DNA of 42,698 nt from Bacteroidota bacterium (lineage in GTDB: Bacteria; Bacteroidota; Bacteroidia; J057). Location of the stretch: positions 1-42,698 of the forward strand of contig JAAFHL010000003.1 in NCBI GenBank assembly GCA_013298365.1. Reading direction: 5' to 3'. Every line of letters begins with the position of its first letter. The first letter of the stretch is position 1. The notes under the pieces were generated by a model. It was not told the origin of the DNA and did no database searches. It saw only the letters and a list, made by a program, of their open reading frames with translations. Positions 1-42,698 of this stretch are shown here, piece by piece. A program made the position numbers and the translations under genes.

Positions 1-205
1 TTATTATTAAAGAAAATAAGCTAATTTACCTTTTTGCACATAAAAACCCTGTTTTTCAAAAAGCAAAATATTACCTAAGTTGAATGGGTTCATTTTTGAA
101 AAATAAATGCAAATTTAGTTGTTTTTTAGCAGATTTGTACAACGCTTTTTCTAGATAAACGCAATAAACCTATATTTTGAGCGATAATAAGCATTTTTTT
201 TTACA

Positions 206-236
206 TTTGATTTTTGTTTTGTAAACCCTATCTTTG
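206..236 (+). promoter_or_regulatory. candidate Bacteroidota-type promoter (-33 TTTG / -7 TAnnTTTG)
   Basis: TTTG at 206-209, a 19-bp spacer, then TAtcTTTG at 229-236, 32 bp upstream of ATG 268. Motif match only. Confidence 0.3.
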
Positions 237-267
237 TGAGTATAATTCACATTCATTCTTAACCATC

Positions 268-966
268 ATGAAAAAAATTCTAATGACACTACTCTTTGTG
301 AGTAGCATCTGTGCAGTGCAAGCACAAGACAACACCGAAAGTGTATTCAAAAAAAATGAGTATGCTTTAAATATTATGCCATATTTTAATTTTTTTTCGG
401 GAAATGTCAATCAGTTTGCCATGTATCGTAGGCGTTTTGACAAAAATGCCCTAAGAGTGAGCTTTTACGCCCACACACACCAAACAAATCGCAATGAAAT
501 GGATATGGAAAACATGTCATTTCAACTCAAAGATTCTGCGTTTAGTATTTCAAAAACAGGTTCTTTTGGCGGCTTAGCAGGCTTGCGAGCAGGTTATGAA
601 AGACATTTTAATAGCGGATATCCCAATATTGACTTGTATGTAGGAGCAGATATATTTGCGGGCATGGGAGGAACTTCAAAAGAAAAATATGTATGGAATT
701 TTCAACAACAAAGTGATAGTTCATATACATATACTGCGGTAAACAATGATGACCCTGTCATTGCGAAAGTGCGTATTATGCAAGTAGGTATTAGTCCTGT
801 TATTGGTTTACATGTAAATTTAGGTAAACGTTTTTTTGCAGGTGGCGAAACAGGATTTAATTTCTACCAAGAATGGCAAAAGAACCGTCCTAAATATCCG
901 GAATTTAGGGCTACTACCTTTAATTTTGCTGTGGTTTGGCGAATACTCTTAGGCGTAAAATTTTAG
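268..966 (+). CDS. hypothetical outer-membrane beta-barrel protein (signal peptide, C-terminal Phe)
   Basis: The ORF-track entry 214..966 starts at TTG. ATG 268 gives MKKILMTLLFVSSICAVQAQ, a typical signal peptide. Alternating hydrophobic/aromatic strands end in ...LLGVKF. No specific family recognised. Confidence 0.6.
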   Translation: MKKILMTLLFVSSICAVQAQDNTESVFKKNEYALNIMPYFNFFSGNVNQFAMYRRRFDKNALRVSFYAHTHQTNRNEMDMENMSFQLKDSAFSISKTGSFGGLAGLRAGYERHFNSGYPNIDLYVGADIFAGMGGTSKEKYVWNFQQQSDSSYTYTAVNNDDPVIAKVRIMQVGISPVIGLHVNLGKRFFAGGETGFNFYQEWQKNRPKYPEFRATTFNFAVVWRILLGVKF

Positions 967-1160
967 AAATATTCCCATTTTTGCACATAAAATCGTATTT
1001 TGGGAAAACTGGAAAGTGTTTGGTAAAGCAAAAAGCCTTATTTTGAACGAAATAAGCGATATTTAGCCCTAAAAACATTTTTTTTTAGAGAATTGCTGCT
1101 TTGGTACATAAATTGAACTTACCTATACAGCAAGAGGATGGAATTTTCGTTTTATCGTAA

Positions 1161-1202
1161 TGCGGTATGAAGATGTTGATATTTTCATACCGCAATTTTT
1201 TT
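1161..1202 (+). terminator. rho-independent terminator-like hairpin
   Basis: tgcggtatgaa (1161-1171) pairs with ttcataccgca (1184-1194), followed by a run of 7 T (1196-1202). It lies ~195 nt after the nearest upstream stop (966). Confidence 0.5.
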
Positions 1203-1285
1203 GCCCCTTTTTAGAACTCCATACCCTGTTTTTGCGTTTAATGCGTACAGTCTCCCAGATTTTGCAGACAGCCATTTTTTACAGC

Positions 1286-1333
1286 TAACTGTTCACTGAT
1301 GACTGCTCACCGATAACTGTTCACTGATGACTG
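1286..1333. repeat. perfect 20-bp direct repeat (taactgttcactgatgactg x2, 28-bp period) within a heptad-periodic array
   Basis: Copies at 1286-1305 and 1314-1333. Read as heptads: taactgt tcactga tgactgc tcaccga taactgt tcactga tgactga. The second copy contains the ATG (1327) of the Fe-S gene. Confidence 0.8.
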
Positions 1334-1662
1334 AATTAACTGTTTCTATTACTGACAATGCGGCAATCGAATTGAAAAATATTCGGGTAGAAGAAAATAT
1401 CGCTGCGGATAAAATCTTGCGCCTTGGCGTAAAAGGCGGCGGCTGCTCTGGTTTGAGTTATATTTTAGAATTTGAAGAAAAAACCGCCTTTGATGAGGAA
1501 CTCACTCTCAATAACGTGCCTGTCATTATTGACAAAAGACAAATGATGTATTTGGTGGGAATGGAACTTGATTATCAATATGGACTGAATAATCGAGGTT
1601 TCATTTTCAATAACCCAAATGCTAAAACTACTTGTGGTTGTGGGACTTCGTTTTCGGCATAA
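1327..1662 (+). CDS. iron-sulfur cluster assembly/insertion protein, HesB/IscA/ErpA family
   Basis: 111 aa with GVKGGGCSGLSY and a C-terminal CGCGTSF, the three-Cys signature of A-type Fe-S carriers. Confidence 0.85.
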   Translation: MTELTVSITDNAAIELKNIRVEENIAADKILRLGVKGGGCSGLSYILEFEEKTAFDEELTLNNVPVIIDKRQMMYLVGMELDYQYGLNNRGFIFNNPNAKTTCGCGTSFSA

Positions 1663-1871
1663 TCTTATGCCATAAAAAATATAGCGTTTAAACCCATTAT
1701 TTAAATATGCCAAGAAAAAAAATAAATGATAACGAAGAAAGTGCTACAAGGGCATGACGAGAAGGCGAGTTGATACATCAATTTCAACTGACTCGTATTG
1801 CAACAGCACAAACGCCTTTGCTAAAAGAGTGGTTATCTGTTGAAAATCCTATATTGAGTCCATTATAACAA

Positions 1872-2384
1872 ATGATTTTTGATAATATTCTCCTAAAAGC
1901 GCAAAAAAGTATTACAGGTTGGAATGAAGAAGATTTGAAAATAAAATTCATCGGTCCCGTATTAGAGCTTGGACAAATGTATGATGATGACAATGTGGTG
2001 GGCTATTTTGACAAAACTATTTCAGGTATAGTTGAAGGCATTAAGCTAACGGTTAAGTCCGATTTTATGCCTGCAAAAGGCATATTAGATGTTTTTAGAA
2101 ATCCTTATTTTCATTTTCAAGAATATAAGCCAAACAAGAATCCATCTGACGACTCTATGGCGCAACTGATAGAAGCATTTTTGATTGCACAAGTCAAAAA
2201 TAACAATAACAAACCGTTGTATGGAGTCGAAATCATTGGTAAACAATGGAGCTTTGTTACCTTTGAGGAAAGAAGTTATTGCGTTTCTTCTACTTTTGAT
2301 TGTACCAAAAAAGGGGATTTACTTACAATTATTGCTGTTTTACGCAAATTTCGCAAAATTTTATATGAAAAATTAATGGACTAA
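1872..2384 (+). CDS. small PD-(D/E)xK restriction-endonuclease-fold protein, HsdR N-terminal-domain-like (paralog 1; N-terminal extension apparently decayed)
   Basis: Motifs WNEEDLK, KSDFM (Asp), FQEYK (E-x-K), IAQ and GKQWSF align with the ORFs at 37042 and 39189. Upstream sequence still encodes the paralogs' N-terminal extension but is broken (see findings). Confidence 0.6.
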   Translation: MIFDNILLKAQKSITGWNEEDLKIKFIGPVLELGQMYDDDNVVGYFDKTISGIVEGIKLTVKSDFMPAKGILDVFRNPYFHFQEYKPNKNPSDDSMAQLIEAFLIAQVKNNNNKPLYGVEIIGKQWSFVTFEERSYCVSSTFDCTKKGDLLTIIAVLRKFRKILYEKLMD

Positions 2385-2426
2385 TATATGAAAAAACATT
2401 GACTTTATTTTTAATTCAAAAGCATC

Positions 2427-2930
2427 ATGGACAAGTTCATCTTCTTGCTCTGCGCAATTTGCCTTTTTTCGGCTTGCGCTCAAACCAAACACAACGAAGC
2501 TCCTATAGCAACAGCTTCTAAAGAAACAACAAACATGGCAGACAAAATTGTAAAAACAGACGAAGAATGGAAAGCAGAACTTTCTGAACAAGAATACTAT
2601 GTTCTGCGTCAAAAAGGTACAGAAAGAGCTTTTACAGGCGACCTTTGGGACAATCACGAGGAAGGTGTTTATACTTGCGCAGCTTGCAGTGAGCCACTTT
2701 TCCTCTCCGAAACCAAATTTGAATCAGGCACAGGCTGGCCCAGTTTCTACAAACCTGCAAGCAATGATTGTATCAAAGAAAATGTGGACAGAGACCACGG
2801 CATGGTGCGTACAGAAGTCGTATGTAGTAAATGTGGCGGACATCTTGGGCATAAATTCCCCGATGGACCCAAACCTACGGGCATGAGATATTGTATCAAT
2901 TCCGTTTCTCTAAACTTTGAAAAAAAGTAA
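2427..2930 (+). CDS. msrB: peptide-methionine (R)-S-oxide reductase MsrB with lipoprotein-type signal peptide
   Basis: [18 protein letters not shown]...[10 protein letters not shown] (two CxxC pairs), GWPSF and RYCINS motifs. The N-terminus [17 protein letters not shown] looks like a lipobox. Confidence 0.85.
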
Positions 2931-2933
2931 TTT

Positions 2934-3017
2934 CTCGCAGATTATCAGAGATTTAACCGCAGATTTGCGCAAAATAATCTCTGTTAATCTGCGTTTCCAT
3001 CTGCGCAAATCTGCGTG
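2934..3017. repeat. GCAGAT/ATCTGC-rich palindromic intergenic repeat, copy 1
   Basis: ctcgcagat...aaccgcagattt...aatctctgttaatctgcgttt...atctgcgcaaatctgcg. A second copy with the same block order lies at 28060-28143. Both sit immediately after a plus-strand stop codon. Confidence 0.7.
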
Positions 3018-3029
3018 AAACTAAAAAAT

Positions 3030-3920
3030 ATGAATATTCTCATTACAGGCGGTACAGGATTTCTCGGCAATGCCCTCACAAAATCCTTGACAAAAGACGA
3101 GCATACGATTACTATTTTGTCTCGTAGCGCAAAATCTTCCGAAAATCGTTATGTTACTTACACAAAATGGAATGGCAAAGAAATGCCTTTGGAAGTGCGT
3201 GTTGCCCGTTTTGATGTGGTAATAAATTTGGTAGGGGCAAGTATCGCCGACAAACGTTGGACGGACGCATATAAAAAGGAATTGTTGGAGAGTCGTATTA
3301 ATGCAACGCAAGCTTGTGTGGCATATATCAATGGCTGCACTATCAAGCCTAAAGTATTTTTATCTTCTTCTGCAATAGGTTACTATGGAGGAGATAGCCC
3401 CTTGGCATGTCATGAAGATAGCCCAAATAAAAACGATTTTATGGGCAGTTTGTGCAAGCAATGGGAAGATGCCTCAAAAGATGCAAATTGTCGCACGGTT
3501 TTGTTGCGTACAGGCATAATTTTGGGCAAAAAAGGCGGTGCAATGGCGCAAATGGTTCCGATTTACAAAATGTGTATAGGTGGCACATTTGCCAATGGAA
3601 AACAAGGTTTCTCCTGGATGCACCTAACGGATTGGGTGGCTGCCATTCGTTTTTTGATAGAAAATGAAAAAGTGTCGGGACCTGTGAACCTTGTTGCGCC
3701 CAAATATCCCACACAACATGAGTTTTCCAAAGCCCTTGACAAAGCAGTAGGGAGAAAAAATCTGTTCATTATTCCAAAATTTGTGCTTGATATTATCTTT
3801 GGAGAAAGGTCTATTTTATTTTGGGGCGGGCAGAAAGTAGTGCCTAAAAAGCTGCTTGACGCAGGGTTTGTATTTCAATATCCGGAATTAGACGCCGCTT
3901 TGAAGAATTTGGTAACCTAA
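3030..3920 (+). CDS. TIGR01777/YfcH-like NAD-dependent epimerase family protein (SDR fold + DUF1731-type C-terminus)
   Basis: MNILITGGTGFLGNAL Rossmann motif and a C-terminal GGQKVVPKKLLDAGFVFQYPELDAAL. The track start GTG 3015 lies inside the repeat, so ATG 3030 is preferred. Confidence 0.75.
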   Translation: MNILITGGTGFLGNALTKSLTKDEHTITILSRSAKSSENRYVTYTKWNGKEMPLEVRVARFDVVINLVGASIADKRWTDAYKKELLESRINATQACVAYINGCTIKPKVFLSSSAIGYYGGDSPLACHEDSPNKNDFMGSLCKQWEDASKDANCRTVLLRTGIILGKKGGAMAQMVPIYKMCIGGTFANGKQGFSWMHLTDWVAAIRFLIENEKVSGPVNLVAPKYPTQHEFSKALDKAVGRKNLFIIPKFVLDIIFGERSILFWGGQKVVPKKLLDAGFVFQYPELDAALKNLVT

Positions 3921-3978
3921 TTTTCCGAAAAGTAGCCATAACCTTTTCGCACTTTTTGGGTTATAGGATATTTAACTT

Positions 3979-4911
3979 ATGACCGAAAACAAGGAAAATA
4001 GTACCCTGAAAATTTGGGGTATTTTAGGCATACTTGCCCTAATATGGGGTAGCTCTTTCATCTTGATGCACAAAGGATTAGATGCATTTAATCCTTATCA
4101 AGTAGGCTGCTTACGTATCGTCATTGCGACTTTGTGTATGCTGCCTTTTGGTTTGAGCTATGTCAAAACCGTTCCCAAACATTTTTGGAAATACTTCCCC
4201 CTTGTTGGAATTATTGGAAACGGCATACCTGCCATGCTATTTCCCCTTGCCGAAACCCACATTAATTCTGCAACTGCGGGCATTTTAAATGGTTTAACGC
4301 CTGTTTTTACCTTGCTTATAGGCTTGACTTTTTTCGGTATTAGCTTTACTTGGAGCAAATTAGGGGGTATTTTATTAGGCTTAACAGGCGGGACTTTGGT
4401 TATTTTGGGCGGAAGTCAAGGTTTAGAAGGCTCAACTTTCTATGCACTCATTGTTGTTTTTGCTGCGATGCTATATGGTCTTAGCGTCAATCTGATGAAA
4501 AGATACCTCAATGAAGCGCACCCCATAGCCATTGCTACTTTTACCATTGCAAGTATTTCTATTCCTTGTCTTATCTATTTGATATACAGTGATTTGCCAC
4601 AAGTTTTTGCTACCCAAGAAGCCGCTTTGCCTTCATTGGGTTTTATTGCGATTTTGGGAGCTTTTGGTACAGCTGCAAGCACTGTATTATTTTATCATTT
4701 GGTGCAAATCACAGACCCTGTTCGTTCTTCCTCGGTTACTTATTTGATGCCGATAGTTGCTTGTTTGTGGGGGTTTTTACGTACAGATACCGAAAATATC
4801 ACCATGATGCAAATTGGTGGAATGTTGGTTATTTTGGCGGGTGTTTATTTATTGAACAAGAAAAAAGTAGAACATCCTTTAGATGCAGTGAAAGTCCAAA
4901 AAAGCGAGTAA
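3979..4911 (+). CDS. EamA/DMT-family transporter
   Basis: About 10 predicted TM helices in two halves and a typical EamA N-terminus (ALIWGSSFI). Confidence 0.7.
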   Translation: MTENKENSTLKIWGILGILALIWGSSFILMHKGLDAFNPYQVGCLRIVIATLCMLPFGLSYVKTVPKHFWKYFPLVGIIGNGIPAMLFPLAETHINSATAGILNGLTPVFTLLIGLTFFGISFTWSKLGGILLGLTGGTLVILGGSQGLEGSTFYALIVVFAAMLYGLSVNLMKRYLNEAHPIAIATFTIASISIPCLIYLIYSDLPQVFATQEAALPSLGFIAILGAFGTAASTVLFYHLVQITDPVRSSSVTYLMPIVACLWGFLRTDTENITMMQIGGMLVILAGVYLLNKKKVEHPLDAVKVQKSE

Positions 4912-4916
4912 ATTTG
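4909..4916 (+). promoter_or_regulatory. candidate -7 box TAaaTTTG
   Basis: Exact TAnnTTTG match 31 bp upstream of ATG 4947. Motif match only. Confidence 0.25.
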
Positions 4917-4946
4917 CACAAAATACACATCATTCTTTCCTAAAAA

Positions 4947-6185
4947 ATGAAGATAATCATCATTGGTTCAGGACCTGCGGGCAGTGGCGCATCGCTATTT
5001 TTAGCAAAAAATAATATTCCACATACCATTATAGACAAAGCTGTTTTTCCTCGTGATAAAGTCTGTGGCGATGGGCTTGCGCCTAAAACCATGCACATTC
5101 TCAAAAAATGGAATCCTGAAATTATTGCCAAAATGGAAGCATTGCCCACACAATTTGCAGGCGGCTGGGGCGGTCTTGTCGTTGCGCCAAATGGCAAAAA
5201 GTTGGATATTCCTATTAAAAAACCAGAAATAGATGCACTTCCCCCTGGCTTTGTTTCTCGTAGAATAGATTTTGACCATTTTTTGACGCAACAATTTGAC
5301 CCGAAATGGACAACTTTTGTACAAGGGGCAGAAGCAAAAAATATAAAAAGACTTGATAAAGGCTTTGAAGTGAACATTTTACGTGAAGGGAAAACAGAAA
5401 CGCATTATGCTGACATTTTGATTGCCGCAGATGGCGACAAAAGCCTTGTGAAGAAAATGCTTACGCCTCGTCCGCAAAATGATGCGCATTTTGCAGCAGG
5501 AATCAGGGCATATTATAAGGGCGTAAAAGATTTGCACCCCCATAATCACATTGAATTTTACTTTTTGAATGAGGTAATTCCTGGCTATTTTTGGGTTTTT
5601 CCACTACCCGATGGGCGTGCAAATGTAGGGGTATGTATGATTTCCGAATATGTGAAAGCGCATAAAATCAACATAAGAGAAGCCATGTTAAAAGCAATTG
5701 CTGACCACCCTGAATTGAGCAAACGTTTTGAAGGAGCAGCGTTAGAAGGGAAAATTGTGGGCTGGGGATTGCCGCTTGGTTCAGAACCTGGTCCACTTTC
5801 TGCCGAAGGCTTGATGCTTACAGGAGATGCCGCTTCTTTGATAGACCCGATTTCTGGGGAAGGAATTGGCAATGCCTTATATTCAGGCTGGCTCGCCGCC
5901 GAAGCTGCGGTAAAAGCCATTCAAGAAAATAATGTTTCTGCCGATTTTTTCAAAGAAAATTATGATAAACGTCTTTTTCGTTGTATTGGAAATGATTTGC
6001 GCTTGAGTTATATTTTCCAAAGAATTTGCCGCTATCCTTGGCTCATCAATTTTATCGTCGGCAAAGCGCAAAGAAATAAGGTTTTTATGGAAACCATGAG
6101 TTGTATTTTTGACGACATGGCAATTCGAGCAAAATTGTATAGCCCTTGGTTTTATGTGCGGCTACTTGTCGGTTTTTTCAGATAG
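4947..6185 (+). CDS. FAD-dependent oxidoreductase, geranylgeranyl reductase family
   Basis: N-terminal IIIGSGPAGSGASLFLA dinucleotide-binding motif, then DKVCGDGL, LIAADGDKS and LTGDAASLIDPISGEGI. Confidence 0.7.
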   Translation: MKIIIIGSGPAGSGASLFLAKNNIPHTIIDKAVFPRDKVCGDGLAPKTMHILKKWNPEIIAKMEALPTQFAGGWGGLVVAPNGKKLDIPIKKPEIDALPPGFVSRRIDFDHFLTQQFDPKWTTFVQGAEAKNIKRLDKGFEVNILREGKTETHYADILIAADGDKSLVKKMLTPRPQNDAHFAAGIRAYYKGVKDLHPHNHIEFYFLNEVIPGYFWVFPLPDGRANVGVCMISEYVKAHKINIREAMLKAIADHPELSKRFEGAALEGKIVGWGLPLGSEPGPLSAEGLMLTGDAASLIDPISGEGIGNALYSGWLAAEAAVKAIQENNVSADFFKENYDKRLFRCIGNDLRLSYIFQRICRYPWLINFIVGKAQRNKVFMETMSCIFDDMAIRAKLYSPWFYVRLLVGFFR

Positions 6186-6270
6186 TTTTTATAAATAAAA
6201 CGCTTGAATATCAACATTTACGCATGTATTGTCGTTATGATAGCACAATAAAAAAGAAAATCCAGCATCT

Positions 6271-6954
6271 ATGTTAGCAGCAGAACTCATCTCAGATACC
6301 ATTCCTTCCGTCAAAAGCAGCGACAATGTCGCACGTGTATTAGATTGGATGGGAGAATTTAAAGTTACGAAGCTGCCGATTGTCGTAAAACAAAAATTTT
6401 GGGGCATTGTGCGAGAAAGTGAGTTACTTGATGCCTTAGACGATGATATGACGATTGGCGAATTGCTTCAAATGGAAGAAAATGAATTGTCGGCAGAAGG
6501 CAAAAAATACGGCATTTTGGGCAACAAACATTTTTACGATGTCTTGGCACTGATGAGCAAACTGCAATTAGAGATTTTGCCCGTTATAGATGAAGATAGA
6601 AACTATTTGGGTATGATTACCGCCGCAGATATTGCTTTTCACGCAGGTGAGTTGTTTGCTGTGCACGAAGAAGGCAGCATTGTTGTGGTGGAAACCCTTC
6701 AAAACAACTATATGCTTACCGAAGTTGCACGCATCGTGGAGGCAGGAAATGCAAAGGTACTAAGCCTCTACATACGCAATTTTCCCGATTCTGCAAAAGT
6801 ATGGATAACCGTCAAAATCAATGTATTAAATCCTGAAAAAGTAATTAGCCTATTTGAAAGGTACAATTATACCTTCATTTCTTCCTATCAACTCGAGGAG
6901 GAAAACAATGATTATAAGCGCAATTTATCTGCATTGATGCGTATGATAGATTAA
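6271..6954 (+). CDS. CBS domain-containing protein
   Basis: Two CBS-like units (VTKLPIVV..., LEILPVIDEDRNYLGMITAADI) followed by an ACT-like C-terminal region. Confidence 0.6.
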   Translation: MLAAELISDTIPSVKSSDNVARVLDWMGEFKVTKLPIVVKQKFWGIVRESELLDALDDDMTIGELLQMEENELSAEGKKYGILGNKHFYDVLALMSKLQLEILPVIDEDRNYLGMITAADIAFHAGELFAVHEEGSIVVVETLQNNYMLTEVARIVEAGNAKVLSLYIRNFPDSAKVWITVKINVLNPEKVISLFERYNYTFISSYQLEEENNDYKRNLSALMRMID

Positions 6955-6958
6955 TGAT

Positions 6959-7100
6959 ACTTTGTCAGGTTGAAAAATAATGAATTAAGTGTGTGATTGC
7001 GGGCAAGTGAGTTCAAAAATTTTGAAGGCTTTAGCCCCAAATTTTTGAACGAAGGAGCGAAGCAATCTCACGTAGGGGTATTAAAAGCGTTGATTTAGCG
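6959..7100. repeat. dispersed 'gcgaagcaatc / cattgcg' family repeat, copy 1
   Basis: ctttgtcaggttgaaaa...gtgtgtgattgcgggc...gaacgaaggagcgaagcaatctcacgtaggggtattaaaagcgttgatt. It shares blocks in both orientations with 35266-35398. Contains a 12-bp internal hairpin (7011-7050). Confidence 0.65.
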
Positions 7101-7110
7101 GGTATTTAAA

Positions 7111-7144
7111 AGCGTCTAAAACCTTTTAAAAGATTTTAGACGCT
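7111..7144. terminator. bidirectional terminator-like hairpin between convergent genes
   Basis: agcgtctaaaa (7111-7121) pairs with ttttagacgct (7134-7144). It sits between the CBS gene (+) and the DUF2853 gene (-). Confidence 0.5.
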
Positions 7145-7172
7145 CTGTAATAAATATCCATTTATTTAGGGA

Positions 7173-7520
7173 TTATTCTCCCGCAGCATAAACAGACTCT
7201 TTTCCAAACTTTTTCACCAAAAGATAGTAAAAGATTGCACGATATTTATTGCGGTTACTTGAACCCATTTGTTCGATAACACCAGCAATTGCCTCATCTA
7301 AAGCAGTTCCATCTTCCAAACCTAATTTTTTGATAAGAAAATTGGTTTTTACTCTGTCCAATTCAGATTGGTCTGAGCCAGAAACTTTGGAAGAGTCGCT
7401 GTTGTAAATAGACGGTCCTAAACCTTTTGCGACAGCTGTTAATAGTGTCTCATCAAATTCAAGCCCCATTTTGGTCATTTCTGCTTTGTATAAGTCCATT
7501 GCTTCAACGAATTTACTCAT
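7173..7520 (-). CDS. DUF2853 family protein
   Basis: 115 aa. GLGPSIYNSDSSKVSGSDQSELDRVKTNFLIKKLGL matches my recollection of the DUF2853 core. Confidence 0.6.
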   Translation of the reverse strand: MSKFVEAMDLYKAEMTKMGLEFDETLLTAVAKGLGPSIYNSDSSKVSGSDQSELDRVKTNFLIKKLGLEDGTALDEAIAGVIEQMGSSNRNKYRAIFYYLLVKKFGKESVYAAGE

Positions 7521-7618
7521 AATTGTAATTTTGTTAGTGAGTTATAAAATAGTTATAATATGCTGCGAATATAGTGATTTATTTCTTAAAAAAGGAATTT
7601 TGACTTTTTTTTCTATGA

Positions 7619-10600
7619 TTACTTCAAAAGTATCATTTTTTTGAAGGCAGAAACGCTTTTTCCACTGGCTTTGCTTTGCAATACAACGCTATACATATAT
7701 GCTCCCGCTCCAACAGGGTTTCCATTTTCATCTACCCCATCCCATGTTAAATCTCTATTATAATTTCCTTCAGCATAAAAAGCAGTGCTTAATTTTTTTA
7801 GCAGTTGTCCCGAAAGGTTATAAATGCTCACTTCTAATAGTAAATCTTCCGCTTCAAGATTATGCCCAACACAAAATGCGGTACGTTCCTGAAAGGGATT
7901 GGGATAATTGAAAATTTCCGTTAAAGCCATAACCGCATTATCTGCCACAATAAAATCGGTAGTCGCCTCTCCAGAATTGTTTGCCACGTCCCATACCCGA
8001 ATATTTGCGGTGTATTTACCCACAGGTAAATCCCTCAGTTGATAACGTACAGTGCCTTTTTGATAATTGTCTTTTTCTGCTTTATAATATTCATTCAACA
8101 CAATGCTATTGCTTGGGTCATCATTCAAATATGCCGTAATTTCATGCCCAATGCCTGTGCCTGTAATATTGATGCCACTTTTGTCAGTAACCACAGCGTA
8201 CAAATCGGGGTTTGAAGAGGTTTTTCCTCCATTTACCCAATTTTCATCGTTGATATACAATTTTACATCGGGTCCATCATTGTCATTATTTGCGGTAACT
8301 GTGCCATCAAGTGCCAATTTATCAAAGTAGCCTACGCCATCTATCTCGTCATTGTGGAAATAAAGGCTTATTTTTCCAAAGCCTTCATCATAAGAAATGT
8401 CTATGGGAACTACAAATTTGCAGGTAAATAAGCCCTCTTTTATCGTTACTTTTCCATTAAAAAGCCTATTTTTTTGCCAATAAAACCTAAATTGCTCCTG
8501 TTTTGTAACAAATAAATTGGGTTTATCATAAATCGTGATTTCCATTTCACCTGCATAATCGGAAATAAAGCGACCATTTGTATCTTCAATTTTCCCTTTT
8601 ATTTCTACTTCTGTCAGCGATTGAATGGTATCAGGCTCATTCATTATCAGCGTTTTATTGTTTATGTGCGTAAGATTTGCCCGCAACTTTGGGTAAGCGA
8701 GTGTAATGCCAGGGTCAGCATAAAGGCTAAAATTGCGTGAGTTTTCGTTGAGCAAACCCGAAGATTGATACATGTCGTTTTTGGTGCGTTGCATGATTTC
8801 GCCAATGGTAAGAAAACGCCTCAAAAGGCTATCAAAACTAAGTGCATGGTTGTAGATTGCTCTGTTTAAAGCCTCATTTGGGTCTCCATACACTTTTCGT
8901 ACCGTAGTAAACAGGGCTATCGCACCACCATCGGGCTGAATAAAGAAAAGTTCCGCACCTGTACGCTTTTCGGGATTGTCATAACGCCCAAAATCGCAGG
9001 TTGCAGTAATAATTGCGGGCAATCTTGCCCCATTATGGGTATTTTGAATGTCCGTATTATTCAAAATATCGGCAGCAGCCCAGCCTTCTGGACCACCATG
9101 TCCTGTCCAGTTGATAATCAATGCGCCTTCGTCCAACTTTCGGAGCAAATCAGCCTTTGCCTCAGGATACGTTTTTTTAGAGCCTGTAACTTCTGCATTA
9201 TAGTTATCAAAATAAATTTTGTCTATATTGATAGCAGGATTGTGCGAATTGATGATACTTGTGTAGCCATCAGCCTGCCGCATATGGCTTGGCGCATTTG
9301 CGCCATCGCCTTCATAATAGTCCGCAACCAAGACCACTTTATTTTTCCATTGCCCAAAATCGCTTGTATTTGTCGCATATTTAATCACTTTATCTACCAC
9401 ATGTTTGGCTTCTTCTACTGTCTCCACAGGGAAACGCCCAATCGCTGCGTCCAAGCTACCTTTATCTACCCTGCCATCAACAGACTCTGCCCAAAAACCT
9501 TCGTCATCGGAGAGCATAACAAAAAAATCATCACTTGTGTAGGCACTAATCGTATATGTAAATTGTCTGCTTTGATAAGTAGGTATGAGATTTTTACTGG
9601 TAGGCACTTGTATGCCTTTATAATCATAGCTTCCATCGCCAAAGAGAAGTACGTATTTGGGAAATTCGCCTTCTGAACGGTCGTGAAACATTTTGATAAA
9701 ATCTCTAATGCCTGAAACATCTTGTTTTCCGCCCGAAAACTCATTGTAGATTTGTGCGGGAGTAACAATATGAACGCTATGATTCAAGGTATTACGATGA
9801 AATGCTGCCAACCTTTCGGCTTCTGTCAAAAATAAAGGATTTACAATCATCAAATAATCGGCTAAGGGGAGTGCATGTAAATCTTGCGGCACAATTTTTT
9901 GCGCTGCAACAGGTGTTTTGAAGCCGCCTTTGAACGCCACAAAGCGGCGAACATTATCCGCACCAACACTAAATTGACTATTTTGTGGCACAATCGCTAT
10001 CGGATTTGCTGTCTCTGAAATATCCCATAAACGATACGAATTGTCCAAGCCTGAAATGCCTAAACCTGCTACTTTTCCTGAACCTATGCCTTCTGTGAGC
10101 GAAAAATAAAGCAATTCCTGCCCATTCATGCTGGCATTTTGTTCATAATTTACCACTATCCAATCTAACCACCCTTCTGCACCAAGGCTGCTTCCCTTAT
10201 CAAATGTGATTTTGAGGCGTAAAGAGTCGCCTTCAATGGCTGCAGAATTTACATTAAACGTAGCTTTTTTGAGCCTATAAATATCTTCTGCCCCGTTTGT
10301 TCCGAAACCTTGCAAGCGATAGGTTATACCATTTTTGGCAGCAACCAAAAATTGAACGCCACTCACCGCCGTTTTTGTAGCAGCTTGTACACTTATCTCC
10401 ATGCTTGAACCCGCTTTTACATTGGGTACATACAAGGAAATGGTTCTTTCCAATATATTGTTAAAATATTCACCCACCCAAAAACGTCCACTATTGCCCT
10501 TGTTATAGGCTTCTACTTCGTGAAAATCGCTGTTTTTCAACGAAGCAGGATAATAATTTGCTGCCATTTGAGGCATTGTTTCTATCCTTTTTCCCACATT

Positions 10601-11047
10601 TTGTCCCACTTTCAAAAAGTAGAAATTACTGTCTGAATACACATTTTGTTGATGGGCAAATTGTTGATTTGTAGGATTAAATGTAGCATTGTGGGGCGAT
10701 GCCCCATAAAAAAGGACATAGTCGTTTTGCCCAAAAGTATTACCTTGTGAGGAGACAAAAATGGGATTTTCATAGACATCATCATAGCGAAAATCGGCGT
10801 TTGCTTGTGGAACAACACCTGCTCCATTTCCAAAAATCTGAATGGTAGCAGGGTTGATGCTTGCAGGTTCAATGCCAATAGCTTGAAAATAAGCCGCATC
10901 TAAACGATAAATACCTTCCTGCAAAATGGCTATTTTGTAGGTATCTCCTTCTTTTAAGACCGAATTTGCTGCATAGTTGCGTGGCGTTTGAGCAAAAGTA
11001 GCGGAAACAAGTAGCGTAAAAATACTGAAAATGAGTTTTTGATACAT
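7619..11047 (-). CDS. porU: peptidase C25 family protein, PorU-like type IX secretion C-terminal signal peptidase
   Basis: 1142 aa with a signal peptide. C25-type His/Cys contexts are WTGHGGPEGW and ITATCDFGRYD. The C-terminal beta-sandwich sorting-type domain reads YPNPFQ...SIYNLSGQLL. Size and architecture fit PorU. No porV is adjacent. Confidence 0.6.
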   Translation of the reverse strand: MYQKLIFSIFTLLVSATFAQTPRNYAANSVLKEGDTYKIAILQEGIYRLDAAYFQAIGIEPASINPATIQIFGNGAGVVPQANADFRYDDVYENPIFVSSQGNTFGQNDYVLFYGASPHNATFNPTNQQFAHQQNVYSDSNFYFLKVGQNVGKRIETMPQMAANYYPASLKNSDFHEVEAYNKGNSGRFWVGEYFNNILERTISLYVPNVKAGSSMEISVQAATKTAVSGVQFLVAAKNGITYRLQGFGTNGAEDIYRLKKATFNVNSAAIEGDSLRLKITFDKGSSLGAEGWLDWIVVNYEQNASMNGQELLYFSLTEGIGSGKVAGLGISGLDNSYRLWDISETANPIAIVPQNSQFSVGADNVRRFVAFKGGFKTPVAAQKIVPQDLHALPLADYLMIVNPLFLTEAERLAAFHRNTLNHSVHIVTPAQIYNEFSGGKQDVSGIRDFIKMFHDRSEGEFPKYVLLFGDGSYDYKGIQVPTSKNLIPTYQSRQFTYTISAYTSDDFFVMLSDDEGFWAESVDGRVDKGSLDAAIGRFPVETVEEAKHVVDKVIKYATNTSDFGQWKNKVVLVADYYEGDGANAPSHMRQADGYTSIINSHNPAINIDKIYFDNYNAEVTGSKKTYPEAKADLLRKLDEGALIINWTGHGGPEGWAAADILNNTDIQNTHNGARLPAIITATCDFGRYDNPEKRTGAELFFIQPDGGAIALFTTVRKVYGDPNEALNRAIYNHALSFDSLLRRFLTIGEIMQRTKNDMYQSSGLLNENSRNFSLYADPGITLAYPKLRANLTHINNKTLIMNEPDTIQSLTEVEIKGKIEDTNGRFISDYAGEMEITIYDKPNLFVTKQEQFRFYWQKNRLFNGKVTIKEGLFTCKFVVPIDISYDEGFGKISLYFHNDEIDGVGYFDKLALDGTVTANNDNDGPDVKLYINDENWVNGGKTSSNPDLYAVVTDKSGINITGTGIGHEITAYLNDDPSNSIVLNEYYKAEKDNYQKGTVRYQLRDLPVGKYTANIRVWDVANNSGEATTDFIVADNAVMALTEIFNYPNPFQERTAFCVGHNLEAEDLLLEVSIYNLSGQLLKKLSTAFYAEGNYNRDLTWDGVDENGNPVGAGAYMYSVVLQSKASGKSVSAFKKMILLK

Positions 11048-11220
11048 ATCATCTGTTTTTATTACCTTATATAACGAATTTTTTGTAAAAAAGGAAGTGC
11101 AAAAAAATTACCCTCTCATTTTAACAGGTTATTCTTCTTTTGTTCCTACAACAAGACTCATCGTTGCAGAACTAGGAAATTGACATCATATAGGCTATGT
11201 TAGGTTTCAAATCCTAAAAC

Positions 11221-11547
11221 GCATTTATACGATACAACATGGCTTTCTCATAAAAAAAGTGTTTGCATAAAAGGGCTGAATTTTACCACAAAGTTCACGA
11301 AGGTTTCACAAAGAACACAAAGATGAATAGGAAAACAGGCTACTTAGGAACGGGAGAAAAATAACTTGTTAATGTTGTCCATTCTGCAAGAATCCAGAAA
11401 ACTGATACTGAATCACTTAGCTTTTCTGGATTCTTGCAGAATGGCTATCTTATTTTTCACCCGTTCCTTAGTGTTTTTTGTGTTGGCTTTTCTTTGTGAA
11501 CTTTGTGGTTTTATTTTTTATGAGAAAGCCATGTACAATACAATGCA
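11221..11547. repeat. ~330-bp nested imperfect palindrome
   Basis: The outer arms contain catggctttctcataaaaaa (11238-11257), whose exact reverse complement is at 11514-11533. The middle arms are accacaaagttcac (11285-11298) and gtgaactttgtggt (11496-11509). The core is the 123-nt element. Confidence 0.8.
11346..11468. repeat. 123-nt palindromic dispersed element (MITE-like or structured RNA), copy 1
   Basis: Terminal arms aggaacggg/cccgttcct. The inner perfect 23-bp arms are ccattctgcaagaatccagaaaa (11379-11401) and its reverse complement (11422-11444). Near-identical to 25342-25464. Confidence 0.85.
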
Positions 11548-11642
11548 TTATTCATTTTAAGCTAATTATTTCTACGAGTATAGCTAAATTCTGCTAAAAA
11601 CTTCGTAATTTTGGGAACTTTTTTGCGAACAAACAGTATAAT

Positions 11643-11755
11643 AAGTAGTTAAAAGTATAATAGTTGATAGTTAAAAAGTACACTATTTTTAATAATCAAG
11701 CTTTTAACATTAAATTATCAGCTTTTTTCAGTAATCATACTTATATGTTTAGAAA
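11643..11755. repeat. dispersed AT-rich intergenic repeat with agttgatagttaaaagt heptad motif, copy A
   Basis: Shares the ordered blocks agtagtt, tagttgatagttaaaagt, ataatcaa, taaattatc and tcatacttata with 29379-29479. Confidence 0.5.
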
Positions 11756-11842
11756 AAAGATTTTTTCCCTATTTTAAATGCTTTTGCATCAAGATGGTAT
11801 GAATGAAAGCTTTTTTATGTAACAAATTCAAAAAAGTAAAAT

Positions 11843-12355
11843 ATGAGACAAAAAATAATGATTTTCTTGTTTCTTTTTCCTTGTCTTTTGTCAGCACAGT
11901 CCTACAATACAGCCGCAGGCATACGAGTAGGAAGTGGTTTAGGTATGTCTGTTCAGCAAAGAATTAGCGAAAAAACGACTGTTCAAGGGATTGCACAAAG
12001 AAGATGGGTGGAGAATAATCCTACTACGGTAACTGCTTTGCTACAAAGACATAAAGCATTAAAAGGACGTGCACTGAACGCCTATATGGGCATTGGAGCG
12101 CACAAAACCTGGACAGAAGCAGATAATATGTATGGGATAGATGGCATTGTAGGGCTTGAAGGAACGATTTTTTACTTGAATACGTCCTTAGATTATCGTC
12201 CTTTGTGGAACATGAACGTAGAAACAAGAAATTATCAAGGGCAAGTGGGCGTAACGGTTAGGTATGTTATCAAACAAGCTCCTTACCAAAAGAAAAAGAC
12301 GAAAAAAGGAGAAAAAGAATATTATAATCCGCCGCCACAAACTAAATGGACATAG
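11843..12355 (+). CDS. hypothetical secreted/outer-membrane protein
   Basis: Signal peptide MRQKIMIFLFLFPCLLSAQ, beta-rich body and a Lys-rich tail. No family recognised. Confidence 0.5.
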   Translation: MRQKIMIFLFLFPCLLSAQSYNTAAGIRVGSGLGMSVQQRISEKTTVQGIAQRRWVENNPTTVTALLQRHKALKGRALNAYMGIGAHKTWTEADNMYGIDGIVGLEGTIFYLNTSLDYRPLWNMNVETRNYQGQVGVTVRYVIKQAPYQKKKTKKGEKEYYNPPPQTKWT

Positions 12356-12421
12356 AAAATTATAGACAAGAAATTATGGCTAATTTACAGTCATAATTCA
12401 CCAATTATATTTCATCATTAC

Positions 12422-13510
12422 ATGACAAAACTTCGTATAGGCATTACCATAGGAGACGTGAATGGGGTAGGTCCCGAAATTCTGCTCAAAGCATTTCAAG
12501 ACAGTAGATTACGAAATATGTGTATTCCCATTTTATATGGCTCTGCTCGTGTGCTCAATATTTATAAAAAAATGCTTCAATTTGATAAATTTGGTTACAC
12601 CCTTGTGGCAAATCCTTCGCAAGCAAAGCCTGGTGTACTCAATGTTATCGATTGTATTCCCGATATAGAAAGAATAGATGTAGGAAATCCCTCACCTGCT
12701 TCTGGACATTGCGCCCTTGTGGCTTTGCAATGTGCAATAGATGATGCTTTGCACAAACAAATAGATGCCATTGTTACTTTGCCCATAGACAAGGCAACCG
12801 TAAAGCTCCACAAACATGATTTTACAGGGCATACCGAAATGCTTGCAGAAGCTTTTGGCGGAAAAGATAATCTGATGTTTATGGTTTCCGATGACATCAA
12901 AGTAGGGCTTGTAACCAATCATGTTGCCTTAGCTGATGTATCCAAAAATTTATCAATCAATCGTATTGTGGCAAAAGCAAAGATGATGATAGATACCTTG
13001 AAAAAAGACTTTGACAAGGAAAAACCCATTATCGCTGTTTTGGGACTCAATCCTCATTCGGGTGACGAAGGCAATATTGGCAGAGAAGAAATAGACATTA
13101 TCACGCCCGCCTTGGCGCAGTTGCACAAAGAAGGGTATATGGCGTATGGTCCTTATTCGCCTGATGGCTTTTTTAGTTCGTTGGGATTCAAGCACTTTGA
13201 TGCGGTTTTAGCCATGTATCACGACCAAGGACTTATTCCTTTCAAATTATTGGTAGGCACACAAGGCGTAAACTACACAGCAGGCATGGAAATCATTCGC
13301 ACTTCGCCCGACCATGGGGTAGCCTATGATATTGCAGGAAAAGGTGTGGCAGATGAAAGTAGTTTCCGTAATGCCCTATATCTTGCTATAGATATTTATG
13401 AACGCCGCAGCGAAAATATGGCACTCAAATCAAATGCTTTGATTATAGAGAAAAAACAAGCCTCACAAGAAGAAGCTCAGTCTGCAAAGGTGGCTTTTGA
13501 CGAAATTTAG
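12422..13510 (+). CDS. pdxA: 4-hydroxythreonine-4-phosphate dehydrogenase
   Basis: ITIGDVNGVGPEI, FTGHTEML, GLNPHSGDEG, HDQGLIPFK and RTSPDHG motifs are typical of PdxA. Confidence 0.85.
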   Translation: MTKLRIGITIGDVNGVGPEILLKAFQDSRLRNMCIPILYGSARVLNIYKKMLQFDKFGYTLVANPSQAKPGVLNVIDCIPDIERIDVGNPSPASGHCALVALQCAIDDALHKQIDAIVTLPIDKATVKLHKHDFTGHTEMLAEAFGGKDNLMFMVSDDIKVGLVTNHVALADVSKNLSINRIVAKAKMMIDTLKKDFDKEKPIIAVLGLNPHSGDEGNIGREEIDIITPALAQLHKEGYMAYGPYSPDGFFSSLGFKHFDAVLAMYHDQGLIPFKLLVGTQGVNYTAGMEIIRTSPDHGVAYDIAGKGVADESSFRNALYLAIDIYERRSENMALKSNALIIEKKQASQEEAQSAKVAFDEI

Positions 13511-13527
13511 TTTTGCTTAACAAAATA

Positions 13528-13566
13528 AAAACAAGCCTGATATATTTATGTCAGACTTGTTTTTTG
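13528..13566 (+). terminator. rho-independent terminator-like hairpin after pdxA
   Basis: aacaagcctga / tcagacttgtt stem (one mismatch) followed by a T-run (13560-13565). Confidence 0.5.
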
Positions 13567-13728
13567 TTATAAAAAATATTTTCTTTTTTAGGGAAATAGT
13601 TTTTTAGAAAAAAAATACATATTTTTGTGAAAAATTCTTGCCTTTTAATTAACATTTTACGTATATATGTCTATAATTATTCAGAAATTATCCGTTATTG
13701 GTTTTACCCCATATATTATCAAGTCAGA

Positions 13729-14700
13729 ATGAAATATTTAACTTCACTTATTACCGTTTATTTTCTTTGCTTGTCATGCCTTTATGCACAGACACTCCAT
13801 TATAAAATTCCTTTTCCTGCAAGTGCCTCAGTAACACGTAGTTATGCAGTGTGTTCATACCCTTCAGAATACCAAAAACAAATGGTAGAAAATGTGCGTG
13901 TAGGGGAAAACTTGGCTTATGATACGCTTTACACCAGTGAAATTATTTTGCCCAATTATGATACTTTGGCAGAAAACGTCATGGTTTATCCCGAATATAG
14001 CTATTGGGAATGGACAGGTGGCGATTCATTGACTTCTATCAAAGAATATAATATTGCCACAGCTGAAATGGTGGAATATTTTGCACCTATTTACACAATT
14101 CGCAAAGAGCGAAAATTATTGGAAGGGGAAGGACAACGTTGGGAAAGAGGATTAAAAAGCGCATTTTGTCTTTCTGCTAACCCAGACGACTGCTCAACGG
14201 TGCGTCTTAGTCCGATTGCACCTCAATATGCCTTGATAAAGTACCATGAAGTTGTGCGTCCTGCGCATAAAATTACGCACAAAGGTGGTACAGAATTGAT
14301 GGAAGAATTGACCGAAAATGCACCTTATATTCGCAAAATAACGGTTCCTGCACAGTACAAAATTGTGCGCAAATATGCCCCACAAAATGAGCCTTATATT
14401 TTGGTGAGCCAAGAAATTGTTCCTGCCAAAGAACAAGATGAGGAAGGTAATCGCATCGTATTCGTGAGAGCAGGAGGAATGTCGGACTGGCGAGAAATGC
14501 CTTGCTGTGAATGTCTGAGTGATATTCCGCCCATTATTCACATTCAACGTGCGCTCAAAGACAAAGGCTACTACAAGGGCGAATTAGATAACATTCTCAA
14601 TCCAGAAACAAAAGCCTCTTTAAAGCAATTTCAAAAAGACAATGATTTGCAAATTGGGAAATTAGATACAGAGACACTTACTGCATTGAATATACAATAA
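13729..14700 (+). CDS. secreted protein with P-A-x-Y repeats and C-terminal peptidoglycan-binding (PG_binding_1-like) domain
   Basis: ATG 13729 gives the signal peptide MKYLTSLITVYFLCLSCLYAQ. The C-terminus IQRALKDKGYYKGELDNILNPETKASLKQFQKDNDLQIGKLDTETLTAL has the PG_binding_1 pattern. Its C-terminal module is paralogous to 36313..37014. Confidence 0.6.
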   Translation: MKYLTSLITVYFLCLSCLYAQTLHYKIPFPASASVTRSYAVCSYPSEYQKQMVENVRVGENLAYDTLYTSEIILPNYDTLAENVMVYPEYSYWEWTGGDSLTSIKEYNIATAEMVEYFAPIYTIRKERKLLEGEGQRWERGLKSAFCLSANPDDCSTVRLSPIAPQYALIKYHEVVRPAHKITHKGGTELMEELTENAPYIRKITVPAQYKIVRKYAPQNEPYILVSQEIVPAKEQDEEGNRIVFVRAGGMSDWREMPCCECLSDIPPIIHIQRALKDKGYYKGELDNILNPETKASLKQFQKDNDLQIGKLDTETLTALNIQ

Positions 14701-14703
14701 GGT

Positions 14704-15180
14704 TTAATGAATTGTTTTTTTTCTGTGAGGTGGCACAACTACCTCACTTTTTATTTTGGTAGGCTCTGACGGCGGGTAATAATACACCGAAATTTCCACC
14801 CTTCGATTGGAATGTTTTCCCTCATCGTCTGCATTTCTTGTAGCAGGTTGGTCTGCCCCAAAAAAGTCGGCACGTATCCACTCACTATTTAAGCCCAATT
14901 GCAATAAATAATTTTTTACCGCCCCAACTCTGTGTTCTGAAAGTTTTTGATTGGCAGTAATATTGCCTGTATTGTCTGTATGTCCCGTCAGAATCATGGT
15001 GTAGGAAGGACTTTCTTTAACTAAATTGGCTATCTCAAATAAAGTCATCAAACTTTGCTGCGAAAGCGCATAGCTTCCACTTTCAAAATAGACTTGTTTT
15101 TTGAGTGGCGTATTTTGTGAAAAAACAGAAAATGATGTGAGAAGACAAGAAAATAAGAAAATATATTTCATTTGTAGCAT
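14704..15180 (-). CDS. OmpA-family (OmpA C-terminal peptidoglycan-binding domain) secreted protein
   Basis: Signal peptide, then YFESGSYAL...LTGHTDNTG...LSEHRVGAVKNYL...NRRVEISV. Confidence 0.8.
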   Translation of the reverse strand: MLQMKYIFLFSCLLTSFSVFSQNTPLKKQVYFESGSYALSQQSLMTLFEIANLVKESPSYTMILTGHTDNTGNITANQKLSEHRVGAVKNYLLQLGLNSEWIRADFFGADQPATRNADDEGKHSNRRVEISVYYYPPSEPTKIKSEVVVPPHRKKTIH

Positions 15181-15183
15181 TTT

Positions 15184-16704
15184 TTATACAATTCCCGAAT
15201 TTCGGGCAATATAGCCATCTATTGCCTTTTTGAGCTGAATTTCTACCTGTGCCATGGGCAACATAAGGCTGGACGAGGAGAAAATGGCAGAACTTATGTT
15301 CAAAAAATCGCTGACATCGGCAAGATGCGTATCTATCACCCAAGTTTCCACATTGTCTTTGGAGATTGGCACAAGCTCAGAAAGCAAGCGACAATGGGTA
15401 GGGTAGGCATCTGCTAATTTTTGCAACTCTGCTTGAATGTCTTTTTTAAAATATTTTTTGGAGAAAAAGCCTGATAGAAAACTACTTTTGAGCTGGTCGG
15501 GAGAATAAAGAACGTTTATAAATATCGTAAAATTGGGGAGATAGGTGTCTTTTTGTTCCACATTCCAAAATTCACCAATGTACCAATTAAGTAACTCTAT
15601 CGTGGTCTGATTCCATTCTTCGCCAGGAATATTGTGCTGGAGAATCACATTTTTTTGGGTAGAAAAAAATGGATTGGTGATCACGTCCATCGCAGAAACA
15701 TTTGCTGCCGATTTCCCCTGCCAATTCAAGGTTTCAAACGTTTCTACAATCCGCAATTTTAGCAGTTGTTTCAAATCATTAATTGTGCCTTTTATGGGCC
15801 AATTTTTGATTTCATTGGGGCGTACAAAAACTCGCTTGCCAATAGATTCCCAACTAAAACGGGTAATAAGGCTGTCATGCCTATCTTCTTTTAGCCCACG
15901 AATCAGAAAAACTTGGGGCTTGCGCACAGGTTGTACGATTGCTTGCGAATAAGAAAGTTTAAACTCATCATTTTGCTCTACTCTATTACAAAGCAAATGT
16001 GAAAAAGGACCTACTTTTTGCGCAGGTGGCGGCGGCGGCGTAAAAGGACGCTCGATTGCCCACAAAGAACCATGTGAAGGATACATGTCCCAGGGCATTG
16101 CTTGTGGCAGTTCCGCATCATTAAGCCCTTCCCAATATACTTTGCGAAAATTATTTTCACCACTCAAAGTGAGTGCCTCATCTCTCGCATCTTGATAAGA
16201 TTGCGTGATAACTTGATGATTGCCAACACCTTTATAAAAGCGAGTGGAAAACTGCGTAGCTATAGTGTCTTTGATTTTGGAAGAGGTAGCGATTACATTT
16301 TTAACCCCTTTATTCAATAATAAGTTGGCTTGTTCTTGGGTAGAACAAGCATTCAAAAAGACCAATTCTAAGCCTGCTTGTCGCCCCAAAAAAGAAGAAA
16401 AACCAGCGATATTTGCCAATTCATTGCCTGTACCTGCTGCATTTTCTAACATCAATACGTAACTATCTGCATGACCTGCATAATGAAATATAGCAATCCG
16501 ATTTTGGTAACGAGAATCTGTGAAAACATCTATAATATCACTCAAAGCGACATTTATACGTTCCACAATTTCTATCAAGCCTGCTTTTTCTATACCTTGC
16601 AAAGCCTGACGTATGCCTCTTTGTTCTTGAGACAGCCCCCGCAGATAATTGGCTTTATTCTGCTGGTCGTTGGCATAAGCGAGAAAAATTATTGGCTTCG
16701 TCAT
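15184..16704 (-). CDS. CHAT (caspase-fold) peptidase domain fused to a Walker-A-less STAND-like C-terminal module
   Basis: The His context is IAIFHYAGHA (His78 from ATG 16704) and the Cys context is LVFLNACST (Cys120). A PPPPP linker follows. The C-terminal module starts LCNRVEQNDEF...KPQVFLIRGLKEDRHDSLITRF, with Gly at the P-loop position but no GK[ST]. No signal peptide or TM helices. The track start TTG 16719 is less likely than ATG 16704. Confidence 0.6.
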   Translation of the reverse strand: MTKPIIFLAYANDQQNKANYLRGLSQEQRGIRQALQGIEKAGLIEIVERINVALSDIIDVFTDSRYQNRIAIFHYAGHADSYVLMLENAAGTGNELANIAGFSSFLGRQAGLELVFLNACSTQEQANLLLNKGVKNVIATSSKIKDTIATQFSTRFYKGVGNHQVITQSYQDARDEALTLSGENNFRKVYWEGLNDAELPQAMPWDMYPSHGSLWAIERPFTPPPPPAQKVGPFSHLLCNRVEQNDEFKLSYSQAIVQPVRKPQVFLIRGLKEDRHDSLITRFSWESIGKRVFVRPNEIKNWPIKGTINDLKQLLKLRIVETFETLNWQGKSAANVSAMDVITNPFFSTQKNVILQHNIPGEEWNQTTIELLNWYIGEFWNVEQKDTYLPNFTIFINVLYSPDQLKSSFLSGFFSKKYFKKDIQAELQKLADAYPTHCRLLSELVPISKDNVETWVIDTHLADVSDFLNISSAIFSSSSLMLPMAQVEIQLKKAIDGYIARNSGIV

Positions 16705-17085
16705 AGAGCGTAATGGCAAATTACGAAACTACAGGTTTAGGAATATGAAAATCAAGTTTTTAGCAGTAAAACATGAAAATTACTAATCTTAAACAATAGA
16801 AAATTTCACGAATTGCCGCTAAGATACGGCTTGATATTGTATTGTGCAATTTTTTTTGAAAAAAAATATATTACAAAGCATAAAAATGACAAAAAGATAT
16901 TTATTTTCAAAGTTAAATATACTATTTAGGTTCTTGCAGATGAAAGTAAATAAAGCCTTGATTTGTGTTCATCTACAATAAATTAGGCTAATTCTACAAA
17001 AAAATGCCTTTGAAATAACAATATGTACGTTTGATGGGTTTAGGCTTTTAATGTCATTTATATCATTTTCAGATTTATATTAAAT

Positions 17086-19545
17086 ATGTTTTCCAAACAA
17101 CTCATCAAAACCACTATTTTACTTGTCATCTTATGCAATATTGCCAGTCTTTTTGCACAAAAAAAATTTACGCTAAGTGGTTTTGTCAAAGAGGCAAAGT
17201 CGGGTGAAGTCCTTGAAGGGGCGGGTGTTTACTTCAAGGATTCAGAATACGGCGCATATAGCGGCGATTTTGGTTTCTACTCTCTCACTGCTTCTGCGGG
17301 CAATTATACTTTGATAGTTGAATATGTGGGCTTCAAAACACAAGAAATTGTGATGAATCTTTCCGAAGATAAATCTATAAATTTCAACATGGAAGCAGAT
17401 GATGTCAATAGCAATGAAGTACTCATCACTGATGAACGAAAAGACGCAAATGTGAAAAGTACTGACATGGGTAAGACAGAGTTGAAAATTGATGCGGTCA
17501 AAAAATTGCCTGTTTTGTTCGGTGAAGTAGATATTTTGAAAACCATACAACTTTTGCCAGGTGTGCAAGCTGCCGAAGGTACTACGGGTTTGTATGTGCG
17601 AGGCGGCGGTCCCGACCAAAATTTGATGCTCTTAGATGATGCCCCAATTTACAATGCTGGACATTTATTGGGGTTTTTCTCTGTTTTTAATGGCGATGCA
17701 GTCAAAGGTTTTGACTTTTATAAAGGCTATATGCCACCGCAATATGGCAGCCGTTTGTCGTCTGTGATAGATGTAACCATGCGTGATGGCAACAATCAGA
17801 CCTTTCATGGCAAGGGCGGCGTAGGACTCATTTCATCTCGTTTGACGCTTGAAGGGCCGATTCTGAAAAACAAAGCCTCTTTTCTTATCTCTGGTCGCCG
17901 CACATATGCTGATGCTTTGGCACAACCCTTTATCAAGAAAACCTCCAATTTCAAAGGTACAAGTTACTATTTTTACGATTTTAACCTAAAATTAAATTAT
18001 ACGATTTCAGATAAAGATAGACTTTTTCTGACAGGCTATTATGGGCAAGATATTTTCAATTTCAAAAGTGGTCTGACAGATTTCACCTTCAACATTCCCT
18101 GGGGAAATAGAACGGCAACTTTGCGTTGGAATCACTTATTCAACAAGAAACTATTTTGCAATACTTCGGCACTTTTCAATGATTATCGTTTCAAGTTTGG
18201 GGTACAATTTTCGAGTATTCAATTTGCTTTGTCTTCGAATGTACAAGATTGGACAGCAAAAAGTGATTTTACTTATTTGCCAAACACAAAACATACCATG
18301 CGTTTTGGCTGGAATTTTACCAATCACAGGTTTGAGCCAAATGGTTTGACATTTCAAATAGATACACTTACCATAGATAATTCTAAGGCTTTTCAGAAAT
18401 TTGCCAATGAAATGGGTGTATATTTTCAAGACGATTGGGACATCAGCTCTCGCCTAAAACTCAATGGTGGGGTAAGATTTTCGGCTTTTCAGCAGTTGGG
18501 GAAACAGGTTTTATATGATGACAATAAAGAAAATATCATAGACACAACGAATTATGGCTGGTTTCAAAATACCAAATTCTTCGGGGCAATTGAGCCTCGC
18601 CTTTCTATGCGTTACTCTTTGACAGATAAAGCTTCGCTCAAAGCCAGTTATGTGCGCACCGCACAATTTGTGCATATGGTTTCGATTGCAGGTACTTTTC
18701 CTTCCGATTTTTGGGTGCCTACGTCCTCTTATCCAGTGAGACCACAATTAGGTAACCAATATTCTTTGGGCTTTTATCAGAATGTGCGTGGCAATGCAAT
18801 AGAATTGTCTGCGGAGCTTTTTTATCGAGACATGAAAAATCAGATTGAATATAATGAAAATTATACACAAGATGTACGTGAAAATTATGAGACAAATTTT
18901 GTGTTTGGTAGGGGTACAGCTTATGGTTTGGAGGTTTTTGCACGCAAGCAAAGCGGTAAACTAACAGGCTGGGTAAGTTATACTTTGGCACGCTCTTATC
19001 GCATCTTTGACGATACTACATTTGGCAATTCACCTTTAAATAATGGCGAGAAATTTGCTTATACCTACGACCGCCGTCATTCTCTTTCGGTTGTAGTAAC
19101 GTATGATATGAACAAAATTGTGATTGGTGGAAAAACGATTTACAAAAATCCTGTTACGATTTCGGGAGTAGTGGTTTATTCGACAGGAAATGCCATCAAT
19201 CTTATAGACAGTCGTGCAATTTTACTATTTAGTGGTGGCACATCTGACCCATCGGCTGGCTTTTTCAATACTTTTTTGCCTCGTAACAGTTTCCGAATGC
19301 CCTCTTATCATCGTGCCGACCTTTCCATGACTTTGCATGGTGCAAAACTCAACAAAGCGGGAAAGGAAAAACGTATTAAATCGGATTGGGTGATTTCTGT
19401 TTATAATGTATATAATCGTTTAAATCCGTATTTCGTTTATTTTAATAGCACAGGTGGCGCAACTTCTGCTTCTTTTACAACAAAAGCCTATAAAGTGAGT
19501 GTTTTTCCTATCATTCCTTCGGTTACTTGGGACTTTAGCTTTTAA
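17086..19545 (+). CDS. TonB-dependent receptor with N-terminal carboxypeptidase-regulatory-like domain
   Basis: Signal peptide, FTLSGFVKEAKSGEVLEGAGVY (CarboxypepD_reg), a plug region (LPGVQA...GLYVRGGGPDQNLMLLDDAPIYN) and a barrel ending WDFSF. Confidence 0.85.
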   Translation: MFSKQLIKTTILLVILCNIASLFAQKKFTLSGFVKEAKSGEVLEGAGVYFKDSEYGAYSGDFGFYSLTASAGNYTLIVEYVGFKTQEIVMNLSEDKSINFNMEADDVNSNEVLITDERKDANVKSTDMGKTELKIDAVKKLPVLFGEVDILKTIQLLPGVQAAEGTTGLYVRGGGPDQNLMLLDDAPIYNAGHLLGFFSVFNGDAVKGFDFYKGYMPPQYGSRLSSVIDVTMRDGNNQTFHGKGGVGLISSRLTLEGPILKNKASFLISGRRTYADALAQPFIKKTSNFKGTSYYFYDFNLKLNYTISDKDRLFLTGYYGQDIFNFKSGLTDFTFNIPWGNRTATLRWNHLFNKKLFCNTSALFNDYRFKFGVQFSSIQFALSSNVQDWTAKSDFTYLPNTKHTMRFGWNFTNHRFEPNGLTFQIDTLTIDNSKAFQKFANEMGVYFQDDWDISSRLKLNGGVRFSAFQQLGKQVLYDDNKENIIDTTNYGWFQNTKFFGAIEPRLSMRYSLTDKASLKASYVRTAQFVHMVSIAGTFPSDFWVPTSSYPVRPQLGNQYSLGFYQNVRGNAIELSAELFYRDMKNQIEYNENYTQDVRENYETNFVFGRGTAYGLEVFARKQSGKLTGWVSYTLARSYRIFDDTTFGNSPLNNGEKFAYTYDRRHSLSVVVTYDMNKIVIGGKTIYKNPVTISGVVVYSTGNAINLIDSRAILLFSGGTSDPSAGFFNTFLPRNSFRMPSYHRADLSMTLHGAKLNKAGKEKRIKSDWVISVYNVYNRLNPYFVYFNSTGGATSASFTTKAYKVSVFPIIPSVTWDFSF

Positions 19546-19572
19546 GGTCTCGCACAAATCTGGGCGAAATGA

Positions 19573-20247
19573 TTAACCTTCCTTTTCGATAAAATCCAAA
19601 ATATACGCAACTGTTTCTGCTGCATGAATATAATGTACAAAATGATGCCCTCCCAGAGAAATATAGTTTTCTTTGGGGGGTCGGATTACTTCATCTGTAT
19701 TATTATGAATCCGCAAAGGCGGTAAAATTGGCTTTGCATCGGGCTGATTTCCTATGAGTTGAATCACTTTGAGATGATATATATCAGCCCATTTCGTAGC
19801 GATTTCAAAACAATGTTCTACGGCAGGTTTTGCCTTTGAATTTCGGTATCTTAGGTTTCCGAGAAAATGAAAAAGCCATGATTTGAATATCCCTTTGCGA
19901 ATTATCCAATGTCCCAATTTTGTAAATCCCAATTTTCCGCCAATTACCTTGTCATTTTGGGTAAAAGAAGACAATAAAATGCCCTTTATTGCCATTTTAC
20001 TTTGAATATGCGCAATCACCCAGCCACCAAAAGAGTGTCCGATTAATATATCTTCTGTGGTAATGCGATGCTCTACCACAATATCTTGTGCAAAATCGGT
20101 GATATGAGGCTTATTTGTCTCAATATCATCTAATAATGAGCGATAATGTACCATTTCTATCAGGTATTTTCCTTGAAAAAAAGGCATTAATGGCTCAAAA
20201 GTGCGCCCATCTTCTAAAAATCCAGGGAAAAATAAAATACGTTTCAT
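19573..20247 (-). CDS. alpha/beta hydrolase fold protein
   Basis: GHSFGGW nucleophile elbow (GxSxG) and a C-terminal HHFVH-type His region. Confidence 0.6.
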   Translation of the reverse strand: MKRILFFPGFLEDGRTFEPLMPFFQGKYLIEMVHYRSLLDDIETNKPHITDFAQDIVVEHRITTEDILIGHSFGGWVIAHIQSKMAIKGILLSSFTQNDKVIGGKLGFTKLGHWIIRKGIFKSWLFHFLGNLRYRNSKAKPAVEHCFEIATKWADIYHLKVIQLIGNQPDAKPILPPLRIHNNTDEVIRPPKENYISLGGHHFVHYIHAAETVAYILDFIEKEG

Positions 20248-20280
20248 ACGAAATGAGAATCTTTGGTTATTTTATGACAT

Positions 20281-20318
20281 ATAAAAAACGTGTTAAGTTA
20301 TTAGGCTTAACACGTTTT
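20281..20318 (-). terminator. rho-independent terminator after the 899-aa gene
   Basis: 13-bp stem aaaacgtgttaag (20285-20297) / cttaacacgtttt (20306-20318). On the minus strand it is followed by a T-run. Confidence 0.6.
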
Positions 20319-20338
20319 GGTATCACAAAGATAGTGAA

Positions 20339-23038
20339 TTATTTTTTATCAGCTTTGAGAAAAGGCTCAACTTGATTGATACCACCTTTGTCAGCCGCTT
20401 TTCCTTCGCAACGAATCTCGCCTTTAAACTCAACATACATGGTTTGAGAATAAGGTGCAGTAGCTGGATTTGTTTTGAATTTCATACCTAATAAAATAGC
20501 TGGCAATTTTGCTACAACTTCTTCAGGTGTGGTTTTCAACACTTTGTAAGAAGTAACATTTCCATTTCTATCTACATTTACTTCTGCCAACACATGTGTT
20601 ACGCCACAAGCACCTGCTTTTTTCAAGTTTTCACGAAGATAGTTTTTCATTCCTACTTCCCCATCAATAAATTCAAGTGAGCCATTAGAAGCCACAGGAA
20701 TATTTTTGTAGGTATCGGCATGAATGGCATCAGGATTTTTGTCGCCTGTACTAACATAGTTGCCATTTGCTTGTGGTGCAGCAGGAACTACGATTTCAGG
20801 TTGTTTTACAGTAATTGGCGCAGGTGCAGGCGTAGGTGTTACCGCTCTGTTAGCCTCTTTTTTAGGCATTACAGGTGCAGGAACTACAACAGGTGCATTT
20901 GCTTGCGCTTGACGATTTGCTTTAGAATCAAGGCTTTTGCCATTTTGCAATTCTTTCATAATAATCTCTCTGCCTTCGGGTGTTTTTGCCAAAGCTTCGG
21001 TATTATTATAGTCCATATTCATCCATTCTTGGTCAGCTGCTGCATTTCTTGAATCCACTCTATTGTGTGGTTGTCCATTTTGCATTCCCGCAGGTGCAGG
21101 TACATTTGGCACATTTCTCCAGTCTTGTGAACCACTCATTGCAGGCGCATTTCCTGGAGCAATTGCTAAAGGTCTATTTGCTTTTTGCGCTTCTAATTCT
21201 TGCTGCATACGATACAGTTTGCTGTTCAAGTCATCAATTCTTTGCATCAACTTATTGACAGTACTTGTATCTGTATCTTCCTGCTTAGCAACAGGTTTAT
21301 TATTGTTCTTATTTTCTTTTGCAGGTGCAGTTGTAGGTGCAGGCATGTCCATGGTTACCGTTCCACCATTTTTGCGGATTTCTGCTTCTTGTTGAAGTTT
21401 TGCTCTTTTTTCTTCTATGCCACGCAATTCTTCTTGTTGTTTTTGCAATTCACCTGTATAACGCTCCATATCTTGCTGCATACGCTTGATGTCGTCCATT
21501 TTCTTTTGGAGTTCACGCTCTTGCTCTTTTTTCTTTTCCTCAGCAGCACGTTTTTCTTCGTCAATACGTCTCAATTCTGCTTCGTCTTTTTTTACAACGG
21601 CTTCAACTTTTGTACGTTGCAAATCTTCTGCTAAACGAGCGATTTCTGTTTCTTTTCGTTTTGCTTCATCATCAGCTTTACGTTTTGCATCTTGTGCTTC
21701 TCTCAAAGAACGTTCAGCCGCAGCAATTTTATCTTGCATAGCTCTTTCTTCTGCTCTCATTTTTTCGTCAGCATCTTTGATACGCTTATCACTTTCATAA
21801 CGGCGTTTTTCTTCTGGTGACATTTTTGCAAGTTTATTTGCTTCTGCGGCAGCATCATCAGCCGCTTTTTTAGCTGCTAATTCTTCTGGGGTTGGTGGCT
21901 TAGGTGCTTCTTCAACCTTATCATCTTTCCCTTTTTTCACCACAACTGCTTTACAATCCATTACAGGCTTACCGTTTTTATCTACTAATGGTTTGCCATC
22001 TCTACCTAATACAGGCTTACAATCCATTTTTTTCTCAGTACTTTGGTCCATTCCCCAATCAAGTTCTCCGTCTGCCCCTTCTTTTTTGTCGTCTTTAGCC
22101 CCTTCTTTTTTATCCTCTTTTGCAGCTACCTCAGTAGGTGCAACTTTAAGTTTTTTCGCTTCTTCTTCTCTTGCACGTCTATCAAGTTCTGCACGCAAAG
22201 CGGCAATTTCTTCTTGTGTTTCACGTGCTTTGTCTGCTTCTAAAGTAGAAGGACCGCCTCTTGGTGCAGGTGGTGCAACCGCAGGAATAGGTTGTGGTAT
22301 AGGCGGAAGTTGTGTACCTGCTGGTGTAGTTACGGCAGCAGCACCTACAGGTTTTGCATTCATTTGTACCAAAGAACCTGCTGGAACTACGGGCTGTGAA
22401 GGCATTGTAGGTTGTGCAGATGCGATAGGTTGTGATGCAGGTGGTGTAACTACTGGTGGTGTTATAGGCTGCGTTGCAACAGGTTGTGGGTTCACAACAG
22501 GTTGATTGACAGCTACTCCGCCTACTGGTGCAGGTGGTGTAACAACAATAGGTTGATTCGGATTAGAAGAAGCTGCACCTGTACTTGAAGCATTTGTGAT
22601 GGCTACTCCGTTTTTGTCTAACATTGCATTATTGAAGGTTTCAATTTTTGCATAGACATTATTTCTGCCTTCGCATGGCATGTCTGGTTTCAAGTCAATG
22701 AATACAGATTTAGGTCCTTTGAACTCGGTTGCGTCCCAACGAATGCTTTTTACGATGTCAATAATAGACTCTTTGTAGCACTCATTTGTGCCTGTAAGTG
22801 CTTTTGCACTTAGTACATAACCTGTTGGGTCTATCCTTACTTCAAGATAGACACGATTACTGCCGCAGCAAGTACTTTGCGCTTGAAGGCGGTTGTAAAT
22901 ATAGTCGCGAACGGTCGTTTTTCCATCGCTAAAAATGTAAGTTTTGGTGTCAGCAGTAAGTTTTGTTACATCTACAGGCTGTGCCTTTAGTAACAATACA
23001 CTTAGCATACACACATAAAACAGCAATAAACGTTTCAT
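20339..23038 (-). CDS. large secreted protein: two related globular end domains flanking Pro-rich and highly charged coiled-coil regions
   Basis: Signal peptide MKRLLLFYVCMLSVLLLKAQ. Both end domains finish with a ...K(x4)CEG motif (DLKPDMPCEG and EFKGEIRCEG). The centre has P/V/Q-rich tracts and ~300 aa of E/K/R/A-rich heptad-like sequence. Confidence 0.7.
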   Translation of the reverse strand: MKRLLLFYVCMLSVLLLKAQPVDVTKLTADTKTYIFSDGKTTVRDYIYNRLQAQSTCCGSNRVYLEVRIDPTGYVLSAKALTGTNECYKESIIDIVKSIRWDATEFKGPKSVFIDLKPDMPCEGRNNVYAKIETFNNAMLDKNGVAITNASSTGAASSNPNQPIVVTPPAPVGGVAVNQPVVNPQPVATQPITPPVVTPPASQPIASAQPTMPSQPVVPAGSLVQMNAKPVGAAAVTTPAGTQLPPIPQPIPAVAPPAPRGGPSTLEADKARETQEEIAALRAELDRRAREEEAKKLKVAPTEVAAKEDKKEGAKDDKKEGADGELDWGMDQSTEKKMDCKPVLGRDGKPLVDKNGKPVMDCKAVVVKKGKDDKVEEAPKPPTPEELAAKKAADDAAAEANKLAKMSPEEKRRYESDKRIKDADEKMRAEERAMQDKIAAAERSLREAQDAKRKADDEAKRKETEIARLAEDLQRTKVEAVVKKDEAELRRIDEEKRAAEEKKKEQERELQKKMDDIKRMQQDMERYTGELQKQQEELRGIEEKRAKLQQEAEIRKNGGTVTMDMPAPTTAPAKENKNNNKPVAKQEDTDTSTVNKLMQRIDDLNSKLYRMQQELEAQKANRPLAIAPGNAPAMSGSQDWRNVPNVPAPAGMQNGQPHNRVDSRNAAADQEWMNMDYNNTEALAKTPEGREIIMKELQNGKSLDSKANRQAQANAPVVVPAPVMPKKEANRAVTPTPAPAPITVKQPEIVVPAAPQANGNYVSTGDKNPDAIHADTYKNIPVASNGSLEFIDGEVGMKNYLRENLKKAGACGVTHVLAEVNVDRNGNVTSYKVLKTTPEEVVAKLPAILLGMKFKTNPATAPYSQTMYVEFKGEIRCEGKAADKGGINQVEPFLKADKK

Positions 23039-23071
23039 ATTTGAGAAAATTGATGTATATATGAATTTGAA

Positions 23072-23106
23072 AAAGTTGAAAGTGGAAAGTGTTGAGTTGA
23101 AAGTTA
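23072..23106. repeat. heptanucleotide tandem array (AAAGTTG-type, 5 units)
   Basis: aaagttg aaagtgg aaagtgt tgagttg aaagtta, located 34-68 bp upstream of the minus-strand ATG at 23038. It is the reverse complement of the CAACTTT arrays at 33107 and 34309. Confidence 0.75.
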
Positions 23107-23257
23107 CAATATAAATCTCTGAAAATCAACCTTTTTTCGGTTTTTTATTTTATTTTTGGTATAAAAAAATATCGTGCGTAAAAGTAGGCATTTATAAGTA
23201 TTTCTTGCAAATAAATAAATGTAGTTTTTTCATTTTGTTGATTATTTGCATGTTAGC

Positions 23258-24244
23258 CTATAAATTTACCAAATCCAGCTCCGCAATTTCTGCAAAAGTA
23301 TCCAATAATTCCTGATAATTTTCGCTTGTTACCAGTCGCATACGCAAGGGTTTAAAATTAGGAATATGTTTGAAATAATTGGTATAATGCCTTCTCATTT
23401 CCAACATGCCCAACATTTGACCTTTCCAATCTACTTCCATCTGCAAGTGTCTGCGACAAACTTCTACCCTTTCTGCCAAAGTTGGCGGTGCAAGATGCGT
23501 TCCTGTTTCAAAATAATGCTTAATTTCCCTAAACACCCAAGGATTGCCAATCGAAGCTCGCCCTATCATAATCCCGTCAGAGCCATACGTAATGCGATTG
23601 TGGTGCGCTTTTTCGGGTGTATCTACATCACCATTGCCAAAAATCGGAATTTCTATATCGGGATGTTCTTTTACTTTCTGAATCCAAGACCAATCCGATT
23701 CGCCTTTGTACATTTGATGTCTTGTACGTGCATGAATGGAAAGTGCCTTAATTCCGGCATCTTGTAAGCGCAAAGCGACTTCTACAATACGGATAGAATT
23801 GTCGTCCCAGCCCAAACGTGTTTTGACGGTTACGGGCAAATGCGTAGATTTTACGATTTCCCTTGTCATGCTTTCCATCAAATCTATGTCCTTCAAAATC
23901 CCTGCGCCCGCTCCTTTACAAGCCACTTTTGATACAGGACAGCCATAATTGATGTCCAAAATATCGGGATTTGCCGCTTCCACAATTTGTGCAGATAAGC
24001 GCATAGACTCAATATCTGAACCAAAAATTTGGATTCCCACAGGACGTTCTGCGTCATAAATGTCTAATTTGTGAACACTTTTTGCCGCACTGCGAATCAA
24101 ACCTTCGGAACTAATGAACTCAGTAAATACCAAATCTGCTCCCAACTCTTTGCACAAGATGCGAAAAGGCGGGTCGCTCACATCTTCCATCGGCGCAAGC
24201 AAAAGTGGATATTCACCAATTTCTATGTTTCCTATTTTTACCAT
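23258..24244 (-). CDS. dusB: tRNA-dihydrouridine synthase
   Basis: LAPMEDVSDPPFR, INYGCP and HARTR motifs with a Dus-family TIM barrel plus helical C-terminus. The B-type assignment is by length and architecture only. Confidence 0.8.
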   Translation of the reverse strand: MVKIGNIEIGEYPLLLAPMEDVSDPPFRILCKELGADLVFTEFISSEGLIRSAAKSVHKLDIYDAERPVGIQIFGSDIESMRLSAQIVEAANPDILDINYGCPVSKVACKGAGAGILKDIDLMESMTREIVKSTHLPVTVKTRLGWDDNSIRIVEVALRLQDAGIKALSIHARTRHQMYKGESDWSWIQKVKEHPDIEIPIFGNGDVDTPEKAHHNRITYGSDGIMIGRASIGNPWVFREIKHYFETGTHLAPPTLAERVEVCRRHLQMEVDWKGQMLGMLEMRRHYTNYFKHIPNFKPLRMRLVTSENYQELLDTFAEIAELDLVNL

Positions 24245-24418
24245 GTATCTTTAAAGTTTCTCACTGATGAAACGCTATGATAGAGATTTATGTTATGGAA
24301 AATTTATACACATAAGAGTGCAAAAATGCCCAAATTCCATAAAATTTATCGTAAATTTGCAAAATAAATATTTTAACCGCAAATAAAGCGTAAAATTACA
24401 TAATTTATAACAAAAAAC

Positions 24419-25330
24419 GTGAATATCTTTTCAATATTTAGGGAATTTTGCCGAAAAAATGCACTTTTTGCCCTTATTACGGGGTTTTCGTTCTTATTTT
24501 TTGCCTTTTTGCTCTTAGCAAGTCCCGCTGCTCTGTTTATTGCATACCTAAACGATATAGATATCAATGTCTTGCAAAACATTGGCGAAGAAGACCTGCC
24601 AAGTCCATCCGATATTCGTTTTGTATTAATTGTACAAGCATGGTATCAGATTTTAACATGGGGAATTGTGGGTATGATAATGATGAATATCTTAGATGAT
24701 AAAATGGAAAATATTTCCCTTAAACATTTACCCATTTTACCGATTGCTATCCTGATGATTTTATCTGCGATTCCTTTGGCGCAATATGTGGGATTTGATG
24801 CGGAGAGTTTCAGGCTGCCCTCATTTTTGCAAGAGGTAGAAAAATCCTTAGAAGCAAGTGAAAATAGGGCAAGTTTATTGATAAAAGCCTTGCTTTCTGA
24901 CAAAAGTCCTGCTACTTTAATCCTCAATATTTTGGTACTTGCCATTGTGCCAGGAGTTTGTGAGGAGATTTTTTTTAGGAATTTTATCCAAAAACGACTT
25001 TCTACACAATTTTCGCCTTGTTTTGCCATTTTTATAACAAGCCTTATTTTTAGCATTGTCCATTTTCAAATATTTGGCTTTTTTTCTCGCATGATTTTGG
25101 GGGCTGTTTTGGGCTATATTTTTTATATATCCAAAAGTATTGTCCCAAGCATCTTGGCACATTTCACCTACAATGCGACCATGCTTTTTGGGATATATGC
25201 TGCAAATGCAAGAAATATAGATATGGAGAAAGAAGTACATATTCCAATATGGTTTGTGTTGATTTCGATTTCTTTGTTATATTTTTTGGGGAAAATGGCA
25301 TATCAAATTTCGCTTAGGAATGAAAAATAA
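24419..25330 (+). CDS. CPBP family intramembrane glutamic endopeptidase (CAAX protease-like)
   Basis: Motifs EEIFFRNF, FSIVHF and AHFTYN in a multi-TM protein. The GTG start is uncertain. Confidence 0.7.
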   Translation: MNIFSIFREFCRKNALFALITGFSFLFFAFLLLASPAALFIAYLNDIDINVLQNIGEEDLPSPSDIRFVLIVQAWYQILTWGIVGMIMMNILDDKMENISLKHLPILPIAILMILSAIPLAQYVGFDAESFRLPSFLQEVEKSLEASENRASLLIKALLSDKSPATLILNILVLAIVPGVCEEIFFRNFIQKRLSTQFSPCFAIFITSLIFSIVHFQIFGFFSRMILGAVLGYIFYISKSIVPSILAHFTYNATMLFGIYAANARNIDMEKEVHIPIWFVLISISLLYFLGKMAYQISLRNEK

Positions 25331-25341
25331 ATAAGTAGCTA

Positions 25342-25464
25342 AGGAACGAGAGAAAAATAACTTGTTAAGGTTCTCCATTCTGCAAGAATCCAGAAAGCTG
25401 ATACTGAATCACTTAGCTTTTCTGGATTCTTGCAGAATGGCTATCTTATTTTTCACTCGTTCCT
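25342..25464. repeat. 123-nt palindromic dispersed element, copy 2
   Basis: Starts 12 bp after the CPBP stop. Differs from copy 1 at a few positions, including a paired G>A / C>T change that preserves the terminal stem. Confidence 0.85.
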
Positions 25465-25489
25465 AATGTAAGTTGCGAATGGCGTTTAG

Positions 25490-25619
25490 TAGTGGCGATT
25501 CTCCAAAATCGCCACTAACAAAGAAGGAGCTATATGTATTAAGAAACCCAACAAAAGATTTTTCGGTCAGATAACACAAGTTTTATCGCTTAGTAACTGC
25601 GATTCTGGAGAATCGCAGT
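25490..25619. repeat. pair of mirrored hairpins (gcgattctCCAAaatcgc / gcgattctGGAGaatcgc)
   Basis: Hairpin 1 (25490-25517) has an 11-bp stem. Hairpin 2 (25596-25619) has a 10-bp stem and is close to the reverse complement of hairpin 1. They are bracketed by taagttgc (25469-25476) and gcaactta (25636-25643). Confidence 0.65.
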
Positions 25620-25725
25620 ACGGTAAAAATAATAGGCAACTTATATTAACGAATGTTCCCACAAAAAAAAGGAGCTTACCGCATCAATAAGAATATTTTT
25701 TTAGGCACAATTCAAAAAAGAAACC

Positions 25726-25733
25726 TATATTTG
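25726..25733 (+). promoter_or_regulatory. candidate -7 box TAtaTTTG
   Basis: Exact TAnnTTTG match 29 bp upstream of ATG 25762. Confidence 0.3.
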
Positions 25734-25761
25734 CAACATTATTGCATTTAGAGGTACTTAT

Positions 25762-28056
25762 ATGAAAAAAGTAGTTGTTTTTGGGTTGATTTTGGCTTTG
25801 TGGGGAAGTGTACAAGCACAAAATATTACCTTAAAAGGAAATATCGCTGATGCAGAAACGCATGAAGGTGTGCCTTTTGCTACGGTTTACCTCAAAAATA
25901 CAGCCTTTGGTGCGTATGCAGATAGTCTTGGTAATTTTGAACTGACATATACCCCTACGCAACATGACACGCTTTTGGTGCAACATGTTTCTTTTTTTAC
26001 CTATCAACAAGCCATTGATTTTCCAAAAAATAGTGAGATACATCTAGACCTAAAACCCAATCGAATGGTGGTGGCTTGCCCAATTGTGGACAAACGTTTG
26101 CAGCCTACTTTTACACAAACCCAAAATACGCTTTCGGGCATTGCTTTGGAAGAAACATACGGGCAGAATTTGGGAACAGCACTTGCCAAAATTGCGGGCG
26201 TTACGACTTTGCAAACAGGTAGCACGATTGTAAAACCTGTGATTCATGGTTTGCATAGCAATCGCATTTTGATTTTGAATAATGGTATTAGGCAAGAGGG
26301 GCAGCAATGGGGAAGTGAACATGCGCCTGAAATTGATGCTTTTATAGCAAAACAACTAACCGTTGTAAAAGGGGCGGCAGCGGTGCGCTATGGCTCTGAT
26401 GCGATTGCGGGCGTGATTTTGGTCGAACCCAATGCTTTGCGTTTTCATACAGGAACAGAAGGAGATTTGCATTTTGTGGGCTTTTCCAATGGCAGAACAG
26501 GGGTGATTTCGGGGAGGATAGGACATAGGTTTGGTGGAAAAATGAATCCTTTGGCATTGCAAGCGCAAGGCACTTATAAACGAGGGGGGAATTTGCAAAC
26601 GCCTACTTATTTCCTCAAAAATACAGGCATAGAAGAATTGAATGGCTCTTTTATGGCGGAATGGAAAAAGGAAAACTATTCGATTGAAACGTTTTATAGC
26701 CATTTTGAAACAAGAATTGGCATTTTTAGTGGGGCGCATGTAGGCAATTTGACGGATTTGATGAATGTTTTTGAGGCGGAAAAGCCCGCAGATTCTGCTA
26801 ATTTTTCGTACAAAATTGCTCGTCCTTCGCAAGTTGTACGGCATGATTTGGTCAAAACAAAGGCTTTTTTTCGCACAGGAAATGCAGGCAGATTGTATAT
26901 TACAGGTGCAAGTCAGTTTAATGTGCGTTATGAATATGACAAACATCGTCCCCGCAATGATTCACTCGCAGCCCTCAATCGCCCCGAATTTCGTATGCAC
27001 ATTTTTTCTCATACCTTAGAAACGCTTTGGGAACATGCTCGTTTTTACCACTTTTCGGGGCAAATCGGTGTCTTTGGTATGTTTCAAAACAATGATGTCT
27101 ATGGACGTTTCCTAATTCCTGATTATCAAACTTTTACAAGTGGTATTTTTGCGGTAGAACGTTGGCAAAAAGACAAATGGGAAATAGAAGGGGGGCTTCG
27201 TTATGATGTGCGAAATACAAATGTAAAGGCTTGGAAGGGCAAAATAGCTGCCGACACAAGCTTCTTTTTCCAAAATATCTCTGCCAATTTTGGGGCAATT
27301 TTTCATGCAAATGAACATTATACTTTCTACTTCAATGCTGGTAAGGCTTGGCGTGCGCCTGGCGTAAATGAGTTGTATAGCAATGGCTTACATCATGGTT
27401 CAGCTTCGATTGAAGTCGGAGATAGGCAGTTGCAAGCCGAAAAAGCCTACAATTTTATATTGACAAATAATTTTCACAATGATAATTTGGGTGCGGAAAT
27501 TAGTTTGTATCGCAATTATATTCAAGATTTTATCTACACACAAGCAGGGGCGGCTCGATTGACGGTGCAGGGCGCATTTCCTACTTTTTATTACAAACAA
27601 GCAAATGCTGTTTTGAGTGGTGTGGATTTTTATGCGCATTATACCTTTGCTAAACATTTTACTTTACAGTCAAAAATGGCGATTGTACGGGCATGGAATC
27701 GGGAGGCGCAAACATGGATTCCTTATATGCCGGCAGATAGATGGGAAAATGGTATCAAAATTTCGGCACAAAATTGGGGGAAATTGGATTTGCCCTACCT
27801 AACCCTGTCAGGGTTAAAAGTCTGGGCGCAAAAACGTGCTCCCCTTGATGCAGATTTGTTGCCGCCGCCACAAGGCTATTTTTTATTCAATATAGAATCG
27901 GGCGGGCATTTTCACTGGAAAAAACAAGAAGTGCGCTTAGGCTTGAGTGTGAGCAATTTACTCAATACAAAATACAGGGATTATATGAATCGTTTTCGAT
28001 ATTATGCCAATGAAATGGGGCAGAATGTAACGTTGAGAATGAGTTTTCCTTTTTAG
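25762..28056 (+). CDS. TonB-dependent receptor with carboxypeptidase-regulatory-like domain
   Basis: Signal peptide, ITLKGNIADAETHEGVPFATVYL, a plug region (PVIHGLHSNRILILNNGIRQEGQQWGSEHAPEID) and a barrel ending RMSFPF. Confidence 0.85.
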   Translation: MKKVVVFGLILALWGSVQAQNITLKGNIADAETHEGVPFATVYLKNTAFGAYADSLGNFELTYTPTQHDTLLVQHVSFFTYQQAIDFPKNSEIHLDLKPNRMVVACPIVDKRLQPTFTQTQNTLSGIALEETYGQNLGTALAKIAGVTTLQTGSTIVKPVIHGLHSNRILILNNGIRQEGQQWGSEHAPEIDAFIAKQLTVVKGAAAVRYGSDAIAGVILVEPNALRFHTGTEGDLHFVGFSNGRTGVISGRIGHRFGGKMNPLALQAQGTYKRGGNLQTPTYFLKNTGIEELNGSFMAEWKKENYSIETFYSHFETRIGIFSGAHVGNLTDLMNVFEAEKPADSANFSYKIARPSQVVRHDLVKTKAFFRTGNAGRLYITGASQFNVRYEYDKHRPRNDSLAALNRPEFRMHIFSHTLETLWEHARFYHFSGQIGVFGMFQNNDVYGRFLIPDYQTFTSGIFAVERWQKDKWEIEGGLRYDVRNTNVKAWKGKIAADTSFFFQNISANFGAIFHANEHYTFYFNAGKAWRAPGVNELYSNGLHHGSASIEVGDRQLQAEKAYNFILTNNFHNDNLGAEISLYRNYIQDFIYTQAGAARLTVQGAFPTFYYKQANAVLSGVDFYAHYTFAKHFTLQSKMAIVRAWNREAQTWIPYMPADRWENGIKISAQNWGKLDLPYLTLSGLKVWAQKRAPLDADLLPPPQGYFLFNIESGGHFHWKKQEVRLGLSVSNLLNTKYRDYMNRFRYYANEMGQNVTLRMSFPF

Positions 28057-28059
28057 GTT

Positions 28060-28143
28060 CTCGCAGATGAACGCAGATAAAACCGCAGTTTTTCGGAGAT
28101 TTATCAGCGTTAATCTGCGGTTTTATATCTGCTTACATCTGCG
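28060..28143. repeat. GCAGAT/ATCTGC-rich palindromic intergenic repeat, copy 2
   Basis: ctcgcagatgaacgcagataaaaccgcag...gttaatctgcggtttt...atctgcttacatctgcg, collinear with 2934-3017. Confidence 0.7.
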
Positions 28144-28163
28144 AAAAATTAATATTTATTTTT

Positions 28164-28721
28164 ATGAAAAAGTTCATTTTTCTTTTTGTAGCCATTGTAG
28201 GCATTTATGTCTCTGGCTGCAAATGCAAAGGCACAGATTGCCCTTGCGATGGCGACAACTGCGAAGAGGAGTTGATAACTTCTGTTGTCCTTACCTTCAA
28301 AGATTCTGCAAGCACAGATTCACTTGTGTATGCTTTCCGAGACCCTGATGGCGATGGCGCAAATGCGGCTACCGAACATGACACAATTCGTTTAGCGGCA
28401 GACAAAACCTATCTTGTTTCTGCCAAAATCTTGAATGAGTCTGTGTCTCCTGCCGATAATATTACCGAGGAGATTTATGAGGAAAGAAATGACCATCAAT
28501 TCTTCTATCTTTTCACCAATGTAAATGTGAATTTCACTTACAAAGATGACGATACAAATACGCCACCTTTGCCTGTGGGAATCAATACACAATGGAAAAC
28601 AGGTGCGGCAAGCAATGGCAACGTACAAATGATTTTGAAGCATCAACCGAGTGTCAAAGACAATAAGCAAACAACGGGTGATACTGATGTAGAGGTGGTA
28701 TTTCAGACGGTAATACAATAA
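28164..28721 (+). CDS. hypothetical Cys-rich lipoprotein downstream of the TonB-dependent receptor
   Basis: MKKFIFLFVAIVGIYVSGC lipobox, then CKCKGTDCPCDGDNC and DPDGDG. Same strand as the receptor, 108 bp downstream. Confidence 0.6.
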   Translation: MKKFIFLFVAIVGIYVSGCKCKGTDCPCDGDNCEEELITSVVLTFKDSASTDSLVYAFRDPDGDGANAATEHDTIRLAADKTYLVSAKILNESVSPADNITEEIYEERNDHQFFYLFTNVNVNFTYKDDDTNTPPLPVGINTQWKTGAASNGNVQMILKHQPSVKDNKQTTGDTDVEVVFQTVIQ

Positions 28722-28728
28722 AAAAAGT

Positions 28729-28755
28729 GGCGTTAGGGTGCCAAACCCTAACGCC
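28729..28755 (+). terminator. terminator-like hairpin
   Basis: ggcgttagggt / accctaacgcc stem with a 5-nt loop, 8 bp after stop 28721, followed by tactttta. Confidence 0.55.
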
Positions 28756-28986
28756 TACTTTTATCCTAAAATATGCGCATTTCACAACGAGGCAACTTTT
28801 GGATTAAAACGGTCTGAATTTTAGTAGTGTTTTCATGCTTTTAGCGGAATTTCGTGCAAAGAGGGTTTTAAAAAGAAGTATATGTAATCGTTATGTCATC
28901 AATTCTTTTCATGCCGTAAATTACGTGAAAAGTTAAGATATGAATATCATAGTTTGCCTATCTAGTAATTGGATATTTAGTAATAG

Positions 28987-29138
28987 AAATAAAATAAAGT
29001 ACGAATTTGAATTTCCCCTGTTTAGTGTCTCCACCAAACAGGGGAAATTTTAATTAAGCCCTATAAGGGCTAATCATCCCCCGTTTGGAGTCTTCTACAA
29101 ACGGGGGATAGATTTAATATTCGTACCTTATTTTATTT
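28987..29138. other. ~150-bp multi-hairpin palindromic element (candidate structured ncRNA or MITE)
   Basis: The 20-bp outer arms are aaataaaataaagtacgaat (28987-29006) and attcgtaccttattttattt (29119-29138), with one mismatch. They enclose hairpin A (cccctgttt...aaacagggg), a central hairpin (agccc tataa gggct) and hairpin C (cccccgttt...aaacggggg). Confidence 0.7.
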
Positions 29139-29378
29139 ATGATACTTATCTACGAAACTCGCATAAAAAAGATATACTCAAAACTGATGGCTATTTCCCT
29201 CCTAATACCGCTCTATCGTAGAAAAGATTGTTTTTTTTATTTCTTAATGGAATAACGAAGTGGTTTGGTGTTGAAAGAACATACACACGATTAAAAATAG
29301 TTGTCTCCTACATGGAGAAAGGCATTGACGAAAAAAATGGCTGGCTTTATGTGGGCAACTACCTAAGTTTTATGACTT

Positions 29379-29479
29379 AAGTAGTTGATAGTTAAAAGTG
29401 GAAATTTGTAATAACTACATGATAATCAATTTTTTAGCACTAAATTATCTTGTTAGTTTTTTTGCAACTCATACTTATA
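29379..29479. repeat. dispersed AT-rich intergenic repeat with agttgatagttaaaagt motif, copy B
   Basis: Collinear blocks shared with 11643-11755. Confidence 0.5.
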
Positions 29480-29624
29480 GCAATTATGTAGGACAATTTT
29501 TTATGCTTTATGACGAGCGAAGAACAGAAATGCAGCGACAACTCAAAAAAGCCAAAAAACAGTCAAACAACCAAAATGGTTCTTTGACATTTTTTGTGGA
29601 AGGCATCTAAAATGCCTCGTTTTG

Positions 29625-29653
29625 GTAGGGACAGGGCAATGCCCTGTCCCTAC
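29625..29653. other. strong GC-rich hairpin (13-bp stem, 3-nt loop)
   Basis: gtagggacagggc aat gccctgtccctac, extended by ttttggta/taccaaaa. No clear U-tract on either strand. Confidence 0.6.
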
Positions 29654-29699
29654 TACCAAAACCCAAAAACACAAAAAGTGTCATAGAACCATAATTTTA

Positions 29700-29740
29700 A
29701 ATTTGTAGCAGATTTTTGAAAATAAAATCTGCTACAAATT
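29700..29740 (-). terminator. terminator-like perfect 17-bp hairpin overlapping the GMC gene stop codon
   Basis: aatttgtagcagatttt (29700-29716) pairs with aaaatctgctacaaatt (29724-29740). The stop codon is at 29739-29741. Confidence 0.55.
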
Positions 29741-31337
29741 ACGCATTTATCTCCATCATTTTCTCCAAAGAAACCTGTGTATTCCCCTCTTTTTCAGGAA
29801 CATGCGACATAGCATATTCACTCAAAGCCGTAATACTCAAACTCGGATTTACCCCCAGATTACAAGGAATAATCGAGCCATCTAAGATATACATATTGGG
29901 ATAATTGTTCACTTGAAAAAACTGATTTACCACGCCCGTTTCTGCGGTTTCTCCCATAGGGCAGCCCCCCAAAATATGGGCAGTTGTGGACATATTGAAG
30001 AACGTTTCGGGTGCGCTATTCAGGGGAATGCCGCCTACTTTTTCGGCATATCTATACAAAACGTCTTGCCCTGTGGGAATATAGGCAGGAACAGATGCAC
30101 CATTTTTGGCAAAACGGATTTTTCCGCCAAAGAGTCCTTTTTTCCATTCCATTTTGAGGGCATTGTCCAATGATTGCATCACCAACAAAATCAAGGAGTT
30201 AGCACCAAAATAAGGTTGTGCAGTTACTTTGAGAAAGGTAAGAGGCTGTGTAAAAATTTTCTTCAAAAAATGCCAACGCCTTGCCCAAGAACTATAACCA
30301 TCGGTTGAGAGACTCGCTAATTTCGTAATCAAACCCGCTTGTGTGCCGTATTTTACGACCTCGATATGTGTATCGTCATCTGCATTGAAAACAGAAGTAA
30401 TAGCGGGTCCATGATTGAGATTTACATTTGCATTTATCAAGCCTGCAATAGATTCGGAATTTGTGCGCAAGTTTTCGCCCAAAGTATCGGACAAATGTGG
30501 CATTGTGCCATAGTGATGTTTTTGCTTTAAGAGTAAATCCATCGTTCCCAGCACGCCACCACTCACTACAAGCCCTTTTGCCTTCACAATTCTTTTTCGT
30601 TTGTTCCAAAAACTACCTGTACTTGATTCTAAATGTACGTGATATTCCCCGTCAATATATTCCACCTTTGTGGCAAGGGTTTCTGCCTGCACTTCTGTAC
30701 CCCATTTTTCGGCAAAATACAGGTAGTTTTTATCCAAGGTGTTTTTTGCATTAAATCGGCAGCCCGTCATACAAGCCGAACATTCCATACAACCCTGTCT
30801 CAAAGGTCCATTTCCCTTGAAATAGGGGTCTTTTTCGGTTTTTGTATCGCCAAAATAAACGCCTACGTCCACCATTTCAAAGGTATCGCCTCTGCCCATG
30901 TCTTGCGCAATTTCTCGCAATACCTCATCTTCTTTTTGGATTTTTGTTACTTTTGTAGAACCCAACATGAAACGAGCCTTTGCATAAAAGGGCGTTAAAA
31001 CTTCTTTCCAGTTTTTATATTTTGCCCAAACGGGATTATTAAAAAAAGCATCGGGCGGAAAAATATGGGTATTTGCATAAATTAAACTCCCACCACCCAC
31101 ACCTGTACCACTTATAACAAATACTTCTTTGAAAAAAGTCAATTTCATCAAACCAAACAAACGCAAAGCAGGTAGCCACAAATATTTGCTTGCTTGCCAG
31201 TCAGAAGTGGGGAAATCGGCTTGTTTGAAGCGTTTTCCTTTTTCAATCACAAGACATTTATAGCCTTTTTCTGATAAACGCATCGCAGAAACGCTGCCGC
31301 CAAAGCCTGAGCCAATAATGATATAGTCGTAAGTCAT
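29739..31337 (-). CDS. GMC family FAD-dependent oxidoreductase (cholesterol-oxidase-like)
   Basis: YDYIIIGSGFGGSVSAMRLSEKGYKCLVIEKG ADP-binding motif and a C-terminal HILGGCPMG...DGSIIPCNLGVNPSLSITAL. Confidence 0.8.
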   Translation of the reverse strand: MTYDYIIIGSGFGGSVSAMRLSEKGYKCLVIEKGKRFKQADFPTSDWQASKYLWLPALRLFGLMKLTFFKEVFVISGTGVGGGSLIYANTHIFPPDAFFNNPVWAKYKNWKEVLTPFYAKARFMLGSTKVTKIQKEDEVLREIAQDMGRGDTFEMVDVGVYFGDTKTEKDPYFKGNGPLRQGCMECSACMTGCRFNAKNTLDKNYLYFAEKWGTEVQAETLATKVEYIDGEYHVHLESSTGSFWNKRKRIVKAKGLVVSGGVLGTMDLLLKQKHHYGTMPHLSDTLGENLRTNSESIAGLINANVNLNHGPAITSVFNADDDTHIEVVKYGTQAGLITKLASLSTDGYSSWARRWHFLKKIFTQPLTFLKVTAQPYFGANSLILLVMQSLDNALKMEWKKGLFGGKIRFAKNGASVPAYIPTGQDVLYRYAEKVGGIPLNSAPETFFNMSTTAHILGGCPMGETAETGVVNQFFQVNNYPNMYILDGSIIPCNLGVNPSLSITALSEYAMSHVPEKEGNTQVSLEKMMEINA

Positions 31338-31432
31338 GGTGTTTTTTGTGTTGAGATATAAAAGTGTAATAAAATACTATATGGAAAACTGACGGTTGCA
31401 GATAGAAAGTGATTGGTTAAGGAGGGAATTCA

Positions 31433-32335
31433 TTAATTCTCTCCAAATCGCTTTTTCAACAAAGGATGCAAAAAAACAGCCGAAACAATAATCACTGTTC
31501 CTACATAAAAACCAACATGTAAGTCTTTATTTTCCTGAAAAAAATAATAGGCAAGCACAATACCATAAATCGGCTCTAAATTGATGCTCAAACCTGCTGT
31601 ATATGCCGACACATGTCGCAAAGCCTTGATAGACAGTGTATAAGCAACCGTTGTGCAGAGAATAGCAAGCGTAATAAGGTGCCACCAAGTGATTGCTTCG
31701 GTAGGATAGAGACTTTTATAGGGAATAAGTGACAAATGAATAGGGGCTGTAAGGAGCAACAAAACTAAGCCGCCCGAAAACTCTATCGCCATAATCGAAA
31801 AGGTCGAATATTTATGGGCAATGTTTTTATTCAACACACCAAATATTGCTGCACACAAGGCGGAGGTAATGCCTATTGCAATACCTATACGATAATCTGC
31901 TGAAAAACCATAGATACATATCACGCCTCCAACAATAAATGCTCCTAAAATCACTTCTAAACCTGATATTTTTTTCTTGAAAAAAAGGGGTTCTATAAAG
32001 GAAATGAAAAAGGGCGTTGATGCCAAACAACTTAGTGCAATGCTAACATTTGAAAGCTGAATAGACGTATAAAAAGTAACCCAATGCAAAGCCACAATGC
32101 AGCCTATTCCTGCAATTTGCCAACGTTCCTTCACGGTCATTTGCTTGATTTCCGCAAAAATATTGGGCATAAATAACAGGCTAATGAGCGTAAAAACAAG
32201 GCGATAAATAACCAAAACGCTGCCACTTAGCCCGCCTTCATTTATCCATCTACCCAAAATACCGGTAAATCCAAACAGGAAAATAGCGGTATGTAGTTGT
32301 ATATAAGCCAAGATTTTTGGCGAGATTCTGTGCAT
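31433..32335 (-). CDS. EamA/DMT-family transporter
   Basis: 10-TM pattern with duplicated EamA halves. Confidence 0.7.
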   Translation of the reverse strand: MHRISPKILAYIQLHTAIFLFGFTGILGRWINEGGLSGSVLVIYRLVFTLISLLFMPNIFAEIKQMTVKERWQIAGIGCIVALHWVTFYTSIQLSNVSIALSCLASTPFFISFIEPLFFKKKISGLEVILGAFIVGGVICIYGFSADYRIGIAIGITSALCAAIFGVLNKNIAHKYSTFSIMAIEFSGGLVLLLLTAPIHLSLIPYKSLYPTEAITWWHLITLAILCTTVAYTLSIKALRHVSAYTAGLSINLEPIYGIVLAYYFFQENKDLHVGFYVGTVIIVSAVFLHPLLKKRFGEN

Positions 32336-32404
32336 GTATGTATAATAAGCCGCAAAAGTAAGCAGATTTTTTCATAGCTTGCGTACAAGCCCAAGCCTTT
32401 TTCG

Positions 32405-32412
32405 TAACTTTG
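32405..32412 (+). promoter_or_regulatory. candidate -7 box TAacTTTG
   Basis: Exact TAnnTTTG match 20 bp upstream of ATG 32432. Confidence 0.25.
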
Positions 32413-32431
32413 CCCCCAAATACAGCCAAAT

Positions 32432-35260
32432 ATGCTACTTGTTCTCCTCATTTTTTTGTTTCCATTGCTCAGTTTTACCAAACAATTATCTTTTGGGAAC
32501 AAATTGCCTTTTGCCAACTATTTTGCCATAGGCAATATGGCGGCTGCTTTTGTATGTGCTATTCTTTTGTGCTACGACATTTGGACAAATGATACAATTA
32601 TCGCTACAAAATGGGAATGGCTCTCTTTTTCGCAACCTTTTTTGCAAGGCAAAAACATTGTCATTTCCCTTGATTTTTATATAGACAAACTTTCTGCCTT
32701 GATGATGGCTTTGGTGTTGGGGATTTCTACCTTAGTGCATGTTTTTTCTATTTCCTATATGAAAAATGATGCCTATTTGCACCGCTATTGGGCATATTTG
32801 GGTTTGTTTTGTGCGGCAATGTTGGGTATTTTGGTAGCAGGAAATTTGACTTTTATGTTTATCTGTTGGGAATTAGTGGGCGTGAGTTCCTATTTTCTCA
32901 TTGGTTTTTGGTTTACCAAAAAAGCACCTGCTATGGCAAGCGAAAAAGCCTTTTTGGTCAATCGTATTGGCGATGTGGGTTTTCTTGCAGGCATTTTGAT
33001 GGTTTATTGCACGTTTGGCACAGTCAATCTACAAGAATTAAACACCATTTTTGCTAATGCCACACACACAGGAGATATATGGCATTTCACGCTTGAAAAT
33101 AATTTTCAACTTTCAACTTTCAACTTTCAACTTACCATTTTAGGTATTTTGTTATTTTGTGGTTGCATCGCAAAGTCGGCACAATTTCCCCTACAAATCT
33201 GGCTACCCGATGCCATGGAAGGTCCTACGCCCGTTTCGTCCCTGATACATGCTGCTACGATGGTGGCTGCGGGTGTTTATCTCACCGCCAAAATTTATGC
33301 CCTACTCACCTTAGATGCCCTAGCATTTATTGCTATTACAGGCGCAATTACCGCTTTTACTGCCGCAATTTCTGCCATTTCGCAAACCGATATAAAACGT
33401 GTCCTTGCCTACTCTACGATTTCGCAGTTGGGTTATATGGTTATGGCAATGGGAACGCATGGCTACGAATATTCCTTGTTTCACCTGCTCACACATGCTT
33501 TTTTTAAGTGTGGTTTGTTCTTGATTGCCGCCATTATCATTCACGAAATAGCCCATCAAATCGAACATTTAGCCCACAAAAATCCACAATTTGCCCATAT
33601 TTCCGCACAAGATATGCGCTATATGGGCGGCTTGCACAAATATATGCCCAAAACCTTTTATGCGTATATATGCTGTATGTTTGCCTTGTCTGGCGTGCCT
33701 TTGTTTTCGGGTTTTTTGAGCAAAGAAGGTATTTTGATTCACACTTTGCAATGGGCAAATGCAAATACCTTGAACGGAAGCCAAATGTACGTATATATTG
33801 TGCCGATTTTGGCATTTGCTACAGCGGCTATAACCGCTTTTTATATGACAAGACATGCTTTGCTTATTTTTGGCGGAGAAAATAGGTTATTGAATCATAG
33901 AAATACCGCCTTTTTGGGATTAAAACGCTTCTTTTTTGAACGAATTAGACATAAAAAAGGAACAGGCTATCACACTGGTAGTCTTAGCTTTCATGAAGCA
34001 CCTGCCCTAATGCTTGTGCCTGTTGCTATTTTAGCGATGCTTTCTGTGTTTATTTGGTTCTCTTTTTCGCCTTTTTCAGCAGAAAATAGTTGGTTCATGT
34101 TGAATATCTTACCTGCAAAAAATATTTTTATTCCCACAGAAACAGATGTCCACATTTCACATCTTGCGGTAAGTTTTGCCTCACTTGTTTTGGTAGGAAC
34201 AGGGGCTTTTTTTGCCTATTTTCTGTGGAAAAAAAGCCCGCAAAAACTCTTTTTTCCAAAATTTCAGGCTTTTCTTACCTATTTTAGCCTCCCTTATGCC
34301 CACATTTCCACTTTCAACTTTCAACTCTCAACTTTCCTTGCTATTTTTGACAAGAAAATCGTAGATGGTTTTGTAAACCTTGTGGGCAACGTTGTTGTAA
34401 AGCCGCACAAAGGTTACCAATCTTTTGACCAAAACATAATTGGTGGCTTTTTTGATGCTGTAGCTAATTTTATTGTAAATCCACAACGGGGCAACCTTTC
34501 TTTGTCTTGGTTTGCTGCCAAATTTGACTACCATATTATAGACGGAATCGTGAATACAATCGGAAAAGGAACAAAAAAAGTAGGTGAAAAAGTTCGTAAC
34601 ACGCAAACGGGAAGTTTGCAGAACTATATCTTATTTGCGCTGATAGGCATATTACTATTGGGCGGCAGTGCTTGGTTTATGCTAAAAGGAAAGCCTTTTT
34701 CGCCTGTAACAAGCAGCGAAATTTTGGCAGAAAAGCATATTTATGCGGTTGTAAAAGCCGCTTTACAACAAGATAAGATTATTGCAGATTTTGCGGAAAC
34801 GGCTTATATTTCACCTATACTTATCAATGAGTCAGAACTTTTGGCAACGGATAGCAGCGAATTTCCAAGCATAAATACGGCGTTGGGCGATAGTTTTGCC
34901 TTTACTAAAAATGATTTTGTTTTTTTTCAACGCCAATTTAGCGTCCGTCCCGATTCTTTTTTAATGGTTTCTGATTCTTTTTCGAGTAAAAATATCATTA
35001 CCTTGGCAGCACTTGCCACGTCTTTGGGTGATTCTGCGAGCAATGATTCCAGTATTTGGGAGCTTTTTCATGAAATAAAAGGAAGTCAGCTCCATTTTTA
35101 TCAAATATCGCTGCCCATTTTCTCCGAAAATAGGAAACAATGTCTGCTTTCTATCAAAATGCAATGCGGAAACAACTGCGGAAAAGGGCATAAACTCTTG
35201 CTACGCAAAGAAAATGAAATGTGGAAAGTGGTGAAGGTTTTTCAACAATGGAGTTCGTAA
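32432..35260 (+). CDS. orphan NuoL/ND5/MrpA-like proton-translocating antiporter subunit with ~190-aa C-terminal soluble extension
   Basis: FYIDKLSALM, WELVGVSSYFLIGFW, FLVNRIGDVGF, KSAQFPLQIWLPDAMEGPTPVSSLIHAATMVAAGVYL and HEAPALMLVP are hallmark NuoL/ND5 motifs. After the last TM helix (about aa 755) comes a non-membrane tail ending ...CGNNCGKGHKLLLRKENEMWKVV. No other nuo/mrp genes are in the window. Confidence 0.75.
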   Translation: MLLVLLIFLFPLLSFTKQLSFGNKLPFANYFAIGNMAAAFVCAILLCYDIWTNDTIIATKWEWLSFSQPFLQGKNIVISLDFYIDKLSALMMALVLGISTLVHVFSISYMKNDAYLHRYWAYLGLFCAAMLGILVAGNLTFMFICWELVGVSSYFLIGFWFTKKAPAMASEKAFLVNRIGDVGFLAGILMVYCTFGTVNLQELNTIFANATHTGDIWHFTLENNFQLSTFNFQLTILGILLFCGCIAKSAQFPLQIWLPDAMEGPTPVSSLIHAATMVAAGVYLTAKIYALLTLDALAFIAITGAITAFTAAISAISQTDIKRVLAYSTISQLGYMVMAMGTHGYEYSLFHLLTHAFFKCGLFLIAAIIIHEIAHQIEHLAHKNPQFAHISAQDMRYMGGLHKYMPKTFYAYICCMFALSGVPLFSGFLSKEGILIHTLQWANANTLNGSQMYVYIVPILAFATAAITAFYMTRHALLIFGGENRLLNHRNTAFLGLKRFFFERIRHKKGTGYHTGSLSFHEAPALMLVPVAILAMLSVFIWFSFSPFSAENSWFMLNILPAKNIFIPTETDVHISHLAVSFASLVLVGTGAFFAYFLWKKSPQKLFFPKFQAFLTYFSLPYAHISTFNFQLSTFLAIFDKKIVDGFVNLVGNVVVKPHKGYQSFDQNIIGGFFDAVANFIVNPQRGNLSLSWFAAKFDYHIIDGIVNTIGKGTKKVGEKVRNTQTGSLQNYILFALIGILLLGGSAWFMLKGKPFSPVTSSEILAEKHIYAVVKAALQQDKIIADFAETAYISPILINESELLATDSSEFPSINTALGDSFAFTKNDFVFFQRQFSVRPDSFLMVSDSFSSKNIITLAALATSLGDSASNDSSIWELFHEIKGSQLHFYQISLPIFSENRKQCLLSIKMQCGNNCGKGHKLLLRKENEMWKVVKVFQQWSS
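33107..33134. repeat. CAACTTT heptanucleotide tandem array (4 units) inside the NuoL-like CDS
   Basis: caacttt caacttt caacttt caactta, encoding FQLSTFNFQL. Confidence 0.85.
34309..34336. repeat. CAACTTT-type heptanucleotide array (4 units) inside the NuoL-like CDS
   Basis: ccacttt caacttt caactct caacttt, encoding STFNFQLSTF. Confidence 0.85.
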
Positions 35261-35265
35261 TTCTA

Positions 35266-35398
35266 CTTTGTTAGGTTGAAAACTAACGAATGAGCGAAGC
35301 AGTCTCACATAGCGGTATCAAAAGCATTGATTATCCACAATATGTGGGATTGCTTCGCTCGTTCACTCATGCAAAACTGCTCGCAATGACACACCTTA
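35266..35398. repeat. dispersed 'gcgaagca.tc / cattgcgag' family repeat, copy 2 (internally inverted)
   Basis: gagcgaagcagtctcacat (35292-35310) is the near reverse complement of atgtgggattgcttcgctc (35342-35360). It shares ctttgt.aggttgaaaa and gcgaagca.tctcac.tag.ggtat.aaaagc.ttgatt with 6959-7100. Confidence 0.65.
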
Positions 35399-35536
35399 TA
35401 CTATGCAAATTATTACTTTATTTTATCTCCATTCCTAAAATTCATTCGCAACTTGCATTAAATAGAAAAAAATAGTACTTTTGCTTGTGCAAGAATATAC
35501 ATTTTAGGCATCATCAACATCAAACATATTTTCAAC

Positions 35537-36283
35537 ATGAAAAAACAATTATTTTGGGTCTTAATCGCTTGTTTTACCTTTGTTGCTTGTCAAAAAGACG
35601 AAAAACAAGCTGATAAGGGAGGCAATTCAACAAAAGAAATGCCAGAGAAAAATATAAATACCACAGTGGCTATTATGGACGTAGTAGGTACTTATACAGG
35701 TATGTTTGGCAACAATAAAATTACCATTGGCATAAAAGACCTTGCCGCAAATGGCGAAGCAAGGGGATATAGTGTGGTAGCGGGCAATAATCGTCCTTTT
35801 TTGGGAACATATCAGCAAAAAGGAGACGAATATATTTTCTCGGTAAAAGAGCCTGGCGATGATAAATATGATGGTGAGTTTGAGTTTACGATTCCTGCGG
35901 GACATCAAAACTTGGTCGGAAAATGGATACCTTTTAACAAAGGACAACTAACTGAAAAAACCTATAATTTAGCCAAAAGAGAATTTAAGTATAATACAAC
36001 AGACGGAAAATATGCTTTTGCTTCGGAAAATACCTTAAATATTGCTGAAATAGAAAACATGACAAAAACGGATTTGCGTATGATGCGCAACGAAATGTAT
36101 GCTCGTCATGGCTACTCCTTCAAAATGAAAGATATGCGTGCTTATTTTGAAAACCAAGATTGGTATATGCCCATGAATACAGATGTGCGCAATATGCTTA
36201 CTCCGATTGAAAAGAAAAACGAGGAACTCATAAAGCGATATGAAAAATATGCGCAAGAGTATTATGATGAGTATGGAAGGTAG
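35537..36283 (+). CDS. lipoprotein with C-terminal YARHG domain
   Basis: The MKKQLFWVLIACFTFVAC lipobox and LRMMRNEMYARHGYSFKMKDMRAYFENQDWY match the YARHG domain signature. Confidence 0.75.
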   Translation: MKKQLFWVLIACFTFVACQKDEKQADKGGNSTKEMPEKNINTTVAIMDVVGTYTGMFGNNKITIGIKDLAANGEARGYSVVAGNNRPFLGTYQQKGDEYIFSVKEPGDDKYDGEFEFTIPAGHQNLVGKWIPFNKGQLTEKTYNLAKREFKYNTTDGKYAFASENTLNIAEIENMTKTDLRMMRNEMYARHGYSFKMKDMRAYFENQDWYMPMNTDVRNMLTPIEKKNEELIKRYEKYAQEYYDEYGR

Positions 36284-36312
36284 TTTTTTGTTTGAAAATC
36301 TAACTTAATACG

Positions 36313-37014
36313 ATGAAAAATAAACGATTACATTTTAGGCTTGAAAATCCCTGTGAAGCAAATAGGGATAATTTGCTTCCCGAAGAAAAAGGTTTTTTTT
36401 GCTTGTTGTGTCAAAAAAAAGTCATAGATTTCGCTAACATGACAGATGATGCGATTTTTGATTTTTTCCAAGATAAAAACAATCTTCTATTTGGCTGTGG
36501 ACAATATACAGAACGGCAATTATCGGAAGGGATTATGGCTAAACAGCAAGCTCTACATCATATTCCAACATTTCGCAAAATTGCCGTAATTACAATTTTG
36601 GGTTTATCTATGACAGGATTGCCCTTGAAATTGCAGGCGCAAAGTGTGATAGAAGAAGTAATACCCGCAGAATATCAAGAAGTTACAAAAAAATATCTGC
36701 TTCCCGAAAGATATGAAGAAATAGAAGTTCCCGCAGAATATACAACGGTACAAAAAACTGTCTTAATAAAAAAAGGTGGAGGGTATGTAGAATGGCGAGA
36801 AAGCTGTGGGGCAAAAATGGAGAATCATATAAGTGTCGCTATTAGTGCTATTCAGCAAGCATTGACAGAAAAATATTTTTACAAAGGAGATATAGACAAT
36901 ATTTGGGGCGAGGCTACTCGTCAGGCATTGATGGAATTTAAGCAAAAAAATGGGCTGGCAATTAGTACAGATTTTGATGAAGAAACATTAACTGCTTTGG
37001 GCGTTTTGAAATAA
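36313..37014 (+). CDS. membrane-anchored protein: N-terminal Cys-rich (zinc-ribbon-like) region, one TM helix, P-A-E-Y repeats, C-terminal peptidoglycan-binding domain
   Basis: CEANRD...CLLCQKKVIDF, TM segment IAVITILGLSMTGL, repeats IPAEYQEV/VPAEYTTV, and the C-terminus IQQALTEKYFYKGDIDNIWGEATRQALMEFKQKNGLAISTDFDEETLTAL. Confidence 0.6.
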   Translation: MKNKRLHFRLENPCEANRDNLLPEEKGFFCLLCQKKVIDFANMTDDAIFDFFQDKNNLLFGCGQYTERQLSEGIMAKQQALHHIPTFRKIAVITILGLSMTGLPLKLQAQSVIEEVIPAEYQEVTKKYLLPERYEEIEVPAEYTTVQKTVLIKKGGGYVEWRESCGAKMENHISVAISAIQQALTEKYFYKGDIDNIWGEATRQALMEFKQKNGLAISTDFDEETLTALGVLK

Positions 37015-37041
37015 TTAATCCAGTAATTTTATTAGACTTAT

Positions 37042-37674
37042 ATGGAAAAGAAAAACTTAGATTTTGATTTAGCACAAATATTTGAGACATTTCATTTGGT
37101 AGAGGCAGACAAGAGGCAAGATTTAGAAAATTGGGTGGCTGCAAATTATGAGTTAGATGCTTTTGAACAGCAAATTGTCAATGATTTGCATGAAGATATT
37201 TCATTGACGAGCGACCATATGAATGAAGAAGAATTGAAGGCAAAATTAGTAAGCCTGATATTTTATGTGTCAAAAATTCAAGTTCAAAAAAAGATAATGG
37301 TTTTTTATGAAAGGGCATTAAGTGGCGTTGTAGAAAATACTTCATTATCCGTAATTTGTGATTGTATGGTGGCAAGCCCGATTGTGGGTACACCTAAATA
37401 TCCTTACTTTTTTTTGCAAGAATTTAAGAAGAAAAAAGGCGAGAAAAAAGACCCTGAAGCACAAATGCTTATGGCAATGCTCATTGCACAGCAAAAAAAA
37501 CAGGATAATAAAACTATTTATGGCGGCTATCTTGTAGGAACAAGTTGGAAATTTACTACTTTATCCCAAAATGAATACTGTGTGAGTCGCATATTCGAAG
37601 CAACTAACAAAAATGACTTAATACAAATTATTTTTATTTTACGTAAATTAAAAGAAATCATTTTAAATCGTTAA
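37042..37674 (+). CDS. small PD-(D/E)xK fold protein, HsdR N-terminal-domain-like (paralog 2)
   Basis: MNEEELK, CDCM (Asp), LQEFK (E-x-K), IAQ, GTSWKF and a C-terminal IIFILRKLKEII. Collinear with paralogs 1 and 3. Confidence 0.6.
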   Translation: MEKKNLDFDLAQIFETFHLVEADKRQDLENWVAANYELDAFEQQIVNDLHEDISLTSDHMNEEELKAKLVSLIFYVSKIQVQKKIMVFYERALSGVVENTSLSVICDCMVASPIVGTPKYPYFFLQEFKKKKGEKKDPEAQMLMAMLIAQQKKQDNKTIYGGYLVGTSWKFTTLSQNEYCVSRIFEATNKNDLIQIIFILRKLKEIILNR

Positions 37675-37678
37675 TTTT

Positions 37679-38977
37679 ATGAAAAAAAACATTCTCTTTT
37701 TATTGTTAATCGCTATTTCACAAATAGCGATTTGTCAATCTTTTACAAGCTATTTTACAGGTGACACAACCGATATAGATGTTGAGCCTGATGCAGGTAT
37801 CTGCCTTATGGGGGGAGCTACTGAACATGATAGTGCCATGATTTGGTTTTTGAAACAGTCGGCAGGGGGCGATATTGTGGTGATTCGGGCAAGTGGCGCA
37901 GATGGCTACAACGATTATATGTACTCCGAATTAGGTGTGCCTGTTCATTCTGTACAAACAATTGTGTTTAACGATTCTACAGCGGCTTTTTCGCCTTACG
38001 TTGCACAGCAAATTCACAATGCTGAAGCCCTTTGGATTGCTGGCGGCGACCAAAATACCTATCTCAAATATTGGAAAAATACGCCGATTCAAAGCGAATT
38101 ACAATATTTGATAAACGACAAAAAAGCAGCAATAGGCGGCACAAGTGCGGGAATGGCGGTTTTGGGAGATGCCTATTTTTATGCAGGAAATGGAACGGTT
38201 ACTTCTGCGGCTGCGATGGCAAATCCTTACAACACAAATATGACGATTGGGTTTAATGATTTTGTCCATGTTCCTCGCCTTGAACACCTCATCACAGATT
38301 CGCATTATGACAGTCCCGACCGCAGAGCAAGGCATTTTGCGTTTATGGCGCGTATGAGTAAAGATTATGGGATTCGTCCTTTTGGCATTGCTTGTAATGA
38401 ATATGTAGCCGTTTGTATTGAGATAAATGGAATTGCTCGCATCTATGGCGATTATCCTAATTATCAAGAATTTGCGTACTTTTTGCAAGGAAATTGCTAC
38501 ACGCCAAGTGAGCCTGAAACCTGTGTGGCAGGGCAAACACTTACTTGGAACAGAAATAATCAGGCGGTAAAAGTCTATAAAGTGCCTGGCACAAATGGGG
38601 GAAATAATACTTTTGACCTGAATACATGGAAAGATGGAACAGGTGGTACTTGGGAAGATTGGTATGCCGTAAATGGCGTTTTGACCACAAATACGGGTGC
38701 TTTGCCACCGGAATGTACGTTCACCGCAGTAGAGAATGCGCTAAAAACAGGCGTTTCTGTTTATCCAAATCCAAGTAGTGATTTTATTTCGGTAAAAATG
38801 GATAAAAATATGCCTTTTTCCTTCATTATCAGAGATATACAGGGAAAAGAAATGCTTGTAGGGGAGAAAAAGGAAAATGAGGCGCAGATTGCCATTCAAT
38901 CTTTGCCACAAGGTTTTTATCATTTGGAAATCAAGACAAAAGAGGGCTATTTTTCTGCGATTTTTGTGAAAGAATAA
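37679..38977 (+). CDS. peptidase S51 / cyanophycinase-like (class I glutamine-amidotransferase-like fold) protein with T9SS C-terminal sorting domain
   Basis: Signal peptide, then LMGGATEHD, IVVIRASGAD, LWIAGGDQNTY and IGGTSAGMAVLG (nucleophile Ser context). The C-terminus VYPNPSSDFISVKM...LPQGFYHLEIKT has the T9SS CTD pattern. Confidence 0.6.
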   Translation: MKKNILFLLLIAISQIAICQSFTSYFTGDTTDIDVEPDAGICLMGGATEHDSAMIWFLKQSAGGDIVVIRASGADGYNDYMYSELGVPVHSVQTIVFNDSTAAFSPYVAQQIHNAEALWIAGGDQNTYLKYWKNTPIQSELQYLINDKKAAIGGTSAGMAVLGDAYFYAGNGTVTSAAAMANPYNTNMTIGFNDFVHVPRLEHLITDSHYDSPDRRARHFAFMARMSKDYGIRPFGIACNEYVAVCIEINGIARIYGDYPNYQEFAYFLQGNCYTPSEPETCVAGQTLTWNRNNQAVKVYKVPGTNGGNNTFDLNTWKDGTGGTWEDWYAVNGVLTTNTGALPPECTFTAVENALKTGVSVYPNPSSDFISVKMDKNMPFSFIIRDIQGKEMLVGEKKENEAQIAIQSLPQGFYHLEIKTKEGYFSAIFVKE

Positions 38978-39010
38978 TGTGTTTTGCCAAAATAAAGCTA
39001 TTTCTGCTAA

Positions 39011-39066
39011 AAAATGAAAAGATGTTTTAATATTTTTAGCCTTAATATTATGGCATCTTTCATTTT
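39011..39066 (+). terminator. terminator-like hairpin after the S51 peptidase gene
   Basis: aaaatgaaaagatg (39011-39024) pairs with catctttcatttt (39054-39066) with a one-nt bulge. The right arm ends in TTTT. Confidence 0.45.
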
Positions 39067-39154
39067 GCTGTAGCATATCAAAACATAGCAACACAGGCTG
39101 AAACGATTGAAGCAATTAATTTTACTCAATTATATCGCAGACTTTTGAAAAACA

Positions 39155-39184
39155 GCTGGCACAAGCGAGGACGCTTGCGCCAGC
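39155..39184 (-). terminator. repeated hairpin gctggcacaagcg-agga-cgcttgcgccagc, copy 1
   Basis: 13-bp stem with one mismatch, 5 bp beyond the stop of 39189..39818. On the minus strand it is followed by tgtttttcaaaagt. Near-identical copy at 39937-39966. Confidence 0.55.
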
Positions 39185-39188
39185 ATGG

Positions 39189-39818
39189 TTAAATAAAACG
39201 TTGTATAATTTCTTTGGATTTTTGGAGAATGGCAAAGATTTGGAAGATGTCGTCGCTTGTTGCTACATAAGCGTCACTTACCGCATATTGTTTGTCATCT
39301 AACACCACAAAGAACCAGTTTCTACCCACAATATATGCCCCCAAGATTGGGAATTTATTTTCGTTCAAGGCTTGTGCAACAACCATCGTTATGAGTAACT
39401 GACCCAATGCGTCGTCACTCGTGTTTGCTTCTTGCTTATATTCATGAATACAGAAATATGGTGGCTTTGCTGTACGTTTGCCCGTAGCTATCATGAAATC
39501 TACCTTGCCTGTTATTTTTATCTCATTCATCGTTATTTCAAGTGTTCTTTGGGTAAAGGGCTTAAAATTAGTTGTTTCTAAATCGGCAAGTTCTATTAGA
39601 GGGCCAATAAAGAACATTTTGAGTTCATCTTCATTCCAATTAAATACCTGTTTAAATAAATGATTTTTGGATTTATTTAACACAAATTCTTGAATATTAT
39701 CTATGTTAGGCACAGCCTTTAGCCATTCTTCTAATAAATTGCATTGAAATACCCTATTGAGGAAGAAGACCTCTTCCACTTCTTCAAAAGTGTATGTACT
39801 AAATGTACGTGTTATCAT
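39189..39818 (-). CDS. small PD-(D/E)xK fold protein, HsdR N-terminal-domain-like (paralog 3)
   Basis: WNEDELK, VDFM (Asp), IHEYK (E-x-K), VAQ, GRNWFF and a C-terminal IFAILQKSKEII. Confidence 0.6.
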   Translation of the reverse strand: MITRTFSTYTFEEVEEVFFLNRVFQCNLLEEWLKAVPNIDNIQEFVLNKSKNHLFKQVFNWNEDELKMFFIGPLIELADLETTNFKPFTQRTLEITMNEIKITGKVDFMIATGKRTAKPPYFCIHEYKQEANTSDDALGQLLITMVVAQALNENKFPILGAYIVGRNWFFVVLDDKQYAVSDAYVATSDDIFQIFAILQKSKEIIQRFI

Positions 39819-39936
39819 AATATTGCTTGTTTAAACAACAAAGATAGACTTTTTTCGGCTTTTTGGCAAAAAAGAAAAGACACAAGGTAAGTCGTGCCTT
39901 TGTGTGTGTATAAAACAAGCGAACGCTTGAATGATA

Positions 39937-39966
39937 GCTGGCACAAGCGAGGACGCTTGCACCAGC
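39937..39966 (-). terminator. repeated hairpin gctggcacaagcg-agga-cgcttgcaccagc, copy 2
   Basis: Same sequence as 39155-39184 apart from one substitution. It lies 8 bp beyond the stop of the tail-fibre-like gene. Confidence 0.45.
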
Positions 39967-39973
39967 ATTGGTA

Positions 39974-42698
39974 TTATCTTTTCATCTTTAATTGTTCTAT
40001 GTCATTTTTAAGTTCATTAATTAGTTTTTGTTGTTCTTTAATAGCTTCAATTAAGTAGGGAGTTATGGCAGAATAGTTGACAAACATATCGCCTGTTCCT
40101 CCTTCTTCAACAGCCAATGGAAATTGTTTTTTTAATTCTTGAGCTAAAACACCACTATTCCATACAGGTTGTTGTCCTTTCTCTATTTCGGACTGAGCCA
40201 ATTTAAACTGATATTCATATCCACCTATTTTCATAATCCTATCTAAAGATTTAGTAATGGGGGTAATATTGTTTTTCTTGCGTTCATCACTTACTGTTAC
40301 CAATGAGCCTGCTGAGTTTATATAGGATTTAAGCGCAGTATTATCATAAGGATTGGTATTTGCACCGTCAAAAAAGTCTTCGTCCATAAAATAAAGTAGT
40401 GCTGCAGGTTGTCCTTGATTACCATCGCCAGGAGACCAAATCGCACAAGTATTCCCATCTGCAAAAAAACCGCCCGACTCAAGAGTTGTATTTCCATTAA
40501 CACCTAAAGAAGACACCATTGCATATCGACCACCAAAACCCATGACTTGCGCCCCATTACCATGCTGAAAAGTATTTGTGCCTCCTGTTACCATGCCTGG
40601 TTCACTTGTTATATTTCCTAATGATAAAGTAACGTTTGTAGTACTTGTGCTATATAATCCAAGTGTACTTCCTAAATCTACATCTGTAAAATATGCATCA
40701 TCTCCGATAACAAGATTCTGAGAGCCTGCTGCACCATAGTCTTGAGCTGTGATTCTACCACTTACAAAGAGATTTTGTTGTGAAGTAGCAGAACCTGGAC
40801 CTACTCTCACTGTTCCAGAGCTTGCCCCTAATACAAGGTCATTATTTGCACCTGTAGAAGTTCCATCTGTATAAAGCCCATTATACCCCCAAGCCGAACC
40901 CAAACGTAGGCGACCACGCCCTCCTACTGTCATGGTTTCATTTCCTTGAACGTGAATGTTATTTTCTGTCCAAAGGTCTGTATTATATACATTTGTACCT
41001 GCGCCATTAATCGCAAGTCTTACGCCAGGTGCTGTTGTACCAATCCCTACATTGCCCGCTTGTGTAATTGCCATTCGGTTAGCAGAAGATGTATAAAAAT
41101 CTAAACCAAATTGATTTCCACCTGCATTGCGCTTAGAAGCAATTCCCTCTCCCGAAGCATTACCAAAAGCTAAAGCATTAGAAGAAATAAGACCAGTGTT
41201 ACCATTATTATTGTCAATAGTAGCACCAGAGCCTACGGTAAGCCCGCCGTCCATACGTCCATTAGACGAAATCCAGAAATTAGCAGTACTTTGTTGAGCA
41301 GCAAATTGATTTTTGATGTAACCATTATTATTTTGGTTTAAAGTAACAACTCCTGTACTTGAAATCGTTGCATCTCCACTTACGGTGGTAAAAGTAGGGA
41401 CATTTGAAGCATTACCTAACAAAACTTGTCCCGCAGTAGGGGCAGATGTAAGGTTCACATTTCCTGTACCATTACCATAGAGTACGCCATTGCTTGTGAG
41501 GCTTGTAAGTCCTGTTCCCCCATTAGCTACGGGAACTGTACCAAGTGAAATGACGGGCGTTGTTGTACCTGTTGCCACATTGATAGGAGAAGTACCTGTT
41601 ACAGAAGTAACAGTACCTGTGGTCGGACTCACCCAACTCAATACGCCAGCACCATTATTAGAAAGTGTTTGTCCTGCTGTTCCTTGTGCAATGGGTAAAG
41701 TAAGCGCATAAGAAGTTGTGGTAGTACCTGAATTAAGCGTTACCGTATTGCCATTCGCTGAATTTGCCATAATTAAAGCCCCGGTATTACTTGTGCCGAC
41801 TCCTAATTGCAAACCTGCCGCAGAAAGGCGAGCTTTTTCTGTATTTGCAATCACAAACCCCATTGTATTTGCACCAGGACGATATATCCCACTATTTGCA
41901 TCATTTGTAAAACGAATAGCAGGCGTACCTGTTCCGCCGTCATTTGCAATAAAACCGCTATTTGTACGAACCGCTCCTGATACATCTAATTTCACGCCTG
42001 GCGTAGCCGTTCCTATACCCACATTTCCTGTTCCTGTAAAAGCAACATCAAATCCTGCTTGTGCAATGGTGGTAGCTTGAATCAATGTACCTCCTAATTG
42101 TGTATTGCTACTCGTCATTGTCAAACCATTATTTGCAGTATAAACGGTAGCCGCAGGCAAAGTAACCGAACCGCCATTTACCAAAGAAATGACATTTCCT
42201 GCAATCGAAAGGGCTTGATTGTCTGTATTATCCAAATAGGTTGCAAGATTTACACCAGCACTTGTAACCCCATTTACCGTTGTGGTTAATGTATTCGCAT
42301 TAATCGTATTAGAAACCGTATTTACTGCATCTGCCGTAGCAACAACCCCGTTTACGGTACTTGTTAAGGTATTTGTTCCGTTATTTACTAAAACATTTGT
42401 GGTCGCAGGGGCGGCAGGTAAGGTAACATTTCCCCCATTTGTTAAAGAAATAACATTACCTGCGATGCTAAGTTGTTGTGCGTCAAGGGACGTTAAAGGA
42501 ACGCCTGTACCACCACCCGAAATATTCAAGTTACCACCCGAAACCGATAAATCTTGTATTTCATTGGTAATACTGCCATCAACCTCTGTAAAAGTATTAG
42601 CAACCACATAAGGCGAAGCGGTTGTACCTGTTCCTGTTACCGAAATATTTGTACCTGCGGTTACTTTTGTTTCCGAACCATCAGCACTTGGGACAGTA
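39974..42698 (-). CDS. tail-fibre-like repetitive surface protein with C-terminal peptidase S74 / intramolecular chaperone auto-processing domain (5' end outside the window)
   Basis: The frame stays open to the window edge upstream of the track start at 42607. The sequence is Gly/Thr/Asn/Val-rich with an internal duplication (QLSIAGNVISLTNGGNVTLPAA and ALSIAGNVISLVNGGSVTLPAA). The C-terminal 105 aa start VSDERKKNNI...GGYEYQF...GVLAQEL, the signature of the endosialidase/tail-spike chaperone domain. Confidence 0.7.
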   Translation of the reverse strand, partial: TVPSADGSETKVTAGTNISVTGTGTTASPYVVANTFTEVDGSITNEIQDLSVSGGNLNISGGGTGVPLTSLDAQQLSIAGNVISLTNGGNVTLPAAPATTNVLVNNGTNTLTSTVNGVVATADAVNTVSNTINANTLTTTVNGVTSAGVNLATYLDNTDNQALSIAGNVISLVNGGSVTLPAATVYTANNGLTMTSSNTQLGGTLIQATTIAQAGFDVAFTGTGNVGIGTATPGVKLDVSGAVRTNSGFIANDGGTGTPAIRFTNDANSGIYRPGANTMGFVIANTEKARLSAAGLQLGVGTSNTGALIMANSANGNTVTLNSGTTTTSYALTLPIAQGTAGQTLSNNGAGVLSWVSPTTGTVTSVTGTSPINVATGTTTPVISLGTVPVANGGTGLTSLTSNGVLYGNGTGNVNLTSAPTAGQVLLGNASNVPTFTTVSGDATISSTGVVTLNQNNNGYIKNQFAAQQSTANFWISSNGRMDGGLTVGSGATIDNNNGNTGLISSNALAFGNASGEGIASKRNAGGNQFGLDFYTSSANRMAITQAGNVGIGTTAPGVRLAINGAGTNVYNTDLWTENNIHVQGNETMTVGGRGRLRLGSAWGYNGLYTDGTSTGANNDLVLGASSGTVRVGPGSATSQQNLFVSGRITAQDYGAAGSQNLVIGDDAYFTDVDLGSTLGLYSTSTTNVTLSLGNITSEPGMVTGGTNTFQHGNGAQVMGFGGRYAMVSSLGVNGNTTLESGGFFADGNTCAIWSPGDGNQGQPAALLYFMDEDFFDGANTNPYDNTALKSYINSAGSLVTVSDERKKNNITPITKSLDRIMKIGGYEYQFKLAQSEIEKGQQPVWNSGVLAQELKKQFPLAVEEGGTGDMFVNYSAITPYLIEAIKEQQKLINELKNDIEQLKMKR

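Follow-up and report, generated by a model that had tools for sequence, protein, structure and literature searches.

Two adjacent genes on the minus strand, at positions 14704–16704 of the window (the whole 42.7-kb stretch of DNA that was analysed), encode a cytoplasmic protein that joins a CHAT/caspase-like domain to an inactive STAND (iSTAND) module, and a small secreted OmpA-C-like protein. With moderate confidence, we interpret this pair as a known ternary kind of system in a reduced form that has gained OmpA: CHAT-iSTAND is its third component, and the periplasmic OmpA protein has been added by one subclade alone. The CHAT-iSTAND architecture is already described and does not represent a new kind of system. 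The original prediction had proposed an affinity with predicted conflict systems, which is borne out by membership of the iSTAND family (PF19995), placed among conflict systems by Kaur et al. 2020 (eLife; PMC7159879). It had also recognised no described system in which a fusion of this type has a peptidoglycan-binding partner; this no longer stands, as the same paper describes iSTAND systems with OmpA.

Organization of the locus

The CHAT-iSTAND gene occupies positions 15184–16704 (minus strand, stop codon included), as defined by the ORF list, Pfam and 20 full-length homologues, and encodes 506 amino acids in which no transmembrane segments were predicted. All orthologues of the protein begin with MTKP, and the TTG at 16719 is therefore not the start codon. 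The stop codon (15184–15186) is followed after a gap of 3 nt by the ATG of the OmpA gene at 15180. The OmpA stop codon (14704–14706) is in turn separated by 3 nt from the stop of a convergent PG_binding_1 gene (13627–14700, plus strand). The linkage of the CHAT-iSTAND and OmpA genes is probably operonic.

Upstream of the pair lies an AT-rich intergenic region of 381 bp (16705–17085) with a GC content of 25.5%, compared with 38.2% for the whole window. It is the probable promoter region, contains the element TAACTTTG at 16908–16915, and is shared with a divergent gene for a TonB-dependent receptor. The region contains a sigma-70-like match at 16892–16865; a simple scan of the locus for sigma-70 promoters and terminators gave no excess over shuffled expectation. 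Both 3-nt gaps and an AT-rich region of about 380 bp had been noted previously, and these positions were confirmed, as was everything else in the original prediction that had been read from the sequence. Within the window the neighbourhood of the pair consists of housekeeping genes, and no cas or cyclase genes were found in the 42.7 kb.

A CHAT domain with an intact predicted catalytic dyad

The CHAT/caspase-like peptidase domain comprises residues 1–221 (16042–16704, minus strand). It is matched by the Pfam CHAT family PF12770 over residues 21–191 (36.7 bits, E = 4e-9, gathering cutoff 24), and a profile of the family matched the solved SAVED-CHAT chain 8tl0_A in the PDB at E = 9e-19. In an AlphaFold model of the CHAT-iSTAND protein (pLDDT 81.6), the top Foldseek match of the N-terminal domain is likewise the SAVED-CHAT filament (E = 3e-8, probability 1.0). 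The predicted catalytic residues are His78 (codon at 16471–16473, minus strand; context IAIFHYAGHA) and Cys120 (codon at 16345–16347, minus strand; context LVFLNACST). Neither varies in any of the 21 family members, and both align, with a consistent offset of +20, with the SAVED-CHAT dyad H375/C422, which has been validated by mutation in that protein. The domain is thus predicted to be a caspase-fold protease whose dyad is intact, and Pfam, the 8tl0_A profile match and the dyad alignment agree with the original assignment of His78 and Cys120 to a CHAT/caspase fold. No SAVED or TPR domain was found in the CHAT-iSTAND protein with Pfam. Relatives of the CHAT domain occur in fusions to TIR, protein kinase and active STAND modules (nSTAND1, AAA_16 and NB-ARC).

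A STAND module with eroded Walker motifs

A PPPPP linker (residues 223–227; 16024–16038, minus strand), found by a check of the sequence, separates the two domains, and residues 222–228 have a pLDDT below 50 in the AlphaFold model. The iSTAND module follows at residues 232–506 (15187–16011, minus strand). Pfam iSTAND (PF19995) matches residues 236–383 with 51.5 bits (E = 2e-13, gathering cutoff 24), and the same family is called in precomputed annotations of 20 CHAT-iSTAND homologues. Foldseek matched the modelled C-terminal half to ORC/Cdc6 (7mca_E, E = 6.5e-5), the plant NLR RPP1 (7dfv_B, E = 1.4e-4), and further to Rad24-RFC, Clp and torsin, all at E-values of 2e-5 to 1e-3. As modelled, the C-terminal half has a P-loop NTPase (AAA+/STAND) fold, in line with what had been anticipated for this region from its sequence.

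The Walker A site is degenerate. By sequence, alignment and model it maps to residues 262–283 (15856–15921, minus strand), which read KPQVFLIRGLKEDRHDSLITRF with the glycine at position 270 and the histidine at position 276. It consists of a strand and a glycine followed by an invariant histidine at the position of the P-loop lysine, with no Lys-Ser/Thr. Residues G270, H276, L279 and R282 are invariant in the family alignment, and the model shows a strand at 264–271, a loop, and a helix at 277–288. The strand at the putative Walker B position terminates in QHN and has no acidic residue. Since both Walker motifs are eroded, switching driven by NTP is not expected. The earlier description of a STAND-like module without the P-loop lysine is thus matched by both the PF19995 hit and the invariant His276.

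A secreted OmpA protein restricted to one subclade

The OmpA gene (14704–15180, minus strand) encodes a secreted, peptidoglycan-binding OmpA-C-like protein of 158 amino acids, a clade-specific accessory identified through Pfam and its orthologues. The Pfam OmpA family PF00691 matches residues 31–126 (67.6 bits, E = 1e-18, cutoff 27.2), and this match, together with a signal peptide, upholds the proposal of a secreted partner. The signal peptide is read from the sequence as residues 1–21 (15118–15180, minus strand), with predicted cleavage at VFS|Q; the N-terminus is hydrophobic in each of the six orthologues and closes with a small residue followed by Q, which we take to be the cleavage rule of Bacteroidota signal peptides. 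The protein is not a lipoprotein, because the cysteine at position 12 of the signal peptide is not conserved.

The OmpA-C domain (14803–15090, minus strand), delimited by Pfam and the orthologue alignment, contains the peptidoglycan-binding motif TGHTDNTG...NQKLSEHRVGAVKNYL. Its consensus, TGHTDNxG...NQKLSExRVxAVKNYL, is kept in six of six orthologues, and its Asp and Arg residues presumably bind peptidoglycan as they do in the family generally. In the six-orthologue alignment, the domain end leads into a conserved proline-rich tail, YYYPPSEPxKIKSEVVVPxHR (14707–14802, minus strand), which is a possible docking motif.

Only five orthologues (61–91% identity) were found among 5.8 billion proteins, and all five adjoin CHAT-iSTAND, the ternary AAA+ gene described below, or both. 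The next-best matches are generic OmpA domains with at most 44% identity. Across the subclade, four different genes stand downstream of OmpA while the CHAT-iSTAND/OmpA pair stays together. The two genes are 3 to 128 nt apart, and the spacer in one member (L008) includes a REP-like palindrome. An origin of the OmpA gene as a deletion remnant of the C-terminus of the giant protein of related loci was considered but does not hold, since WG repeats form the end of the giants and no similarity to OmpA was detected in them with blastp, phmmer or HMMs.

Relatives encode a ternary operon

At approximately 16 distinct loci with 41–56% identity, the CHAT-iSTAND gene is followed by a gene for an AAA_5-type, MoxR-like AAA+ protein (AAA_5/midasin-like) and then by a gene for a giant protein of about 2000 amino acids. 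The giants carry three transmembrane segments and, instead of nucleases or other toxins, repeats of the scaffold type (PKD, TPR, WD40 and WG). In the topology predicted from the transmembrane segments, the PKD and WD40/WG parts are extracytoplasmic. The subclade to which the window belongs (85–96% identity) has gained a private OmpA gene. In two of its members (L172 and L177) OmpA is followed by an AAA+ gene whose product is 66–81% identical to the ternary AAA+ proteins, and in four (the window, L174, L176 and L008) the AAA+ and giant genes are not adjacent. The nearest MAG contig (L027) carries only 137 codons of the gene.

In a neighbour-joining tree the OmpA clade branches from within the ternary loci. 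Comparison of the loci shows that the ancestral operon contained CHAT-iSTAND, AAA+ and the three-TM giant of about 2000 amino acids, that the OmpA gene was then inserted between CHAT-iSTAND and AAA+, and that the AAA+ and giant genes afterwards disappeared from the locus, by loss or relocation, in the lineage of the window. The 42.7-kb window was scanned for an AAA+ gene with Pfam (26 ORFs), a custom HMM and tblastn, none of which found one, and the giant or vWA component is absent from the window as well. Moreover, tblastn revealed no AAA+ or giant pseudogene remnants in the window, L174, L008, L011 or L173.

In two related lineages (L011 and L173) the CHAT-iSTAND gene is entirely alone, and the protein may therefore work without partners. 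A paralogous group of CHAT-iSTAND loci (clade B) lacks an AAA+ gene of its own, yet occurs in the same MAGs as ternary loci of clade A, which makes action in trans plausible.

The pair in L008 adjoins a Septu system, PD-(D/E)xK proteins and an AbiLi/AriA-like ATPase, and close relatives have different genes on their flanks, an indication of mobility. In several MAGs (L001, L015 and L016) the flanks are conserved: UbiD lies upstream, and MarR genes lie downstream.

The giants could not be assigned a vWA domain. With Pfam, run on segments and per member up to E = 10, VWA_CoxE appeared at E = 0.28 in one of seven members; the PDB profile search for a vWA domain returned nothing, and hhalign of a giant against a genuine vWA protein gave a probability of 0.1. 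The search for a vWA fold with AlphaFold and Foldseek used a shorter giant homologue, the model of which had a pLDDT of only 46, too low for the search to be informative. As the vWA domain is unconfirmed, the relatives are not proven MoxR-vWA systems in the strict sense.

Purifying selection

The dN/dS ratio of CHAT-iSTAND is 0.024–0.072, with dS ranging from 0.58 to saturation, and is similar in both domains; control pairs linked to ternary operons gave 0.014–0.033. Values for OmpA are 0.12–0.19, and those for the AAA+ gene are, as for CHAT-iSTAND, very low. In addition, all 65 family-invariant residues are present in the CHAT-iSTAND protein of the window, and five diverged relatives have full-length ORFs. 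Both CHAT-iSTAND and OmpA are under strong purifying selection, and because it persists, both remaining genes are still functional. The CHAT-iSTAND family evolves slowly and often sits at syntenic chromosomal positions, and is therefore unlike the usual diversifying sensor of invaders.

Comparison with known systems

MoxR-vWA-iSTAND "ternary" conflict systems were defined by Kaur et al. (PMC7159879), who describe iSTAND third components with N-terminal caspase-like, trypsin, TIR or EAD signalling domains. Caspase-like domains at the iSTAND N-terminus, in ternary systems enriched in Bacteroidetes, are included there. In their account, the vWA component carries peptidoglycan-associating effector domains (PEGA, OmpA, PASTA and Sel1) after a transmembrane segment. 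The defence role of these systems is a prediction from comparative genomics. The window shares with them the PF19995 module, the N-terminal caspase-like domain, a host in Bacteroidota, and the theme of peptidoglycan-binding OmpA and membrane proximity; most of its relatives also share an AAA+ protein followed by a very large, variable transmembrane protein with superstructure-forming repeats. However, the AAA+ and large-protein genes are missing from the window, and no vWA was detected in the giant of its relatives. In addition, OmpA is here a stand-alone protein with a signal peptide rather than a C-terminal domain of the vWA component preceded by a transmembrane segment. A further difference is that MoxR-vWA iSTANDs are described as evolving rapidly (PMC12839542) whereas the CHAT-iSTAND family is slow. 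We found no published description of iSTAND systems with a separate signal-peptide OmpA or with a locus lacking AAA+ and giant genes. The OmpA/peptidoglycan theme of iSTAND systems can, as this locus shows, come from a separate secreted subunit.

Among solved structures, the closest CHAT domain is that of SAVED-CHAT (8tl0), a protein of type III-B CRISPR/CBASS hybrid loci that likewise has two domains, a sensor and CHAT, joined by a flexible linker. Its filament formation is driven by cA3 and activates the protease (bioRxiv 10.1101/2023.06.23.546230). In contrast to its N-terminal, cA3-binding SAVED sensor, the iSTAND sensor here is C-terminal, and the window contains no CRISPR, cyclase or PCaspase partner. 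Fusions of CHAT to active STAND modules (NACHT, NB-ARC or AVAST-type) similarly combine a STAND-fold assembly module with a caspase-fold protease, but in the protein from the window Walker A and B are eroded and there are no C-terminal repeat sensor arrays. The OmpA protein recalls the stator subunits ZorB/MotB of Zorya, where a peptidoglycan-binding domain of the OmpA/MotB type also forms part of a predicted or proven defence system. Its matches to ZorB models in PADLOC-DB 2.0 (E = 1e-10 to 3e-2) reflect the generic OmpA-C domain only; the protein is small, soluble and periplasmic, lacks a transmembrane stator helix or plug, and has no ZorA-like partner.

A search of PADLOC-DB 2.0, which might have placed the locus in a catalogued defence system, returned no match to the CHAT-iSTAND protein at E ≤ 1, and there is no specific model for it in NCBIfam. 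The giant of one ternary relative (L006) also has no specific PADLOC model, and its AAA+ partner gave weak generic ATPase matches only.

Proposed mechanism and alternative functions

In the reduced, OmpA-augmented variant that we favour, the iSTAND module would be unable to hydrolyse NTP and could act as a platform for assembly upon binding of a ligand or partner. Its oligomerisation would cluster CHAT domains and thereby switch on the His78/Cys120 protease, as in SAVED-CHAT, and the activated protease would cut cytoplasmic targets. In a complete system, these may belong to the cytoplasmic portion of the envelope-spanning giant or be effectors that it recruits. OmpA would be exported by Sec, use its conserved Asp/Arg motif to bind peptidoglycan, and anchor or modulate the periplasmic face of the system. 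The suggestion that OmpA is the substrate of the protease is unlikely to be correct, because the exported OmpA and the cytoplasmic protease occupy separate compartments. As the protease cannot touch the exported protein, any functional coupling of the two is indirect at best. For the same reason, an AAA+/giant pair is probably encoded elsewhere in the genome of the window and acts in trans.

We consider it improbable that the two genes are instead an autonomous module reduced from the ternary ancestor, in which CHAT-iSTAND senses a trigger and cleaves cytoplasmic targets in abortive infection or programmed death with no need for the AAA+ and giant proteins, and the co-transcribed OmpA acts separately on the cell wall, altering or reinforcing it. 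This would account for the strong purifying selection on both genes in the four subclade members that lack adjacent AAA+ and giant genes, for the solitary CHAT-iSTAND genes of L011 and L173, for a pair that is kept while its flanks vary, and for the defence-island-like surroundings of the pair in L008. SAVED-CHAT provides a precedent for a sensor-CHAT fusion that is activated by self-assembly alone. However, the AAA+ gene is kept in about 16 relatives and also in two loci of the subclade itself, the pair includes no membrane-spanning part that could link the protease to OmpA in its separate compartment, and the evidence on absent partners covers the 42.7-kb window only. Improbable, too, is a self-sufficient death or defence module that is coupled to the envelope and was pared down to two components from a ternary system, with iSTAND alone sensing a cytoplasmic cue and firing the protease, and the private OmpA as the sole other dedicated part. 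If true, it would make the "threshold-setting" MoxR/vWA core dispensable. The full operon, the OmpA-augmented operon, the pair and the protease alone form a natural series, a ready-made genetic dissection that reveals which parts the protease needs. Moreover, a 506-aa sensor-protease and a 158-aa periplasmic protein make a small, tractable construct for studying how iSTAND controls a caspase-like protease.

A role outside conflict altogether is similarly hard to favour. According to this explanation, the whole family is a conserved machine of these Bacteroidia for development or for maintenance of the envelope or cell surface, in which CHAT processes the PKD/WD40 giant or other envelope factors and OmpA tethers the assembly to the wall. 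The very low dN/dS of CHAT-iSTAND and AAA+, the conserved flanks in L001, L015 and L016, the housekeeping context in the window, the scaffold-type repeats of the giants with no nucleases or toxins, and the PADLOC results for CHAT-iSTAND, the L006 giant and its AAA+ partner are all consistent with it. However, close relatives of the CHAT domain are fused to TIR, kinase and active STAND modules that are typical of conflict systems, and Kaur et al. place iSTAND systems in a conflict network (PMC7159879). The copy among Septu and other defence genes in L008, and the flanks that differ among close relatives as if mobile, also argue against an envelope machine.

There is little chance that OmpA is an ordinary envelope protein whose adjacency to CHAT-iSTAND is incidental and lacks a functional link. 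The products do reside in different compartments, adjacency among relatives of 85–96% identity could be simple inheritance, and the intergenic distance is variable, with a palindrome in L008. However, the 61–91% orthologues are found only beside the system, the gene was inserted inside the operon, and the pair persists through four changes of the gene that follows OmpA. OmpA-type domains have also been reported independently as effectors of iSTAND systems (PMC7159879). Finally, the disappearance of the AAA+ and giant genes from the locus might suggest a decaying remnant of the ternary operon, left functionless by deletion, but this is effectively refuted by the selection analysis (dN/dS 0.02–0.07 with saturated dS, alike in both domains), by the full-length ORFs in five diverged relatives and by the retention of every family-invariant residue.

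Organization of the two-gene locus

We identified a compact locus on the reverse strand of the window, in which a 506-aa ORF (15184–16704, −) encoding a CHAT/caspase-like peptidase fused to an inactive STAND module (CHAT-iSTAND) is followed by a 158-aa ORF (14704–15180, −) encoding a protein with an OmpA C-terminal domain. The stop codon of the first gene (15184–15186) lies 3 nt from the ATG of the second, and these co-oriented genes are very probably co-transcribed. The CHAT-iSTAND gene begins at an ATG rather than at the in-frame TTG five codons upstream (MTKP starts at the ATG in every orthologue). The stop of the OmpA gene is 3 nt from that of a convergent gene whose 357-aa product carries a C-terminal PG_binding_1 domain, and on its upstream side the pair adjoins a TonB-dependent receptor gene in divergent orientation, the two sharing a 381-bp AT-rich intergenic region (25.5% GC versus 38.2% in the window). 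The sequence bears out the original prediction in its 3-nt gap, its 3-bp distance to a convergent peptidoglycan-binding gene and its AT-rich region of about 380 bp, as well as in its placement of His78, Cys120, PPPPP (aa 223–227) and KPQVFLIRGLKEDRHDSLITRF (aa 262–283). A terminator-like hairpin with a T-run (14725–14747, +) follows directly behind the stop of the PG_binding_1 gene, so that it falls within the 3'-terminal part of the OmpA gene, which is read from the opposite strand.

The neighbouring genes are chromosomal Bacteroidota genes encoding a C25 PorU-like peptidase, PdxA, Dus, TonB-dependent receptors, T9SS-tailed proteins and a Nuo/Mrp-type subunit. This housekeeping setting is syntenic with that in a relative's contig, L174.

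Domain structure of the encoded proteins

The CHAT-iSTAND protein matches Pfam families CHAT (PF12770; aa 21–191, 36.7 bits) and iSTAND (PF19995, 'inactive STAND'; aa 236–383, 51.5 bits), both with a curated cutoff of 24, and displays each feature tested for membership in either. A hydropathy scan detects no TM segments, in agreement with the original prediction, and no model in PADLOC or NCBIfam matches the protein. A profile of the 21-member family matches one solved structure, 8tl0 (SAVED-CHAT; E = 9e-19). In the profile alignment, His78 and Cys120, which are invariant in 21/21 family sequences, align to chain residues 355 and 402, both exactly 20 off H375 and C422, the known dyad whose mutation kills SAVED-CHAT (bioRxiv 10.1101/2023.06.23.546230). 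The proposed CHAT assignment is upheld by the Pfam match, and the His78/Cys120 dyad by the profile alignment.

An AlphaFold model built from the 21-member family alignment (mean pLDDT 81.6) contains a disordered linker at aa 222–228. In Foldseek searches its N-terminal domain resembles the SAVED-CHAT filament (E = 3e-8) and its C-terminal half resembles AAA+/STAND NTPases (E from 2e-5 to 1e-3), including ORC/Cdc6, Rad24-RFC, the plant NLR RPP1, Clp and torsin. The Walker-A position consists of a strand followed by G270, LKEDR, H276 and DS, such that the P-loop lysine is replaced by an invariant histidine, and the strand at the Walker-B position terminates in QHN. Because these NTPase motifs are eroded, the earlier description of a 'P-loop-less STAND-like module' is correct, and the module belongs to an already curated family. 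The protein is a cytoplasmic caspase-fold domain, with its dyad intact and aligned, fused to an NTPase-dead STAND fold.

The 158-aa protein matches OmpA (PF00691) with 67.6 bits and has each feature tested for OmpA-C membership. Its hydrophobic N-terminus finishes VFS|Q, consistent with the secreted neighbour originally described, and it carries the canonical motif TGHTDNxG...NQKLSExRVxAVKNYL and a conserved proline-rich tail that includes YYYPPSEP. It is an exported protein with an intact predicted peptidoglycan-binding motif. We considered whether it is a lipoprotein, but rejected this since its Cys is not conserved.

Relatives of the CHAT-iSTAND protein

The protein database contains 20 full-length homologues, all approximately 505 aa long and all from uncultured Bacteroidota. 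Their loci were compared using contig look-ups and two collection scans. Clade A (41–56% identical to the window protein) comprises approximately 16 distinct ternary loci with the order CHAT-iSTAND, an AAA+ protein of about 305 aa, and a giant protein of 1830–2007 aa. The best matches of the AAA+ protein are Pfam AAA_5 and midasin AAA modules in the PDB, and it is consistent with the AAA_5 class related to MoxR. The giant combines a conserved helical domain at its N-terminus with three TM segments, two PKD domains, a conserved middle region of 440 aa, and repeats of the TPR, WD40 and WG types. If its N-terminus is cytoplasmic, the predicted topology leaves the PKD and WD40/WG parts on the non-cytoplasmic side, and the ancestral system would thus have spanned the envelope.

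Pfam, a PDB profile search and hhalign found no vWA domain in the giant, and the model used for a fold search reached a pLDDT of only 46. The middle region carries two motifs, EYLxLIDRxSxKD and HRLLIxGDG, whose likeness to vWA is a resemblance only. This region, between TM2 and TM3, seems to represent a conserved domain not yet characterised, perhaps a vWA that has diverged. It also occurs in much shorter proteins (P0074–P0077, 639–723 aa) with no Pfam annotation, one of which is named as coming from Pyrinomonadaceae.

Clade B consists of paralogous CHAT-iSTAND proteins (30–34% identity), often in the same MAGs as clade A, whose genes adjoin either a giant-like gene without an AAA+ gene or unrelated genes. 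In clade-B loci L028, L030, L032 and L095 the CHAT-iSTAND gene is followed by one for a giant-like WD40/WG protein of about 1455 aa, with no AAA+ gene. The same MAGs hold a complete clade-A operon (L015, L016, L023), which suggests that the AAA+ protein is shared in trans.

Two further arrangements were observed. Two or three tandem genes of about 150 aa follow the ternary loci of one clade-A branch (L001 18574–20606, L015 16901–18898, L016 18549–20541, L017 19093–20735, L019, L022 and L023), with a MarR-family call in L001, and may form a conserved regulatory addition to the ternary system. In a Calditrichaceae MAG (L046 3897–7002), CHAT and iSTAND are two separate adjacent ORFs followed by AAA+ and giant-like genes; this is a split third component in another phylum.

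Origin of the pair

For the four proteins nearest to that of the window (96, 89, 88 and 85% identity), the next gene is in every case an orthologue of OmpA, so that the proposed survey of homologues for adjacency to OmpA-C finds it in all four. A contig of MAG JAYUZN01 (L027) encodes an N-terminus with 90% identity. In L172 and L177 (samples DRR666269 and ERR13258383) the order is CHAT-iSTAND, OmpA, AAA+, with an AAA+ 66–81% identical to that of clade A. Downstream of OmpA lies the convergent PG_binding_1 gene in the window and L174, a DUF6702 gene in L008, and an unrelated P-loop ORF in L176. Among 5.8 billion proteins, the window OmpA has five orthologues (61–91% identity), all adjoining a CHAT-iSTAND gene and/or a ternary AAA+ gene; below these are only generic OmpA domains of 44% identity or less.

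In a neighbour-joining tree the OmpA clade, with L172 basal, is nested inside clade A; two ternary loci and the two solo loci L011 and L173, which have neither partner, belong to its sister group. The CHAT-iSTAND protein derives from a three-gene system predicted to span the envelope. Most parsimoniously, a ternary operon acquired the OmpA gene and its AAA+ and giant genes were subsequently lost or unlinked; in the solo lineage these partners became unlinked a second time, independently. Pfam scans of 26 ORFs identified no AAA+/MoxR or vWA genes in the 42.7-kb window, custom HMMs and tblastn found no counterpart there of the relatives' AAA+ and giant proteins, and tblastn revealed no remaining pseudogene fragments of these genes in the window, L174, L008, L011 or L173.

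The possibility that the locus is a relic is rejected by its low dN/dS (Nei-Gojobori, within the OmpA clade) and by retention of 65/65 family-invariant residues in the window protein. For CHAT-iSTAND, dN/dS is 0.024–0.072, with dS from 0.58 to saturation and both domains equally low; for OmpA it is 0.12–0.19. Ternary-linked control pairs give 0.014 (dS 0.61) and 0.033. Both genes are functionally constrained, with no more than mild relaxation at the locus. Such slow change is unlike that of MoxR-vWA iSTANDs, which have been described as rapidly evolving (PMC12839542).

Relationship to iSTAND ternary systems and possible function

'iSTAND ternary systems' were defined in section 20 of Kaur, Burroughs, Iyer and Aravind (eLife 2020; PMC7159879). 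According to that section, they comprise a MoxR AAA+, a vWA protein whose C-terminal effector varies, and an iSTAND protein bearing at its N-terminus a caspase-like or trypsin-like peptidase, TIR or effector-associated domain, and they are enriched in Bacteroidetes. TM segments occur in approximately 28% of them and, unlike other ternary systems, they use peptidoglycan-associating effectors, for example PEGA, OmpA, PASTA and Sel1, usually behind a TM segment, which points to activity close to the membrane and cell wall. The third component is predicted to sense the invader and activate effectors by proteolytic or nucleotide signals (PMC8195603). Fusion of a protease to an inactive STAND, and its association with domains of the OmpA type, are thus already described in that section, and the module is not 'undescribed' as originally proposed; the sequence observations were confirmed and their interpretation was partly supported. 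The window locus falls outside the ternary definition because it lacks two of the three genes that define such a system. It represents no new category but a reduced form, augmented by OmpA, of a predicted conflict system of known kind, and it provides a minimal model that is useful as well as a neat series of evolutionary stages.

The iSTAND module could serve as a binding and assembly platform, whose oligomerisation would activate the CHAT protease by analogy with the filament-based activation of SAVED-CHAT by cA3 and the model of Kaur et al. The protease might then cut cytoplasmic targets which, in the full system, would be the giant's cytoplasmic parts or recruited effectors, while the OmpA protein would hold peptidoglycan and support the periplasmic side. 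Neither member of the pair reaches across the membrane, and we therefore favour continued cooperation in trans with AAA+ and giant proteins encoded at another site in the genome. Such use is plausible given the clade-B loci that lack AAA+ in MAGs holding a clade-A operon. That the pair works without AAA+ or giant is kept as a live alternative, since solo lineages exist without either partner, although neither product of the pair spans the membrane.

Other features of the locus and window

In L008, an 88%-identical relative, the pair lies 2–5 kb from genes for a Septu system (PtuA E = 6e-57, PtuB E = 7e-35), two PD-(D/E)xK proteins and an AbiLi/AriA-like ATPase, and an LRR protein is also encoded beside it (12717–16972 and 5873–7009). 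These surroundings are defence-island-like; the window has no such region.

A REP-like palindromic repeat made of CGCAGATT / AATCTGCG units, with two copies on one strand and then two on the other, lies between an msrB-like gene and an epimerase gene at 2936–3015 of the window. It also occurs at L008 11520–11606 and 5779–5843, L174 7072–7135 and L177 36–43, and in L008 it takes up the 114 nt that separate the CHAT-iSTAND and OmpA genes.

An 899-aa ORF (20339–23038, −) has no Pfam match and has a syntenic 898-aa counterpart in L174; composition around it is strongly skewed (AT skew −0.41 and GC skew −0.17 at 21001–22000). An 877-aa protein (39974–42607, −), encoded in chromosomal Bacteroidota surroundings, carries at its C-terminus a Peptidase_S74 domain, which serves endosialidase and tail fibres as an intramolecular chaperone.
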